Positions 1 to 64,000 of a stretch of DNA of 64,000 nt are shown one piece after another. The translations under genes and the position numbers were made by a program. The stretch lies in NCBI GenBank assembly GCA_038087875.1, contig CM075988.1, positions 14,696,001 to 14,760,000 of the forward strand, written 5' to 3'. The notes under the pieces are model-generated. The model saw only the letters and a list, made by a program, of their open reading frames with translations. It was not told where the DNA came from and searched no databases. The DNA comes from Malacoraja senta (lineage: Eukaryota). Within the stretch, counting starts at the first letter, position 1. Each line of letters opens with the position of its first letter.

Positions 1-611
1 TGGGGACTGACTAATTTACTCCTCAAAGAACCTCACAAGAAAATGGCAAATATATTAGTCTGGCTTTAGTCATGATTTCAATCTGATTAAGTCCCCAGCA
101 GCACACATTTAGCTGGTCCAGTAAGCCATTCTATTCCCAACACAGTTCAATGCATATTTTACTCAGCACTCAGACACAAATCACTGGCTCTGACACAGAT
201 TTAATGATGAAGTGGTTGCTGCCAACTGCAGCTCTATTGCATGACTTCATACAAAATATTAAATTGTCCTTTTTCATTGCAACCATCCTAATGAAACAAT
301 CAATGAAAACTAAATTTAAAAGCAAGTACCTGGCTTTTTGTATGGAAATTTGTGCGGAATATGTTTGTTCAGAAGACAGCATATTAACTATTTCAAAGAT
401 GATGGCAGCACATTATGGATTATGTGCAGTTTATGGGCCTTGGGGATGAGGTTACTGTACATAACCCATCCATGACTAACCCTGAGAAGGCAGCAAGCTA
501 TCACGCTTCATCTTGGAAGGAGTTCCCAGAGCGTTATAAGGTTGGGTGTTTAGATCTGGTCAAGATGAAGGAACAGCAGAATATTTCCAATTCAAAAGTG
601 TTGTGCTACTT

Positions 612-915
612 AGAGTCATAGAGTCATAAAATGATACAGTGTGGAAACAGGCCCAACAGCCCAACTTGCCCACACCGGCCAACATGTCCCAGCTACACTA
701 TCCCACCTGCTCGTGTTTGGTCCATATCCCTCCAAACCTCTCCTATCCATGTACCTGTCGAACTGTTTCTTAAACGATGGGATTGTCCCAGCCTCAACTA
801 CCTCCTCTGGCAGCTTGTTCCATTAACCCACCACCCTTTGTGTGAAAAAGTTACCCCTCGGATTCCTATTAAATCTTTTCTCCTTCACCTTGAAACTATG
901 TCCTCTGGTCCTCGA
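612..915 (-). mobile_element. CR1 LINE 3' fragment
   Basis: Reverse strand reads as the CR1 ORF2 C-terminus (FFTQRVVG.WNKLPEEVVEAG-like) plus 3' UTR and a (TGACTCTA)n tail; closely similar to 5715-6113. Confidence 0.85.
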
Positions 916-1119
916 TTCGTGATACGTGATAGAGACAAAGAATGTTAACGGTGGAGGACTACATGCCCACCAAGTGGACTCTTTCATCCTGAATGGGATT
1001 GAGCTTCCATGGTAAAAAAAAAAACAATCTCCAGGTGGAACGCAGCAGGTCAGGCAATAACTGTGGAGGAAAACGGAGAGACAACATTTTCAGTTGGGTC
1101 CTTCTTTTTCCTCCACAGA

Positions 1120-1159
1120 TAACCATATAACCATTACAGCACGGAAACAGGCCATCTCG

Positions 1160-1198
<39 letters not shown>

Positions 1199-1386
1199 AG
1201 ATACTTCCCCCTAGTCCCATCTACCTGCACTCAGACCATAACCCTCCATTCCTTTCCCGTCCATATACCCATCCAATCTATTTTTAAAGGATAAAATCGA
1301 ACCAGCCTCCACCACTTCCACTGGAAGCTCATTCCACACAGCTACCACTCTCTGAGTAACGAAGTTCCCCCTAATGTTCCCCCTAA
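1120..1386 (-). mobile_element. CR1 LINE 3' fragment with internal poly-T, inserted in an old Penelope-terminus palindrome
   Basis: ORF 1211..1444(-) contains NFVTQRVVAVWNELPVEVVEAG; the flanks 1030-1119 and 1386-1460 are the two arms of the short Penelope-terminus repeat. Confidence 0.75.
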
Positions 1387-1689
1387 TGCTACCTGACCTG
1401 CTAAGTTGCTCCAGCAGCTTGTTATTTGCCCAAGATTCTAGCATCTGCAGTCTCTTGCATCTTCATTGAGCTTCCTGGGTGTTGTTGGAGAGGTGGACAG
1501 CACTGTAAAATACTTCCAACTCAGTAGCTTGTTAATCATGGAAAGGCTCTTGGATATTATTAAGTGCATCGTTCTCTGCCAGAAACCAGCCTGGCCTTCT
1601 GGTACATTATTTGGTTGCTTCATGTTAAGTTTCTGGCCAATGATGAATCTTAGGGTTTAAAACTTAGCAATGGCAACTTTAGAAACTTA

Positions 1690-1850
1690 GCTTTTACTTT
1701 AGTTTAGAGATACATCGGGGAAACTGGCCCTTCGGCCCACCGTCTGCGCCGACCAGCGATCGCTTTGCGCTACAACTATCCTACACACACGAGGGTCAAT
1801 TGTACATTTTTACCAAGCCAATTAGCATTACTCTACCACTGTGCCTGCCC
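1690..1850 (-). mobile_element. HE1-like SINE, internally deleted
   Basis: Tail (TTTAG)n-AGATACA...GGCCCTTCGGCCCAC shared with the full copy at 21002-21313. Confidence 0.75.
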
Positions 1851-2649
1851 CCTTCCCTGGTTTGTGATTAGATTTTCTTGTTGATAATGAAAGATTTCCA
1901 TTCCCAAAGTATTGGGAAAGGAATAGAAAGTAGCTACAGGTGAAAAGGCATTCATCAACCTTTATTACCCTCCAGAGAACCCGAAGCCTCTCCAAGGCAC
2001 AAAACTGCTTTTCAGTTTAAAGAGGTTTATTGGAGCCAATTCAACATCACAGTAAGATCACAGCTGTTGAAAGTTCAACATCTCATGGAGCTGGATACTC
2101 ACTTACCGTCTAAATGGGATTTGTGTACACATTGGTCATGTCAGGGTCTTCAGATAATTGCTAACAACTTCCTAAATTTATTTTCATTTTGTACCAAGAT
2201 TATCCACAATAATGCCATCAGCTGCATTCAAACAACTAACTGAATAGTTGTTGCCCTTTACAGCCAAATAAATTGATTAGTTATGGTTTGGTAAAATATC
2301 AGAACTTGACAAATCAGGAATTGTGCTCCAATTACTTTTGATCAGTCCCTCTGGGATTAGGTCAATTGCATGACAAAGGGGTCTCGACCCAAAACGTCAC
2401 CCATTCCTCCTCTCCAGAGCTGCTGCCTGTCCAGTTACTGGAGATTTACTCCAGCAGTGTCAATCTTCAAAGAAAAAACAAAATCTTCCATGCTTTTTCT
2501 TTGACAGGTATTTCCTCTGGGATACATCATCCACCTCTTTTCTATTCTCTTTCCATAGTTTTCTCAGTAAGCGATGAGGCCACGTGATGACATGGACCTC
2601 GTCACATCACAGTAAGTGACATCAAACACTCCGTGGAATGAAGAATCAG

Positions 2650-2966
2650 AGAGTCATGGAGTTATATGCAATTTGGAAACAGGTCCTTTGGCCCAAATTG
2701 CCCATTCTGACCGAAGTACCTTACACATCCCACCTGCCTGCGTTTGGCCCATACCTCTCTAAACTTGTTCTATCCACCTCCCTGTCAAAATGATTTTGAA
2801 AAATTCTGACAGTACCTGCCTCAACCAGCTCCTCTGCAATCTTATTCCATATACCCATTACCCTCTGAATGGAATGTTTGCCTCTCAGGTTCCTATTAAA
2901 TGTTTTCCCTCTCATCTTAAACCTACAGTATATCCTCTCATTCTTAATTATCTTACTCTGGGTAAA
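2650..2966 (-). mobile_element. CR1 LINE 3' fragment
   Basis: ORF 2721..3014(-) FNRNLRGKHSIQRVMGIWNKIAEELVEAG matches the CR1 ORF2 C-terminus. Confidence 0.8.
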
Positions 2967-2972
2967 CAACGA

Positions 2973-4330
2973 TAAGGTGAGAGAGGGAGAATGTAATGGA
3001 GATATGCAGGGCAAGTCTTTTTTAACACAGAGGGTTGTGGGGACATGGAATCCATTGCCATGGTGGTGGTGGAGGCAGCTACTATAGTGGCATTTAAAAA
3101 GCCTTTAGATAGGCACATGGATTTGCAAGGAATTGAGGGATATGGATCACTTGCATGTAGATGAGATGGGATCAGCAGGCAGCAAAGAGTAGGAGTAAAC
3201 GGGTCCTTTTCACAATGGCAGGCAGTGACTAGTGGGGTACCGCAAGGCTCAGTGCTGGGACCCCAGCTATTTACAATTTATATTAATGATCTGGACGAGG
3301 GAATTGAAAGCAACATCTCCAAGTTTGCGGATGACACTAAGCTGGGGGGCAGTGTTAGCTGTGAGGAGGATGCTAGGAGACTGCAAGGTGACTTGGATAG
3401 GCTGGGTGAGTGGGCAAATGTTTGGCAGATGCAGTATAATGTGGATAAATGTGAGGTTATCCACTTTGGTGGCAAAAACGGGAAGGCAGACTATTATCTA
3501 AATGGTGGCCGATTAGGAAATGGGGAGGTGCAGCGAGACCTGGGTGTCATGGTACACCAGTCATTGAAAGTAGGCATGCAGGTGCAGCAGGCAGTGAAGA
3601 AAGCGAATGGTATGTTGGCCTTCATAGCAAGAGGATTTGAGTATAGGAGCAGGGAGGTTCTACTGCAGTTGTACAGGGTCTTGGTGAGACCACACCTGGA
3701 GTATTGCGTACAGTTTTGGTCTCCAAATCTGAGGAAGGACATTATAGCCATAGAGGGAGTGCAGAGAAGGTTCACCAGACTGATTCCTGGGATGTCAGGA
3801 CTTTCATATGAAGAAAGACTGGATAGACTTGGCTTATACTCGCTAGAATTTAGGAGATTGAGAGGGGATCTTATAGAAACGTACAAAATTCTTATGGGGT
3901 TGGACAGGCTAGATGCAGGAAGATTGTTCCCGATGTTGGGGAAGTCCAGGACAAGGGGTCACAGCTTAAGGATAAGGGGGAAATCCTTTAAGACCGAGAT
4001 GAGGAAAAACTTTTTCACACAGAGAGTGGTGAATCTCTGGAACTCTCTGCCACAGAGGGTAGTTGAAGCCAGTTCATTGGCTATATTTAAGAGGGAGTTA
4101 GATGTGGCCCTTGTGGCTAAAGGGATCAGGGGGTATGGAGAGAAGGCAGGTACGGGATACTGAGTTGGATGATCAGCCATGATCATATTGAATGGCGGTG
4201 CAGGCTCGAAGGGCCGAATGGCCTACTCCTGCACCTATTTTCTATGTATCTATGTATCTATGTATCATATTAAGCATAAACATTGTGGGCAGAAGGGCCT
4301 GTTCCTGTGCTGTACTGTTCTGTTCTATGT
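2973..4330 (+). mobile_element. Older CR1 3' end (2973-3174 and 4264-4330) split by a younger CR1
   Basis: FLTQRVVGTWNPLP motif; the 3' UTR resumes after the insert (GGGCAGAAGGGCCTGTTCCTGTGCTGTACTGTTC); ATCA lies at both junctions. Confidence 0.7.
3175..4263 (+). mobile_element. Young 5'-truncated CR1 LINE (RT C-half, 3' UTR, (TCTATGTA)n tail)
   Basis: Uninterrupted 312-aa frame 3225..4163 with GVPQGSVLGP, FADDTK, RPHLEYC and FFTQRVV motifs; short tandem tail. Confidence 0.95.
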
Positions 4331-4339
4331 TAAGGAATA

Positions 4340-5200
4340 TAGTCCTAGCCTACCCTACCTCTTCCTATAGCCCAAGCCCTGAAGTCCTGGCAGCATCCTC
4401 ATGAATCTTGTCTGCACTCTTTCCAGCTTGACAACATCCTTCCTGTAGCAGAGTAACCAAAACTGAACACAATACTCCAAATGCCATCAAGGTGTACAAC
4501 GTCTTGTCCAACTATAACACAGCATCACACTTCTACACTCCATACTCAATGCTCTGGCTGATGAAGACCACAGTACAGAAGGCCTTCTTGACCATCCCTT
4601 CTACCCGTGACACCACTTTCAAGGAACTATGTTTCAAAGGTTTCAAAGGTATTTTATTGTCACGAATACCAATTAAGGTACAATGATATTCGTATTACCA
4701 TACAGCCATACTAAAGAAAAGCAAACAGACACACAACTACATAAAATTAACATAAACATCTATCACAGCGGATTCCCCACATTCCACACTGTGATGGAAG
4801 GCAATAAAGTCTAATCTCCTTCCCCCTTTTTTCTCCCATGGTCGGGGCAGTCGAACCATCTGTCGGGGCGATTGTAGCTCCCGCAGACAGAGATTGAAGC
4901 TCCCGAGTTGGGACGAACGAAGCTCCCGCATCGGGGCCTTCGAAGCCCCCATGTCGGGTATGTATATCCCTGGATCCCTCTGCTCTACAACACTCCCCAT
5001 TCACTGTGAAGGACCTGCTCTTGTTTGACTTCCCAAAAGGCAACACCTCACACTTATCTGCATTAAACTCCATTAACCAATCCTCAGTCCACCTGCCCAC
5101 CAGATCAGGATCCTGCTGTAATTTTTGATAAACTTTTTTCGCTTTCCATGATCCAACGACTTTAATGTCATCAGTGCCATCTGCAAACTTAGTCAGAACA
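4340..5200 (-). mobile_element. Degenerate CR1 RT fragment interrupted by a GC-rich retroposon
   Basis: ORF 4747..5352(-) includes TKFADGT...WLMEFNADKCEVLPFGKSN. Confidence 0.8.
4633..4958 (-). mobile_element. GC-rich non-coding retroposon family, 5'-truncated copy
   Basis: Similar to 25378-25760, 30209-30972, 48880-49332 and 57856-58711; AATAAA plus tandem tail; TATGT TSD at 4628-4632 and 4959-4963. Confidence 0.8.
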
Positions 5201-5714
5201 AGGATTTCCAGTCCACTGCTCCAGAATCCAGTCTTCATGGGCGCATTTTCATCATGAGAAAATGGTGAAGCCAAATCATCTACAATAACAACTGGACATG
5301 GACATAAACTCACAAAAGAGTTAATTGAAGGTGACACTGAAAGATCAAGCAAATGGGATTAATTGTAAAGCCCTTTCACTGATGAGTCAAATGATTCATC
5401 AGTAAAAGCTACTATTTGCGTCTCTTCATGACCCATTGCACAAGTTGGCAGGAGTTCATTATCCCACACACACTTCAGTGGAATAATTTTATAAACTTCA
5501 TGTAACAAACCATAAGTTTTGTCATTCTTCGCTAAAAAATGAAGGGCTGCTGGTAATGTGCATTCATTTGTTGATGTGCAGCTGGCCTACAAACATTTTG
5601 ATCTAAAGCCCAACGCAACATATATGTGCACAGCGTCATCTGTGGACATGGATGAAAGTTCTGGAAGTGACATTCCTATGAGTGTCGAGCACCATTAGAT
5701 GCTTCTGACTAAAT

Positions 5715-6113
5715 CCAGGTTCCTCGGAGCACAGGAGGATGAGGAATGATCTTATGGAAATGTATAAAATCATGAGAGAAATAGATTGGGTAGATGTACA
5801 ATCTCTTGCCCAGAGTGGGGTAATCGAGTACATAGGTTCAAGGTGAAGGGGAAAAGATTTAATAGGAATCTGAGGGCTAACTTTTTCACACAAAGGGTGG
5901 TTGGTGTATGGAACAAGTTGCCAGAGGAGGTAGTTGAGGCTGGGACTTTCCCCACGTTGAAGAAACAGTTAGACAGGTACATGGATTGGAGAGGTTTGGA
6001 GGGATATGGACGAATCTCAGGTAGGTGGGACAAGTGTAGCTGGAACATGTTAGACGTGTGTGGGCAAGTTGGGCCAAAGGGCCTATTTCCAAACTGTATC
6101 ACTCTATGACTCT
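5715..6113 (+). mobile_element. CR1 LINE 3' fragment
   Basis: ORF 5786..6109 RFNRNLRANFFTQRVVGVWNKLPEEVVEAG; tail ACTCTATGACTCTA. Confidence 0.88.
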
Positions 6114-6151
6114 AGCTGTCAGTGTCTCAGATCCATTGACCATGAAACTTA

Positions 6152-6246
6152 TAAACACAAAATGCTGGAGTAACTCAGCAAGTCAAGCAGCATCTCTGGA
6201 GACAAGGAATAGGTGACGTTTCGGGTCGAAACGTCACCTATTCCTT
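6152..6246. repeat. Penelope-terminus repeat with perfect fold-back
   Basis: 20-bp perfect inverted arms at 6204-6223 and 6227-6246 with a 3-nt loop. Confidence 0.85.
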
Positions 6247-6419
6247 TTCAACGTATCTTTTGTACGTACGATTTCAACGTATCCTTTGTATACAACCCAC
6301 ACGCAAAAGTTTGGAATGGAGGTGAAGTTGAAAAATAAATAAAATGAACAAAATAAATCCCAATGTACAAAATCAAGTTGAAATCAAGAAGCAGATATTG
6401 TTGAAACAGAGTCAATATC

Positions 6420-6820
6420 CTCCACTTTCCACCACCCAGTTTCCTGGTAGGACTTCATTTCCATTCTCTTGATTACTATCTCCATCATATCTGCTCTGAT
6501 GATGAGATTTTTCGCAACAGGATATTTAAGATGCTTTATGTTCTGCGGCTTCCTTTCTACTATACTTGAGAGAGCTCTCCTAATTTCTCAATTTCCTGAC
6601 ATTTATCCAACTCTCCAAGCCATCAGAACAAGGACAGGGCTCCCCATGTCCTCACCTTCTACCCCACCAGTCTTCATAATCAATGTATCATTCTCCATAA
6701 TTTCTGCCAGCATCAGAGATTCCACCACCAGATACATGGGATATGCAGCATCTAACTCTTTCCCTCCTGCGTGTTTTCAACATTTTGTGTGTTTATTTCA
6801 GATTTCCATCATCTGCAGTA
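6420..6820 (+). mobile_element. Old Penelope-like element relic (RT to GIY-YIG linker)
   Basis: Degenerate coding remnants (ICSDDE.F, LTF.PTSL..Q.II, RDSTT); similar to 40830-41100. Confidence 0.55.
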
Positions 6821-6904
6821 GATCATTCCAGGTTACTTTCATTGATTGGGCTCTAGTGACAATATTTGATTAGAGAGAGAGTGCAGACATGTACTAGAAT
6901 GACG

Positions 6905-7410
6905 TGTGTTGGAAGGAACTACAGATGCTGGTTTACCACGAGGATAGACACAAAATGTTGGAGCATCTCAGAGGAACAGGCAGCATCTCTGGAGAGAAGG
7001 AATGGGTGACGTTTTGGGTCGAGACCGTTCTTCAGACTGAGTGTTAGGGGAGGGGCACATAGAGATATGGAAGAGTAAGGTGTGAAAATGACACATCAAA
7101 GGAGACGAAGCTCAAGGAAAATATAGAATAAATCATTATTAGCTGAGTGGAAGGTGAGAACAAGCCATGCGATCAGTAAAATGTAATCAGGAGCACAGTC
7201 AAACTAGTCTGAGAACTAGGATGGGGAGGGTTATAAGTTGGGTTGTAAGCTGCCCAAACGAAATATGAGGTGCTGTTCCTCCAATTTGCATTGGGCCTCA
7301 CTCTGACAGTGGAGGAGGCCCAGGACAGAAAGGTCAGTATGGGAACGGGAGGGGGAGTTAAAGTGTTTAACAACCGGGAGATCACATAGGTCTAGGCAGA
7401 CTGAGCGTAG
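6905..7410 (-). mobile_element. Penelope-like element 3' fragment with terminal repeat
   Basis: 7240-7400 resembles 39285-39450, next to the GIY-YIG frame; 6905-7040 is the terminal repeat. Confidence 0.8.
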
Positions 7411-8203
7411 CTAAAATGACCTTCAGTTACATGGTGACACGTGAGCTTATTCACTCTAGATACAGGGGATTTGAGGGGAGTTTGAGGAGAAGATCAGTAA
7501 CCATTTTATCGAGTAATGAAGGAGAAATTAGTCCATGTTGCTGAAAGGTCAGTAACAACAACGACCACTTTAAGATTATAATCAAACGAACCCTCAGTAA
7601 AATAAGGAGAAAATGTAAAATATTTTATTGTGGTTTAGAATGTAATGCAGGAAAACATGAAAAATATTCATTATCAACTTCAAAGAGAAAATCGGATAGT
7701 TAATTGAATAGGTACAGTAAGATTTGCAGAACTGTTTCCCATAGAAAAACTAGGGGTATGGATGATGTTAGATAATTCTTTCAAAGAGCCAGGACAAGCA
7801 TGATATGCTGAATGGTCTTCTACAGAGCTATATCTCTCTATGATTCTTATATTCAAAGAGACGGGATAGTGGATAGGGTGCCAATGTATCACTTCCTGGA
7901 AATATTTATTGCCCGTCCCCAATTTCACCCATTTTTGCAAACACATACGATTACTCTACCCACAGTCTTATTTTTGGTCATTGCTATTCCTGACCTTTCA
8001 GCAACGTGGACTAATGTCTCCTTCATTACTCGTTAAACTAGTTCCTGATTTTAAACAAAAATACATTACTCTACCCACATCCATTACTGCAAAGTTTAAC
8101 ATTGCTGATAAAGCTTGGATCTTAGAACCGATGTGTTCTTTGCATCTGTTGCTGTTGTATGGCTTGAGAGGTGTGATTGGAGAAGTATTAGGCAAGTAAT
8201 TGC

Positions 8204-8332
8204 TTAAGAAGGAACTACAGATGCTGGAAAAATCAAAGGTAGATAAAAATGCTGGAGAAACTCAGCGGGTGAGGCAGCATCTATGGAGCGAAGGAATAGG
8301 TGACGTTTCGGGTTGAGACCCTTCTTCAGACT
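8204..8332 (-). repeat. Penelope-terminus repeat with hammerhead-like core
   Basis: Minus strand 8329-8302 reads CTGAAGA-A-GGGT-CTCA-ACCC-GAAAC-GTC. Confidence 0.8.
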
Positions 8333-8751
8333 ATTTGCAGTACTTTTTGTAGATGATACCACTTTCCTTCTTCTTTGGTAGTGCCTTGGGATTGAGGATG
8401 ACTCCCTGCACCCTGGTTTTGTGAGTTCTAAGGTAGCTAATGAGGCTGTTAAGGGAATCGCACACATTATTCCACAGATTGTCTATGGAACTGACGAGCT
8501 AAAATGCTGAGAACTATACTCTTGCTATACTTTTCTATACTTTTCCTCTTTGGTCTACCTATTATACTTGAATTTGACTTGACTGTATTTATGTATAATA
8601 ATATCTGATCAGAATGAATAGCATGCAAAACAAAACTTTTCACTGTACCTTGATACACATGATAATAATAAATCTATATCTATAGAGGTTGAACAGGTCA
8701 TGACCCGGAAGGTCACCGATCCATGTTCTCCAGGGATGCTGCTTGACTTCC

Positions 8752-9180
8752 AAACCATGGAACACTATATCACGGAAAAAGGCCCTTCAGCCCAGCTTGC
8801 TCATGCTGACCAAGATGCCCCATCTACACTAGTCATATCTGCCACATTTGGCCTAAATACCTTTTAAACATGTCAATGTACCTGTCTTTTAAATGCTGTT
8901 CTAGTATCTCCCTCAACTACTTCCTCTGGCAGCTCGATCCATTTACCCACCACCCCATGTGTGAAAAGTTGCCCCTCAGATTCTTATTTAATTTCTCCCC
9001 TCTCACCTAAAGCCTTAGTCCTCTGGTTCTTGGTTCCCCAATTCTGGGTAAAAGACTCTGTGAGTCTACCCTATCTATTCCCTTCTTGATTGTATATACC
9101 TCTGTGAGATCACCCCTCATCCTCCTGCACACCAAGGATAAAGTCCTAGCCTGCCCAACCTCTCCCTAGCTCAGGGTGCT
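8752..9180 (-). mobile_element. CR1 LINE 3' fragment
   Basis: Similar to 612-915 and 5715-6113. Confidence 0.8.
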
Positions 9181-9483
9181 CAGGGTCTAATCATTAGCTC
9201 TAATCCAATCACTGGGCCTGAGCCCTCTAACTCCATACCCCAAAACAACAAGGGAACATTTTCACCAAAAGATCTACAGCAATTAAAGAAAGCATTCCAT
9301 CACTACCTCCCACTTGAATGGTCCAACTACACTTCCAGTGAGTGGAGATGTTTCTTTTCTTCAAGGAGACTTTGATCTAAGCTTTCTCAAGGGACAAGAT
9401 TATAAGGCAGGCAGCAATGTTAAACTCTGCTGTAATGGTTGCAGGTAGAGTAACATGAAAATGTTTGTATCAGGGGAATGCTC

Positions 9484-10360
9484 ACTGTTGTTGGACAAAT
9501 CACAGATGGTGATGAGTCAGAGTATAGAAGTGAGATCGACCGATTGACCAAATGGTGCCAGCACAACAACCTGGCTCTCAACATCAGTAAAACCAAGTAA
9601 CTGATTGTGGACTTTGATATGGGAAGGATGAGGACCCACAATCCTGTTTATATCAATGGGACAATGAGGGAGAGGGTCAAAAACTTCAAATACCTGAGCG
9701 TGCATATTTCTGAAGATCTTTCCTGGACCCAGCACACTGATGCAATTATAAAGAAGGCACATCAGCGACTTTACTTCCTGAGGCGATTACGGAGATTTGG
9801 CATGTCAAAGAGGATTCTCCTGAACTTCTACAGGTGCACGGTAGAGAGCATACTGACTGGTTGCATCGTGGCCTGGTTCAGCAACTTGAACGTCCAGGAA
9901 CGGAAAAGAATGCAAAAAGTTGTGACCACAGCCCAGTCCATCACTGGTTTTGACCTCCCCACCGTTGAAGGGATCTATCGAAGTCGCTGCCTCAAAAAGG
10001 CAGCCAACATCATCAAGGACCCACACCGTCCAGGCCACACACTCAGCTCACCATTGCCATCAGGAAGAAGGTTCAGGAGCCTGAAAACTGTAACGTCCAG
10101 GTTCAGGAACAGCTTCTTCCCTACAGCCATCAGGCTATTAAACACAACAACAAATAAGCTCTGAACTGCAACAGACTATAATTATTATTGCACTATATTT
10201 GTCATTTATTGAGTATGTGTGCATGTGTATATATACACACTGAACTTTTTTTCTTCTCCCGTTATGTACGATGTTTACATATTCTGTTGTGCAGCAGCAA
10301 GCAAGAATTTCATTGTCCTATCTGGGACACATGATAATAAAGCACTCTTGACTCTTGATA
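9484..10360 (+). mobile_element. Rex1/Babar-clade LINE, 5'-truncated, with stop codon
   Basis: TVVGQITDGDESEYR...KKAHQRLYFLRRLRRF...FYRCTVESILTGCIVAW...HPGH-like...RFRNSFFPTAIRLLN; TAA at 9598-9600; (CTCTTGA)n tail. Confidence 0.9.
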
Positions 10361-11649
10361 AATGTAAAATGACATTGTTATACTATATTAAATTATTTTA
10401 ATAACTGGAAGTGATTCATTGGTCTAAAGAGGTTTTTTTCCACCATATAATGTTCTCTGTATGCTTAGACTCTCAGCAGGAAAGTATGTGGCTGATTCAA
10501 TTAATTGTGAATATCTTGCTTTAAATAAACTGCTGATTATTTGATTGCAGGAGTCTCCCTGTAATATGCCTTATCCATACTTCATCAGGGCAGAGAGAAG
10601 ATGAATCCAGCAGAGAAACACTTCATAAATTAGAGGCCATTCAGGGGGAGGGTGGGGGTGGGGGGGGGGGGGGGCGTGGATTGTTTCAATAAAATCAAGA
10701 GAGAAGATAACAAGAAATAGTTGAAGGATCATCAGTTGCTCTTTAAAGATCGGAATAATTAGTGGAAATAAAGAAACATATCTACTTTCTCAATCAGAAT
10801 TCACCCAGGATTTGTTAACATTCAATGTTACTTTTCATTTGATGGAAGTTGAAAAGAGAATAGAGAAGATAATTTTTATCAAGTCCTCATCACCTGTATA
10901 AAGTTTTAAAAAATCTTAAAATACCCACTGAGTCAGTGATCCAGAGATTGGCATAGGCTTATTCAGCAGGTGAAGCCGATGTGTCAGAAACTCCCACAGT
11001 GCATTTATTAACACAGCACAAATCTTTACTACATTTGTATGATGCACTGAAGTAGCCACCTTCACACCATGACACACTTCAGAATGTCTTTCTTGCAACA
11101 GAAGGTGACACTAGGAATGAACCACTCCTACAGTGAAAATACTTCTATGTTCAGCAACACTATTTTCTTTTGTCCTGGAACAGCCCAAATTACACGCATC
11201 AGACTGATGTCTCACCAACACCTACAAAAATTTAATCATCATTTGCAACACTCTGTCTTATACAACACTGCTCCGGTGCCCAGCTCTGCTGAGCAGCAAG
11301 CAGCAAGATCTGTGATAAAGTAAATTAATTTTTCATACAGACTGAATTCCAATGACTTTCAAGAAAAAGTATTTAATGAAAAACGTCGCTGCTGGAAATA
11401 ATCAGCAAGTCAGGCAGTGTCGGTGGAGAGAAATACAAAGTTCAGGTCAAGACCTTTTATTAGAATTGGGACAAGATTGCAATAAAATAAATTATAAAGA
11501 TAGTAGCAAGGGGCAAAGGTGAAAGGCATTAGTGGGGGTGAAGACCAGAGAGAAGCAGCAGCAAATTAATTTGAATCCTGTTAAATCCAAGGTCATCCAC
11601 AACATGAGGGTGGTATACACACATAAATAATGAAAAGTAGAGAAGGAAG

Positions 11650-11880
11650 ATCCAAAGTGCTGGAGTAACTCAACGGGTCAGGCAGCATCCCTGGAGAACA
11701 TGGAAAGGTGAAGTTTCGGGGCAGGACCATTCTTCAGACTGATTGCCAATCAGGCTGAAGAAGAGTCCTCACCCTAATTGTCACCTTTCCATGTTCTCCA
11801 GGGATGTTGCCCGACCCACTGAGTTACTCCAGCACTTTGTACCTTCTTTAGTAAACCAGTATCTGCAGTTCCGTGTTTCT
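11650..11880. repeat. Palindromic pair of Penelope-terminus repeats
   Basis: Arms of about 90 bp, inverted about the centre at ~11747. Confidence 0.85.
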
Positions 11881-12044
11881 ACCTTTAAGTTTTAGATGTA
11901 TAAAGCCAAAGTATGTAGGTACTGTACATTTCTAATTATTTTTTATCTGGTCAGAAAAAGTTAACCTAGTTTAACACTGACTTTCTCTCCATGATGTTGT
12001 GTGTCTTTCCATGGTAATCCGGCAGCTGAAGTTCCTTGTTTCTA

Positions 12045-12475
12045 CATAATGAATGGGAGAGCCTAAGGGTGTGTTGAGGAACACAGAAAACCTGGTGTAC
12101 AAATCCATAGATCCCTAAAGTGGTAGCATGTGGAGATAAGCTGGTGAAGGCGGCAAATGGGATGCTTGCGTCCATTAGCTGAGGTATAGGATATAAGGGA
12201 TTGAAGATCATGGCACAAATGAATAAAACTTTGGTTAAGTCACTTTTGGTCATGATTGCACTGGAGTGGGTGCAGAGGTGATTCACCAGAACATTGCCTT
12301 GAATGAACTGTTTCAATTATGAAGAGAGACTGGATAGATTGGGTTTGTTTTTCTTGGAGCAGAGGAGATAGAGGGGATAAAAGAAAAAGGTATACAATAT
12401 TAGGCAGGGCATAGATATGAAAGATATTAGTAAACCTCTTCTCCATAACAGAGGTGCCAATAACCAGAGGCCCCA
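12045..12475 (+). mobile_element. Old CR1 fragment
   Basis: Degenerate KAANGMLA.I..GI.YK...LE.VQR.FTR.LP remnants. Confidence 0.7.
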
Positions 12476-12956
12476 CTTCTGTGATATATGACTCTAGACG
12501 GAATGAGAAAAGTGGTGGATGGCTGGAAAACTAGATATGTGGTGCGGTATAAATTAGAGAGGATGAGAAAAAGCAGAAGACCAGAAAAGAGAGAAGTAAA
12601 AAACCGAATGCTGGAAATGTGAGATTCAAAGCCAATTATGTGAACTTGGTCATTTCATTGTGGTGTTCAAACTGCCAAAGGGAAAAAATTATTTCCCTGG
12701 ATAGGGCAGGGAAGAGAGGTAATACCTCAAGAATTGTTAGGTGTGTTTACAATGGTGGAAGAGGGACTGAGCACATTGATGACAGATTAAACAACTGAGT
12801 CTGAAATTTAAATTGTGTAAATTGTCAATGATCAAGAATTAAGGTGACAATAATTTGAATAATGATTGTAGAACAATGGAATGCTTTACAATGAAATGCA
12901 TTTAAATGATAATTGACGTGATGAAAGAGGAATTAGAGGAAAAACCTCCTTGAACT

Positions 12957-13131
12957 AGGCGGGTGAGGCAGCATCTATGGAGCGAAGGAAATAGGCGATG
13001 TTTCGGGTCGAGACCCTTCCTCAGAAACGTCGCCTATTTCCTTCGCTCCATAGATGCTGCCTCACCCGCTGAGTTTCTCCAGCATTTTTGTCTACCTTCG
13101 ATTTTCTAGCATCTGCAGTTCCTTCTTAAAC
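12957..13131. repeat. Palindromic pair of Penelope-terminus repeats
   Basis: GCGGGTGAGGCAGCATCTATGGAGCGAAGGAAATAGGCGA and its reverse complement lie on either side of ~13015. Confidence 0.88.
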
Positions 13132-13919
13132 TACTTGTGGTCGAACTAGTTCACCAAGGAAACAGACTTAGAAAATACCCTTAAATGAGGTAGCAGGGAA
13201 AGAACATACAGAAGAATGAGGTGAAGTGAAGTGAAGGTCAAAAACAACTGTGGAGAGTAAAATTCTACAAATTCCCTCATATGTAATGCTGTGAACAAAT
13301 AGCCCTGGTTCATGTGCAGGCTGAATCATCTTTGGATATTTATTTCGGGCATGAGAAAAACAAAAGTGGATTTTAGTGTAAAAGAATGTAATGACCTTAC
13401 TAACAACCAAATGTTTCCAAAATTAATGATTATTCATGCCTTGGAAAAAAAATCATTATAAATAAGATGAAAAATGCTCCCTGCATCTCATGTCACAAGT
13501 GCAATAATATTATGTGATGTGTGACGGAAGCTTTGGAGAAATATCATGTAAAAATGATTATATTAATGATTAATTTCCAAATCCTTTTGTTTTATTGTGC
13601 TAATTTAATATAATATTTTATATCTATAGCAACTGGCTGGGAAAAGCTTGTCAGGATGATGGAGCTGACTTCCAACATGCAGTTTAAATAGCAAAAGGGT
13701 TTATGCTAAAATTGGTCATCATTTTAAAATCTAATTATAAGCTGGAGCATCGGATGTTGGGGGCAAAGGTTTGTTTCAGCTGTGTAGATGACATTGTCAC
13801 CTGTCATAATGTAGGACACCTGGTGAAATTGAACGACTGCCAGCCATGATCATCATAGTCTATTGCAACATTTGAAAGCCTAGTACCATCTGTGAACCAT
13901 TGCTGGGTTTAACGAGCAG

Positions 13920-14860
13920 TTTGGTTTGGTTTGGTTTAGAGATACAGCACGGAAACAGGCCCTTCAGCCTACTGAGTTCACACCTGCCGTCAATCACACT
14001 AGTTCTATGTTATGTTCAGTTTAGTTTATTGTCACGTGTACCGAGGTACAGTGAAAAGCTTTTGTTGCGTGCTACACAGTCAGCATAGAGACAATACGTG
14101 ATTACAATCAAGCCATTTATAATGTATAGATACATGATAAGGGAATAACGTTTAGGGCAAGTTAAAGTCAGTAAAGTACAATCAAAGATAGTCTGAGGGT
14201 CATCATTGAGGTAGCTAGTAGTTCAGAACTGCTCTCTAGTTGAAGGTAGACACAAAATGCTGGAGTTACTCAACGGGACAGGCAACATCTCTGGAGAGAA
14301 GGAATGGGTGACGTTTCAGATCGAGACCCTTCTTCAGACTGATGTCGGGGGAGTGGGCGGGACAGAGATTCACCATCCCCTCTGACCTCCCCCTTTCTGA
14401 TACGGAACGGTCTGTCCTCAGCAGAGGCCCCACCTTTGTTCCCCTCTGCCCCTACCTCAACGAGTTCAAAAAACAACAACAAAAAACCCTCTCACTGCTC
14501 TCTAGTTGTGCTAGGAAGGTTCAGCTGCCTCCTTCCCACGTTCTCATCCACACCCTAAACAGTGGCAATTACAGAGGGCAATTATCCTACAAACCTGCAC
14601 AGTCTGAAGAAGAGTTTCGGCCCGAAAGGTTGCCTATTTGCTTCGCTCCATAGATGCTGCTGCACCCGCTGAGTTTCTCCAGCACCTTTGTCTACCTGCA
14701 CGTCTTAGGGATGTGGGAGGAAACCAGAGCACCCGGTGGAATCCCACACGGTCACAGGGAGAACATGCAAACTCCACACAGCCAACATTTGAGGTCCCAG
14801 GTCTCTGATGCTGTTAGGCAACAGCTCTACCAGTTGTGTCACTATATCACCCAGTTATTA
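13920..14860 (-). mobile_element. HE1-like SINE split by a Rex1-type tail and two Penelope-derived inserts
   Basis: SINE tail at 13920-14013 and body at 14531-14860; Rex1-type tail at 14015-14530; inserts at 14243-14493 and 14601-14693 with TSDs. Confidence 0.7.
14243..14493. mobile_element. Penelope-like fragment (inverted terminal repeat plus ORF piece)
   Basis: + frame FTIPSDLPLSDTERSVLSRGPTFVP resembles the PLE pre-RT L.KGL.F.P region; 15-bp TSD ACTGCTCTCTAGTTG at 14228-14242 and 14494-14508. Confidence 0.75.
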
Positions 14861-15080
14861 CAGTTAGAGTGAAAACTTGGGGCCTCATGGAGATAGCAAC
14901 CAGCCAACAGTTGTGTTTGGGCCGAACAGTAGTCATCCCTTGCGGATCACTTTATCTCAGCTTCTGCTCTTCGCAACATCTACTCATTTTTCGGACTCAT
15001 CGCTGAATCCAGTGAGGGAGTACTGACATGCTGAGGCTGAGGCATCTTGCTCACAGATGTACATGCAGAAGGCAGCTCCA

Positions 15081-16100
15081 CAAGTTCAAGTTCAAGTTCA
15101 AGTGAGTTTATTGTCATGTGTCCATGATAGGACAATGAAATTCTTGCTTTGCTTCAGCACAACAGAACATAGTAGGCATTGACTACAAAACAGATCAGTG
15201 TGCCCATATATCATTATATAAATATATACACACATGAATAAATAAACTGATGAAGTGCAAATAACAGATAATGGGCTATTAATGTTCATAGTTTTGTCCG
15301 AGCCAAGTTTAATAGCCTGATGGCTGTGGGGAAGTAGCTATTCCTGAACCTGGTCGTTGCAGTCTTCAGGCTCCTGTACCTTCTACCTGAAGGTAGCAGG
15401 GAGATGAGTGTGTGGCCAGGATGGTGTGGGTCCTTGATGATACTGCCAGCCTTTTTGAGGCAGCGACTGCGATAGATCCCCTTGATGGAAGGGAGGTCAG
15501 AGCCGATGATGGACTGGGCAGTGTTTACTACTCTTTGTAGTCTTTTCCTCTCCAGGTCGCTCAAGTTGCCGAACCAAGCCACGATGCAACCGGTCAGCAT
15601 GCTCTCTACTGTGCACCTGTAGGAGTTAGAGAGAGTCCTCCTTGACAAACCGACTCTCCGTAATCTTCTCAGGAAGTAGAGGCGCTGATGTGCTTTCTTA
15701 ATAGTAGCATCAGTGTTCTCGGACCAGGAAAGATCTTCAGAGATGTGCACGCCCAGGAATTTAAAGCTCTTGATCCTTTCAACCATCGACCCATTGATAT
15801 AAACGGGACTGTGGGTCCCCATCCTACTCCTTCCAAAGTCCACAATCAGTTCCTTGGTTTTGCCGGTGTTGAGGGCCAGGTTGTTGTGCTGGCACCATAT
15901 GGACAGTTGCTCGATCTCTCTTCTATACTCTGACTCATCCCCATCAGTGATACGTCCCACAACAGTGGTGTCGTCAGCGAACTTGATGATTGAGTTCGCA
16001 CTATGACCGGCTACGCAGTCATGAGTAAAGAGTGAGTACAGCAGGGGGCTGAGCACGCAGCCTTGAGGTGCTCCCGTGCTGATTGTTATCGAGTCTGACA
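15081..16100 (-). mobile_element. Rex1/Babar-clade LINE, 5'-truncated, open frame
   Basis: 278-aa ORF 15286..16122 with GAPQGCVLSPLLYSLFTHDC, KFADDTTVVG and RFRNSYFPTAIRLLN; (ACTTGA)n tail. Confidence 0.93.
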
Positions 16101-16169
16101 CATGAATGGGATCAATAACCATTAAGAAAATTGTTTGAATTATCCTATTTTATTTTAATTTATTTTACT

Positions 16170-16455
16170 TTATAGTTTTACTTTACACTTTATAGATACA
16201 GGAAGGAACCTGGCCCATTGGATCACCGAGTCCACTGACACTATCTTACATTAAGGGACAATTTTACAACTTATCAAAGCCAATTAACCTACAAGCCTGT
16301 ACATCTTTGGAGTGTAGAAGGAAACCAGAGCACCTGGAGAAAATCCACTTGATCACAGGGAGAATGCCCGTACAGGTAGCACCCGTAGTCAGGATCGAAC
16401 CCGGGTCGCTGGCTCTGTAAGATAGCAACTCTACCACTGTGCCACTGTTCCGCCC
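16170..16455 (-). mobile_element. HE1-like tRNA-derived SINE
   Basis: Minus-strand head GGGCGG...TGGCACAGTGG (A box) and GGTTCGATCC (B box); V-SINE-like core. Confidence 0.88.
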
Positions 16456-16699
16456 AATGCTTTAGAATCTTATACTTCTTATATTTGTTTTAAGATCTCG
16501 CACAATACTTCTTGTATTGCTGCGTTTCCTGGAGTTCTTGGTGCCCTTGAATGGTGATTTGGAATCATTGGTTAAAATGATCAATACAATAATGTTAGCT
16601 TTGATCATTGTCTAAAGATTCAAACTATCAACATGATTAGAGCCTGTTCTTCAGAGAAAGGGTCATTTCCATCACAGCAGGAGACTGACATAATGATGT

Positions 16700-16868
16700 C
16701 CGTAGACACAAGGAACTGCAAATGCTGACATAAAAAAGACACAAACTGCTGGAGCAACTCAGCTGGTCAGAGAGTCTGAATAAGGATCCCGACCTAAAAC
16801 ATCACCTGTCCATGTTCTCCAAAGATGCTGCCTGGCCCCCTGAGTTACTCCAGCATTTTGTATCCTTT
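16700..16868. repeat. Palindromic pair of Penelope-terminus repeats
   Basis: TGCTGGAGCAACTCAG ... CTGAGTTACTCCAGCA inverted arms. Confidence 0.75.
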
Positions 16869-17129
16869 AAAATTATGATGTCCATGCTGGTTAAAAAAGA
16901 CCTTGCACTAATTGTTATTCTGTTATTTCCTTTATCATGTATCTGTACACTGAGGATGGCTTGATTGTAATCATGCATTGTCTTTTTGCTGACTGGTTAG
17001 CACGCAACAAAAGCTTTTCACTGTATCTTGGTACACATGACAATAAACTAAGCGCAAACTCAAACTCAAGAACTACCCAGTGAAATCAGATCTTCCACGC
17101 TAGAGCTGTAACTGTGTGTCACAGCTCTT

Positions 17130-18080
17130 AAAGTACGTATTGAGGCCTGTTTAGATGCAGAGTTTTTTCCCTCTACCATACTTTCAGGCAATGGGTTCTA
17201 CACACTCCCCTCATCTCCTTTTATCAACTACAAATCTCTGCCCTTAGTTTTAGATCCCTCACCTATGGAAATATGTGAATGTTTAATCCATCTAAGTCTC
17301 CCATAATTGTGTACACCACCATTAACAATTCTCTGTGCCAAGAAAATAACCCCAGTAAATCCAATAAAGTGTCATTGCTACAAATTTCCAATTCTGGCAA
17401 CGTCTTCATAAAACCTCTTTTAGTTCTGTCCAACACACACATCTTTCATATAATGTGGTGACTAGATCTATAAGGAGTACTGAAAGTGTGGTCTGACCTG
17501 TGGTATACAGTTCCACCATAACCTCCCCGCTCTCATATGCCTCGCTTAAAAAAGGGAAGCATCCAATATGCCTTTTTAACCAATTTTTTGACCTGTCCCA
17601 TAGCCTTTAAGAATCTGTGAATGTATACAAGGTTTTCCCATCATGGTTCTTTCATACCACTTTGAAACTTTCCATTTATTAATTGCTTTTTTTGTTGTTG
17701 TTTATTATGGTATTTATTATGGTATTATGGTATTTACGGAGCATTATGTTTACATATCTGTTGTGTGGCTGCAAGTAAGAATTTTATTGTTCCCTATCAG
17801 GATATATGACAATAAAAAAACTCTTCAATCTTGTAGATTCCCTGCCTTTGTGCTCTTTCCCAAATGTGGTACTCCACACCTCTCTTGATTAAATTCCATT
17901 TGCCATTTTCTTTCCATTTGAGGAAGCAATCTCTATCTCTCATAGTTTCCCTCTTCACTACTAACAGTTTGTCCAATTATGGCATCAACTGCAATCTTCT
18001 TTATTATGCCCCTACAAATAGAACTAGAGAATTATTATATAATACAAAAAGCAAAACATTCAGTACTGAACTTTACTGGC
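17130..18080 (-). mobile_element. Old CR1 relic interrupted by a Rex1-type tail (17640-17830)
   Basis: Degenerate similarity to other CR1 copies (e.g. the reverse of QMEFN...GKSTK). Confidence 0.55.
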
Positions 18081-18508
18081 TCAGTACATTTACATAAACA
18101 CCCATCAACAATCATGTGTAAGGAGGAACTGCAGATGCTGGTTTAAACCGAAGAGATGGGACAAAAAGCTGGAGTAACTGTGGGTCAGGCAGCATCTCTG
18201 GAGAAAAAGAATAGGTGATGTTTGGGGTCAAGACCCTTCTTCAGCATCAACAATTATGCTTTGCTTCCTGCAACTGGGATATTTTTAGGTCCAATTTAAA
18301 CTGGTCAAAAGCCTTGGTAAAATCTTGAAGACTCTATCAAACACACTACACTCATCAATCCTCTTTGATTTATTCTCTTAAAAAATTAGATGCAATTACA
18401 ATATATTTGCCATTGTTAAATTTGTGGAAAATTTTACACACAGTAAGAGAAGCCAACCCTAGATTTCAAACACGAAAGGTTGAAGTTATATATGGAAGAT
18501 ATTTAGGT

Positions 18509-18562
18509 GGGGTGGAAGATTGCAACCTTCACGTGGTCTGCCCTGTTTCGACGAATGCAATC
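18509..18562 (+). ncRNA. Minimal HDV/CPEB3-like self-cleaving ribozyme (predicted)
   Basis: P1 GGGGTGG/CTGCCCT with G1-U wobble; P2 GATTGCA/TGCAATC; P3 ACC/GGT; L3 TTCACGT; J1.1 GT; vestigial P4 TTCGA; J4/2 CGAA. Confidence 0.8.
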
Positions 18563-18645
18563 AACCTAGCGTGCACAATCAAGTAAGATCATATAGAACA
18601 AGTTGTCCTACAACTTTAGGCTCTGCACGCCATACGCAAGAAGAA
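18509..18645 (+). mobile_element. Short ribozyme-headed retroposon with (AAG)n tail
   Basis: 14-bp TSD GAAGATATTT[A/T]GGT at 18495-18508 and 18646-18659 (one mismatch); tail CAAGAAGAAGAAGA; no tRNA A/B boxes seen. Confidence 0.85.
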
Positions 18646-19451
18646 GAAGATATTTTGGTAAAGAGGACTATGGAAACTACAATTGGGGAAGGTAATTTGG
18701 CCGGTTGAAAGTCAATCTTTTTTATCATAACCTTTGTAGATCCTTTGAAAAGACTCCAGATTAAAGTTAAAATGGACTAAGAAATGGAAGGATTGTCTGT
18801 TAAACCACCAAGTAGTTTAATCCCAAATCTAATTTATTTCTGCTATTCTTTCAAAAGCATAACACGGCCAATTCATGCTAATAGTGTGCTTCTGTAATGA
18901 CTATATTCTAGTATGACTAAACAATGCACTTAAACAGAAGTTTGACGGTCAGCGAGTGTCAGTAAGTCAGTAAAAGAGAATCAGTAAATTGTACAGAATT
19001 TAAATAAGTTAATTTAACATCTCATTATTTAGTGTCTATTGATGCATGCCTTGTGTATATCTTATTCTGAACTGAGCAAGCTCTGCATAGACTATTTTGC
19101 AATTTTACAACAAAAAATGTCTTTCCCATCTGATTTATAATCTAATTGTATTGATTTTTTTTACCACCGTTACCTTTTCTTTCCTTTTCTTAGAAGTCGC
19201 ATCCAAATCTCTGCCAATGTCATTCTCCAATGCTAGAGGAGGACTTTGTTCCCCTCTTCCTCTGTCCTGGGAATAATTATAATCACAGAGCTGTATCTCA
19301 ATTCTTGATGCCACAGCAAGTTTAAACATCATCAGCAATTCTGTACAACTAAAAATTTAACATGCATATTTGATATGCAGCGTGTAAATGAATACTTGTG
19401 AAAGAAATATAAAATGTTACGAGGCAATAATCCTGATGCATTGCAATGAAG

Positions 19452-19806
19452 ATGGTATAGTGGTGTGTGTTGGTTAATGTTTTGGACTAGAAAACATTGA
19501 TCCTCAGACATAAGTTGGAATCCCTTCATTAGGGCTGGGGAAGTTAAATTCAAATAATTAAATACATTTGGATTTTTATTTTTAAATCTAGTCTCATCAC
19601 ATTATTCCCAATACTACCAAATATATGTAAAAACCCACCTACTTGATGCATTTCTCTCAGGAAGTAAATTTGGAAATCTGACCTAATCTGCCCCATAGTT
19701 ATCCCCCAGCAAAGTGATTTGCTTTGAACACTTCATCATCAATTAGGGATACAGAGTAAATGCCAGCACTGATAGAAATGTCCATGTGCAACGACAAGTA
19801 AAATAA
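19452..19806 (+). mobile_element. Ancient diverged tRNA-headed SINE with CR1-type tail
   Basis: Degenerate tRNA-like head (TGGTATAGTGG...GTTGGAATCCC); CAATTAGGGAT...AAATGCCAGC tail; recognised from memory of elasmobranch SINEs. Confidence 0.5.
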
Positions 19807-19812
19807 CAAGTA

Positions 19813-20040
19813 GTAGAAACAAAGAACTGCAGATGCTGATTTATACCAAAGATAGACACAAAGTGCTGGAGTAACTCAACGGGTCAGGCACCATCTCTGG
19901 AGAGAAAGGATGGGTGACGTTTCGGGTCGGCAGCCTTCTTCAGGGTGAAGAAGGGTCCCGACCCAAAAAGTCACCCATCCTTTTCCTCCAGAGATGTTGC
20001 CTGACCCATTGAGTTACTCCAGCACTTTGTGTCCATCTTA
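19813..20040. repeat. Palindromic pair of Penelope-terminus repeats
   Basis: Arms of about 90 bp, inverted about the centre CCTTCTTCA-GGG-TGAAGAAGG. Confidence 0.9.
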
Positions 20041-20059
20041 AATAAAATAATAGGATATC

Positions 20060-20580
20060 TAAACAGTATTTAAGGGTGTTTAGGACTTGGATATACCTGC
20101 GCATGCATCCTATAAGCGGCCAGTTATATGAAGAGAATAATTAATAGATTCACATATAGAGGAATGGAATGAAAAAATAGGAATATTACACTGATCTTGG
20201 ACCAACACTGCATATCATACAACTGAATATTACATCCAGTTTGAGTCATTTATTATAAGGAAAGATTTGACAATCCCAGAGATGGGAGCAGAAGAAATTT
20301 ACTCGAATAGTTCCAAGGATAAGGGATTTCAGCTCCAACGGTAAACTGGACAAGCTGAATAGAGAAAAGTTGGGAGGAAATTTGAAGGAGGCGTTCAATT
20401 TATAATGGTTGAAAAGAAAGGCTGAATAGAGGGATGCTGTCGCAATTAGTGGATGTTCAAAGGCTATTGAACAAAATATAATATATTTAGATAAATGATG
20501 GAGGGAAATATTATTATACTCAAACAACATTTATAATCTGTAATTCACTGCCTGTTGAGCTGGCGGTGGAGATGATAGCA
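20060..20580 (+). mobile_element. Very old CR1 relic
   Basis: Faint Q..FTRIVP.IRDFS...KLDKL...LGGNLKEAF.. remnants. Confidence 0.45.
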
Positions 20581-21001
20581 AGTATGATCAGTAAAGTGTG
20601 CCAATAAGAAAGTTATCAACACATTCTGCACATTCGAGTAAAATAGGTTGTGCTTATCTGTATAATCACAATGGTAAGACATTTAAGTAACTTTTAACCT
20701 GATTGGTGGAAAAAAGTTTCATCAATGGGTTCAAATGGTCAGGATAGACACAAAAAGCTGGAGTAACTCAGTGGGACAGGCAGCATCTCTGGAGAAAAGG
20801 AATGGGTAACGTTTCGGGTCGAGACCCTTCTTTCAGACCCAGGTATTAGAAACAGAACAAACTGGCAGGGTTCAGGTAATAAAACACAGAGGTAGTATTG
20901 ACAGGATTATTTTACTAAGAAATGGAATAAGATCAATGGTAGTGGCTTTAATCTGTGCTACAATGCTATGATTGATTCTTGATCAACATAGGTCAAGCAT
21001 A

Positions 21002-21313
21002 TTTAGGTTAGTTTAGTTTAGAGATGCATTGCGGAAACAGGCCCTTCGGCCACCGAGTCAGCGCTGACCAGCACTCCTCACACACTTATATTATCCTACA
21101 CACACAAGGGACGATTTTACATTTATACCAAGCCAATTAACCTCCAAAACCTGGGCATCTTTGGAGTGCGGGAGGAAACCGAAGATCTCGGAGAAAACCC
21201 ACGCAGGTTACGGGGAGAACGTACAAACTCCGTACAGACAAGCACCTGTGGTTGTGATGGAACCCGGGTCTCTGGCGCTGTAAGGCCGGAGCTCTACTGT
21301 TACGCCACCGCCC
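21002..21313 (-). mobile_element. HE1-like tRNA-derived SINE, full length
   Basis: tRNA-like head, V-SINE-like core (GGAGTTTGTACGTTCTCCCCGT...GGTTTCCTCCC), CR1-like tail GGCCGAAGGGCCTGTTTCC and (CTAAA)n. Confidence 0.92.
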
Positions 21314-23401
21314 TTTGATTAATTAAATTTAATTAATTAATTCACATATTTAATCCCTTGTCGGATAACCACCACAAAGCATCATTATCCATTCTGACTA
21401 AGATAGGTTCATACAATGTCTTGATATGAATAGCGTGTTCCATGTGGATTCATGCATCAAGCAGTTGAATATATATATATTTTTTATGACGAGCAACTAC
21501 AACCACATTCAAATTGAGTGAATTACATGAGTTATTTGCAAAACACATCCTTTCAATTATAGGCTTTCCAGGGTGCCAAGGAAACAATGTCTTCAGACAT
21601 ACATATTAGTAAGCTCCACATTTACAAAGGTTTTGTCCAAAGTTATATTCTGTGTCAAGGATTGCTGTTTCCCTTAAGCCAAGTGGTCATTTGCCCAATG
21701 AACATCAAATACATTCAGTTCAATATTTTGACAATTATATGCAACCAAATAGCACAAAATAATGAATACAATTTATTCCAGGTGAACATAATGATTGTAC
21801 AATGTGTAGGAAAGAACTGCAGATGCTGGTTTATTACAAAGATAACGCAAAGTGCTAGAGTAACTCACATGGTCAGGCAGCATCTCAAATGAAAAGGAAA
21901 ATGGTGATGTTACAGGTCGGAACCTTTCTCTTTCTTCAGATTGAAAGTGGGGGGGGTGGGGGGGTGAGAGGTAGGAAATGGCCAGAACAAATCAGAGCCA
22001 GCAACAGATGATAAGATTATTATAGGCATGAATGCACTATCTTGGTAGGTCTGATTCAGTTTTCATACATGTCCAGAATAAACTCTAAATAAAAACTCTA
22101 AATAAACAAATTCAATTAGATTCTGATTCTGGTGTAGAAATTCATCTTATTGAATGAATTACCAATTCAAATATTAAATTTCCATATAAAAATCTGATCG
22201 AAGCATAAAGTGTATCCAGCTATTTCTTCTTTTTAAAAATCAACAGTCAGCATGTAGTCAATCTGCTGTTGTTAAACCTAAAACTCCAGCATGTTTTAGA
22301 AATCTAATCAGTTTTGTCTAAAATGAAGCTATTGTCAAACATGGTTCTATCAGCTTTGTTAGATTGTACCACTGATTCACCGTTGATAAGCCATGGTACC
22401 ATGATCTACAGTACCTCTATAATGCTGAGACCAGGCGCCCGCTCGGATACCTACCCCTTGTTCATGTAAATGTGTTAATTTTGCAAACGTGCCCCCCTCC
22501 TCCCCCGGCCAATCATTTGCCTATCAAACACCACCCCCACATTTTGTATCCACCTATCACTCACCAGGATAGACACAAAGTGCTGGAGTAACTCAGAGGC
22601 AGCATCTCTGGAGAAAAAGGATGGGTAATGTTTTGAATTGGGATTCTTCTTGGCTCAGACCTGCCCCTCCCTTCTTCCAGCTCTCACCACCTCCCCCCCC
22701 CCCCCCCTCCCTTGCTCTCCTCGCTGCTTAGAATGTTATTTCCATTACAGAGGCTCACAATGTATCAAGACTTACAATTGAGCCCTTAGAGTGATTAGGG
22801 GGTGATATTGTGATGGTTTAAACTCAGTTCTGTCCATATAGATTGTTATAGTGCATTCTCTGGATAGATGCTGTGCACAGGCTACTGCTTTTACTGCTCT
22901 CTAGATTATCACTAAAGGATAAAGCCTGATCTGTATAGCTTCAGGTATATCTCTGCTGCCTTAATTCTATGGAGATCCTAATCGAAGCATGACTATTTCT
23001 TATAAATTCAACTGAAGTCGACTTCATTCAGCACAGCAAACATGCCCTTCAGCCCATATCAAGTTCAGCATATACAAATTACTAACCACACACAGATTCA
23101 GATGAACATACATACAGTTTTAACAGCAGTTCAGTCTAATATGTTTCAGCATCACTGGCATGATACACCTGACCAATTTTACAGAAGTCATGAATGCCAC
23201 TTGCATGGGGAGACAAGCTTGAGTGATGCCATAAAGCTTTTAACTCGGCTACGCTATTAAATCTCTAAACGTTTCACAGAGAGACGACAGCCTTCCACAA
23301 CCAGGGAAGATTTTCAATGCTGTTGGTCACCCAAGCAGGGTTTTGGGCATTCACTGTAGAGCCTGCCCATTGAAATAACAAACTTCCCAACTGCAACGTA
23401 T

Positions 23402-23680
23402 ACTTTAGACTTTAGAGATACAGCGCGGAAACAGACTCAGCCCACCGAGTCCACGCCATCCTGCGATCACCCTTGTGTACTGGCTCTATCCTACACATTA
23501 GGGTCAATTTACAATTTTACCTAATTAACCTATAAACCTGCACGTCTTTGGAGCCTGGGAGGAAACCCACGGAGTCATAGGGAGAACGTACAAACTCCAT
23601 ACAGACAGCACCTATAGTCAGGATCGAACCCGGGTCTCTGGCACGGTAAGGCAGCAACTCTACTGCAGGGCTACTCTGCC
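23402..23680 (-). mobile_element. HE1-like SINE
   Basis: Same head, core and tail as 21002-21313; B box GGTTCGATCC. Confidence 0.9.
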
Positions 23681-24576
23681 GATACCTTGCGATGTTCAAA
23701 TAGTGGAAAATTCTAGAAGGCCAACATGGGATTATGGAGCTTGTCCCCTGTCTCGGACATTTGATAAATGATCTAGAGCCTTGGAGTATGCCTGTTGAAA
23801 TGGATATTTACCTTTTGCAGATAAACCAGAAATAACAAATGGCTAGTCAGATGATATGAAGCTCCCTAAGATGCACCTTGATGAAGCTAGGAGACTTCCT
23901 TATCTGGTTGTCATTTCCACTTAGAACAAAGGGCATCCTCTGAATGTGGAAATAACGCTCTGATCCCATCTATATACAGCTCTCTCCCTCACCTTTACTC
24001 CCATTGTTCTGGTGGTAATTTACACATCTTCTCTTCCTATTACCTTTTACCCATCAGCTGTCAAATTAAGATGACTTTGTTCAGTACCCGGCACTTTTTA
24101 ACCTTCCTCAGCTCTACTCATGGTATTTATTATTTTTAACTGATCCCTGCTAATTGATATTAACTATTTTCTGATTAACACCCTTCCTTGAATAGTGGCA
24201 CTGTTCAGTCCGAGAATTGTAAGGCGAGGAGCAACTTAGACCTGTTGCACACAGTACATCCAGTTTTGATATTTGTAATGACTTTTCTTGGCGTCTTTGA
24301 GACTCAATGCATTTTTGTTTCCAAAGGGCAGAGCGGGCATTCTAAAACTTCCAGCATGTGATGATTAAAATATTTTAACATCATCACCTTTTCCATGAAG
24401 GCGGCACGAGTGAAATGAAGATCCAATCAGAATAGTAAATTATGACGTTACACCATTCTGAACTGAGGGAGTGAGTTACTTCTGAGTAGAGCTATGTTTG
24501 ACAATGGGTCCACAATGGATGACTAATTTAACATAGTGAAACCTGTCTGAACAAGCATGTCAGAAATTGGACACTA

Positions 24577-24878
24577 GTTTTTTAGTTAAGTTTAGAGGTA
24601 CAGTGCAGAAACAGCCCTTTGCCCCATCGAGTCCTCACCGACTAGCAAACCCCATTCACTAGCACTAGCCTACACTCTGGGGACAATTTACAATTTTTTA
24701 CCAAAGCCAATTAACCTAGAAGCCTGTACGTCTTTGGAATGTGGGAGGAAACCGGAACACCCGGGGAAAAACCCACGCGGTCACCTGGAGACTGATAGAG
24801 TCAGCACCCGTAGTCAGGTTCGAACCTGGGTCTCTGGCGCTATCAGGCAGCAACTCTACCACTGCCCCACCATGCTGC
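24577..24878 (-). mobile_element. HE1-like SINE
   Basis: Same head, core and tail; B box GGTTCGAACC. Confidence 0.9.
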
Positions 24879-25377
24879 CTGAAAGTACATCTGAGAGCAT
24901 TGGCTTTTAGCAACAATTCTGAAAAACCTAGAGAAAAGAGAAGCCAATGACAACTGTAGCCCATGGTCGCTGATGTAACACAAACAAAGGACACATGGCA
25001 CATGAGGACACACATGGCTGCAGATGAGTGAAAAGTAGAGAAGAGAAATACCTCTACCTCTGTGACTGAATACTTGAAAAGCTCTATCCCAGCACTGTTA
25101 TCGAGGTAGCAATTCTCAGGGTCACTCTGATGGCAGTGGTAGTTTTCTGAGTTCCAAACTCAGGGCCTGTCTTTTTGGGAGGGTTGTTCCCAGGTTGGCA
25201 CCATCGATGTATCATCTTCTTTGAGATGATCTTTTATTTAATTTTTTTCCTTTCATCTTCTTAAGGAAGCCTTTAATCTTATTCGAGCCCAAGGCTCTTA
25301 CAGTCATTCATTTGGAGCTGTCCAAGGGCTGGAAAAACAAGCACATCTTATTTCCTTTTCAGGCTAGAGAGTTTAGT

Positions 25378-25760
25378 TCAAAGGTTCAAAGGTATTTTAT
25401 TGTCACGTGCACCATTTAAGGTACAGTGAAACTCGATTTACCATACAGTCATACCAGAAAAAGCAACAAGACACACAACTACATAAAAGTTAGCATAAAC
25501 ATCCACCACAGCGGATTCCCCACATTCCTCACTGCGATGGAAGGCAATCTTCTTCACTCTTTATTCTCCAGGGGTCGGGGCAGTTGAACCATCTGCAGTC
25601 GGGGGGGGGGTCAAAGCTCCCGCAATCGGGGCAGTCGAAGCTCCTGCGGCCTGGAACTCCCAAAGTCGATCCCTAACCAAGGGACCGCCAGCTCCACGAT
25701 GTTGTTCTGCAGGCTCCCATGGTTGGAGCTCCCAAAGTCCATCCCCAGCAAGAGACCGTA
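25378..25760 (-). mobile_element. GC-rich non-coding retroposon family, 5'-truncated copy
   Basis: 3' end nearly the same as 4633-4958. Confidence 0.82.
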
Positions 25761-27539
25761 GGGGTTGGGGTGTGCCGATTGTCTTTAGTCTGTTCTATTT
25801 GCGCGAGGCTGTATTGGGCACGAGTGAGCGGTTCCGAGGATCAATAAAATAGAGTTGGAATTCCAGTGTTCGTATTCGGTGTTTGACTGAACCAGACTAG
25901 GGGGGTAAGATTAGATCTGGAATTAACAATCTCACCCATTGGCAACTTGACATCTCATCTCCTGCGACACCACCCAACTCATGGAGTCACAGTCATACAG
26001 CGTGGAAGAGTCATACATACATGCCCATGGGCCCAACCTGTCCACACACACCAACATGCCCCATCCACACTAGTCCAGGAGGAATGCCGCAAGACATTCA
26101 GCCAGTACGTCTTGGTCCATCTGGTTCATTGGACTTTCCATTGCCTGATTTAAAAAAAAACTATATATAGAAACAAAAAAACACCTGAAGCAAGTCTCTT
26201 AGAAGTCTCCAATTTAGAGACTTCTAGAGATTTTCCTGTAACCACAGCTGTTATGTGCTAACCTTGCAATATCTTTTTAACAGTGTGGGTGGAGTTTATG
26301 ACTCAACTACAGATTGCTCAAGCATTTCCAAGCACGGAATGACAAGACCATATGGCATGCTGCTATGAAATGCTATGAAATTGGCATTAAAAAATGCACA
26401 AAAAATTCTGTCACTCAAAAGCTACATGCAGGAATTTAAAGGAAATTGTAATCATTATCTGCTGAAGCATTTATAATAAAAACATAAGCTATTACACCAC
26501 CCTCACACTATATCAACCTGCTCCATCATTTAGTAAGATCAAGGTTGATGTTGGGCTTTGTTCTTATTCCCTTCTGATCCTTGACCCCTCTCTTTACAAT
26601 CATTATTTACTGAGTGGGTTATCTATGGGCCCCATTTCTTATCCACCAACAGTCCACTCCATAGGTAGTCCCAAATTTGCCAGTGATTTCCCAACTTTGC
26701 ACTGACATTGGATTCCTCATGGACAATACTAGTCTCCAGCCATTGAACTGGGGAATCTGTACAAAGAACCCTCTGCTCAGTTGGACCAGCCACAGCTTCA
26801 GTGACTCCATTCATTGGAAAGAGAAGCAATGGACATAAGTGAGAGGTAAGCCAAGTAATTTATATCTTCTTGTTAAACTAACTGTGTTTGGACAAATTTA
26901 TGTAATGGTTCAACTAATGTTTTAACTTATTTTGTTCTCGAAAACTAATTTCAATATTTTTTAAATTAATCTTTCTGCCCTCAGCTTGTTTCGAGGCGTT
27001 GATCTAGTGGCAGGGTCTCTCAGTTTTTGTCAGCCTACATCATGTCCTCCATCTCGGGGATGAGTGTTTAAACCCACAGGCTTCTGACTCAGATCCCAGA
27101 GTGCTGCTGTCAAGTACCGCCCAGCACCTATCATTTAATATGACTCAAGTATTTTGTCAGTGGGAGAAGCCGAGGAAATGTTTGGACCTGATTCCACAAA
27201 CTTTGCCTGAAGTTAAAGTTGCACAAATCACAGCCTCATTTATTTTGGGAAAGTCTGCCAGCATTTCCTCCAGAGCTTTAGCAGCATGGCAAAGTACTCA
27301 TCCGTTCCACATTGAAGCCCACTTCAAGAGTGCTTAATTTCTTTTGATAGGCGACAACCTTAACTGTTGGTCCACAGACAGCACCCATAGTCAAGACAAA
27401 CCTGGGTCTCTGGCTCTTTAAGGCGGCAACTCTACCTGCTCTGCCATTGCATCACCCACAATATCTAATAAATTATCAGTAATTCTTAGTAAACCACACT
27501 ATAATTATACAAGCCAAGTATGCAGTGCAACCTATACAA

Positions 27540-27830
27540 TAACCATCGTGCTTCGAGGTAGGTTTGTTCAGGGTGGTTCAAGTGCCTGATTGATTGATAG
27601 AAGAAGCAGTTCTTGAACCTGGAGCTAAAGGTTTTCAAGCTCCTGTACCTTCTTCCTGATGATATCAGCGAGAAGAGAGCGTGGCTGGAGTGCTGTTGGT
27701 CCTTGATGATATTAGCTGCCTTCTTGAGGCAGTGTTTGCTTCAGATCTCTTTGCTGGTGAGGAAGTCAATACTCATGATGGACTGGGCAATAGACACCAT
27801 TTGCTGCAGTTTCCTTCGTTCTTGGTACTT
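27540..27830 (-). mobile_element. Old Rex1-like fragment
   Basis: Similar to 15310-15560 (CLKKAANIIKD.QHSSHAL...GRRYRSLKT). Confidence 0.75.
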
Positions 27831-29077
27831 TCAATGTGCATAATGGGTTCTATACTGGTTGCAACCCTCACAATCCCATATCCACTCACCCCATCTTCAC
27901 GCAGCCCATGGGAACCTTGCACACTACAACCTTTAGCACTGAGTGGAGCAACCAGAAGTCCTTAAGAGGACAGTTGCAAGCCACCCCTAAACCATCTGCC
28001 TTTCGAATTTTTGTTTTAAAGAGAATTTTGTGTACAGCCAAAGTTATTTGTTTAATAACCCTGTCCCTCTTCACATTTGACTTTTACAAAGACGATTTAT
28101 GGCTGTGCTCCACCATAGTTCTAAGCTTAAGGAAATGCCACCTCAACGTTCAATGCCTTTGAATGTCTTCACACCCCTACCCCTCTTTACCTATTACATC
28201 TACAGAAACTTTAACTTCAGCATGTGACCAGGCTCACTGATTGTTGCATGATTCAAATGCCATTAGTTGTTGAGTGCTTTCCCCACTGAATTGCTGGAGA
28301 CACATGGCGACAATGGGAAAGTGACATTTCACCCTTTTACATCCTTGGGTTAACTTCAAGCTCAATCCTGCTTGCCAGTGGAATATAATAGAAGGGACTG
28401 ATAAAATCATTTGAAGGCTGATCTGACCTTCCTATTCACGATTTCACTCAGTGCTTTTGATGTCTCTCGCCGTTCAGCCTTCTGTCATTTTTAATACATT
28501 TCTCTCCTCCGAGGTCAGGAGTGTTCCCATGAGACTGCACTGAGAAATGTCCTTGCTGCAAAATCATCTACCTGTGATATTCAAAGCTGTGTTACTCTGG
28601 TCACGTGGAATTTTATTTCAGCCCCCGCTACATTAAAAATCTCTAGGTGGCGTAAGGCTGTACTACATTTGGAATAAGGCTCTAAGGGGTAGGGAAGAGT
28701 TGTTCTTGGCAAATTGCATCCACGTGAGAATACTTGTGGGATAATTGAAACTGGTTATATATAACGTGGGTTGAAGATTTGTCCTTCACACTTTTCATTT
28801 GCCAATTTACAGCTAGCTTTCTCTAACTTCTAATTGATCCAAGTCTCTGCCCAAGGACAAATAATCTCTACATGACCTCAAGAAGGCACAGTTATAGTAT
28901 TGATTGACTGAAGATAACGCAGAATTTAATATAGAATCAAAACATTGCATCTGGTTTGAAACATCTTCTAGCATGGACCTAACACCTTTCATTACCCATG
29001 GGTGTCCTCAGTTACTAATTCCCAATTAAGAACATTTGAGGAGTAGGAATAGAGATAATGGGTGCAGAGTAAGATAC

Positions 29078-29290
29078 CATAAACAGCAATGGGATAGTGA
29101 TCGGAAGTTCAGGTGAGGTGCTCTTGACTAAGGGATAAATATTAATCACAGCTGGAAAGAGCTCGTCAGTTTTCCTTCAAAAAAGTGGAGAAAGAAAAGC
29201 GAGGTTAAATGGCACTTTGTATTGAGAGAGTGTTGGTCTGTCAGTGGGGCGCAGGACTGCCTCCGGGCTCAAGCCTCTGCCATAGGCGAG
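29078..29290 (-). mobile_element. Diverged Deu-domain SINE relic
   Basis: Minus strand AATATTTATCCCTTAGTCAA...TATCCCATTGCTGTTT parallels 41400-41465. Confidence 0.5.
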
Positions 29291-30208
29291 AATCCACAAC
29301 TTGGTAACACAGAGGCTGGTGCTCTGATGTTCTGTGGCTGAGACCTTACATTTTACACATTGTTTGTGTAAAGGTCCTTACACTTTGTTTCCCACAAGGA
29401 ACCTCACTATATGTGTAATAATTTAATAATATGTGTAAAATAGTATTTTAAGACATTTGTCGGGTATACCAGGCACCACCTGGTATGCAAAACAATGCAT
29501 GTCACTGTGCCCAGGTGCATATGACAATAAAGTATCATTGACATCAGGAAACTGCATTTTTTCCTGCTCTGTATAGTGTACTACTGTTGCCTTTCATGAA
29601 CTGCATTGTTTGGTTTATAGCATCATCACAGCATGGGTCTTTTTCAAAAGCTTACAAATGCATGAGCATTTGACCACATTGTTTGCTGTATAGCCTGAAG
29701 CTCCTGGATACACAATTTGGGGTCCGTGCTCACCTCAGGGAGAACACAGGGATTGAAAAAAAAAATTAAAAAATCAGCCCATGTTCCTTTACTTCTGGCT
29801 TTCTCTGGAATATCATAGTGTCATACAAGACCCTTCAGCCCACCAAGTCTGTGCTGACCTTAAGCATGTGTAGGAAGGAACTGCAGATCAGCAACAGTAC
29901 ACTAGAGATCTCTTGCACAACCATGAAGTTGTTTCTATTGTGTTCTTGCATGAATGCTGTGTTATTACACACAGTATTTTCCTTTTCACTGTCTGGTATA
30001 TTTTATATACACTTTATATATATGTATGTTGTCTGAGTCTATGCGCCTGCAATGTGCCTGCAATGCACCTGCATGCAGGCTATTCGTTGAACCTGTAACT
30101 AACTGTACTTGTGCATATGACATATAACTTGACTTGGGTATGACTGATTGCCGTCAGCCAAAACAGCAATAATTCCACCTTGGTGGTCAGCAGTCCCACA
30201 TTTTCACC

Positions 30209-30972
30209 GGGTGGCTCTTCGATGGCAGCCTCGCCTACAGTCTGTCTGTCCTTTTCGTCTTTTTTTTGTTATTTTTAGTGTGTTTAAAAAGTATGTGTTA
30301 ATGTTCTCTGGTTTGTTTTATGTGGGAGGTGGGTGGGGGGGGGGGGTCTGGGGAAAACTTTTTATCAATCTCTCACCTTGCCAGAGATGCGATTGTTTTC
30401 CGGGTCGTATCTCAGGTCGCTCTACGGCCTAACATCGTGGAGCTGGAGGCCTTGCTCGGGACTGACATTTGCGCATGGACTTACCATCGGAGCTGATTCC
30501 TTGCCTGGGATCGACGCTCCAACCGCGGCCTGCGGACTTTAACATCAGGAGCTCGCAGTCTCGGGTAAGACACCGACGATGGGAAGCTCCAAAAGCCGCA
30601 TGACATTTGACTAGCACTGACCCGGGGTAGATCAACCAGCGTGGGGGAGCTGAGATTCCCTCCCGATGCAGGAGCTTGATCGCCCCAACGAGAAGGCCCG
30701 CCACCAGCTACGGGAGTAAGATCGTCCGTCAATGGAAAGTTAAAAGCCCCCGACTGCTGGAGGACAAAGAAGGGAGAGATTGAACTTTTTTTCGCCTTCC
30801 ATCACAGTGAGGAATGTGGAGGAGTCACTGTGGTGGGTGTTTATGTTAAAATGTATTTTGTGTGTTCTGTTGCTTTTTATTGGTATGATGACTGTATGGC
30901 AAATCAAATTCCTCGTCTGTTGCAAAACATACTTGGCTAATAAAGTATGATTATGATGATTATGATTTTGAT
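30209..30972 (+). mobile_element. GC-rich non-coding retroposon, near full length
   Basis: 5' GGTGGC...ATGGCAGCC...TGTCTGTCCTTT shared with the 58711 end; CpG-rich body; AATAAA then (TGAT/TATGAT)n tail. Confidence 0.8.
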
Positions 30973-32814
30973 AGCGGCCACCAAAGCCATCAAGGACAGC
31001 CAGCGAAAGCAAACTCTGAGTCTTCCAACCAACTGATGGCGGCACTGGAACCACCTGAGACAGAAGACCAACCTTCATCAAGAGCAGACAACCCTGGACT
31101 CCAGGAGCCCAGTGAAGACATCTGTGACTGTCCTAAATGAGATGGATGGTGTTTGGCACTCAGAACAGAAAGCTGGAGTCCAAGTAAAGTATTGCATGAG
31201 TAACTTACAGCTTTGATGCAAGTTTTTCTGGAGTTTGCATATCAATTCAATGAGGGAGGGGCAGGCCCAAGACATTAAATTCTTTGTTGACTCATTGACC
31301 AGTTTTGAACTTTCTCCTTCAGATTTGCATTTCGATCTATATGCAAACTGTTAAGGGGAGATTCCTGCACGGTGCAACCTTTAGCACTAACTGAGAAACC
31401 ATTTCTATTCTCCAATAAACCGATTAGTGTTAAAGTGCGACTTGCAGCTATTGGCCTGAACTTAGTGTGACACGGGTTAGTATCTGTCCTGATATTGTTA
31501 AGACATCTGTTGAATTGCATTGTGCCTATGCATTACAGCAATCATGGCTTTTCCATGTATCTGGGGAGTTTGTAAGAGATGCTTAGAAATGTGTTTTTCT
31601 TCAAATAAAGACAAGCCTTGTGGAAGATGCAGGCTCCAGATCTACCACATCAGTAAGGCTTAATGCAGCTTTCCAGGTTTTATTTAGTAACTAAGATTGA
31701 TAACTGTTATTTCGCACCTATATTAGTTACTGGGAAATCTTGAACAAATATTCAACACGAAATGTCAAGCATTCTGCTTTCACCATTTGTTAAAACATTT
31801 TTTTCACTTTTTAATCATCAAAATTCCAATGACAGCTCAGATACAGCTGCACCAAGAAATTTAGAAGCAGTGTCCTTTTCAGCACATTTGACATGTTTTT
31901 CTTTCCAATCTTTTATTCAGTTCTCTGTGATTCACATCCCGCTCTGGAAATGGATATGGTTACAGCTGCATAATCACATCAGGGACTCTGTGACAAAGGA
32001 GCAGCCATTTTGGCAGGGAAAGGTTCACTCGCTTTGTTCATCTCATGCTCAGTTGACAACATTATATTTAAAATGATAAAGTAGAGATTAAGTTTGAGCA
32101 CTCAAGGTGCACCAATAACTGTATTGTTGCAGTCTATGAACCTCTGCTGGTATTTTCAAGAGTATTGAGCGCTGCTGATAGTCACTTGTTATCTGCGGGA
32201 TTAAGCTTCATCTGTTCAATCATCGGTTAAAGGGAGAATACATGTATTTGTAAATGTAAGCGTGTGTGCGTGCATGTGTATACGTGTTCATGCTTATGTG
32301 CATCTCCCTGTGTGCATAAGTGTCAGTGTGCTTGTGTGTGGGATAAGTAACCTCACAACCTAAATGTCAGTGCAATTTGCAATTTCAAATCATTGGATGC
32401 CACAGATTTCAGGATTTGCTGCAATTTCCTCATTGTGTGACAGTGTAGTATTGCAATATAATAAAATGTGTTATTTCCTTCAATAAACCTACATTGATAT
32501 ATATGACAGCATATCAAGTGTTTTGTGGTGGTGGAGAGCTCTGTTAAAACGTGTGAAAAAATATTCTTGTTTTATTAGTAAATTTAAAACTGCCACTCGA
32601 CTGGAATCCTTTGAGGAACAAAAACTAACAGAAAGCATTTTCTTCTTTCCCAAAGTGGGCACAAAATCAGCTTGAAACACTCCAGCATTTTACATTTAAA
32701 TTATGATAAATATTCTAATAACTTGTTTTTCTTGGCTGCTGTATGGAAGGCTGGTTCAGCATGAACATTGGTAAGGATTCAGACAGCAAGTAGTGATATT
32801 CTGGCTGGAGGTCT

Positions 32815-33293
32815 CTCTGGAGAAGGCGTACGGAATGCTTGCCTTCATTGCTTGTGGCATTGAATACAAGGGTCAGGTAGCCATGTTGCAGCTTTATAGG
32901 ACTTTGGTTTATAAGGTCATAAGGAATAGGAGTAGAATTAGGCCATTCAGCCCATCAAGTTTACTCCGCCATTCAATCATGGCCGATGTGTCTCTCCCTC
33001 CTAACCCCATTCTTCTGCCTTCTCCCCATAACCTCTGACACCTGTACTAATCAAGAATCTATCTATCTCTGCCTTAAAAATATCCACTGATATCCACTGG
33101 TTGGGCCACATTAGGAGTATCGTGCAGTTCCAGTTACCCCATTACAAGTTTTGGAGAGGGTGCTGAAGAGGTTTAGCAGAATGCTGTCCAGATTGCAGTG
33201 TTTTAGCTATAAGGAGAGGTTGGACAAAGTTGGATTATTTTCTCCAGAATGTCAGAGCTTAAGGGGAGACCTGACAGAAGTATATCAAATTAT
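32815..33293 (+). mobile_element. Old CR1 fragment, host to two insertions (resumes at 38043)
   Basis: KAYGMLAFIACGIEYKGQVAMLQLYRTLV; an antisense CR1 tail is inserted at 32910-33097 with TGGTT TSD (32905-32909, 33098-33102). Confidence 0.8.
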
Positions 33294-36200
33294 TATTATT
33301 TTTTTTTTAATTTTTATTTATTAGAAGTACATTACATCACAGCCACATACATTAATACTCGTCATTTATATCTTCTTACAATTAATGTACTCCCTTTATT
33401 TATTTTTTTACACTAAAGAAAGAAAAGATTGAAAGAGAGAAGAAAGTGAAGGAAAAAGTGCAAGTGTAGAAAAGTGTAGAAAATGTAACAACAAAAAAGG
33501 ACGAAGACCCTATGAGAGCGAAATTAAAAACAAAAAGAAAAAGAGTTAAGAAATAGGCCCTAAGAAAAGAAAAGAGAAAGAGAAAAAAAGAAAAACAAAT
33601 GTTTTTTTTTGAGCATCACGTAAATAGGACATACCAACTCTTCAACTATCATCCCCCCTTACCCGACCTCAATTTTTTATTTTTTTAAAGTACTTTTGCA
33701 CCCTATGTTTGTAATAATTCTATAAATGCAGACCACGTCAGGTGGAAGTGATCTGGTTTACCTGCTAGGAGGAGTCTTATCTCTTCAAGGTGTAGTGTTT
33801 CAAACATATTTGAAATCCACATATTTATAGTTGGTATTGGAGCCTTCTTCCAAAATTTTAGAATTAGCTTTTTTCCAGTTATTAACCCATAATCCATTAA
33901 TTTCTTTTGAAACACATTTAGTTCTGGATCATCTTCCGTTATTCCGAAGATAATCCATTCTGCTTTGGGTATCAGTCTTGTTTTAAATAACTTTGTAAAG
34001 ATTTCAAAAATTTCATTCCAAAATTTTTGAATTTTTGTACAGAAGACAAATGAGTGCGCTATAGTTGCTTCTTGGGATTGACATTTATCACAAATAGATG
34101 ATACGTTTGGGAAAATTTTATGAATTTTAGTTTTCGAATAATATAATCTATGTAAAATTTTAAATTGTATTAAAGTGTGTCTTACATTAATCGAGCATTT
34201 ATGTACTTTTAATAAGTATTCATTCCAACTTTCCTTTGAAATTTTAATAGCTAACTCTTGTTCCCAGTCTCTTCTGATACCCTCCGTAGATGGTATTTGT
34301 ACATTTAAGATAATATTGTACAAATATGATATTAAGTTTGCTGATTCCGCTTTTATCTGCATTGCCTCGTCCAGTACATCTGCTGGGTTATTATGATGAT
34401 CTTTTATATATTTTTTCAAATAGTCGCATATTTGAAAGTATTTAAAATATTGATTATTTCCGAGTTTATATTTTATTTGTAATTGTTGAAATGAAAGTAA
34501 TTTTCCAGTTTCATACAAGTCACCAAGCGTTTTAATTCCTAGTCTATCCCATTGTGTATAAGCTTTATCTATAATAGAAGGACTAAACGAAGGGTTATTG
34601 ACTATAGGTAATAAAAGTGATAAGTTTCTTAATTTTAAATTTTGTTTTATTTGTTTCCAAATACGGATTGTACTATGAATAATTGGGTTCTTATTATAGT
34701 TTATGTTATTCAATTTCATTGGAGAGAGGAGGATCGCTCCAATGTTTCTAGAGGAGCAATCCTCTTTCTCCATTACAATCCAGTCTACTTGCTGGGCGGA
34801 GTTATCCATCAGTTGAATCATGTTTTTAATATTTACTGACCAATAATAATACATAAAATTGGGTAGTGCTAGACCCCCCAATACTTTAGATTTATTCAGA
34901 TGGGTTTTTTGTATTCTATGTGATTTATAGTCCCATATAAAATTAGTGATATCTGAGTCGAGTTTTTTAAAAAACTTCTTAGGTAAGTATATAGGAATTG
35001 ATTGAAATAGGTATAAAATTTGTGGTAAAAAGATCATTTTTATTGCGTTTATTCGGCCTATTAAAGACATCGGAAGCGTTTTCCAGAATTTAATTAATGT
35101 ATTCAGTTTATTAAGTAGGGGGTCAAAATTTGCCCTGAGCATACCTTGATATGCTCTGGTAATTTCGATTCCCAAATATTTAAATTTTTCTGTAGCTATT
35201 TTAAAAGGGAATTTTAAAAGATGTGTTGAATCTTTCGGTTTTATTGACATAATTTCACTTTTATTCCAATTTATTCTATATCCAGAAAAAGATCCGAAGT
35301 CTTCAATTAAATTTAATATATTTGGTATAGTGATTTGAGGTTTTGTAATATACAATAATATATCATCTGCGTATAAAGATATTTTATTATATGAGTCTTT
35401 AGTATTATATCCATGAATATCAGGGTGTATTCTAATTTTTTCTGCTAGCGGTTCAATAATGAGAGCAAACAGCTGTGGTGATAATGAGCATCCTTGTCTA
35501 TTTCCCCTTGATAGTTGAAATTTCGAGGATAATATGTTATTAGTAAGTATTCTAGCTGTAGGTTTGTTATATAGTAACTTAATCCATAAAATAAAATTCT
35601 CTCCCAGTTGAAATTTTTGTAATACTTTATCCATATAATTCCATTCTACTTGATCAAATGCTTTTTCAGCATCCAGCGAAATAATTGATAATTCTTGATC
35701 TTCAGATTTGTGTGAGTGCATTATGTTGAGTAGACGTCTCATATTATTAGAAGAGTATCTCTTAGGGATAAACCCTGTCTGATCTGGGTTTATTAATTTA
35801 CTAATGTATTTACTTAATCTTCTGGCTAATGTTTTCGCTAATATTTTTTGATCTGTGTTTAACAATGCTATAGCTCTATATGAGCCAGGTTCTTCTAAAT
35901 CCTTATTTTTCTTAGGTATTAATGTAATCGTTGATTCCGCTAATGTATCAGGTAGTATTCGTTTTTTAAAAGCGTATTGGTACATTTTTTGTAATCTTGG
36001 TATTATTTTATCATAAAAGTTTTTATAAAATTCATTAGTAAATCCATCAGGGCCTGGTGTTTTTCCATTTTTTAGTGAGTTTATTGTATCTTCTAATTCC
36101 TTAATTGAGATTTGTGCACCCAGTTCCTCTTGTTCCTTCAGCTCTAACTTTGGAAGATTACAGGTATCCAAGAACTTTGTGATATTATTGGAATCAATTA

Positions 36201-38042
36201 TCGTTTTAGATGTATACAAATTCTCGTAAAATTGCGCAAATCTTTTATTAATATCCTTCGGTGTTGTTAATAATTCCCCTTTATCTGATTTGATCTTTGG
36301 TATAGTATGTTCCTTTTCTCGTTTTTTTAGCTGGCGAGCCAAAAGTTTATGCGGTTTATCCCCAAATTCAAAGTGCTCTTGTTTTGTAATTTGAAAAAGT
36401 CTTATAAGTTTGGCAGATAATAATTTATTTAATTTAAATTTTAAAATTATTATTTTATTATGTTTATCTATTGATGGATCTTTAGCATTATCTATATCCA
36501 TTTGTCTAATAAGTTCTTCTAACTGTCTTTGTTCATTCTTATTCTTTTTATTTTGAAAAGCTTGATATGAAATTATAATACCCCTAATGTATGCTTTAAA
36601 AGATTCCCAAAGTAAAGTAGGCGATATATCTGAAGTATCATTTGTTTGAAAAAAGACCTCCATTTGTTCTTTTAAATATATACTCGCTTGTGGATCTTTT
36701 AAAATTTGAGAGTTAAATCTCCAGAATGAATTATTCTTAGACAATCCTTCCAGTTTTAAAAAGAAAGTTAGTGGAGAATGGTCTGAAATTGAATTTGTAT
36801 GATATATTGCATTAGATGTTTGGGGGATTAATTTTGTATCCAGCAGAAAGTAGTCTATACGTGAGTATGTCTTATGTACCATTGAGTAAAACGAATATTC
36901 CCTGCCAGTTGGATTCACAATTCTCCAAACATCTGCTATATTAGTGTTGTTTATGTAGGTATTGAGGAGTTCCCCAGTTTTCGATTTCATATTCCCTCTC
37001 TGTTTTTGACTTGATTTATCTAAGTACGGGTCTAAAACACAGTTAAAGTCTCCGCCTATTATAACATTTTGATAGTTTGACTCTGCAATTATATTGAAGA
37101 TTTTATTGAAAAAGTGGGGGTTATCAAAGTTAGGGGCATATATATTTACCAAAGTAAGTGGAGTGTCATGGATTTCTCCATTAACTATTAGGTATCTCCC
37201 TTCTATATCTGTTATAATATTCTTTGCTTTAAATGGTATACCTTTTCTTATGATAATTGACGTGCCTCTAGATTTTGAAGTGAATGAAGAGTGGTATGTT
37301 TGACCTATCCATTTCGCCCTCAGCCTAACTTGGTCCTGAGGTTTTAGGTGTGTTTCTTGTAGGAAGGTAATGTCAGAATTATACATTTTTAGCTGAGCTA
37401 ATATCTTACCCCTTTTGATAGGTTCATTAATACCTCTTATATTCCAACTACAAAATGAGACTCCTCCTAGGTTCTTTTGTGTGGTGTCATGCATTTTGAA
37501 TAATTATAGTACCTTTGAATCTTGTGGTGCGTCCATATCCCAGGTCTTTAGGTATTGGGGGAGTTTTTGAATTATTAACTTTTGTTGGTATGTCCATATT
37601 ATTCTTATCACTAAACACAAAACACAAACAAGTGATTTTATGTAATAAAAAAAAAACTAAAAATGTGAGGCTACAGTGTCTATAGTCGGCACTGTAGCAA
37701 GTGACCCACCTGTAGGTGGGAAAAAACCTTATTTTGACTTCCATTGCGTTGTTGCTCAACTCGCTCCGCTCTCTTAGTTAATCATAACATATTAAAATAT
37801 TAAAACGAGGCCTCACATTCATATATATAATACAATTTTACCCTGATATTTCCTTATAACATATATATATATCAGAGTTTAATTATTAAACCAATATTTT
37901 TGATTTCAATAAGAATCAGCTGTTGGTTGAAGGGGTTAACGAGACGTGCTCCTGGACATAAGCCAGGAGCTCGTTTCTCATCCCCTCCTCCCGCTTATAG
38001 ACAAGGTTACAATTTATTAAAAATTCATATTAGTATGTTAGT
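33294..38042 (-). mobile_element. L1-clade LINE, 5'-truncated (no ORF1)
   Basis: 9-bp TSD TCAAATTAT at 33285-33293 and 38043-38051; minus-strand AATAAA and A-rich tail at 33294-33322; ~400-bp 3' UTR; ~550 bp upstream of ORF2. Confidence 0.93.
33703..37494 (-). CDS. L1 ORF2p: APE endonuclease, reverse transcriptase and C-terminal CCHC
   Basis: 1263 aa without interruption; SWNIRG, LQETH, GGDFN, SRIDYF, SDH; PGPDG, DAEKAFD, QGCSLSP, YADD; CDKC-X8-H-X4-C. Confidence 0.97.
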   Translation of the reverse strand: MHDTTQKNLGGVSFCSWNIRGINEPIKRGKILAQLKMYNSDITFLQETHLKPQDQVRLRAKWIGQTYHSSFTSKSRGTSIIIRKGIPFKAKNIITDIEGRYLIVNGEIHDTPLTLVNIYAPNFDNPHFFNKIFNIIAESNYQNVIIGGDFNCVLDPYLDKSSQKQRGNMKSKTGELLNTYINNTNIADVWRIVNPTGREYSFYSMVHKTYSRIDYFLLDTKLIPQTSNAIYHTNSISDHSPLTFFLKLEGLSKNNSFWRFNSQILKDPQASIYLKEQMEVFFQTNDTSDISPTLLWESFKAYIRGIIISYQAFQNKKNKNEQRQLEELIRQMDIDNAKDPSIDKHNKIIILKFKLNKLLSAKLIRLFQITKQEHFEFGDKPHKLLARQLKKREKEHTIPKIKSDKGELLTTPKDINKRFAQFYENLYTSKTIIDSNNITKFLDTCNLPKLELKEQEELGAQISIKELEDTINSLKNGKTPGPDGFTNEFYKNFYDKIIPRLQKMYQYAFKKRILPDTLAESTITLIPKKNKDLEEPGSYRAIALLNTDQKILAKTLARRLSKYISKLINPDQTGFIPKRYSSNNMRRLLNIMHSHKSEDQELSIISLDAEKAFDQVEWNYMDKVLQKFQLGENFILWIKLLYNKPTARILTNNILSSKFQLSRGNRQGCSLSPQLFALIIEPLAEKIRIHPDIHGYNTKDSYNKISLYADDILLYITKPQITIPNILNLIEDFGSFSGYRINWNKSEIMSIKPKDSTHLLKFPFKIATEKFKYLGIEITRAYQGMLRANFDPLLNKLNTLIKFWKTLPMSLIGRINAIKMIFLPQILYLFQSIPIYLPKKFFKKLDSDITNFIWDYKSHRIQKTHLNKSKVLGGLALPNFMYYYWSVNIKNMIQLMDNSAQQVDWIVMEKEDCSSRNIGAILLSPMKLNNINYNKNPIIHSTIRIWKQIKQNLKLRNLSLLLPIVNNPSFSPSIIDKAYTQWDRLGIKTLGDLYETGKLLSFQQLQIKYKLGNNQYFKYFQICDYLKKYIKDHHNNPADVLDEAMQIKAESANLISYLYNIILNVQIPSTEGIRRDWEQELAIKISKESWNEYLLKVHKCSINVRHTLIQFKILHRLYYSKTKIHKIFPNVSSICDKCQSQEATIAHSFVFCTKIQKFWNEIFEIFTKLFKTRLIPKAEWIIFGITEDDPELNVFQKKLMDYGLITGKKLILKFWKKAPIPTINMWISNMFETLHLEEIRLLLAGKPDHFHLTWSAFIELLQT

Positions 38043-38069
38043 TCAAATTATAAGAGGTATGTGGATCGA

Positions 38070-39060
38070 TCTGTTAAATGGAGATGAGTTGGTAAATGTA
38101 GATGGTTGGTGAGTAGGTTTGCTGAAGACACCAAGATTGGAGAAGCTGCAGACAGTGAGGAAGGCTCACAGAAGATACAACGGGATATCGATCAGTTGCA
38201 TAAATGGGCAGAGAAATGGCAGATGGAGTTTAACCCCTGCAAGTGTGAGGTGATGCACCTTGGGAGGTTGAATACAAGGGGAAAGTATACCGTTAATAGC
38301 AAAACCCTTAACAGCATTGGTGTGCAGAGGGATCTTGGATTCCAAGTTCATAGCTCATGAAAGGTGGCAGCTCAAATAGATAGGGTGGTAAAGAAGGCAT
38401 ATGGGTTGCTTGCCTTCATTGCAAGGGGTATTGAATATAAGAGTCGGCTAGATAGACTCGGCTTGTACTCGCTAGAATTTAGAAGATTGAGGGGGGAATC
38501 TTATAGAAACCTACAAAATTCTTTAGGGGTTGGACAGGCTGGATGCAGGAAGATTGTTCCCGATGTTGGGGAAGTCCAGGACAAGGGGTCACAGTTTAAG
38601 GATAAAGGGGAAATCTTTTAGGACCGAGATGAGAAAAACATTTTTCACACAGAGAGTGGTGAATCTCTGGAATTCTCTGCCACAGAAGGTAGTTGAGGCC
38701 AGTTCATTGGCTATATTTAAGAGGGAGTTAGATGTGGCCCTTGTGTCTAAAGGGATCAGGGGGTATGGAGAGAAGGCAGGTACAGGATACTGAGTTGGAT
38801 GATCAGCCATGATCATATTGAATGGCGGTGCAGGCTCGAAGGGCCGATTGGCCTACTCCTGCACCTATTTTCTATGTAAGAGTCAGGACGTCATGGTGCG
38901 ACTCCATAGGATTTTGGAAAGGGCGCATTTGGAGTATTGTGTATAGTTGTAGTGGCCCCATTAAAGGCAAGATGTGGAGTCTTTGGAGAGGGTGGAGAGG
39001 AGGTTTACCAGAATGCTGTCTGGATTAGAGGGCTTTTGCTTTTCACTGATATGTCAGAGG
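38070..39060 (+). mobile_element. Old CR1 RT fragment split by a young CR1
   Basis: SRFAEDTKIG...WQMEFNPCKCEVMHLG...KKAYGLLAFIARGIEYKS; resumes at 38877. Confidence 0.85.
38446..38876 (+). mobile_element. Young CR1 3' fragment, same subfamily as 3175-4263
   Basis: Near-identical to 3818-4247; 8-bp TSD TAAGAGTC at 38438-38445 and 38877-38884. Confidence 0.93.
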
Positions 39061-39066
39061 ACTGGA

Positions 39067-39570
39067 GAATGCTGGAGAAACTCAGCGAGTGAGGCAGCGT
39101 CTATGGAGCGAAGGAAATAGGCAACGTTTCGGGTCGAAACCCTTCTTCAGACTGATGTGAGGGTGGGGAGGGGGGCGGGAGGAAGAAAGGAAGAGGTGGA
39201 GCCAGTGGGCTGAGGGAGAGCTGAGAGGGGGAGGAGAAAGTAAGGACTACCTGAAATTAGAGGTTAATGTTCATACCGCTGGGGTGCAAACTACCCAAGC
39301 GAAATATGAGGTGCTGCTCCTCCAATTTATGGTGGTTCTCATTCTGGCCATGGAGGAGGCCCAGGACAGAAAGGTCGGGTTCGGAATGGGAGGGGATGTT
39401 GAAGTGCTGAGCCACCAGGAGATCAGGTGATTGCGAACCAAGCGGAGGTGTTCGGCGAAGCGATCGCCAAGCCTACGCTTGGTCTCACCGATGTAGAGCA
39501 GCTGACATCTAGAGCAGCGGATGCAATAGATGAGGTTGGAGGAGGTGCAGGTGAACCTCTGCCACACCTG
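39067..39570 (-). mobile_element. Penelope-like element 3' end (GIY-YIG endonuclease fragment plus terminal repeat)
   Basis: QRFTCTSSNLIYCIRCSRCQLLYIGETKRRLGDRFAEHLR in ORF 39271..39591(-), followed by the terminal repeat at 39067-39155. Confidence 0.92.
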
Positions 39571-40349
39571 GACATGCTTGTCAAGGAGCACTTAATGAGT
39601 TACTCACTGGTTGACTACATAAAGCAATGAACTTGTAACTTATTATTCCGGTAGATAGATGTGTAAAGCAAAGACAAGACACAAGTGCATGTCCTGAAAT
39701 ACCATGTAGCCATGAATTGCCCTGTAAAGTAAGGCTGTAATCCATTAATTTGAATCAATCACATGTCCACTGCAGTCCTATTTTATAGTCTGCTCTGGCG
39801 TTAAAGACAAATCAATGACCCCATTCAACGCCAAACTAAAGTCAGTCATTAACATCAAATAAAATATTTAGATCAGACTTCTGCCTCCAATGCAGTTACT
39901 GAAAAGGAATGTCTAAGTTAATCTTCATTCAGTACGAAGATCAACTTAGACACTCATTTTCAGTAACTTAAGTAAAAGCCTTGTAGAACGTTTCTATTCC
40001 TTCCCCATATAGCGGCTTAATAGCCCAGTCAGTGCTACAGCCTCACGCTTTGAGTGACTTGGGTACTTATATTTACCATACAGTAAAGGTCTTAGTGAAG
40101 AACCCTCGTGATAAAACAGATGAACATATTAGGCATGCAACTGCAACTAGCATTTGTGCTCATTCTCTGTGGCAGAAATGCTCACCTAAAGCCTGATGTT
40201 AACATTGGCTTCTTTTCTTCATTAACCAACTATTTCCTTCAGCTTCCCTCTCCCTCCCTGCCCTGGTGCCCTAACCAAATGGAAATGTTCAGAGCAAAAC
40301 TACTTTCAAAATAAATCTTTACCACAAACGTACAATCCACGCGTCCATT

Positions 40350-41110
40350 TAGGCCTGGAGCCTCTGATTCTTCTTTGAGTTCCCCTTCACCAACACAGTC
40401 ATTCAATAGGCAATAGATGTCCTTCCTTGATTAACTTCTCTCTCACTACCATTCACTTTCACTAGATCGAAGGAGCAGCTCTGATCACTAGCATGGGCCC
40501 AAGCCATGTCCATCTTATTGTGGGAACAGACTTAGTTTCAGTCACCTTCTATACTCTTTCACTCAACTTTTCTTCCAAAACATTGTGGGCTGTATTGGCA
40601 CTGCTTCCTGAACCCACACAGAACTCAAACATGTCACCACTTTTTCTGACATTCCCACTCTGCTCTCGCCTTCACATGGTTTACCTCAGGCTCTTCCTTC
40701 CCCATACTGGAGCTCTTTGTTTATGGCCCAGGGGATATGTAGCCACAAACATCCTCCACAAACTCTCATGGCTATACTTCCTCTCGTCCTGCTGCCTGTG
40801 AGGATTCCTTTTGTTCTCCTGGTTCCTCTTCATTATATGTGCTCCAATGATGAGACTTTCCATGTAGACTGAACTGGTATGATTTCCTTCTTCCTGGACC
40901 ATGGCTCCCCCTCTCAAACATTGATCCCCACCTTTCACTCCACCAGCCTCTGCATTCAACGCCGTCTCCAACAAGATTCCATCACCAGACACGTTACCTC
41001 CTTCCTTTCTTTTTCAACATTTCCTTGTGACCATTCCCTTTGTGACTCCCTGGTTCAAACTTCCATCCCTTACCAACCTCCCCCTGGGATTGTATCTCTC
41101 TACCTGTAAT
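40350..41110 (+). mobile_element. Old Penelope-like RT relic
   Basis: Remnants resembling MGPS.A.L, F.W, TNSH.Y.SS.PA.C and TFHSTSLCIQ...QDSIT.H. Confidence 0.6.
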
Positions 41111-41254
41111 ATTCCGTACCATATCTCGCTATGTGTAATAGTCGTTGATGTTGCTGATCAGTGGATTTGGTGATGATCTCCACCAGGTATACAGATGGAT
41201 CTAGAGATGACTCAGGTGTCCAACCTGGAGTCATAAGGAGGCATGTTAGTCTAA

Positions 41255-41600
41255 TCTAGCTAAACATCTGGGCTGGCAAGGTGCCACCGCACCAAAGATG
41301 CCACTTTCCGCATGAGATATCAAACCTGCCACTGCTGTAAAGATCCCATTAAAATACTTTAAAGGATAGCAGGAAACCTCGCCAGGGCCAGTGTGAGGGC
41401 AATATCCCTCAATCAACATCATTAAAGAAAACCTGAACTGGTCATTATCACACTGTTGTCTGTGGGACTGTGCTGCGTGAAAATTGGCTGCTGCATTTTC
41501 AAGATTACAGCAACTATCACATTTCGGCAAGCATTCATTAGCTGGAAAGAACTTCAGAATGTTTTGACAAATATTATTACCAAGGAAGTCTGACTTTTTT
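41255..41600 (+). mobile_element. Deu-domain SINE (SacSINE1/AmnSINE1 superfamily) relic
   Basis: Collinear with the Deu-domain consensus as I recall it: GATGCC..TTTC.G.ATGAGA..T.AAACC, AAAGATCCCAT, CAATAT..CCCTCAA.CAACATCA, CTGGTCATTATCACA, AAATTGGCTGC. Confidence 0.75.
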
Positions 41601-42319
41601 TTATGAATGCCACTGTTATTTTTGGCATAACCCGCAGCTCAATTGTGTCACTGTAATACATGCTGAATCCAACAGATGTGCTTGAAGTTCCAAATGCTGC
41701 ATGGCCACGATGAGCAACGAAATCTGATGATGCAGCCCGGAGGTGTGGCTACACAATTGCTGTAGTGGATATTCTTGCTGTGGGAATTCTGAGCAGTAGC
41801 TGGGAGACACTGACATGCAGCCTCAGCTGAGCATATTCCATCAGTTACTGGTGCTATAACAGCACATAACTGCAGCTTGCAGCACAGAGAGGTTGGGCTC
41901 TCTTCCTCTCATTTGATAGTTTCAATCCTTAACTCTCCATTTGCACCCAAACCAAAATCATGAGTCTTTTACATTATGTGCCGATAAATGCATTCATCTC
42001 CACTGATAGCAGCATACTGGAATAATATATGAATGTTCCAGAATCAAACACTAATTGAGGCATTTTGAAATCAGGCAGAGACTGGATCCAAATAAATACT
42101 GCATTCACTTCACAACCAGCTTGAAAACCACACAAAGCTTATTCAGGTTAATTACACCAGGGCCAATGTTTCTGAACACGCAGGTCAGAGAGACTGTGAC
42201 ATATTCTATGGTGCATCGGTATTACCTATTGCTATGCAAAGTGCTTTCCAGACCAGAATTTTCCTGAACTTATTTTTCCTCGCATTTTTCCGGGTGGATT
42301 GTGTGAAAGCCAATACTGG

Positions 42320-43160
42320 CCAAATCCTTTCGGTCCATCATGTCTATGCCAACCATGATGTCATTTGACTGCATTTTCTCTACACCATTCCTGTCCAAAT
42401 GACAACCAAACATAACTTGTATGTTGTAATTCTATCTGCTTCCACCACTTCCTCTGGCAACTCATTTCAGAAAACCAATATCCTCTGTATTGAAAAACCT
42501 GCCCCTCATTTTTTTTTTAAATCTCTCCCCTCTCTTCTTAAACCCATGTCCTCTAGTTCTGGACCCACCTGCCCTGGGAGAAAGATTCTGACTATCTACC
42601 CTATCTGCTCTTTTCATAAATCTCTACATGGTCACAGTCAGCCTCCTACGCCCCAGTGAAAATAAATCCAGCCTAAAACTCTCCCCTCTACTTTCAGTCT
42701 AACTTTCCGACCCGAAACGTTACCCATCCTTTTTCTCCAGAGATGCTGAGTTATTTCAGCACTTTGTGCTTTTCTCCAGCCTATTTAATCATTCACTGTT
42801 ACTACCACATCCTTCCTGCAGTGTGGTGACCACAACTGTACACAATACTCCAAGTCCAGTAAGAGCAATGTCTTGTACAATTGAAACATCATGTCCCAAC
42901 TCTTATGCTCAAAGCCTCAGCCAATGAAGGCAACCATACCAAGTGTGTTTTACATTACCCTATACACTAATGTCACCACTTTCAGAGAACCACGGACTTG
43001 TATCTCAACATCTGTCTATATATCAGCTCTCCCAAGGTTCTTGCTATTTACTCTGTATGTCCTACCAGAAATTGACTTCAAGTGCATGACCACACACTTA
43101 TCTGGATTAAATTCCATCTGCCACCACTCTATCCAACTTCCCCATTGATCTACTGTATGT
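42320..43160 (-). mobile_element. Old CR1 fragment with a Penelope-terminus insert (42690-42775)
   Basis: Reverse strand gives WQMEFNPDKCVVMH and CR1 3'-end motifs. Confidence 0.7.
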
Positions 43161-44049
43161 CCCTTCCTTTCACTAGCTTGTATAAAGGTACACTAGAAAG
43201 GTTACAGCTCTTTGACCATCACCACCCAAAAATATCGCAACCACTACTGGTGATAACAATCCAGTCACCATGCTACTTATTAAGGATTTGAAGTCATCTC
43301 TGGTGCCCAAATCCCTGCTTCACTCATCATCATCTTTCTGCTGTCATCACCCTCACAAGGCATTATGCTGACAAACTACATTTGAATTGGGAGCCCTGAG
43401 CAGGGAAATTTAAACATGGAACATTTTGAAAACCACTTCAGAACATTGATAATAACCCAAATTGCATTTATTCAAATGTGCAAATCAGAAGAACATGCAG
43501 CCTGTGGAATAATCAGAAGTCATTGAGTGTGAATATTAAAAGTAATTTCAAAGCTAACTGTAAATGATCCAATCAGTCTTAATCAGGAACTTTCCTCTTG
43601 CAGCACGAAACCTTGGACTACTAGTTTCTCCTACTTTCAACGTGTTATCATAAATATTACAAGCAGTATTTCCATAATTGTTGATAGCAATGGGTATGTA
43701 AAGATCATTTTAAGATAATATTTTTAATGGTACCTTAAGAGTGATCTGTTAATCATTTCCTTAATTAAATCTGTAAGTGTCATCATTAATTGGTATAATT
43801 TGCTTACCAGATGTGTTCCAGTGCCATTTTTCAAGATGTCTGATATGAATGGATTTCAGATTAAGATTAATGATAAAAATAAATTATACAAATTATTACC
43901 TTTCTAATAACTGTGCTATCAAAGGAAAGGATATAATTCTAGAGACCTGTAATTATCTCAGTTTACTCTTCACACTGATTCTAAGCTCAGCTCTCCCTTT
44001 TTTCCAATGACGAGACACCAATGTGAGAAGTGGCATTTTACCCGGTGAT

Positions 44050-44200
44050 TGAGCCATACAGCGTGGAAACAGGTTCTTTGGTCCAACTTTCCCATGCCAA
44101 ACAATATGTCTCATCTACACTAGTCCCACCTGCCTGCATTTGGTCCATATCCCCCTAAACCTATCCCATCCAAATACCTGTCTGAACGGTTCTTAACATT
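44050..44200 (-). mobile_element. CR1 3' tail
   Basis: Similar to 630-775. Confidence 0.75.
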
Positions 44201-45924
44201 TAGCCCGAATTCCTCAAATTCTTCACCTTGCAACAAGGAAAACATTCAGTCTGCACTGTGTAGCACCAATGTACTCATCCCTGGTAAGATATTCTCATTC
44301 CACTCTCCTCTTTCAATTTTCAATAGTTGCTATTTGCTTTTACTGATCTGGCATGCTACCATTCAGTATTTGGTCTCGAGATCCCCCAGTTTGTCTGAAG
44401 CAAGTTGCAATAAACCTCTATTTAAGTTAACTATGTGGAACAGTAAAAGACCTGAGCCATGCAACAGAGGAAGCCAATTTTCTCATAACACCTTTGAGAG
44501 TTTTTTAGTCTCACTCCCCAATGCTTTCTCTGTTGGCCTGACATTTTTCCTCATCAGGAATAGATCTAATTAACTTTGTAAAGTTTGTATTAAATTTGCT
44601 TCCTCCACACTTTCAGGCGTTGCATCTCCAATCACAACTTGAAAGTGACTCCATTGTTTTTTTAAACCTTTTATTAAGTATCTGTGCATTTGTGCTGTAG
44701 TGGATGATGATGGTTGCTTCTGAGATGTGTAACTCTCTTCTGTGATAAAGTTCCATTTTTTATTATTGCTCTGTCGCCTGTGAAATGTTGGGACTGCACA
44801 AACATATTTATCCATTCACATACTCGATTTTCATTGCATTAATTGTTCTGTACTTAGTCAGCATCAACAGACACATGTTCGTGACACACAAGTCAATTAG
44901 TACCCCTCGTGTCATGCTTTTCAAATTTGAAAACAAACATCAAGACCAGATTTAGAGGCCGGCAAATCTCCCATACAAAGCTCTTCACTGCTGATTCTTA
45001 CTGTGGATCATTGTACAGGATATTCAGATAACACTGTTTACAGTACTCACTGCCTCCATGTCAAGCTGTTTCCAACATCACAAAAATTAGAGTCTGCTTC
45101 ACAAATCAAATATTGATAACTTCCTAATTCGGAGTCAAATGCTTCAGATCTGGACAATGTAATACTCAATACCAAATCCTGCATTGCCTTTAAAAGGTAG
45201 AATCAGAGAGTAGAAATGTAATGATTAGTAAATTCCCTTCTGTGGCAAATTCTCTTGCATGCGATATATCATATCCGATTTCCATGATGCTGAAACCTTC
45301 ATATTCAAGCGCTTTCCTTCTAACTCTTTGTTTCTATGGGTTTTATTGTACATGTATAATATTTATAAGCTTCTGCTTTCTTCATGCACATGTAACGTCT
45401 GTACTCCTACTGCAGAATGATATTCCTTTCTTTCCTGTATTCTTTCTTACATTGTTCACCTTCTCTCACCCCTCCTGTAAGCCTTTGGTGAGGCTGACTC
45501 AGCACTGACCTTCCATGTAGCATATTGCCCACCCACATGTGAAGAGGTTATTCTGCTCTACTCAAAACAGTCTGGTGTTGCTGCATCGTGAGCTTCACCA
45601 GCATCTCATGGATCACATTTGTCTTTTGTCTGCTGTTCCGGCAATTACACACTTTATAGCTGGATTGGTGAACCTTCCAGCTTGGGCTGTGATTAAACTG
45701 CTCGTTATCTACTTGGGAAGAATTAAAGAATGATTTCTGCAGGTGTTTTGTGCGACATTTATCCAGGAACTACATAGTGGCTGTATGAATTGTACATTTA
45801 CAAGTTAAGTAGATGTGCAACTTCATTTGCATTTTGTAAGATAAGTATTCTTTCATGATTTTGTTGAAATATATTATGAATGTTGAACCTAACACCCATT
45901 GTGGGATTTCAGATGATGAGCATT

Positions 45925-46160
45925 GGGCGGCGCAGTGGCGCAGCAATAGAGTTGCTGCCTCACAGCACTAGAGACCTGAGTTTGATCCTGACAATGGGCG
46001 CTGTCTGTACGGAGTTTGTACATTCTCCCTGTGACTGCGCAGGTTTGATCCGGATCCTCCAGCTTCCTCCTACACTCCAAAGACGTGCATGTTTTGTAGG
46101 TTAATTAGCTTCTGTAAATTGTAAATGGTGCCTAGTGGGTAGGTTAGTGGTAGTGTGTGG
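45925..46160 (+). mobile_element. HE1-like SINE, followed by an inverted SINE tail at 46180-46285
   Basis: GGGCGGCGCAGTGGCGCAGC head; V-SINE-like core. Confidence 0.85.
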
Positions 46161-47059
46161 GGTTAAAAGCTTTTCTTGCAAGTTTAGTGATCTCGTGTTG
46201 AAACAAGCCCTTCGGCCCACCAAGTCTACACCGACCAGTGATCCCCCCTCACTAACACTATCCAACACACACTATGGACAATTTCCAAGCACTGACATGA
46301 ACTCTGTATTCCAATGACCTTTCACCCTTGGCTGCAACCATAATTTCAACTCACGCGTGGTTCCCATCAACTAACTACAAGACGACCCTTCACACCTGTA
46401 CAGGCATTTACCCTGTCTCCAGTTCCATCGTACACTTCCCATTTTAAATATTATTCACATGTACAGAGCGCTTTGATTCCCAAGGATTTTGAACAAAACT
46501 TATCCCAGTGATCACTTGGAAGGTACAATTGATTAAACCGGTCCTCAGCTCTTCATAAATCACTAACGTTTGCCCTGACCACTCCTTATTTTATCAGAGC
46601 AAAATATGCCCCATTTGATTATTGCAACTTCCCAACCTTCCAGCAAATCGTCACCAGATCAGTGTGTATCATCCTTATCCTGTTTATTGGAAATTCATGA
46701 ATTGGTCAAATGCCATTCTGTTTGTTGCTTAACTGTTACTGCAACAAATAATAAGTTTTAATGGGGATAATTCTTGCCTAACCTCCACTATTATGAACAG
46801 GTTTGTCTCTTATAACAATTCTGATGTTTACCTTTCGAAGGAAGTTGAGAGCAAATCCAGACATGGCAATCTATGGTTGTTACGTGTGTGTCGAAAGTCA
46901 TACTTGTGTGTGACTTGTGTGTCGATAGTCGGTGTTGGGGGAATGAAACAGAGTTAAAGTCAGACTGCATCAAGTTTTAAACTATATGAACATCTTCAGC
47001 ATTTTTTTTCATCTCAGTTTTAAAAGTTCATCACAGAATGTCTTAATTGTTCATAACAG

Positions 47060-47420
47060 GTTGAGGTGGAAATTTTTTGGCCATTGACGATTTCCCATGA
47101 GTTAAAGACAGGTTGAAAGTTATGATGTTTGCATGGGGCATCAACAGGGAGGACAAGCAAATGAGTAGTGAGCCATTTAGGACTAATACAAGAAGAAATC
47201 CCTCACCACTTCAATTTGATGAACTTTTGAAACTTCTACCTCGGAGGGCAATGGAGGATCAGTATTAGTATATTCAAAATAAATAGATTTCTGGGAATCA
47301 AGGTGCATGGGGATCGTGCTGGAAAGTAGAGCCAAGGTAGAAGATCAGCAATGATCTTGATGAATGATGGACTAGGCTCAAAGGACCAGGTGGCCTATTC
47401 TTGCTACTAATCTTGCTGCT
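47060..47420 (+). mobile_element. Old CR1 3' relic
   Basis: Degenerate match to 3950-4240 (GATCAGC.ATGATC.T..TGAATG..GG...AGGCTC.AAGG). Confidence 0.6.
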
Positions 47421-48469
47421 ATTTTTACATTCGTATCTGATGGAAGAGGCCCATGCGGCACACAAATACTGGCATGGAATAATGGACTGCAGGGCTACTT
47501 TCTGTGCAGTAGACACAGTGTGATTTTGTGGCTAGTTCCAAAACAACACCAGTCTAAACCAAAAACAGTTTAAGAGTTATTTGAAGACATTTGCTCTTTA
47601 ATGAGAACTTCGAGAGGCAACAGATATCCATAAATAGACACAAAGTGCTGGAGTACCTCAGCGGGTCAGGCAGCATCACTGGAGAAAATGGATAGGTGAC
47701 GTTTCAGGTCGGGACCTTTATTCAGACAGATATACATGTTTGGTGAACAACTGCTATTGATAAGAAATAGTCAGAAAAAACTCCCCATTGTATATAACCT
47801 AGACTCGCACTGGTTTGTTATGCAGCTCCTCTGGTTTAGTGATCTTCAGACCAGAGCTGAGAGTTTGGGAACATGGACAAACAGCATGGCATAATCATGT
47901 TTATTCAAGTGGGATTTTTTTTTTACATCTATGCCATTGTGGCATGGGTACAAAACAAATGGGGTAACATTGCAGAATGTGCACCCTGTCTCCTTGCACT
48001 GGTTCACAATGCGATTACTTTGTGCTCTTAAAGCAAGACTCAGCATTTATACCATTACTGGCTCGCTGTTGCACAGCACTCGTTTAATGTCTTTTATGGG
48101 CCACACATAGATCCAACGAGTTCACAAATAGCTCGTTGTCTCACCAAATGTGCTGGAATATGATTAGTAAAAGCACAAGGGGATTCATTTCTGCCGACAG
48201 ATGACTCATGAATAGGTTTGTCAGTTCAACGGTTAGTTCATGATACGAATATTATTGAGAGGAGGTTTGTTGGATGCTGTTAAGTCTCCAAGCCTAAACC
48301 CCGGAGGAGATTCGTCATTCAAATGAAGGGCCGTATGACTGAAATGGCTTTTCATGATGCCCTAAACCAAAGACAGATTAAGAAATGATAACGGAGTTAG
48401 CCCAGGATGGAATAATGGAGGGTAATGTATTGATGGCAATCGCTATAAACTGTACAACTGTGTATGGGT

Positions 48470-48878
48470 GGGGGGGTTTCAGGTCAGGTCGGGGGGAGTT
48501 CCCCCCGCCACGGGTACCATGTAATCCCGTGCTATCTGCTCCATGGTTGGATAGTCGGCGACTAAACTGTCTCCCCCACCTGGTTTGCCAGGTGAGGAGG
48601 GGGCTGTGGACCCTCAGCAAAAATAAGACCTGTCAAAGGGCGGATGAGCTTCTAGCGAGCCAACGGCCATCCACACTTCAGTAGAAGTTGCGATCACTGG
48701 CGTACATAGCATTGTAAGGAATGATAAAGCACACACACCAAAATCCTATACTTCCAGCGGCGGAAGCCCGCAGGAACTGGAGGACAGAGATGTGTGGTGT
48801 GTCTGTCACCGTTCCTGTTGGAAACCAGCATCACTGCATCGCTAATGTTTTCAATGATGATGAATGAAATGAATGAAT
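48470..48878 (+). mobile_element. Probable RTE-derived non-autonomous (bipartite) retroposon
   Basis: Structured GC-rich 5' part; CTGGAGGACAGAGATGTGTGG encodes LEDRDVW, like RTE C-terminal DR..W; (TGA)/(TGAA)n tail. Confidence 0.5.
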
Positions 48879-48879
48879 A

Positions 48880-49332
48880 GAGGGGTTGGGGAAAACGTTT
48901 TAAAATCTCTTCCCTCGACGGTCATGCGATTTTTTTCCGTATCGTATCAGCGGCCTAACATCGAGGAGCTGGCGGCCTCTTGCTGGAGATCGATTTGGGA
49001 GCTCCAACCGCGGGAGCCTGCAGGACTTTAACATCGTGGAGCACACGATCCCTGATTAGAAACCGACTTCGGAAGCTCCATGCTGCAGGAGCTTCGATCG
49101 CCCCGACTGCGAATAGTTCAACTGCCCCGACCGCGGGAGAATAAAGAGTAAGATTAGACTTTATTGCCTTCCATCAAAGTGAGGAATGTGGGGAATCCAT
49201 TGTGGTGGATGTTTATGTTAAATTTTATGTAGTTGTGCATCTTGTTGCTTTTTTTAAAGTATGGCTGTAAGGCAATTCGAATATCACTGTACCTTAATTG
49301 GTACACGTGACAATAAAATACTGAAACCTTTG
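48880..49332 (+). mobile_element. GC-rich non-coding retroposon copy
   Basis: Body similar to 30340-30560; 3' end similar to the reverse complement of 4633-4830. Confidence 0.82.
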
Positions 49333-50389
49333 AGTTACTTCCTCCTGAGAGCATTGGGGACAGCTTTAAAAGCAACAACTCGCTCTTCTGACATTTGATA
49401 TTTCATGTAAACGTCTGCATCAAGCCGTCCCCTCTTACAACACAGTGGCTAGCAATACATTCCAACTATATATTTTCAAATCATTGCTTCCGATTTTTGT
49501 GACCCTTGCAATAATACAAGTAATTGCCTGTTACGGCAGATAATAAATCATAAATTTCAACTCAATTAATGCATCTGCTAAGGGCATCTTTATTTTCCAC
49601 TGGAATGTATTATAGCTTTGAGAGCCAGAATAATGTTGCCATATTTTATTATCCTCTACTTTATTAAAGCAATTACAAATGTTAAATATTTCTGGGTGAA
49701 ATTATGTGGATAGATTCTGTTTTAATTCATCGTCATTTCACATTGTTGAAACTGGACCAAACGCTAGTTGCAGGTTCCAATAAATCTCAGAAACATAGCA
49801 TTTGTGTTGAGGGATCTGTTCTGAATCTAATCCATTTCACACAGTGATACTGCTGCACAACATAATGGAGGGTATCCTCAATGTAATGATAGAAATTGCC
49901 CTTCATAAAAAGGACTCTATAATGGTCTATTGTATTACTATTAAATTGGGCAGGTGTGTCTTTGACAGGTGAATAGGGGAGGATTAAATCATTCTGTTGG
50001 CTCCCTTATCATCTGCCATAAACCTAAACCAGCAGCTGTGTCCTTCTGGTATTTAATATTAGATCATTAATAACTATAAAGGGAAGATAGTTCCATTAGC
50101 AGCCCCGTTGTTAATGTTGGATCCCAGATTACAGGAGCAAAAAACCCATCCTAAAGCATTCACAACTATTTTTGGCCAAATGTGCTAAGTAAATCATTCT
50201 TCTTTGCCACTCCAAGAAACCTGCACACTGTCAACAGGCCTAACTCAAAAGATAGTCCCAAAATGCAGGAGTAACTCAGCAGGACAGGCAGCATCAATGG
50301 GTGACGTTTTGGGTCAAGACCCATCTACACACTGAGAGTCAGAGGAGAGGGAAACTGGAAGGTAACAAAGAGAATGGAAGGCTCAACTC

Positions 50390-51480
50390 AATTCAATTCA
50401 TTACATGATACCATGAAACAACTGCATGCTCCAGCTATAGAAAAGGCAGTGGGTCCTGACAACATTCCTGCTGCTGAACTGAAGGCTTCTGCTCCCAGAA
50501 CTGACCGCATCTCCAATTCCAACAACTGCACCTGTGCAATGATTTGGAAAACAGGAATATGCTCTGACCACGAAGATGAAAGAAATCCAACTAATAACAT
50601 TCCATTGATTTTGCTTCAAATCATGAGCAAAATGATGGAACAGGTTACTGATAACATTATCAAGCTGCACCTGCCCATTACCTACTCAGTAAAGCTTATT
50701 TTGAATTCTGTCAAAATCTCCTGGCTCCAGAACTCATTACAGCCTCAATCCAAACACAGATAAAGGTGCTGAATTCCAAAGGTGAGGCTAGAGTGTCTTG
50801 TTCTTGATCAACTGTTGTGCCCACATCCATAGAAATCAGGGTGAAAACTTCCCCTTGACTGGAGCCTGTCTGTTACAGAAGAGGTTATTGCTGAAGTCTA
50901 ATCACTCATCTCTACGTCCATGAAAGGGTGCAAATCACAGACAGTTCCAGCTGCTTTATCAATGGCCTTCCCCTTGATGGAAAGTCTTGCTTTTCTTGCC
51001 ATTGCCCAATCGTGCTTAATCCCATTCACAATTTCCCTGATAATATTCCCACATGCAGCAAACTGAACAACATTTAACCTGAGCTGATAACTGACAAGTA
51101 GCATTCTTGGGACATTTCATGTGATGTTCACCTGCAATAAGAGATGCTCTCAACATTTTCACTTGATGTCCAATGGCATTACAAACCCTTAATCAGCATT
51201 ATTGACATGCCAGATAAACTTAATTGAACCATCTATATAAATGCAAGAGCAGATGCAACCAAAACTTCTCCTGACTCTCCATAATCTTTCCACTATAGTC
51301 CAGATTTTACAGCCTAATAGACCAATCTCCACTTGCCAGGACGAGCAGAACCCCAACAATAGTTAAACCTGACATAAGCAGCTGTTTTTCCCCCATCAAC
51401 CCACCCTCACTTCAAATGTTCTTCACTCTCTGCCATCAGGGCAACATGTTTGCAGTGGATGTCCACAAAATGCATTCAGT
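50390..51480 (+). mobile_element. Ancient CR1-group LINE relic
   Basis: KAVGPDNIPAAELKASAP...NPTNNIPLILLQIMSKMME resembles the RT N-terminus (KA.GPD.IP...NYRPISL...SK.ME). Confidence 0.65.
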
Positions 51481-52006
51481 AAACATTTGTCACACAGCAC
51501 AGGGAGGAGAGACATGAATGAAGCAGTGAGTCTTTATGACTTAGAATGCACAGTCTGAAGGTGCATAGTGGCTTCCCATTCACTTGTTGCAAGGAAAGAC
51601 TAGGAGTATGGAGAAACACTTGTAGAATGGGACTGAATTTTACTTCACTACCAATAGCTCTAATGTGCTGTGATGAGATACTTCATTATGTTTCCTGTTG
51701 AAAACCTATGGCCCTCACAATGTAATTCTAAAGTCAAGGGGCCACTGCCTAATATGCACACAATTTCAACTTCACCCTTTAATCCCTTCTCTCACAACCC
51801 TACAAGGAGAAAGGACCCACTTTGCTGTGTCCATTTCTTCTTTCTGGCAGGGCAGATTGCCTTTGGTCGTCACCCAGTGGGTAATCTCTTTGCAACCTGG
51901 TGAGTCATTCGTTGAATGGCTTTCATCTTCCTTAGTTTCACCTCTCCACTTTCCGAGAGCTTCTCAGTATTTCAAGTAAAGGGGCTCTAACATTTTTAAC
52001 AACTCT

Positions 52007-52176
52007 GTTTAAGAAAGAACTGCAGATGCTGGAAAAATCAAGGTGGACAAAAATGCTGGAGAAACTCAGCGGGTGAGGCAGCATCTATGGAGCGAAGGAA
52101 TAGTCTGCAGAAGGGTCTCGACCCGAAATGTTACCTATTCCTTCGCTCCATAGATGCTGCCTCACCCGCTGAGTTT
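52007..52176. repeat. Palindromic pair of Penelope-terminus repeats
   Basis: AAACTCAGCGGGTGAGGCAGCATCTATGGAGCGAAGGAATAG and its exact reverse complement; TTTTTAACAACTCTG repeated at both flanks. Confidence 0.88.
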
Positions 52177-53796
52177 TTAACAACTCTGAACTTTTTGTAA
52201 ATGTGGCGAGTTGTGTACTGTCTCAGTGTAATCTGCTATCATACATTCGTATGCATGCAATATTATGCCCATGTATAGAGTAAGATTTTACTGAACTGTG
52301 CAAAATATGAATTTCACTAAACCTAGGTACATGTGGCAATAAAGTACCATTGAGATCTGCTTCTACTGGCTTGCAAATCTCTACAAATCTAGTTAGTTAG
52401 TCTATTAAACTGTTGTGACAGGAGAAACACTTCATTCACTTCTGGTCTCCACTCCATTCCTATCTCTACAACTAGTAAAAAAAACTAGACTTGGGTGCAT
52501 ACCATCATTCCACGATTCTCTGGTGAACCTTGGCCCAGCGTCATTGGCAGTTACCATGTCTGATAATCGCCATTTAGCCACACATGGTACTATTCTGCTT
52601 GGAATGAACTTCCAGCAGCAACTTTGTGGAATAGTTGCATGCAATATTTCAAACCTTCCAAATTCACATCTGTCCTGAAACTGGAGTGTGAGAAGACCAA
52701 CTCCTTTTCATCTCAAATCAGACTGGGCCTTCATACATGATCTGAACTTTTGTTTTTCACCACAGTATTGAGTAGTTGCCTGCTTTGTATAGATGTGCAG
52801 CATGCAGAATTTGGTGACGCTGTTTTATGCATCGGAGCTGGTGTACAACAGTATTTTACCATCCTATCATAAATGACAATTTGTATTAGTTTGCCGTGGG
52901 TTGCTTCATGTCTGCTGATATGGAGAGGTTGACTGGAGGTAGAGTGGAATCCCATTAATCTAAATGGTAATTGGTACGCGGGAACTTTAAGGAAAAGAAA
53001 CAATATCTCCAGACTAAATTGAGTCATCCACCAAGTTAGGAGACAAGATAGAATGCACGTCTCGGCATACAGCAAACGATTGATTGTACAGCAAAGTCGA
53101 TTTACTCAGAAAACAAAATTTAATTAAAGAAGGAGGCAGCAGAACTTATGGCAGACATTGCAGCAACTTCTCCCAGTAAAAGCAAGGTAACATCTCCAGA
53201 AAAACTCACTGACTAGTTGATTGCTAAAGGCAACTTGCATGCATTAAATCAGTCTCAGTTACTTAAAGCAATAAAATCAAAACAAGTGACTGACAGGGAA
53301 ATTATCCATTCAATGTAATTCTGACAGAAAATAGGTTTACTACCATATTCAGCCTAAAGATAAATTGCAATTGAAATCCCCAGAGGATGTTGTGTTCTAA
53401 ATAATCCACTTTGTTTTATAATCACAACATAAATGATTTAACATAAAGGATTAAACCCCAAGTTATACTTATTCTGCTTCAGTTACAGAAGAAATTATTT
53501 GTCCAATTGGGCAGTTTTAAGAATTTGGTGCACTAATCTCTAAAGGAAAGAGATTTACTACATTTCCACGACAATACATTAATATTCTCACTGACCATTC
53601 CATTACTGATGTCATACCGATTATTTTGACTAAAAGCTTTCCACTACCATGTATCAATTACCAAACACCCATGGCAGCAGCAGCCACAGTAGCAGAGGTG
53701 GATCCAGTTGTTGAATAGGTAGCTTTTCCAATATTAATATACAAGCTATGGCCTGGTAACTTAATGCTGGTCCTGATTGGCATCCCCGATGAATGT

Positions 53797-53990
53797 TGGC
53801 AGCACAGTGGCGCCACTGGTAGATCCACTGCCTCACATGGGTTTGCTCTGGTTTCCCCCTATACCCAAAGACATGCGGGTTTGTAGGTTAATATGGCCTC
53901 TGTAAATTTCCTCTTGTGTGTGATCAATGGTTGGCAATTACGCAGTGGTTCAAAGGGCCCTTCCAATGCTGTATCTCTAAAATCAACTAA
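53797..53990 (+). mobile_element. HE1-like SINE, internally deleted
   Basis: Head GGCAGCACAGTGGCGC; tail AAGGGCCCTTCC..TGCTGTATCTCTAAA. Confidence 0.7.
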
Positions 53991-54190
53991 TTTTAGTTTT
54001 ATACGAATTTTTGCTTTTCAGCTTCCAACCACACTAATCCACCAGCAGAATCTGTCCCATTGCCAGTCCTTTCCTCAGCAAGAACCAGTGACTAAATCCC
54101 ACTTAATAATTAACCTTTCAGGATTGCAGCAATGGTCATGCATTCAAATCATGATTGGGGGGGGAGGGGGGGTGATTCAATGATACTATA

Positions 54191-54960
54191 TTCAGCTATA
54201 TTCAGCTCACGTCAAAAACCTTGGCGTGATATTTGAATCAGCACTGAAATTTGACAAACAAGTCAATGCCGTGGTAAAAGCTAGCTTCTTTCAGCTTCGG
54301 ACGATAGCTAAAATAAAACAATTCCTCCAGTTTGATGACCTGGAAAAGATCATCCACACATTCATCTCCTCCCGCCTAGATTACTGCAACTTTACACTGG
54401 CATCAGCCAATCTTCCCTGTCCCGCCTGCAACTGGTCCAAAACGCCGCAGCGAGACTCCTGACGGGCACCCGATAAAGGGACCACATCACCCCGATCCTG
54501 GCCTCTCTCCACTGGCTCCCTGTGCGGTTCCGTATAAACTTCAAGATCCTCCTCCATGTCTGCAAAGCCCTCAATGGGCTTGCCCCCACCTACATAAAAA
54601 GTCTTCTCACCCACCACTCCACCTCCAGGCCCCTCAGATCGGCCGACTTGGGGTTGCTGAATATCCCACGGTCTAGGCATAAGCTATGGGGCGACCGCGC
54701 CTTTGCGGTTGCAGCCCCTAGACTGTGGAACAGCATCCCCTTTCCCATCAGAACCGCCCCCTCCATCGACTCTTTTAAGTCAAGACTGAAGACTTATCTA
54801 TACTCCCAAGCCTTTCCTGACGTCCTCTGAGTGAGGGCTACATGTATATATGTATGTAGTTTGTTTTGTTGTGCTATCCTTATAACAAATGTAAAGCACT
54901 TTGGCCAACAAGAGTTGTTTTTTAAATGTGCTATATAAATAAATGTGGCTTGACTTGACT
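54191..54960 (+). mobile_element. L2-clade LINE 3' fragment (frameshifted)
   Basis: VKNLGVIF...ISSRLDYCN / LQLVQNAAARLL...HITP.LASLHWLPV.FRINFKIL...RAFAVAAPRLWN..P..IR...S...FKSRLKT; (CTTGA)n tail; possible ACTATA TSD. Confidence 0.9.
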
Positions 54961-57855
54961 ATAACCCTGTGCAAAGCACTCATTCATTTACACATTTGCT
55001 TTCTGCAGAGAGCCTATGATACAATTCAATGCATATGTTGAGCTTTATAAAGGGCATATATTCTTAGGAGATGAAACACGTTGTCAAAGTTTATCTGCCT
55101 TTATTGCAATGACTGCTGTAACGAATTGCAAGATTTTTTTTTAATGGCTCTGCCTATGTTCTTGCTGATGCTTAGTGCTGTTATTAGATTAGTACGCTTT
55201 ATTGTTCACATGTTGCAATGCCTGGCATCTCTTGATTCTAAATATTAAAAAGCCATCTGTTGATTCTCAAAGTTCACTGGTTGTTACTTTTCGACTGTGA
55301 CAAGAATAACTGATTGCTGGGCATTGGAGATTGGGATATAATCAATGGGATTCAATTAGGCCAAAGTTGTTAATCATCACACACACTTCGTGACTTCTAA
55401 TAGATAAAACTTTATAGAATAGTTGCTTCCAATTCATCTGACCTTTAGAACAGTTGAAATAGTTGAATTAGTGTTCAATTTTAATTGAGAATACTGCAGT
55501 TATGGTGCTAAAGTTACCCAAAACCAGTCACAAAACTATTTGATTCCAGAGCAGCGAGACAAGATTCTCTGGAAGGGTGAAATCTTCATGCTTTTCAGTT
55601 GGAGTTAGTTTGGACCTTCATCAAATCTACATTGAAAAGAGTTGTGGAAAAGTTGGTTTAGCTCTATAGACAAACTATTAGGCTGAGGTTTCTGTAAACA
55701 CAAGAAACTCCAGATTCTGGTTTACCACAAAAGACACAAACTGCTGGACTAATACTATGGGTCAGGCAGCATTTCTGGAGAATGTGGATAGTGACATTTT
55801 GGGTTGGGACCCTTCTTCAGACACAGGCTACAGTTTCTGTCAGACTGCTGCACAGGCAGAGCAAAAGTAGGTGAGTATATCTGTTCAGTCAAGGTGTACA
55901 TCGTTGACATGTTTTCATCTCTAGACTGATCCCATCCTGTTGGCGAAATGATGTCATTCATCAGAAGTACCGAGGTGAGCCAAGAACAATGCCACAGGTG
56001 TGTAGGAAGGAAATGCAGGTGCTGGCTTAAATCAAAGATGGACACAGAATGCTGCAGTAACTCAGCAAGACAGGAGACAAAGAATGGATGATTTTTCTGG
56101 TCGAGACCCTTCTTCAAACAATGCCATATGGTTTAATTATCATGGTGACTGAAGGAAACAGGTCAACAGTTGGCTAATGAAGAGGCATGAGTAGAATAGC
56201 CAACTTCACTGAGAAAAAGCTGGTGAATGGCTGGCAGTAGTGTGAAGAAAGATGAATGAGAATTGGGCTATTTAATCAATGGCTGCCTAGAGTGAAAGCT
56301 GAGTGACATTGGCCACCAGTGTCACCTTCTTCAACCATTATTTTTTGGTGATGCAAGAACTGCAGTGACCTGACAAGGAATTGCAAGTCGCCGTCACTAT
56401 CAGGAGACAGTTGTGCAGTATTATTGATAGGAGTACAAAACAAAGTCTTCATGATATTCACATACAATGTATCATCTGACTTTGCATATCAATGAGTCTT
56501 CATGGTATCAATTCAATATATACAGGTAATTGCTGAAGAATTGCTGTTCTACAAGATCAGTAGGTCCACTACAGTCAATGCCTCTTTACTAATATACATA
56601 TTTTCAGCTGGCACAATGATTACCTTTTGCATTAGATGACGTTCATGCACTGTGGAAGAGAAAGGCAGGTTACAGAGTACAATTTTTCAATGGGCCTCAC
56701 ATCTCTCCCTCGTTCTCATGGGCAGTTAGACCTGCATTGCCGGCTGGATGGTGGATGGGTTTGTGTCCGCTGAACATTAGTCAACCTCATTTTGAGGATT
56801 ATAGAGCATCGATTGAGCAACTTATCAAAACAACTAATTTTGCAGGAAATCCTGCTTGGGATTCTGAACTGGTGCCAGACATGCGAGAAGAACAATGAAG
56901 ACTGGAGAAAGTGCCAACATCAAGGAACATACTAAAAAGGTCCCACCTACAAGTCGGATCCCTTAGATTTCATAGCAGTGGAATTGATAGGCTTGGACCC
57001 CTTCAATTCAAGATAATTAAAATGAATTTATGTAGCTCCTGCACCATACAACAATAATTTCCAGTCCCTCAATTCACCACTGATCTTTCCAGAAGAGGTT
57101 GTTCTATTCTTGGCAATAAACTGCAATGAGCAGGCACTATTACATTGACTCCATTCTAGTGGTAGAATAGAAGCTTTGTTGTAATTACTGAAAGCAATAA
57201 TATTTCATTTATTAGAGCAACAATGATACAGCATCCCTCACTTCCTACTATTCATCCACAAATGAGGGGATATTAAATGAAACAATGCTTAACATTTGAT
57301 ATTTAACATGCCTGACATTGTGCATATCAATACTAATTGTGTTTTTTTTAATTTTCTCATAAAAGTAACACAGTGACTCAGATGCATCTCATCTGGGAAA
57401 AACATCCTCCAATGCTTTCACTCTGGGTGAGAACTATTCATTGCGTAAGTCTTCTGACTACACACATTTTGTGCTGACTAAGACGCACTTCTTACGAATT
57501 AAAACCGCAGTGAATGACATGTGATAAAACACACTCACTGGCTGCCAGTAATTTGTACTTTGGAGAAGTACAGGTGTAGGATGCACTTAATGTGCTCATG
57601 CCCAAATTGACATTTAAAGTTTGATAATGTGACAGATTAATGAATGCATTCACCTCAGGAAATGCTACCACTCAACTGCGGAGATCTTATTAGCTATGCA
57701 AAAATTCCAAAATATCAAAATTAAATTAGACAAGGTTTACACTCTGAGGTTTCTGCCAAAATTACAGAATCTTACAAAAAAATTGCTTGTGTGTGGGACC
57801 GCTTTAAGGAAATGAATAGTTTTCAGAAAAACATCCAGAATAAATTTGTACAACT

Positions 57856-58711
57856 GACAAAGGACAAAGGACAAAGGACATTTATCGTCACATACACTAA
57901 TTGGTGCAGTGAAATTTGAATTGCCATTGCAGCACACCAATAAATAAACACTACATTATAGAATTTAACATTAAACATAAAAACATCCCCCCACAGCAGG
58001 ATCAACGTTTCCCACTGTGAGGGAAGGCAGCAAAGTTCAGTCCACTTCCTCCATGTTCACCCGTGTTCGGGGCCTATTGAGGCCTCCGCAGTCGCCGCTA
58101 CGGCGGCCTGATTTTTCAGACCCTCGAACGGAATGATGGAACTCCGGCGTCAGAAGAACACTCTCAGCGGCTTCGAGTTCCGAAACGGCCGCTTGCTACC
58201 GGAGACCGCAGCTCCCGAAGTCCACAGGCCGCGCTGGGCAGAGCTCCAACACTGGCGATCTCGGCAAGAGATCCCTGGCTCCACGGTGTTTAAAGTAAGC
58301 GCCGCCCACAGCTGGACGCTCCGCAACCACAGCTCCGCGATGTTGGAGTCGGCGGTCTCAGCACTCCAGAGCTTCCAACACGGCGATCCTCGGTAAGGCA
58401 TCGTCCGCTCCGCGATGGTGCTTCAGCGCTGCGCCGCCACCGAAGTGAAGCTCTGGGCGGTCTCAGGCAGGAAACGCCGCTCCAGTCCTGTTGGTAGACC
58501 GCGAGGAAGGGGTGAAGATGCGACTCGGAGGAAAGACGCATCTCCGACCAGGTAGAGACTGAGAAAAACAGTTTCCCCTTTCCTGCCCCGCTCCCCCTCA
58601 CCCCCCACATAAAAGACTAGAAGACCTCCAAAACTTTTTAACATACTAAAAATATAAAAGGGTGAAAGGACAAACAGCTACAGGCTGAGCAGCCATACTC
58701 GACGGCGCCAC
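57856..58711 (-). mobile_element. GC-rich non-coding retroposon, apparently full length
   Basis: 5' GTGGCGCCGTCGAGTATGGCTGC; CpG-rich body; (TCCTTTG)n tail; possible CAACT TSD at 57851-57855 and 58712-58716. Confidence 0.8.
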
Positions 58712-59439
58712 CAACTCGAATGCCATCAACTGCAGCCTATCAATAAAATTCAAGCTTAGTTGGGGAGCAGGAACACAGCAAAGGGAACGACCCATGCGAT
58801 GAGTCAACTCAGAGTGGAGCCCATCTCTGGATCCAAAGGTTAAACAAATGGTATTGGTCCGAGGTGCAAGAAATATTGGCACTGTTTATTATTGAATTAC
58901 ATCAGGTGTCTGGCTGAACAATATGCACTCCCACAATAATTTTCTTAAGAGCAACTTAAGCCTCAGATTGATGCAATTGCTCTCCACAGATAGTGCATTA
59001 ATTTCACAGTGTGACACTGGCATGTCTCGAGTTGGAAGCATTTTGCCCAATAATCATCAGTTTTCTCCATTGTACAAATGAAGAAACATGCAAATATTGC
59101 TGTGTCTTGACTAATCTCCCCTCCATCAAATATCTCCTTCGTAAGGAAATAATTCTCCGAAAATACCCATTCATTGTTAATGAAATTAATTATTAACTGA
59201 TAGCACCATTACAATCTCTGCATCCAGTATGAGCTGCAGGAGTTGACAAACACTCGCTCCCAGATGATGGTGACTCGCCATATCCCTGATTGCTGTCAGC
59301 ACATAATGACCAAAGTGGTTCTTGTTCTGTGCACAACAAGATTACGCTCCCACTTTACCTGTAGTGCAAGATGTACTCATAACACTGTTTGTTGTACACA
59401 AAGTAAGACAAATTGACATGAGGCTCTCTCCCCTCTTTG

Positions 59440-60570
59440 ATGGTCTCTCAGGATCAAGGACTTACTCCCACTGGGGTTTTGTGAGTCTCAGGTGAATGAT
59501 GTGGAGCCCGCAGGCAAGGCCATAGTTGGAGCAGAGAGTTCCCGACAGTGTGGGCAGGCAGTGCACATCTTCTGCCCTTTATGACGGGCTTCTAATGAAT
59601 GTCAATTCCATCTTAAATACTCCTTTTCCATATTGAACAGCCGTAGATCAGGAATTTTCAAGATTCAGTGGGGACACAATTTTCCAGGAGGCTTGAGAAA
59701 GTCCTCCAATATTTTGATCTGTCCTGGTAATCTCAAGAATAGAACAACCTCTTCTGAAAGAATCAATTATTACTTGAGGAACTGGAAATTATTTTTGGAC
59801 AGTGTATGCGCTACGGGACCTTCAAGACATCTCCAGAATCTGCTTCAGGAAATTGGCATCTGGCTTGCAAACAATGAAGCTTGCCTGATGAAGTTGAGCA
59901 AGTACAATTAGGGGATGTTCGCATGGGGGAAGAACGCTGATAGTGTTTCACTTATCTTGACAATGGATTGGGTGGATTTTGGAGAAACGACGTTGGTGGC
60001 ATTGCTCCAGTGTCTTGAGGTGAGTGTTGTCTGTGGTACATTACTCAAACCATACAGGAGGACAGGAATCATTGCGGCCCAATAGACTATTAACTTATAC
60101 TAAGTCTGGGGCCCTGACCTTCAAATACTATTCTCTTCAGATGCCTCAAGGTTGTGCAACTACACAAAACAGATATCGAATTCCATTAAGTCTTTCATTT
60201 GTTGAGACAGGTTCCAGCATTTGCTCAACAATCACTGCTGTCCAGAGACTCATTGTGGACCACTATTATTGTGTGGTACAGTAGTGGCAGGGTGGCAATG
60301 TCTTAGTGTAAAACCCACTCTGTGCTTCAGTGAATGAGGATATTAAACTCAGCTTCCAAATATGCAGGTGTTCGGGTGCTATCGGCATGCTTGCATCTCT
60401 GTGACAGACCCAAGGGTAACTTTGGCTCTGGGGTGGAGGCAACATTGAAATCTCCAACTCCATAGATGACAAGTTCAAATTTGCACTGCTCCACTGGAAG
60501 TGTGAAGGGCCATTTGCTCTTATCCTTACCCATGAAGAATGCAGAATCACAATAAAAGGGTCAACATTCC
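59440..60570 (-). mobile_element. Ancient RTE-clade LINE relic
   Basis: Minus strand KLIVYWAAMIPVLLYG...HLKTLEQCHQRRFSKI..IH.QD resembles the RTE post-RT region; the 3' end resembles 8375-8480. Confidence 0.7.
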
Positions 60571-61420
60571 TGTCTCATTGCTCCCATCGCTGTGCTGCCA
60601 CTCCTGAATCCAAGCCCATGTCCACAGCCCGAATGTAAATTGCTCCAATAAAAGATCTTTCTAGACCTTGCATCGTCTTCATGTACCCATTCCTTTATGT
60701 ACCCAAATACAGCAGTGTCTAAACATGCTTTGGGCTGCTAATACCAAGAACCTGACTGAGGCACAGAGGACTGATGGGAAGCAGCAGAAAATGGAAGGGA
60801 ACTTTCTCAGAGGCTGCACTTTAGGCTCGAGGCCTTCCCACCACAATGCAAAGACTTCAGCAGCCCTTGCACACAGGGACTGTAATGATCGACTATTCTG
60901 TAGCTCCACGGTCCAAGCAATTACAAAGGCAGATCAAAGTTGGAACAAAGGTTAATTTCATTCTTTAGAAGCTCCAGCATCATCACGAGGCAAAAGTCAT
61001 CCTGCGTTACCAGATGAAGGAGCCTCCACCACCTTCACTCATCACAATGATGTATTCGGTGATAGATCAGTCCTCCACTCAGTGACTAAACATCCCTCAT
61101 TTTAGAGATGAGCACATGTTTTCTCTTAGTGTCCAATACAAGGAATGGAGAGAAAGCAGATAGAAATAAAAATAATTAAAGTCAAAGGTAGAAATCGCAT
61201 ATAAAGGCATCAGGAGATGGGTAGGTCCATGTGGTGGGTTAGGATGCTAAAAAAATAATATAGGTAAGCTCAATTTAAAGCATAGTAACATTCAGAGAGT
61301 AAGCACTTAGACAGCAGAGAAACAGCAGTCAGCCCAAAGAAGCAATGCTGATCAACTAGCATTCATTTAAAACTAACCCTGCGATCGCTCTCTTCTTATT
61401 CCCTCCACATCCCTATCAAC

Positions 61421-61690
61421 TGGGATGACATAGCGGTACAATGATAGAGTTGCTGCCTGCAGGGTCAGAGACCCAGGTTCAATCCTGACTATGGGTGCTG
61501 ACTGTATGTGGTTTTCTCAGGGTGCTCCATTTTTCTCCCACACGCCAAAGACATACAGGTTTGTAGGTTAATTGGCTTCGGTAAATTGTATATTGTCTCT
61601 AGTGTGTGGGATAGTGTTAGAGTGTGGGGTAAACACTGGTCAGCATGGACTCAATGGGCCAAAGGGTCTGTTTCCATGCTGTATCTCCAA
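61421..61690 (+). mobile_element. HE1-like SINE
   Basis: AGAGTTGCTGCC...GGTTCAATCCTGACTATGGGTGCTG; tail GGGCCAAAGGGTCTGTTTCC. Confidence 0.85.
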
Positions 61691-62034
61691 ATTAACCCTC
61701 CCCCAAGATTCTGCCACTTCCCTGCATTCAAACTACAATTCAAACTAGATTTAATCTGTGTGACTTTGGGATGTGGGAGGAAAGTGGAGCATCCAGGGGA
61801 CTGCTGTATCATTGTCTCCCCAATACTGAACGGCATGCCCATCCATGGCTTGCCAGGATTAGACTAAGGTAGGTGGCAAGGTGGACACTTAAGAGGAAGT
61901 GAGGACCGAGTAATGTGGAGGAGGTACCTGTGCATAGGTTTGCGTATGTGTTTGTGTGCATGCGGGGATGAATGGCGGCGTGTATGCAGAAAATCCTGAT
62001 TTCCAATTGTCTTGGACTCACTCTGTTATGACCA

Positions 62035-62132
62035 TGTGAAGGTAGACACAAAATGCTGGAGTACCTCAGCGGGACAGGCAGCATCTCCGGAGAGGAGGAA
62101 TGAGTGACGTTCTGGGTCGAGACCCTTCTTCA
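62035..62132 (-). repeat. Penelope-terminus repeat (further copies at about 2370, 8695, 11385, 18115, 20745, 21803, 22565, 47635, 50255, 55690 and 55998)
   Basis: Shared motif AGACACAAAATGCTGGAGTA.CTCAGCGGG.CAGGCAGCATCTC.GGAG...GTGACGTT..GGGTCGAGACCCTTCTTCA. Confidence 0.85.
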
Positions 62133-64000
62133 AGGTCTATGTGAAAGTTGGTGTGCGATAAAATGCCACAGGTTAAAGGAGTCAGGCATCTTCCACGTCT
62201 CAGAACAAAAAGTTCAAGAACTGCAACATAAAGACGCTTGGGGGCGTTCAACGCTTTCCCTCTCACACTCCCTTCCCCTGGTGAGATCACAGATGTATTT
62301 GTCCTTGTCATTTGTTGTGGCATTCTTCCACGAGGTGTCCAAGACCAGGTCAAAGATTTGACAAGGTCAGCACTAGAACGAACTTCACAAAGGTTCAACA
62401 GCTGTTCAAGATGACACCAGTTGTCACCCTGACTGGTCATTGTTGCTGCATGTCACAGCTCTTCAGGCTGTGAAGGAGAAGAGCAAACTGAATAACTAAA
62501 GCAAACAGAATGTTATACTTAACCCAAGATTCACTTGCTGGCTGCCATGGAGATCAACAATAGTTTTTACACCCATGAAGCAAGGCAATTATTTTCTTGC
62601 AATGCATTCTCTCGCACGTTGAAGCACAGAACTGTCCCAGTTCCTGTCTTAAACTATCGCTTGCCTGACAGGCTGCATCACTTTGACCAAAGTGTAATCA
62701 GTATTGACTCTGTGGCTGCAAGTTTCAACCATTAAACAAAGGTCTCCTTTTGCCTCAAACTCTGGCCGTCACATGTACCCTTGTAAAGTGCACTGTTAGC
62801 GCTGGCTCATTAGTTGCAAATGTCAGTGTGCGCTCTGCAGCTGTCCCGATTTGCAATTATAAGCCAGTTATTTGGACTGTATGTTAATTCTACATGTCAT
62901 AGAATTAGCACTTCAACAATTCCTGCAGAAAGACCATTACACCAAGTACAGATTTCATACTTGAAAAGGAGTTTTGTAAAGAATCACTCCAATAAGTGAA
63001 GCTTCAGACTCAGAAATCCTATTGCCCTCATTGCTGGGATTCTGCTGTGTGGGCTGCTCACAGGGGGACATGTGCATACACACACACACACCCAAATATC
63101 AGCTGCAGCTATGTAACCATGCACGGAGGAAAAACTCATCTGCCTGAGACTCACGAGTTTTCCAGTGTAGAGTTGTCCAAGATCAATGCCTACCCACCGG
63201 CATGCTGAGTTGCAGGACCACATGGAGAGGGGCACACTGAACCTTGGTGTAGCCACCACAACGACACAAAGGGGAAAAGCCACATTTAAAGGCCATGCCA
63301 CCACAGCACAACGAGAGGCTCAAACCCATTTAAAATACCTTTGGATTCCTTCAGGAATGCATGTGAAGGAAAATTAATGCCATATTCATGTATGGTAATG
63401 TAAATGAAATGACATGGTAGGTATTAAAAAAAATCTTTTTCAGACAAATGTGTTGAGTACTTGCATGTTTTATGAATAAAGTAATATTTTCATAATTGAA
63501 TTTCTCACTATTGCACAGAAAGGTTTGAATTTTAAGTTTGGATCATACTGAACAAGGTTGAAACGTAAGGCCTTGTGTTGTGAATGGGATAGACACCAAC
63601 ATGCTCGTTATGCATGTTGGGCATTAATAACACTAGGACAGGTATTTGATCCCACATCTCCATGTGTTCTCTGCCAAGTACATGCCCCCTTGGACATTAT
63701 CCAACTTAAAATGCATTTGAAGGGAAATCTTTTTGGCTGTATAAAACCAGCACTGAGAGAAATCACATTAACTCTTCCCATTCACGCAGAATACTAAATT
63801 TAGGTCACCTGATAATTATGATTGCTGCATAACATCAGCACTTACTACACTGTTGTTCAGTAAGAGGCCAATATCATGAATTACTTGCACGGTTGAAGCT
63901 AACCTGCTCTCTTTATCTTCCCCTTAAATGGAGCAGCATCGTTTGGCTGGAGAGGAACAAGCAAGGTTTCGACAAAAGGAATCCCACTCGCCAAACAGTG

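What the first reader, a model, noticed from the sequence alone, without database searches (positions are those of the whole stretch)
18495..18659. ~140-nt retroposon whose 5' end is a minimal HDV/CPEB3-like ribozyme
Seen: 18509-18562 fits the HDV double-pseudoknot order exactly. P1 is 18509-15/18538-44 (starting with G1-U), P2 is 18518-24/18556-62 (7 Watson-Crick pairs), P3 is ACC/GGT, L3 is TTCACGT, followed by GT, a 5-nt vestigial P4, and C18552-GAA. A 14-bp TSD (one mismatch) ends at 18508, the base just before G1, and the element ends in (AAG)n. Established: the mammalian CPEB3 ribozyme has the same L3 UUCACGU and CGAA J4/2; HDV-like ribozymes cut 5' of G1 and define the 5' ends of R2, RTE and L1Tc elements; P4 is dispensable. 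Inference: this is a promoterless SINE-like family released from read-through transcripts by self-cleavage and copied by a LINE, possibly RTE-clade given the tail. I know of no description of it in cartilaginous fishes, but I could not search. Caveats: P1 has three G-U pairs here (T18539 may be a decayed CpG), and GU-UUCG-AC could sequester the catalytic C.
Basis: partly seen in the sequence, partly recalled or inferred. Interest (0 to 1): 0.88.

Follow-up and report, generated by a model that had tools for sequence, protein, structure and literature searches.

The report
Ribozyme-headed SINE retroposon family
This is one decayed copy of a very abundant 137-base "jumping" DNA element that starts with what looks like a stripped-down self-cutting RNA of the hepatitis-delta/CPEB3 type, and its relatives in the same genome may bear on where the mammalian CPEB3 ribozyme came from.

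Summary
Bases 18509-18562 fit the HDV double-pseudoknot order as described. The element has over 6,000 copies in the 1.94-Gb genome. Of 100 copies sampled from their 3' ends, 73 begin at G1 and 88 within 4 nt of it. Target-site duplications (median 11 bp) were found in 77 of 86 copies and abut G1 in 56.

The last 38 nt plus the (GAA)n tail equal the 3' end of an RTE-like LINE: its last codons, a 24-nt UTR and the tail.

The genome also holds sister families whose 5' ends are full-size ribozymes. They pass Rfam's CPEB3 model (39 hits over cut-off, best 64.2 bits). They include a 3.1-kb RTE-like LINE and a second P4-less SINE-like family. Across families, 17 of 26 pairs show changes on both sides. 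A model built without the SINE hits the window once, at 18509-18562 (E 8.6e-5).

Catalysis is untested, the SINE head stays under all Rfam cut-offs, and the host class was not established. This is a new variant of a known kind.

The parts
18495..18508 (+). 5' copy of the target-site duplication (GAAGATATTTAGGT). It ends at the base before G1.
   Evidence: Family-wide, TSDs were found in 77 of 86 copies, median 11 bp.
18509..18562 (+). Head: a 54-nt P4-less HDV/CPEB3-like ribozyme fold. The predicted cleavage site is between 18508 and 18509.
   Evidence: A covariance model built from sister families only hits exactly 18509-18562 (27.4 bits, E 8.6e-5). Rfam RF02682 aligns in register but under its cut-off (12.6 bits).
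18509..18515 (+). P1 5' strand, GGGGTGG.
   Evidence: Pairs with 18538-44. The consensus-like copy has one G-U fewer.
18518..18524 (+). P2 5' strand, GATTGCA.
   Evidence: 7 Watson-Crick pairs with 18556-62. 6 of 7 P2 pairs change on both sides between families.
18525..18527 (+). P3 5' strand, ACC.
   Evidence: Pairs with GGT 18535-37. Sister families have GCG/CGC or GCA/TGC.
18528..18534 (+). L3, TTCACGT. C18530 is the P1.1 partner of G18545.
   Evidence: Identical to L3 of the Rfam CPEB3 consensus. The C-G pair is invariant in 14 of 14 sequences.
18535..18537 (+). P3 3' strand, GGT.
18538..18544 (+). P1 3' strand, CTGCCCT. T18539 is a decayed CpG (family C).
   Evidence: C in 70 and T in 8 of 86 copies.
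18545..18546 (+). GT after P1. G18545 forms the single P1.1 pair.
   Evidence: Invariant in 14 of 14 aligned ribozymes. Same as the CPEB3 consensus.
18547..18551 (+). 5-nt linker TTCGA in place of helix P4.
   Evidence: Aligns opposite the 24-29-nt P4 hairpins of sister families. A second family has TTCCA here.
18552..18555 (+). J4/2, CGAA. C18552 is the presumed catalytic cytosine.
   Evidence: Aligned with CGAA of the CPEB3 consensus.
18556..18562 (+). P2 3' strand, TGCAATC.
18563..18607 (+). Family-specific body. It contains a predicted long-range stem and an AAGTTGT/ACAACTT hairpin.
   Evidence: It was not found joined to other sequence (3 hits). 8 of 45 positions differ between subfamily consensuses.
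18608..18645 (+). LINE-derived 3' end: the last codons and TAG stop of the partner LINE's ORF, its 24-nt 3' UTR, and the start of the tail.
   Evidence: 38 of 38 identical to LINE 3' ends L116, L119, L121 and L122 (32 of these nt were the selection pattern). LINE reading frame.
18638..18649 (+). (AAG)4 microsatellite tail. It overlaps the start of the 3' TSD.
   Evidence: Tails of variable length in other copies.
18646..18659 (+). 3' copy of the target-site duplication (GAAGATATTTTGGT).

Best explanation
The element is a decayed copy of a SINE-like, non-coding retroposon family of 137 nt plus a (GAA)n tail. Its head is not a Pol III promoter but a minimal HDV/CPEB3-type self-cleaving ribozyme of 54 nt, with helix P4 replaced by 5 nt.

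Most likely mechanism:
1. A master copy without its own promoter is transcribed as part of a longer host or neighbouring-element transcript (inferred).
2. The ribozyme folds as it is made and cuts 5' of G1. This removes all upstream RNA and fixes the 5' end (inferred from the anatomy, from copies starting at G1, and from published RTE, R2 and L1Tc ribozymes).
3. The 3' 38 nt plus (GAA)n copy the 3' end of an RTE-like LINE. That LINE's reverse transcriptase uses them to start target-primed reverse transcription at a nicked site (tail identity shown; recognition inferred).
4. Copying to the RNA's 5' end gives full-length insertions that begin at G1 and are flanked by duplications of about 11 bp (shown).

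The head belongs to a lineage of CPEB3-like ribozymes. In this genome that lineage also heads a 3.1-kb RTE-like LINE, older families, and a second P4-less SINE-like family (shown by sequence, by the Rfam model and by covariation).
For: Copy number:
- 6332 hits to a 34-nt head pattern and 8097 hits to a 32-nt tail pattern, each with up to 2 mismatches. Reversed-pattern controls gave 0.

5' ends:
- 37 of the 40 best genome matches start at query base 1.
- All 30 loci looked at start at GGGG next to unrelated flanks.
- Of 100 copies anchored only on the 3' pattern, 73 start at G1, 10 at G2 and 5 at G3-G5.
- TSDs of at least 6 bp were found in 77 of 86 distinct near-full-length copies, median 11 bp. 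They abut G1 in 56.

No Pol III head:
- No tRNA by ARAGORN.
- No tRNA, 7SL or 5S Rfam match at E up to 10.

LINE tail:
- Positions 100-137 plus the tail are identical to the 3' ends of a LINE with at least 854 and 2779 first-look candidates.
- That LINE's ORF ends ...DAVLAWMSTLDLQL-TAG, 24 nt before (GAA)n.

Fold:
- The descriptor gives one hit in the window and none in 30 Mb of random sequence.
- For the consensus-like copy L020, the pseudoknot-free MFE of the 54 nt is exactly P1+P3 (-12.4 kcal/mol). This leaves both P2 strands free.

Homology and covariation:
- Sister families in the same genome pass Rfam CPEB3: 39 of 60 listed matches are over the 35-bit cut-off, best 64.2 bits; alignments are.
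- These families also start at G1 next to unrelated flanks. TSDs abut G1 in a 3.1-kb LINE copy (11 bp) and in two copies of a 175-nt family (12 bp).
- In a 14-sequence alignment, 96.3% of cells pair against 75.7 +/- 1.7% in shuffles (0 of 500 reach the observed value). 17 of 26 pairs change on both sides. Slid controls give 38-47% paired and at most 3 such pairs.
- A covariance model built from the 10 non-SINE sequences hits the window once, at 18509-18562 end to end: 27.4 bits, rough E 8.6e-5.
- On L020 the only three Rfam families at E up to 10 are CPEB3, HDV-F-prausnitzii and HDV. All three align in register with G1.

Subfamilies:
- Three subfamily consensuses differ at 2 of 54 head positions against 8 of 45 body positions (Fisher p 0.04). 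No helix pair is broken; U5-G32 becomes U5-A32.

Literature:
- Cleavage at the 5' junction is reported for RTE, R4 and L1-clade elements (PMC3774820, passages).
- Minimal HDV-like ribozymes lack P4 (PMC10879173, passages).
Against: - No cleavage assay exists, and no RNA 5'-end data. The public runs that hold the element are kept as contigs only, which cannot show RNA ends.
- The SINE head is under every Rfam gathering score: 16.7 against 35, 14.4 against 44 and 12.2 against 50 bits on L020. The window copy has no CPEB3 hit at all at E up to 10.
- The whole 137-nt RNA folds no better than shuffles (z +0.83), although that method ignores pseudoknots.
- For the window copy itself, an alternative fold (-10.9) beats P1+P3 (-9.5 kcal/mol) because of the C-to-T change in P1. 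This copy may be inactive.
- The base after the catalytic C is U in one SINE subfamily (14 of 86 copies) and C in the second minimal family. Both depart from the published C-R-R-A descriptor (PMC6326823).
- Covariation rests on about five families, and the rows within a family are not independent.
- The partner LINE's own 5' end was not recovered. None of its 150 scored copies has an open frame over 406 aa.
- GTTTCGA at 18545-51 loosely resembles a Pol III B box (my reading of the sequence; the B-box consensus is recalled).
Confidence: 0.8

Rival explanations
1. The precise 5' end is a transcription start. The head acts as an internal promoter (Pol III type 2-like, or a Pr77-like Pol II promoter), and the HDV-like fold is an inactive relic or only an RNA-stability or protein-binding structure.
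For: GTTTCGA at 18545-51 loosely resembles a B-box core (sequence; the B-box consensus is recalled). The L1Tc Pr77 head is both a promoter and a ribozyme (PMC3383444, abstract in the listing). No cleavage data exist. The SINE head is under all Rfam cut-offs.
Against: I saw no A-box-like sequence in the head. ARAGORN and Rfam show no tRNA, 5S or 7SL likeness. The same start-at-G1 rule holds for a 3.1-kb protein-coding LINE and for another short family that share only the ribozyme architecture with the SINE. That fits a ribozyme-defined end better than three separate promoters. All catalytic-core positions and all helices are kept in every subfamily consensus.
Confidence: 0.1
2. The head cleaves poorly or not at all without P4. 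It is kept because the LINE protein or the translation/RNP machinery binds the 5' pseudoknot, as proposed for R2. The 5' ends would then be inherited from an ancestral active ribozyme plus faithful full-length copying of already processed master transcripts.
For: The R2 protein binds a pseudoknot within its ribozyme, and HDV-like ribozymes are proposed to help translation (PMC6765202, passages). The J4/2 second base varies among G, U and C. The window copy favours another fold.
Against: A non-coding 137-nt element needs no translation. Every new master copy sits behind new upstream sequence, so some process must recreate the G1 end at each generation. P4-less HDV-like ribozymes are described as a natural class (PMC10879173; that they are active in vitro is recalled from Riccitelli 2014, not seen here). 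Two independent P4-less families each reached high copy number.
Confidence: 0.08
3. Chance resemblance: an ordinary SINE whose first 54 nt happen to fit the HDV topology.
For: The descriptor was written after seeing the sequence. Rfam scores are low.
Against: 0 descriptor hits in 30 Mb of random sequence. An independent covariance model finds it. There is covariation with sister families that pass the CPEB3 model. The fold starts exactly at the element's first base.
Confidence: 0.01

Closest known systems
HDV-like ribozymes at the 5' ends of non-LTR retrotransposons (RTE, R2, R4, Baggins, L1Tc; Ruminski et al. 2011, Eickbush & Eickbush 2010, Sanchez-Luque et al. 2011)
   Same: The ribozyme is the first sequence of the element. 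The predicted cut site is the 5' junction. The role is release from a co-transcript. The partner and sister LINEs here have RTE-like architecture. Basis in print: PMC3774820 and PMC6765202 passages. Ruminski 2011 itself could not be read.
   Different: Here the carrier is a 137-nt non-coding composite of head, unique body and LINE 3' end, with over 6,000 copies. The ribozyme has no P4. Its core is of the CPEB3 type.
Ribozyme-bearing non-autonomous derivatives of LINEs: R2 SIDEs (PMC3414825) and NARTc/SIDER of trypanosomatids (PMC3383444, PMC4035085)
   Same: These are non-coding elements that keep a LINE's 5' HDV-like ribozyme and a 3' end used by the LINE's enzyme (abstracts in the listing; PMC6765202 passage).
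   Different: Those are internal-deletion derivatives of their own LINE. The SINE's head and body were not found attached to any LINE: junction tests gave 2 and 3 hits. Its helices differ from every LINE ribozyme seen. It inserts genome-wide rather than into rDNA.
Mammalian CPEB3 ribozyme (Rfam RF00622)
   Same: L3 UUCACGU, the CCCU-GU after P1 with a single C-G P1.1 pair, and J4/2 CGAA followed by U are identical to the Rfam consensus. Sister families in this genome score 37-64 bits on that model.
   Different: The SINE scores 16.7 bits against a cut-off of 35. It has no P4. Its P1 distal half, P2 and P3 have different sequences. It is multicopy and mobile, not a single intronic locus. The host looks non-mammalian (class not shown).
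Minimal HDV-like ribozymes (drz-Mtgn, Riccitelli et al. 2014) and theta ribozymes of gut phages (PMC10879173)
   Same: Double-pseudoknot core with P4 absent or reduced to a short linker (PMC10879173 passage).
   Different: Those come from metagenomes and phages, next to tRNAs. Their origin was stated as undetermined. Here two P4-less forms sit at the 5' ends of eukaryotic retroposons.
Hammerhead-bearing SINE-like elements (Schistosoma Sm-alpha) and twister variants in Schistosoma non-LTR elements (PMC8501958)
   Same: Short or non-LTR retroposons that use a small self-cleaving ribozyme for 5' processing (PMC6765202 passages; PMC8501958 abstract).
   Different: A different ribozyme class. Sm-alpha is described as Pol III-transcribed and tandem.

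Membership tests
HDV-like (delta) self-cleaving ribozymes | Nested double pseudoknot in the order P1-P2-P3-L3-P3'-P1'-(P4)-J4/2-P2' | tested here: met
   (7+7+3 pairs); 96.3% of cells paired across 14 sequences, with 17 of 26 pairs changing on both sides.
HDV-like (delta) self-cleaving ribozymes | G1 paired with a pyrimidine at the cleavage site; P1.1 between L3 and the bases after P1 | tested here: met
   G18509-T18544. C18530-G18545 is invariant in 14 of 14 sequences. The second P1.1 position is U/U, as in the CPEB3 consensus. Descriptor from PMC6326823.
HDV-like (delta) self-cleaving ribozymes | Conserved L3 U..C.CG and J4/2 C-R-R-A with a catalytic C | tested here: met
   TTCACGT and CGAA in the window copy. 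However, one SINE subfamily has CTAA and family F4 has CCAA.
HDV-like (delta) self-cleaving ribozymes | Reaches the curated Rfam score of an HDV-family model | tested here: not met
   Window copy: RF02682 12.6 bits against 44. L020 copy: RF00622 16.7 against 35, RF02682 14.4 against 44, RF00094 12.2 against 50. All align in register.
HDV-like (delta) self-cleaving ribozymes | Mg2+-dependent self-cleavage 5' of G1 giving a 5'-OH | not testable with these tools
   No raw RNA reads were on offer. Contigs cannot show ends.
Mammalian CPEB3 ribozyme (RF00622) | Score at or above 35 bits on the family model | tested here: not met
   Not met for the SINE. Met by sister families R1, F2, F3 and F4 of the same genome (37.2-64.2 bits).
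Mammalian CPEB3 ribozyme (RF00622) | Single conserved copy in an intron of CPEB3 | tested here: not met
   Over 6,000 dispersed copies with TSDs. The host's CPEB3 locus was not examined.
SINE (LINE-dependent short retroposon) | Short, non-coding, multicopy, flanked by TSDs, with a 3' end shared with a LINE | tested here: met
SINE (LINE-dependent short retroposon) | Head derived from a Pol III gene (tRNA, 7SL, 5S) with an internal promoter | tested here: not met
   No such match. The head is a ribozyme fold instead.
RTE-clade LINE (as partner) | About 3.2 kb, a single ORF with APE then RT, a very short 3' UTR and a short-repeat tail (features recalled from Malik & Eickbush 1998) | tested here: met
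   Sister LINE R1: about 3.1 kb, APE+RT frame pieces, about 25-nt UTR, (GAA)n. Tail donor R2: ORF stop 24 nt before (GAA)n. R1 and R2 are 33% identical over 319 aa.
RTE-clade LINE (as partner) | Phylogenetic placement of the RT within the RTE clade | not tested
   No reference RTE sequences were at hand. Named homologues are unclassified invertebrate proteins.

The most novel reading that the evidence does not exclude
The mammalian CPEB3 ribozyme is a domesticated copy of a retroposon-borne ribozyme lineage that still heads RTE-like LINEs and SINEs in this apparently non-mammalian, fish-like genome. Family F2 shares with the Rfam CPEB3 consensus not only the catalytic core but also freely variable helix sequences: P1 GGGGGCC/GGCCCCU, P2 AGCAG-A/U-CUGCU and the P4 stem CAGAUUCU/GAAUCUG. 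That argues for common descent rather than convergence. Within the same lineage, natural selection has twice stripped the ribozyme to about 54 nt by deleting P4. These would be eukaryotic minimal HDV-like ribozymes with a clear job.
Probability: 0.5. Interest if true: 0.85.

Novelty: new variant of a known kind. Interest (0 to 1): 0.76.

Why it matters
It adds a SINE type whose head appears to be a self-cleaving ribozyme rather than a Pol III promoter. That would explain how a promoterless 137-nt element could reach thousands of precise full-length copies.

It places naturally P4-less HDV-like ribozymes in a eukaryotic genome with an obvious function. Published minimal forms come from metagenomes and phages, and their origin was stated as unknown (PMC10879173).

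The sister families score up to 64 bits on the model of the supposedly mammal-only CPEB3 ribozyme. This turns the origin of that ribozyme, and with it the proposed link to HDV, into a concrete comparative question.

My searches found no description of such elements. Repbase and Dfam could not be consulted, and Ruminski 2011 and Webb 2009 could not be read.

Tried and rejected
- Rfam on the region: no family reaches its cut-off. The weak mir-7 and SNORA81 hits nearby (E 1.1 and 2.6) are taken as chance.
- Search for a LINE carrying the same head:
  - Head followed by non-SINE bases gave 2 hits, a deletion variant and a truncated copy.
  - Body followed by non-SINE bases gave 3 hits.
  - Tail preceded by non-SINE bases at position 106 gave 0 hits, because the shared part starts further upstream, at position 100.
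- L034's upstream sequence is single-copy, so it is a short truncated insertion and not a LINE.
- LINEs met in the window and loci (L1/Tx1-like with an A-rich tail, CR1-like with a (TCTATGTA)n tail, L2-like) do not share the tail.
- Public runs: the element's 31-mers occur in 24 listed runs of 13 studies under 8 coded organism labels. Only one run is recorded as RNA.
- Laying four of these runs gave contigs only, so there is no evidence on expression or on RNA 5' ends. The flanks of L020 are themselves another repeat, which dominates the depth table.
- The partner LINE's 5' end was not recovered. No R1-like ORF lies downstream of the F2, F3 or F4 copies.
- Host class:
  - The protein-atlas look-up gave only "Chordata" for one member.
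  - Named relatives of the window's L1-like ORF are teleost, at 35-43% identity.
  - Cartilaginous fish is neither confirmed nor excluded.
- Earlier scan notes have nothing on this genome or sequence. Eight notes on HDV-like ribozymes in phages and a DNA transposon did not bear on this case.
- A full-text search for a 31-nt stretch of the element found 0 papers.
Full report
**1. The observation**

- P1 is GGGGTGG (18509-15) with CTGCCCT (18538-44): seven pairs, three of them G-U, and a G1-U pair at the cleavage site.
- P2 is GATTGCA (18518-24) with TGCAATC (18556-62): seven Watson-Crick pairs.
- P3 is ACC with GGT, closing L3 TTCACGT.
- Then follow GT, the five bases TTCGA where P4 would be, C18552-GAA, and the P2 3' strand.
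- A 14-bp direct repeat with one mismatch flanks the element (18495-18508 and 18646-18659). Its first four bases cannot be told from the (AAG)n tail, so the duplication is 10-14 bp.

I wrote a simple descriptor following the published HDV-like descriptor: G1-Y, a 7-bp P1, L3 U.C.CG, P1.1, and J4/2 CRRA (PMC6326823, passages). It hits the 64-kb window once on both strands, at 18509. It hits nothing in 30 Mb of first-order Markov sequence. I wrote the descriptor after seeing the sequence, so this is a loose bound.

**2. It is a large retroposon family whose copies begin at G1**

*Copy number.*
- A genome search gave 1568 first-look candidates. Forty were scored, at 96-100% identity, and 37 of them start at query base 1.
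- Pattern counts with up to 2 mismatches are 6332 for a 34-nt piece of the head and 8097 for a 32-nt piece of the tail. The reversed-pattern controls gave 0.

*5' ends.*
- In the 30 best loci, similarity starts at GGGG next to unrelated flanks, and target-site duplications follow the (GAA)n tail.
- To avoid selecting on the head, I fetched the first 100 perfect matches to the tail pattern on contig C1.
- Of these, 73 start at G1, 10 at G2, and 5 at G3-G5.
- Seven are truncated at positions 8-75.
- Five share only the last 38 nt or so.

*Target-site duplications.*
- Among 86 distinct near-full-length copies, a duplication of at least 6 bp was found in 77. The median is 11 bp and the mode 11-12 bp.
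- In 56 copies the duplication abuts G1 directly. In 9 copies none was found.

*The window copy is decayed.*
- The family has C where the window has T18539 (70 C and 8 T of 86).
- For the consensus-like copy L020, the pseudoknot-free minimum-energy fold of the 54 nt is exactly P1+P3 (-12.4 kcal/mol).
- For the window copy, another fold is slightly better: -10.9 against -9.5 kcal/mol.

**3. The tail comes from an RTE-like LINE**

- Four of the five head-less tail matches share 255 nt of upstream sequence. It reads as the end of an ORF...HKWGMTDSPACDCGHPDQTIPHIVNDCP...DAVLAWMSTLDLQL, stopping at TAG. After the stop come 24 nt and then (GAA)n.
- The fifth (L034) has the LINE-type bases just upstream of the shared tail but otherwise unique upstream sequence, so it is a short truncated insertion of the LINE type.
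- The SINE's positions 100-137 plus its tail are identical to this LINE end. 32 of those nt were the selection pattern.
- This LINE ("R2" in my notes) has at least 854 DNA candidates and 2779 protein candidates.
- None of 150 scored copies has an open frame over 406 aa. A 350-aa piece contains RT motifs.
- The SINE's head and body were not found attached to anything else. Junction tests gave 2 and 3 hits.
- The element is therefore a composite: ribozyme head (1-54), unique body (55-99), LINE tail (100-137).
- It has no tRNA, 7SL or 5S likeness.

**4. Sister ribozymes in the same genome**

*Rfam scores.*
- Rfam's CPEB3 model (RF00622) does not see the window copy at E up to 10.
- It scores the consensus-like copy at only 16.7 bits (E 0.018 in an 81-nt scan), against a cut-off of 35. 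RF02682 gives 14.4 bits and RF00094 gives 12.2.
- Those were the only three families listed, and all align in register with G1.
- Run over the whole genome, the same model gave 60 matches, 39 of them over the cut-off, with a best score of 64.2 bits. None of 14 control genomes went over the cut-off.

*What the fetched examples are.*
- **R1.** Layout: GGGGATC-AA-GGTAGAA-GCG-TTCACGT-CGC-GATCCCT-GT-(8-bp P4 hairpin)-CGAA-TTCTACC.
  - The ribozyme is followed within 30 nt by ATG and an endonuclease N-terminus.
  - One copy (L136+L139) is about 3.1 kb, with APE and RT frame pieces broken by frameshifts, a 3' UTR of about 25 nt, (GAA)n, and an 11-bp duplication abutting G1.
  - A second fragment is 97.8% identical in protein over 278 aa, so the family is young.
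  - R1 and the tail-donor LINE are 33% identical over 319 aa.
- **A variant of R1 (L137).** Its P1 is GGGGGTC/GACCCCT, its P3 is GCA/TGC, and its J4/2 is CTAA.
- **F2 and F3.** These are older, CpG-decayed families. Their P1 and, for F2, their P2 and P4 stems read like the mammalian consensus printed by Rfam.
- **F4.** This is a second short element of about 175 nt with 12-bp duplications abutting G1. Its head also lacks P4: GT-TTCCA-CCAA where the SINE has GT-TTCGA-CGAA.

**5. Covariation and an independent homology test**

- I aligned 14 natural sequences: 4 SINE, 4 F4, 3 R1, the R1 variant, 1 F2 and 1 F3.
- On this alignment the double-pseudoknot structure has 96.3% of cells paired, against 75.7 +/- 1.7% in shuffles (0 of 500 reach the observed value).
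- 17 of 26 pairs change on both sides: 3 of 7 in P1, 6 of 7 in P2, 2 of 3 in P3 and 6 of 8 in P4.
- Sliding the partners by 1-3 columns gives 38-47% paired and at most 3 such pairs.
- Rows within a family are close kin, so this amounts to about five independent lineages, not fourteen.
- A covariance model built from the ten non-SINE rows finds one hit in the whole window. It is 18509-18562, end to end, at 27.4 bits with a rough E of 8.6e-5.
- Three SINE subfamily consensuses differ at 2 of 54 head positions. One is G32/A32, which keeps the pair with U5. The other is G45/T45, next to the catalytic C.
- The same consensuses differ at 8 of 45 body positions (Fisher p 0.04).

**6. How it most likely works**

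*Shown.*
- The anatomy.
- The G1 start with abutting duplications in three families.
- The LINE-derived tail.
- The conserved and covarying fold.

*Inferred.*
- A promoterless master copy is read through from outside.
- The head cuts 5' of G1 and leaves a 5'-OH.
- The RTE-like LINE's enzyme recognises the shared 3' end and tail and copies the RNA to its new 5' end.

This is the mechanism published for RTE, R2, R4 and L1Tc (PMC3774820 and PMC6765202, passages). Natural HDV-like ribozymes without P4 are described (PMC10879173, passage). That they are active in vitro is recalled from Riccitelli 2014, which I did not see.

*Against.*
- There is no cleavage or RNA-end evidence. The public runs that hold the element are contigs only.
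- The head is under every Rfam cut-off.
- The base after the catalytic C varies: G, U in 14 of 86 SINE copies, and C in F4.
- The full element is no more stable than shuffles in a pseudoknot-blind fold (z +0.83).
- The tail donor's own 5' end was not recovered.

I put 0.8 on the ribozyme-release mechanism, about 0.1 on an internal-promoter start, about 0.08 on a structural, non-cleaving head, and about 0.01 on chance.

**7. Comparison and novelty**

- By mechanism it is the known "HDV-like ribozyme at the 5' end of a non-LTR element". Non-autonomous carriers are also known: R2 SIDEs and NARTc.
- What differs:
  - a SINE-type composite with a ribozyme in place of a Pol III head;
  - very high copy number;
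  - loss of P4, which also occurs in a second family;
  - a CPEB3-type core.
- It is not a member of Rfam's CPEB3 family by score, but its sisters are.
- My literature searches found no such description.
- One review proposes in general terms that conserved vertebrate ribozymes were domesticated from mobile elements (PMC7761336, passage).
- Repbase and Dfam were not available. Ruminski 2011 and Webb 2009 could not be read, so an existing annotation cannot be excluded.
- The host's class was not established. Named relatives of the window's L1-like ORF are teleost proteins at 35-43% identity, and the closest hits (49-54%) are unnamed. That fits a non-mammalian, fish-like host and no more.

**8. 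Verdict**

It is a new variant of a known kind. The added lead is that the mammalian CPEB3 ribozyme belongs to a retroposon-borne lineage.

Noticed in passing
L136 (72-394) + L139 (G000:C1:86602702-86605810 approx.): A roughly 3.1-kb RTE-like LINE copy. Its first 73 nt are a full-size ribozyme scoring 59.7 bits on Rfam CPEB3. The ORF (APE+RT) starts about 30 nt after the ribozyme and is broken by frameshifts. It has a 3' UTR of about 25 nt, a (GAA)n tail, and an 11-bp TSD AATCACAACCT abutting G1.
   Followed up: partly
L147, L149, L153-L159; L155+L160, L147+L161: A second SINE-like family of about 175 nt with a P4-less CPEB3-like head (linker TTCCA, J4/2 CCAA, 6-bp P1). It ends in ATAAGAAG, and 12-bp TSDs abut G1. 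It still reaches 34-44 bits on RF00622.
   Followed up: partly
L140, L141, L143, L148 (family F2); L142, L145, L150, L152 (family F3): Older, CpG-decayed ribozyme families. Their P1 and, for F2, their P2 and P4 stems read like the mammalian CPEB3 consensus. What element they head was not resolved. No LINE ORF lies downstream in the two copies extended by 1.5 kb.
   Followed up: partly
window 33706-37503 (-): An uninterrupted 1266-aa L1/Tx1-like ORF2 (Exo_endo_phos, RVT_1, weak zf-RVT) followed by an A-rich tail. It may be a recently active LINE. Named relatives are teleost, at 35-43% identity.
   Followed up: partly
window 3165-4160 (+), 15289-16149 (-), 9601-10161 (+): Fragments of a CR1-like LINE with a (TCTATGTA)n tail, and of L2-like LINEs (their C-terminus hits Pfam ALKBH8_N) with (TTGAAC)n-type tails.
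   Followed up: no
run X18, contig record 14, laid on L020:1500-1624: One low-depth metatranscriptome contig has the first 68 nt of the SINE followed directly by a full element starting at G1. This is a head-to-head partial tandem.
   Followed up: no
L020 1441-1500 and 1640-1675: The L020 copy sits inside another, roughly ten-fold more abundant repeat. Many contigs in four runs read straight across the empty site.
   Followed up: no
L030 (G000:C1:26992290): An irregular 5' junction. Extra GGGGTGGGGT-like bases lie between the TSD and the head, which starts GGGGGGAAG. This may be a template jump or slippage at the G-run.
   Followed up: no
window 17760-17845 and 18359-18493: Weak Rfam matches to mir-7 (19.3 bits, E 1.1) and SNORA81 (18 bits, E 2.6), both far under their cut-offs. 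Taken as chance.
   Followed up: no
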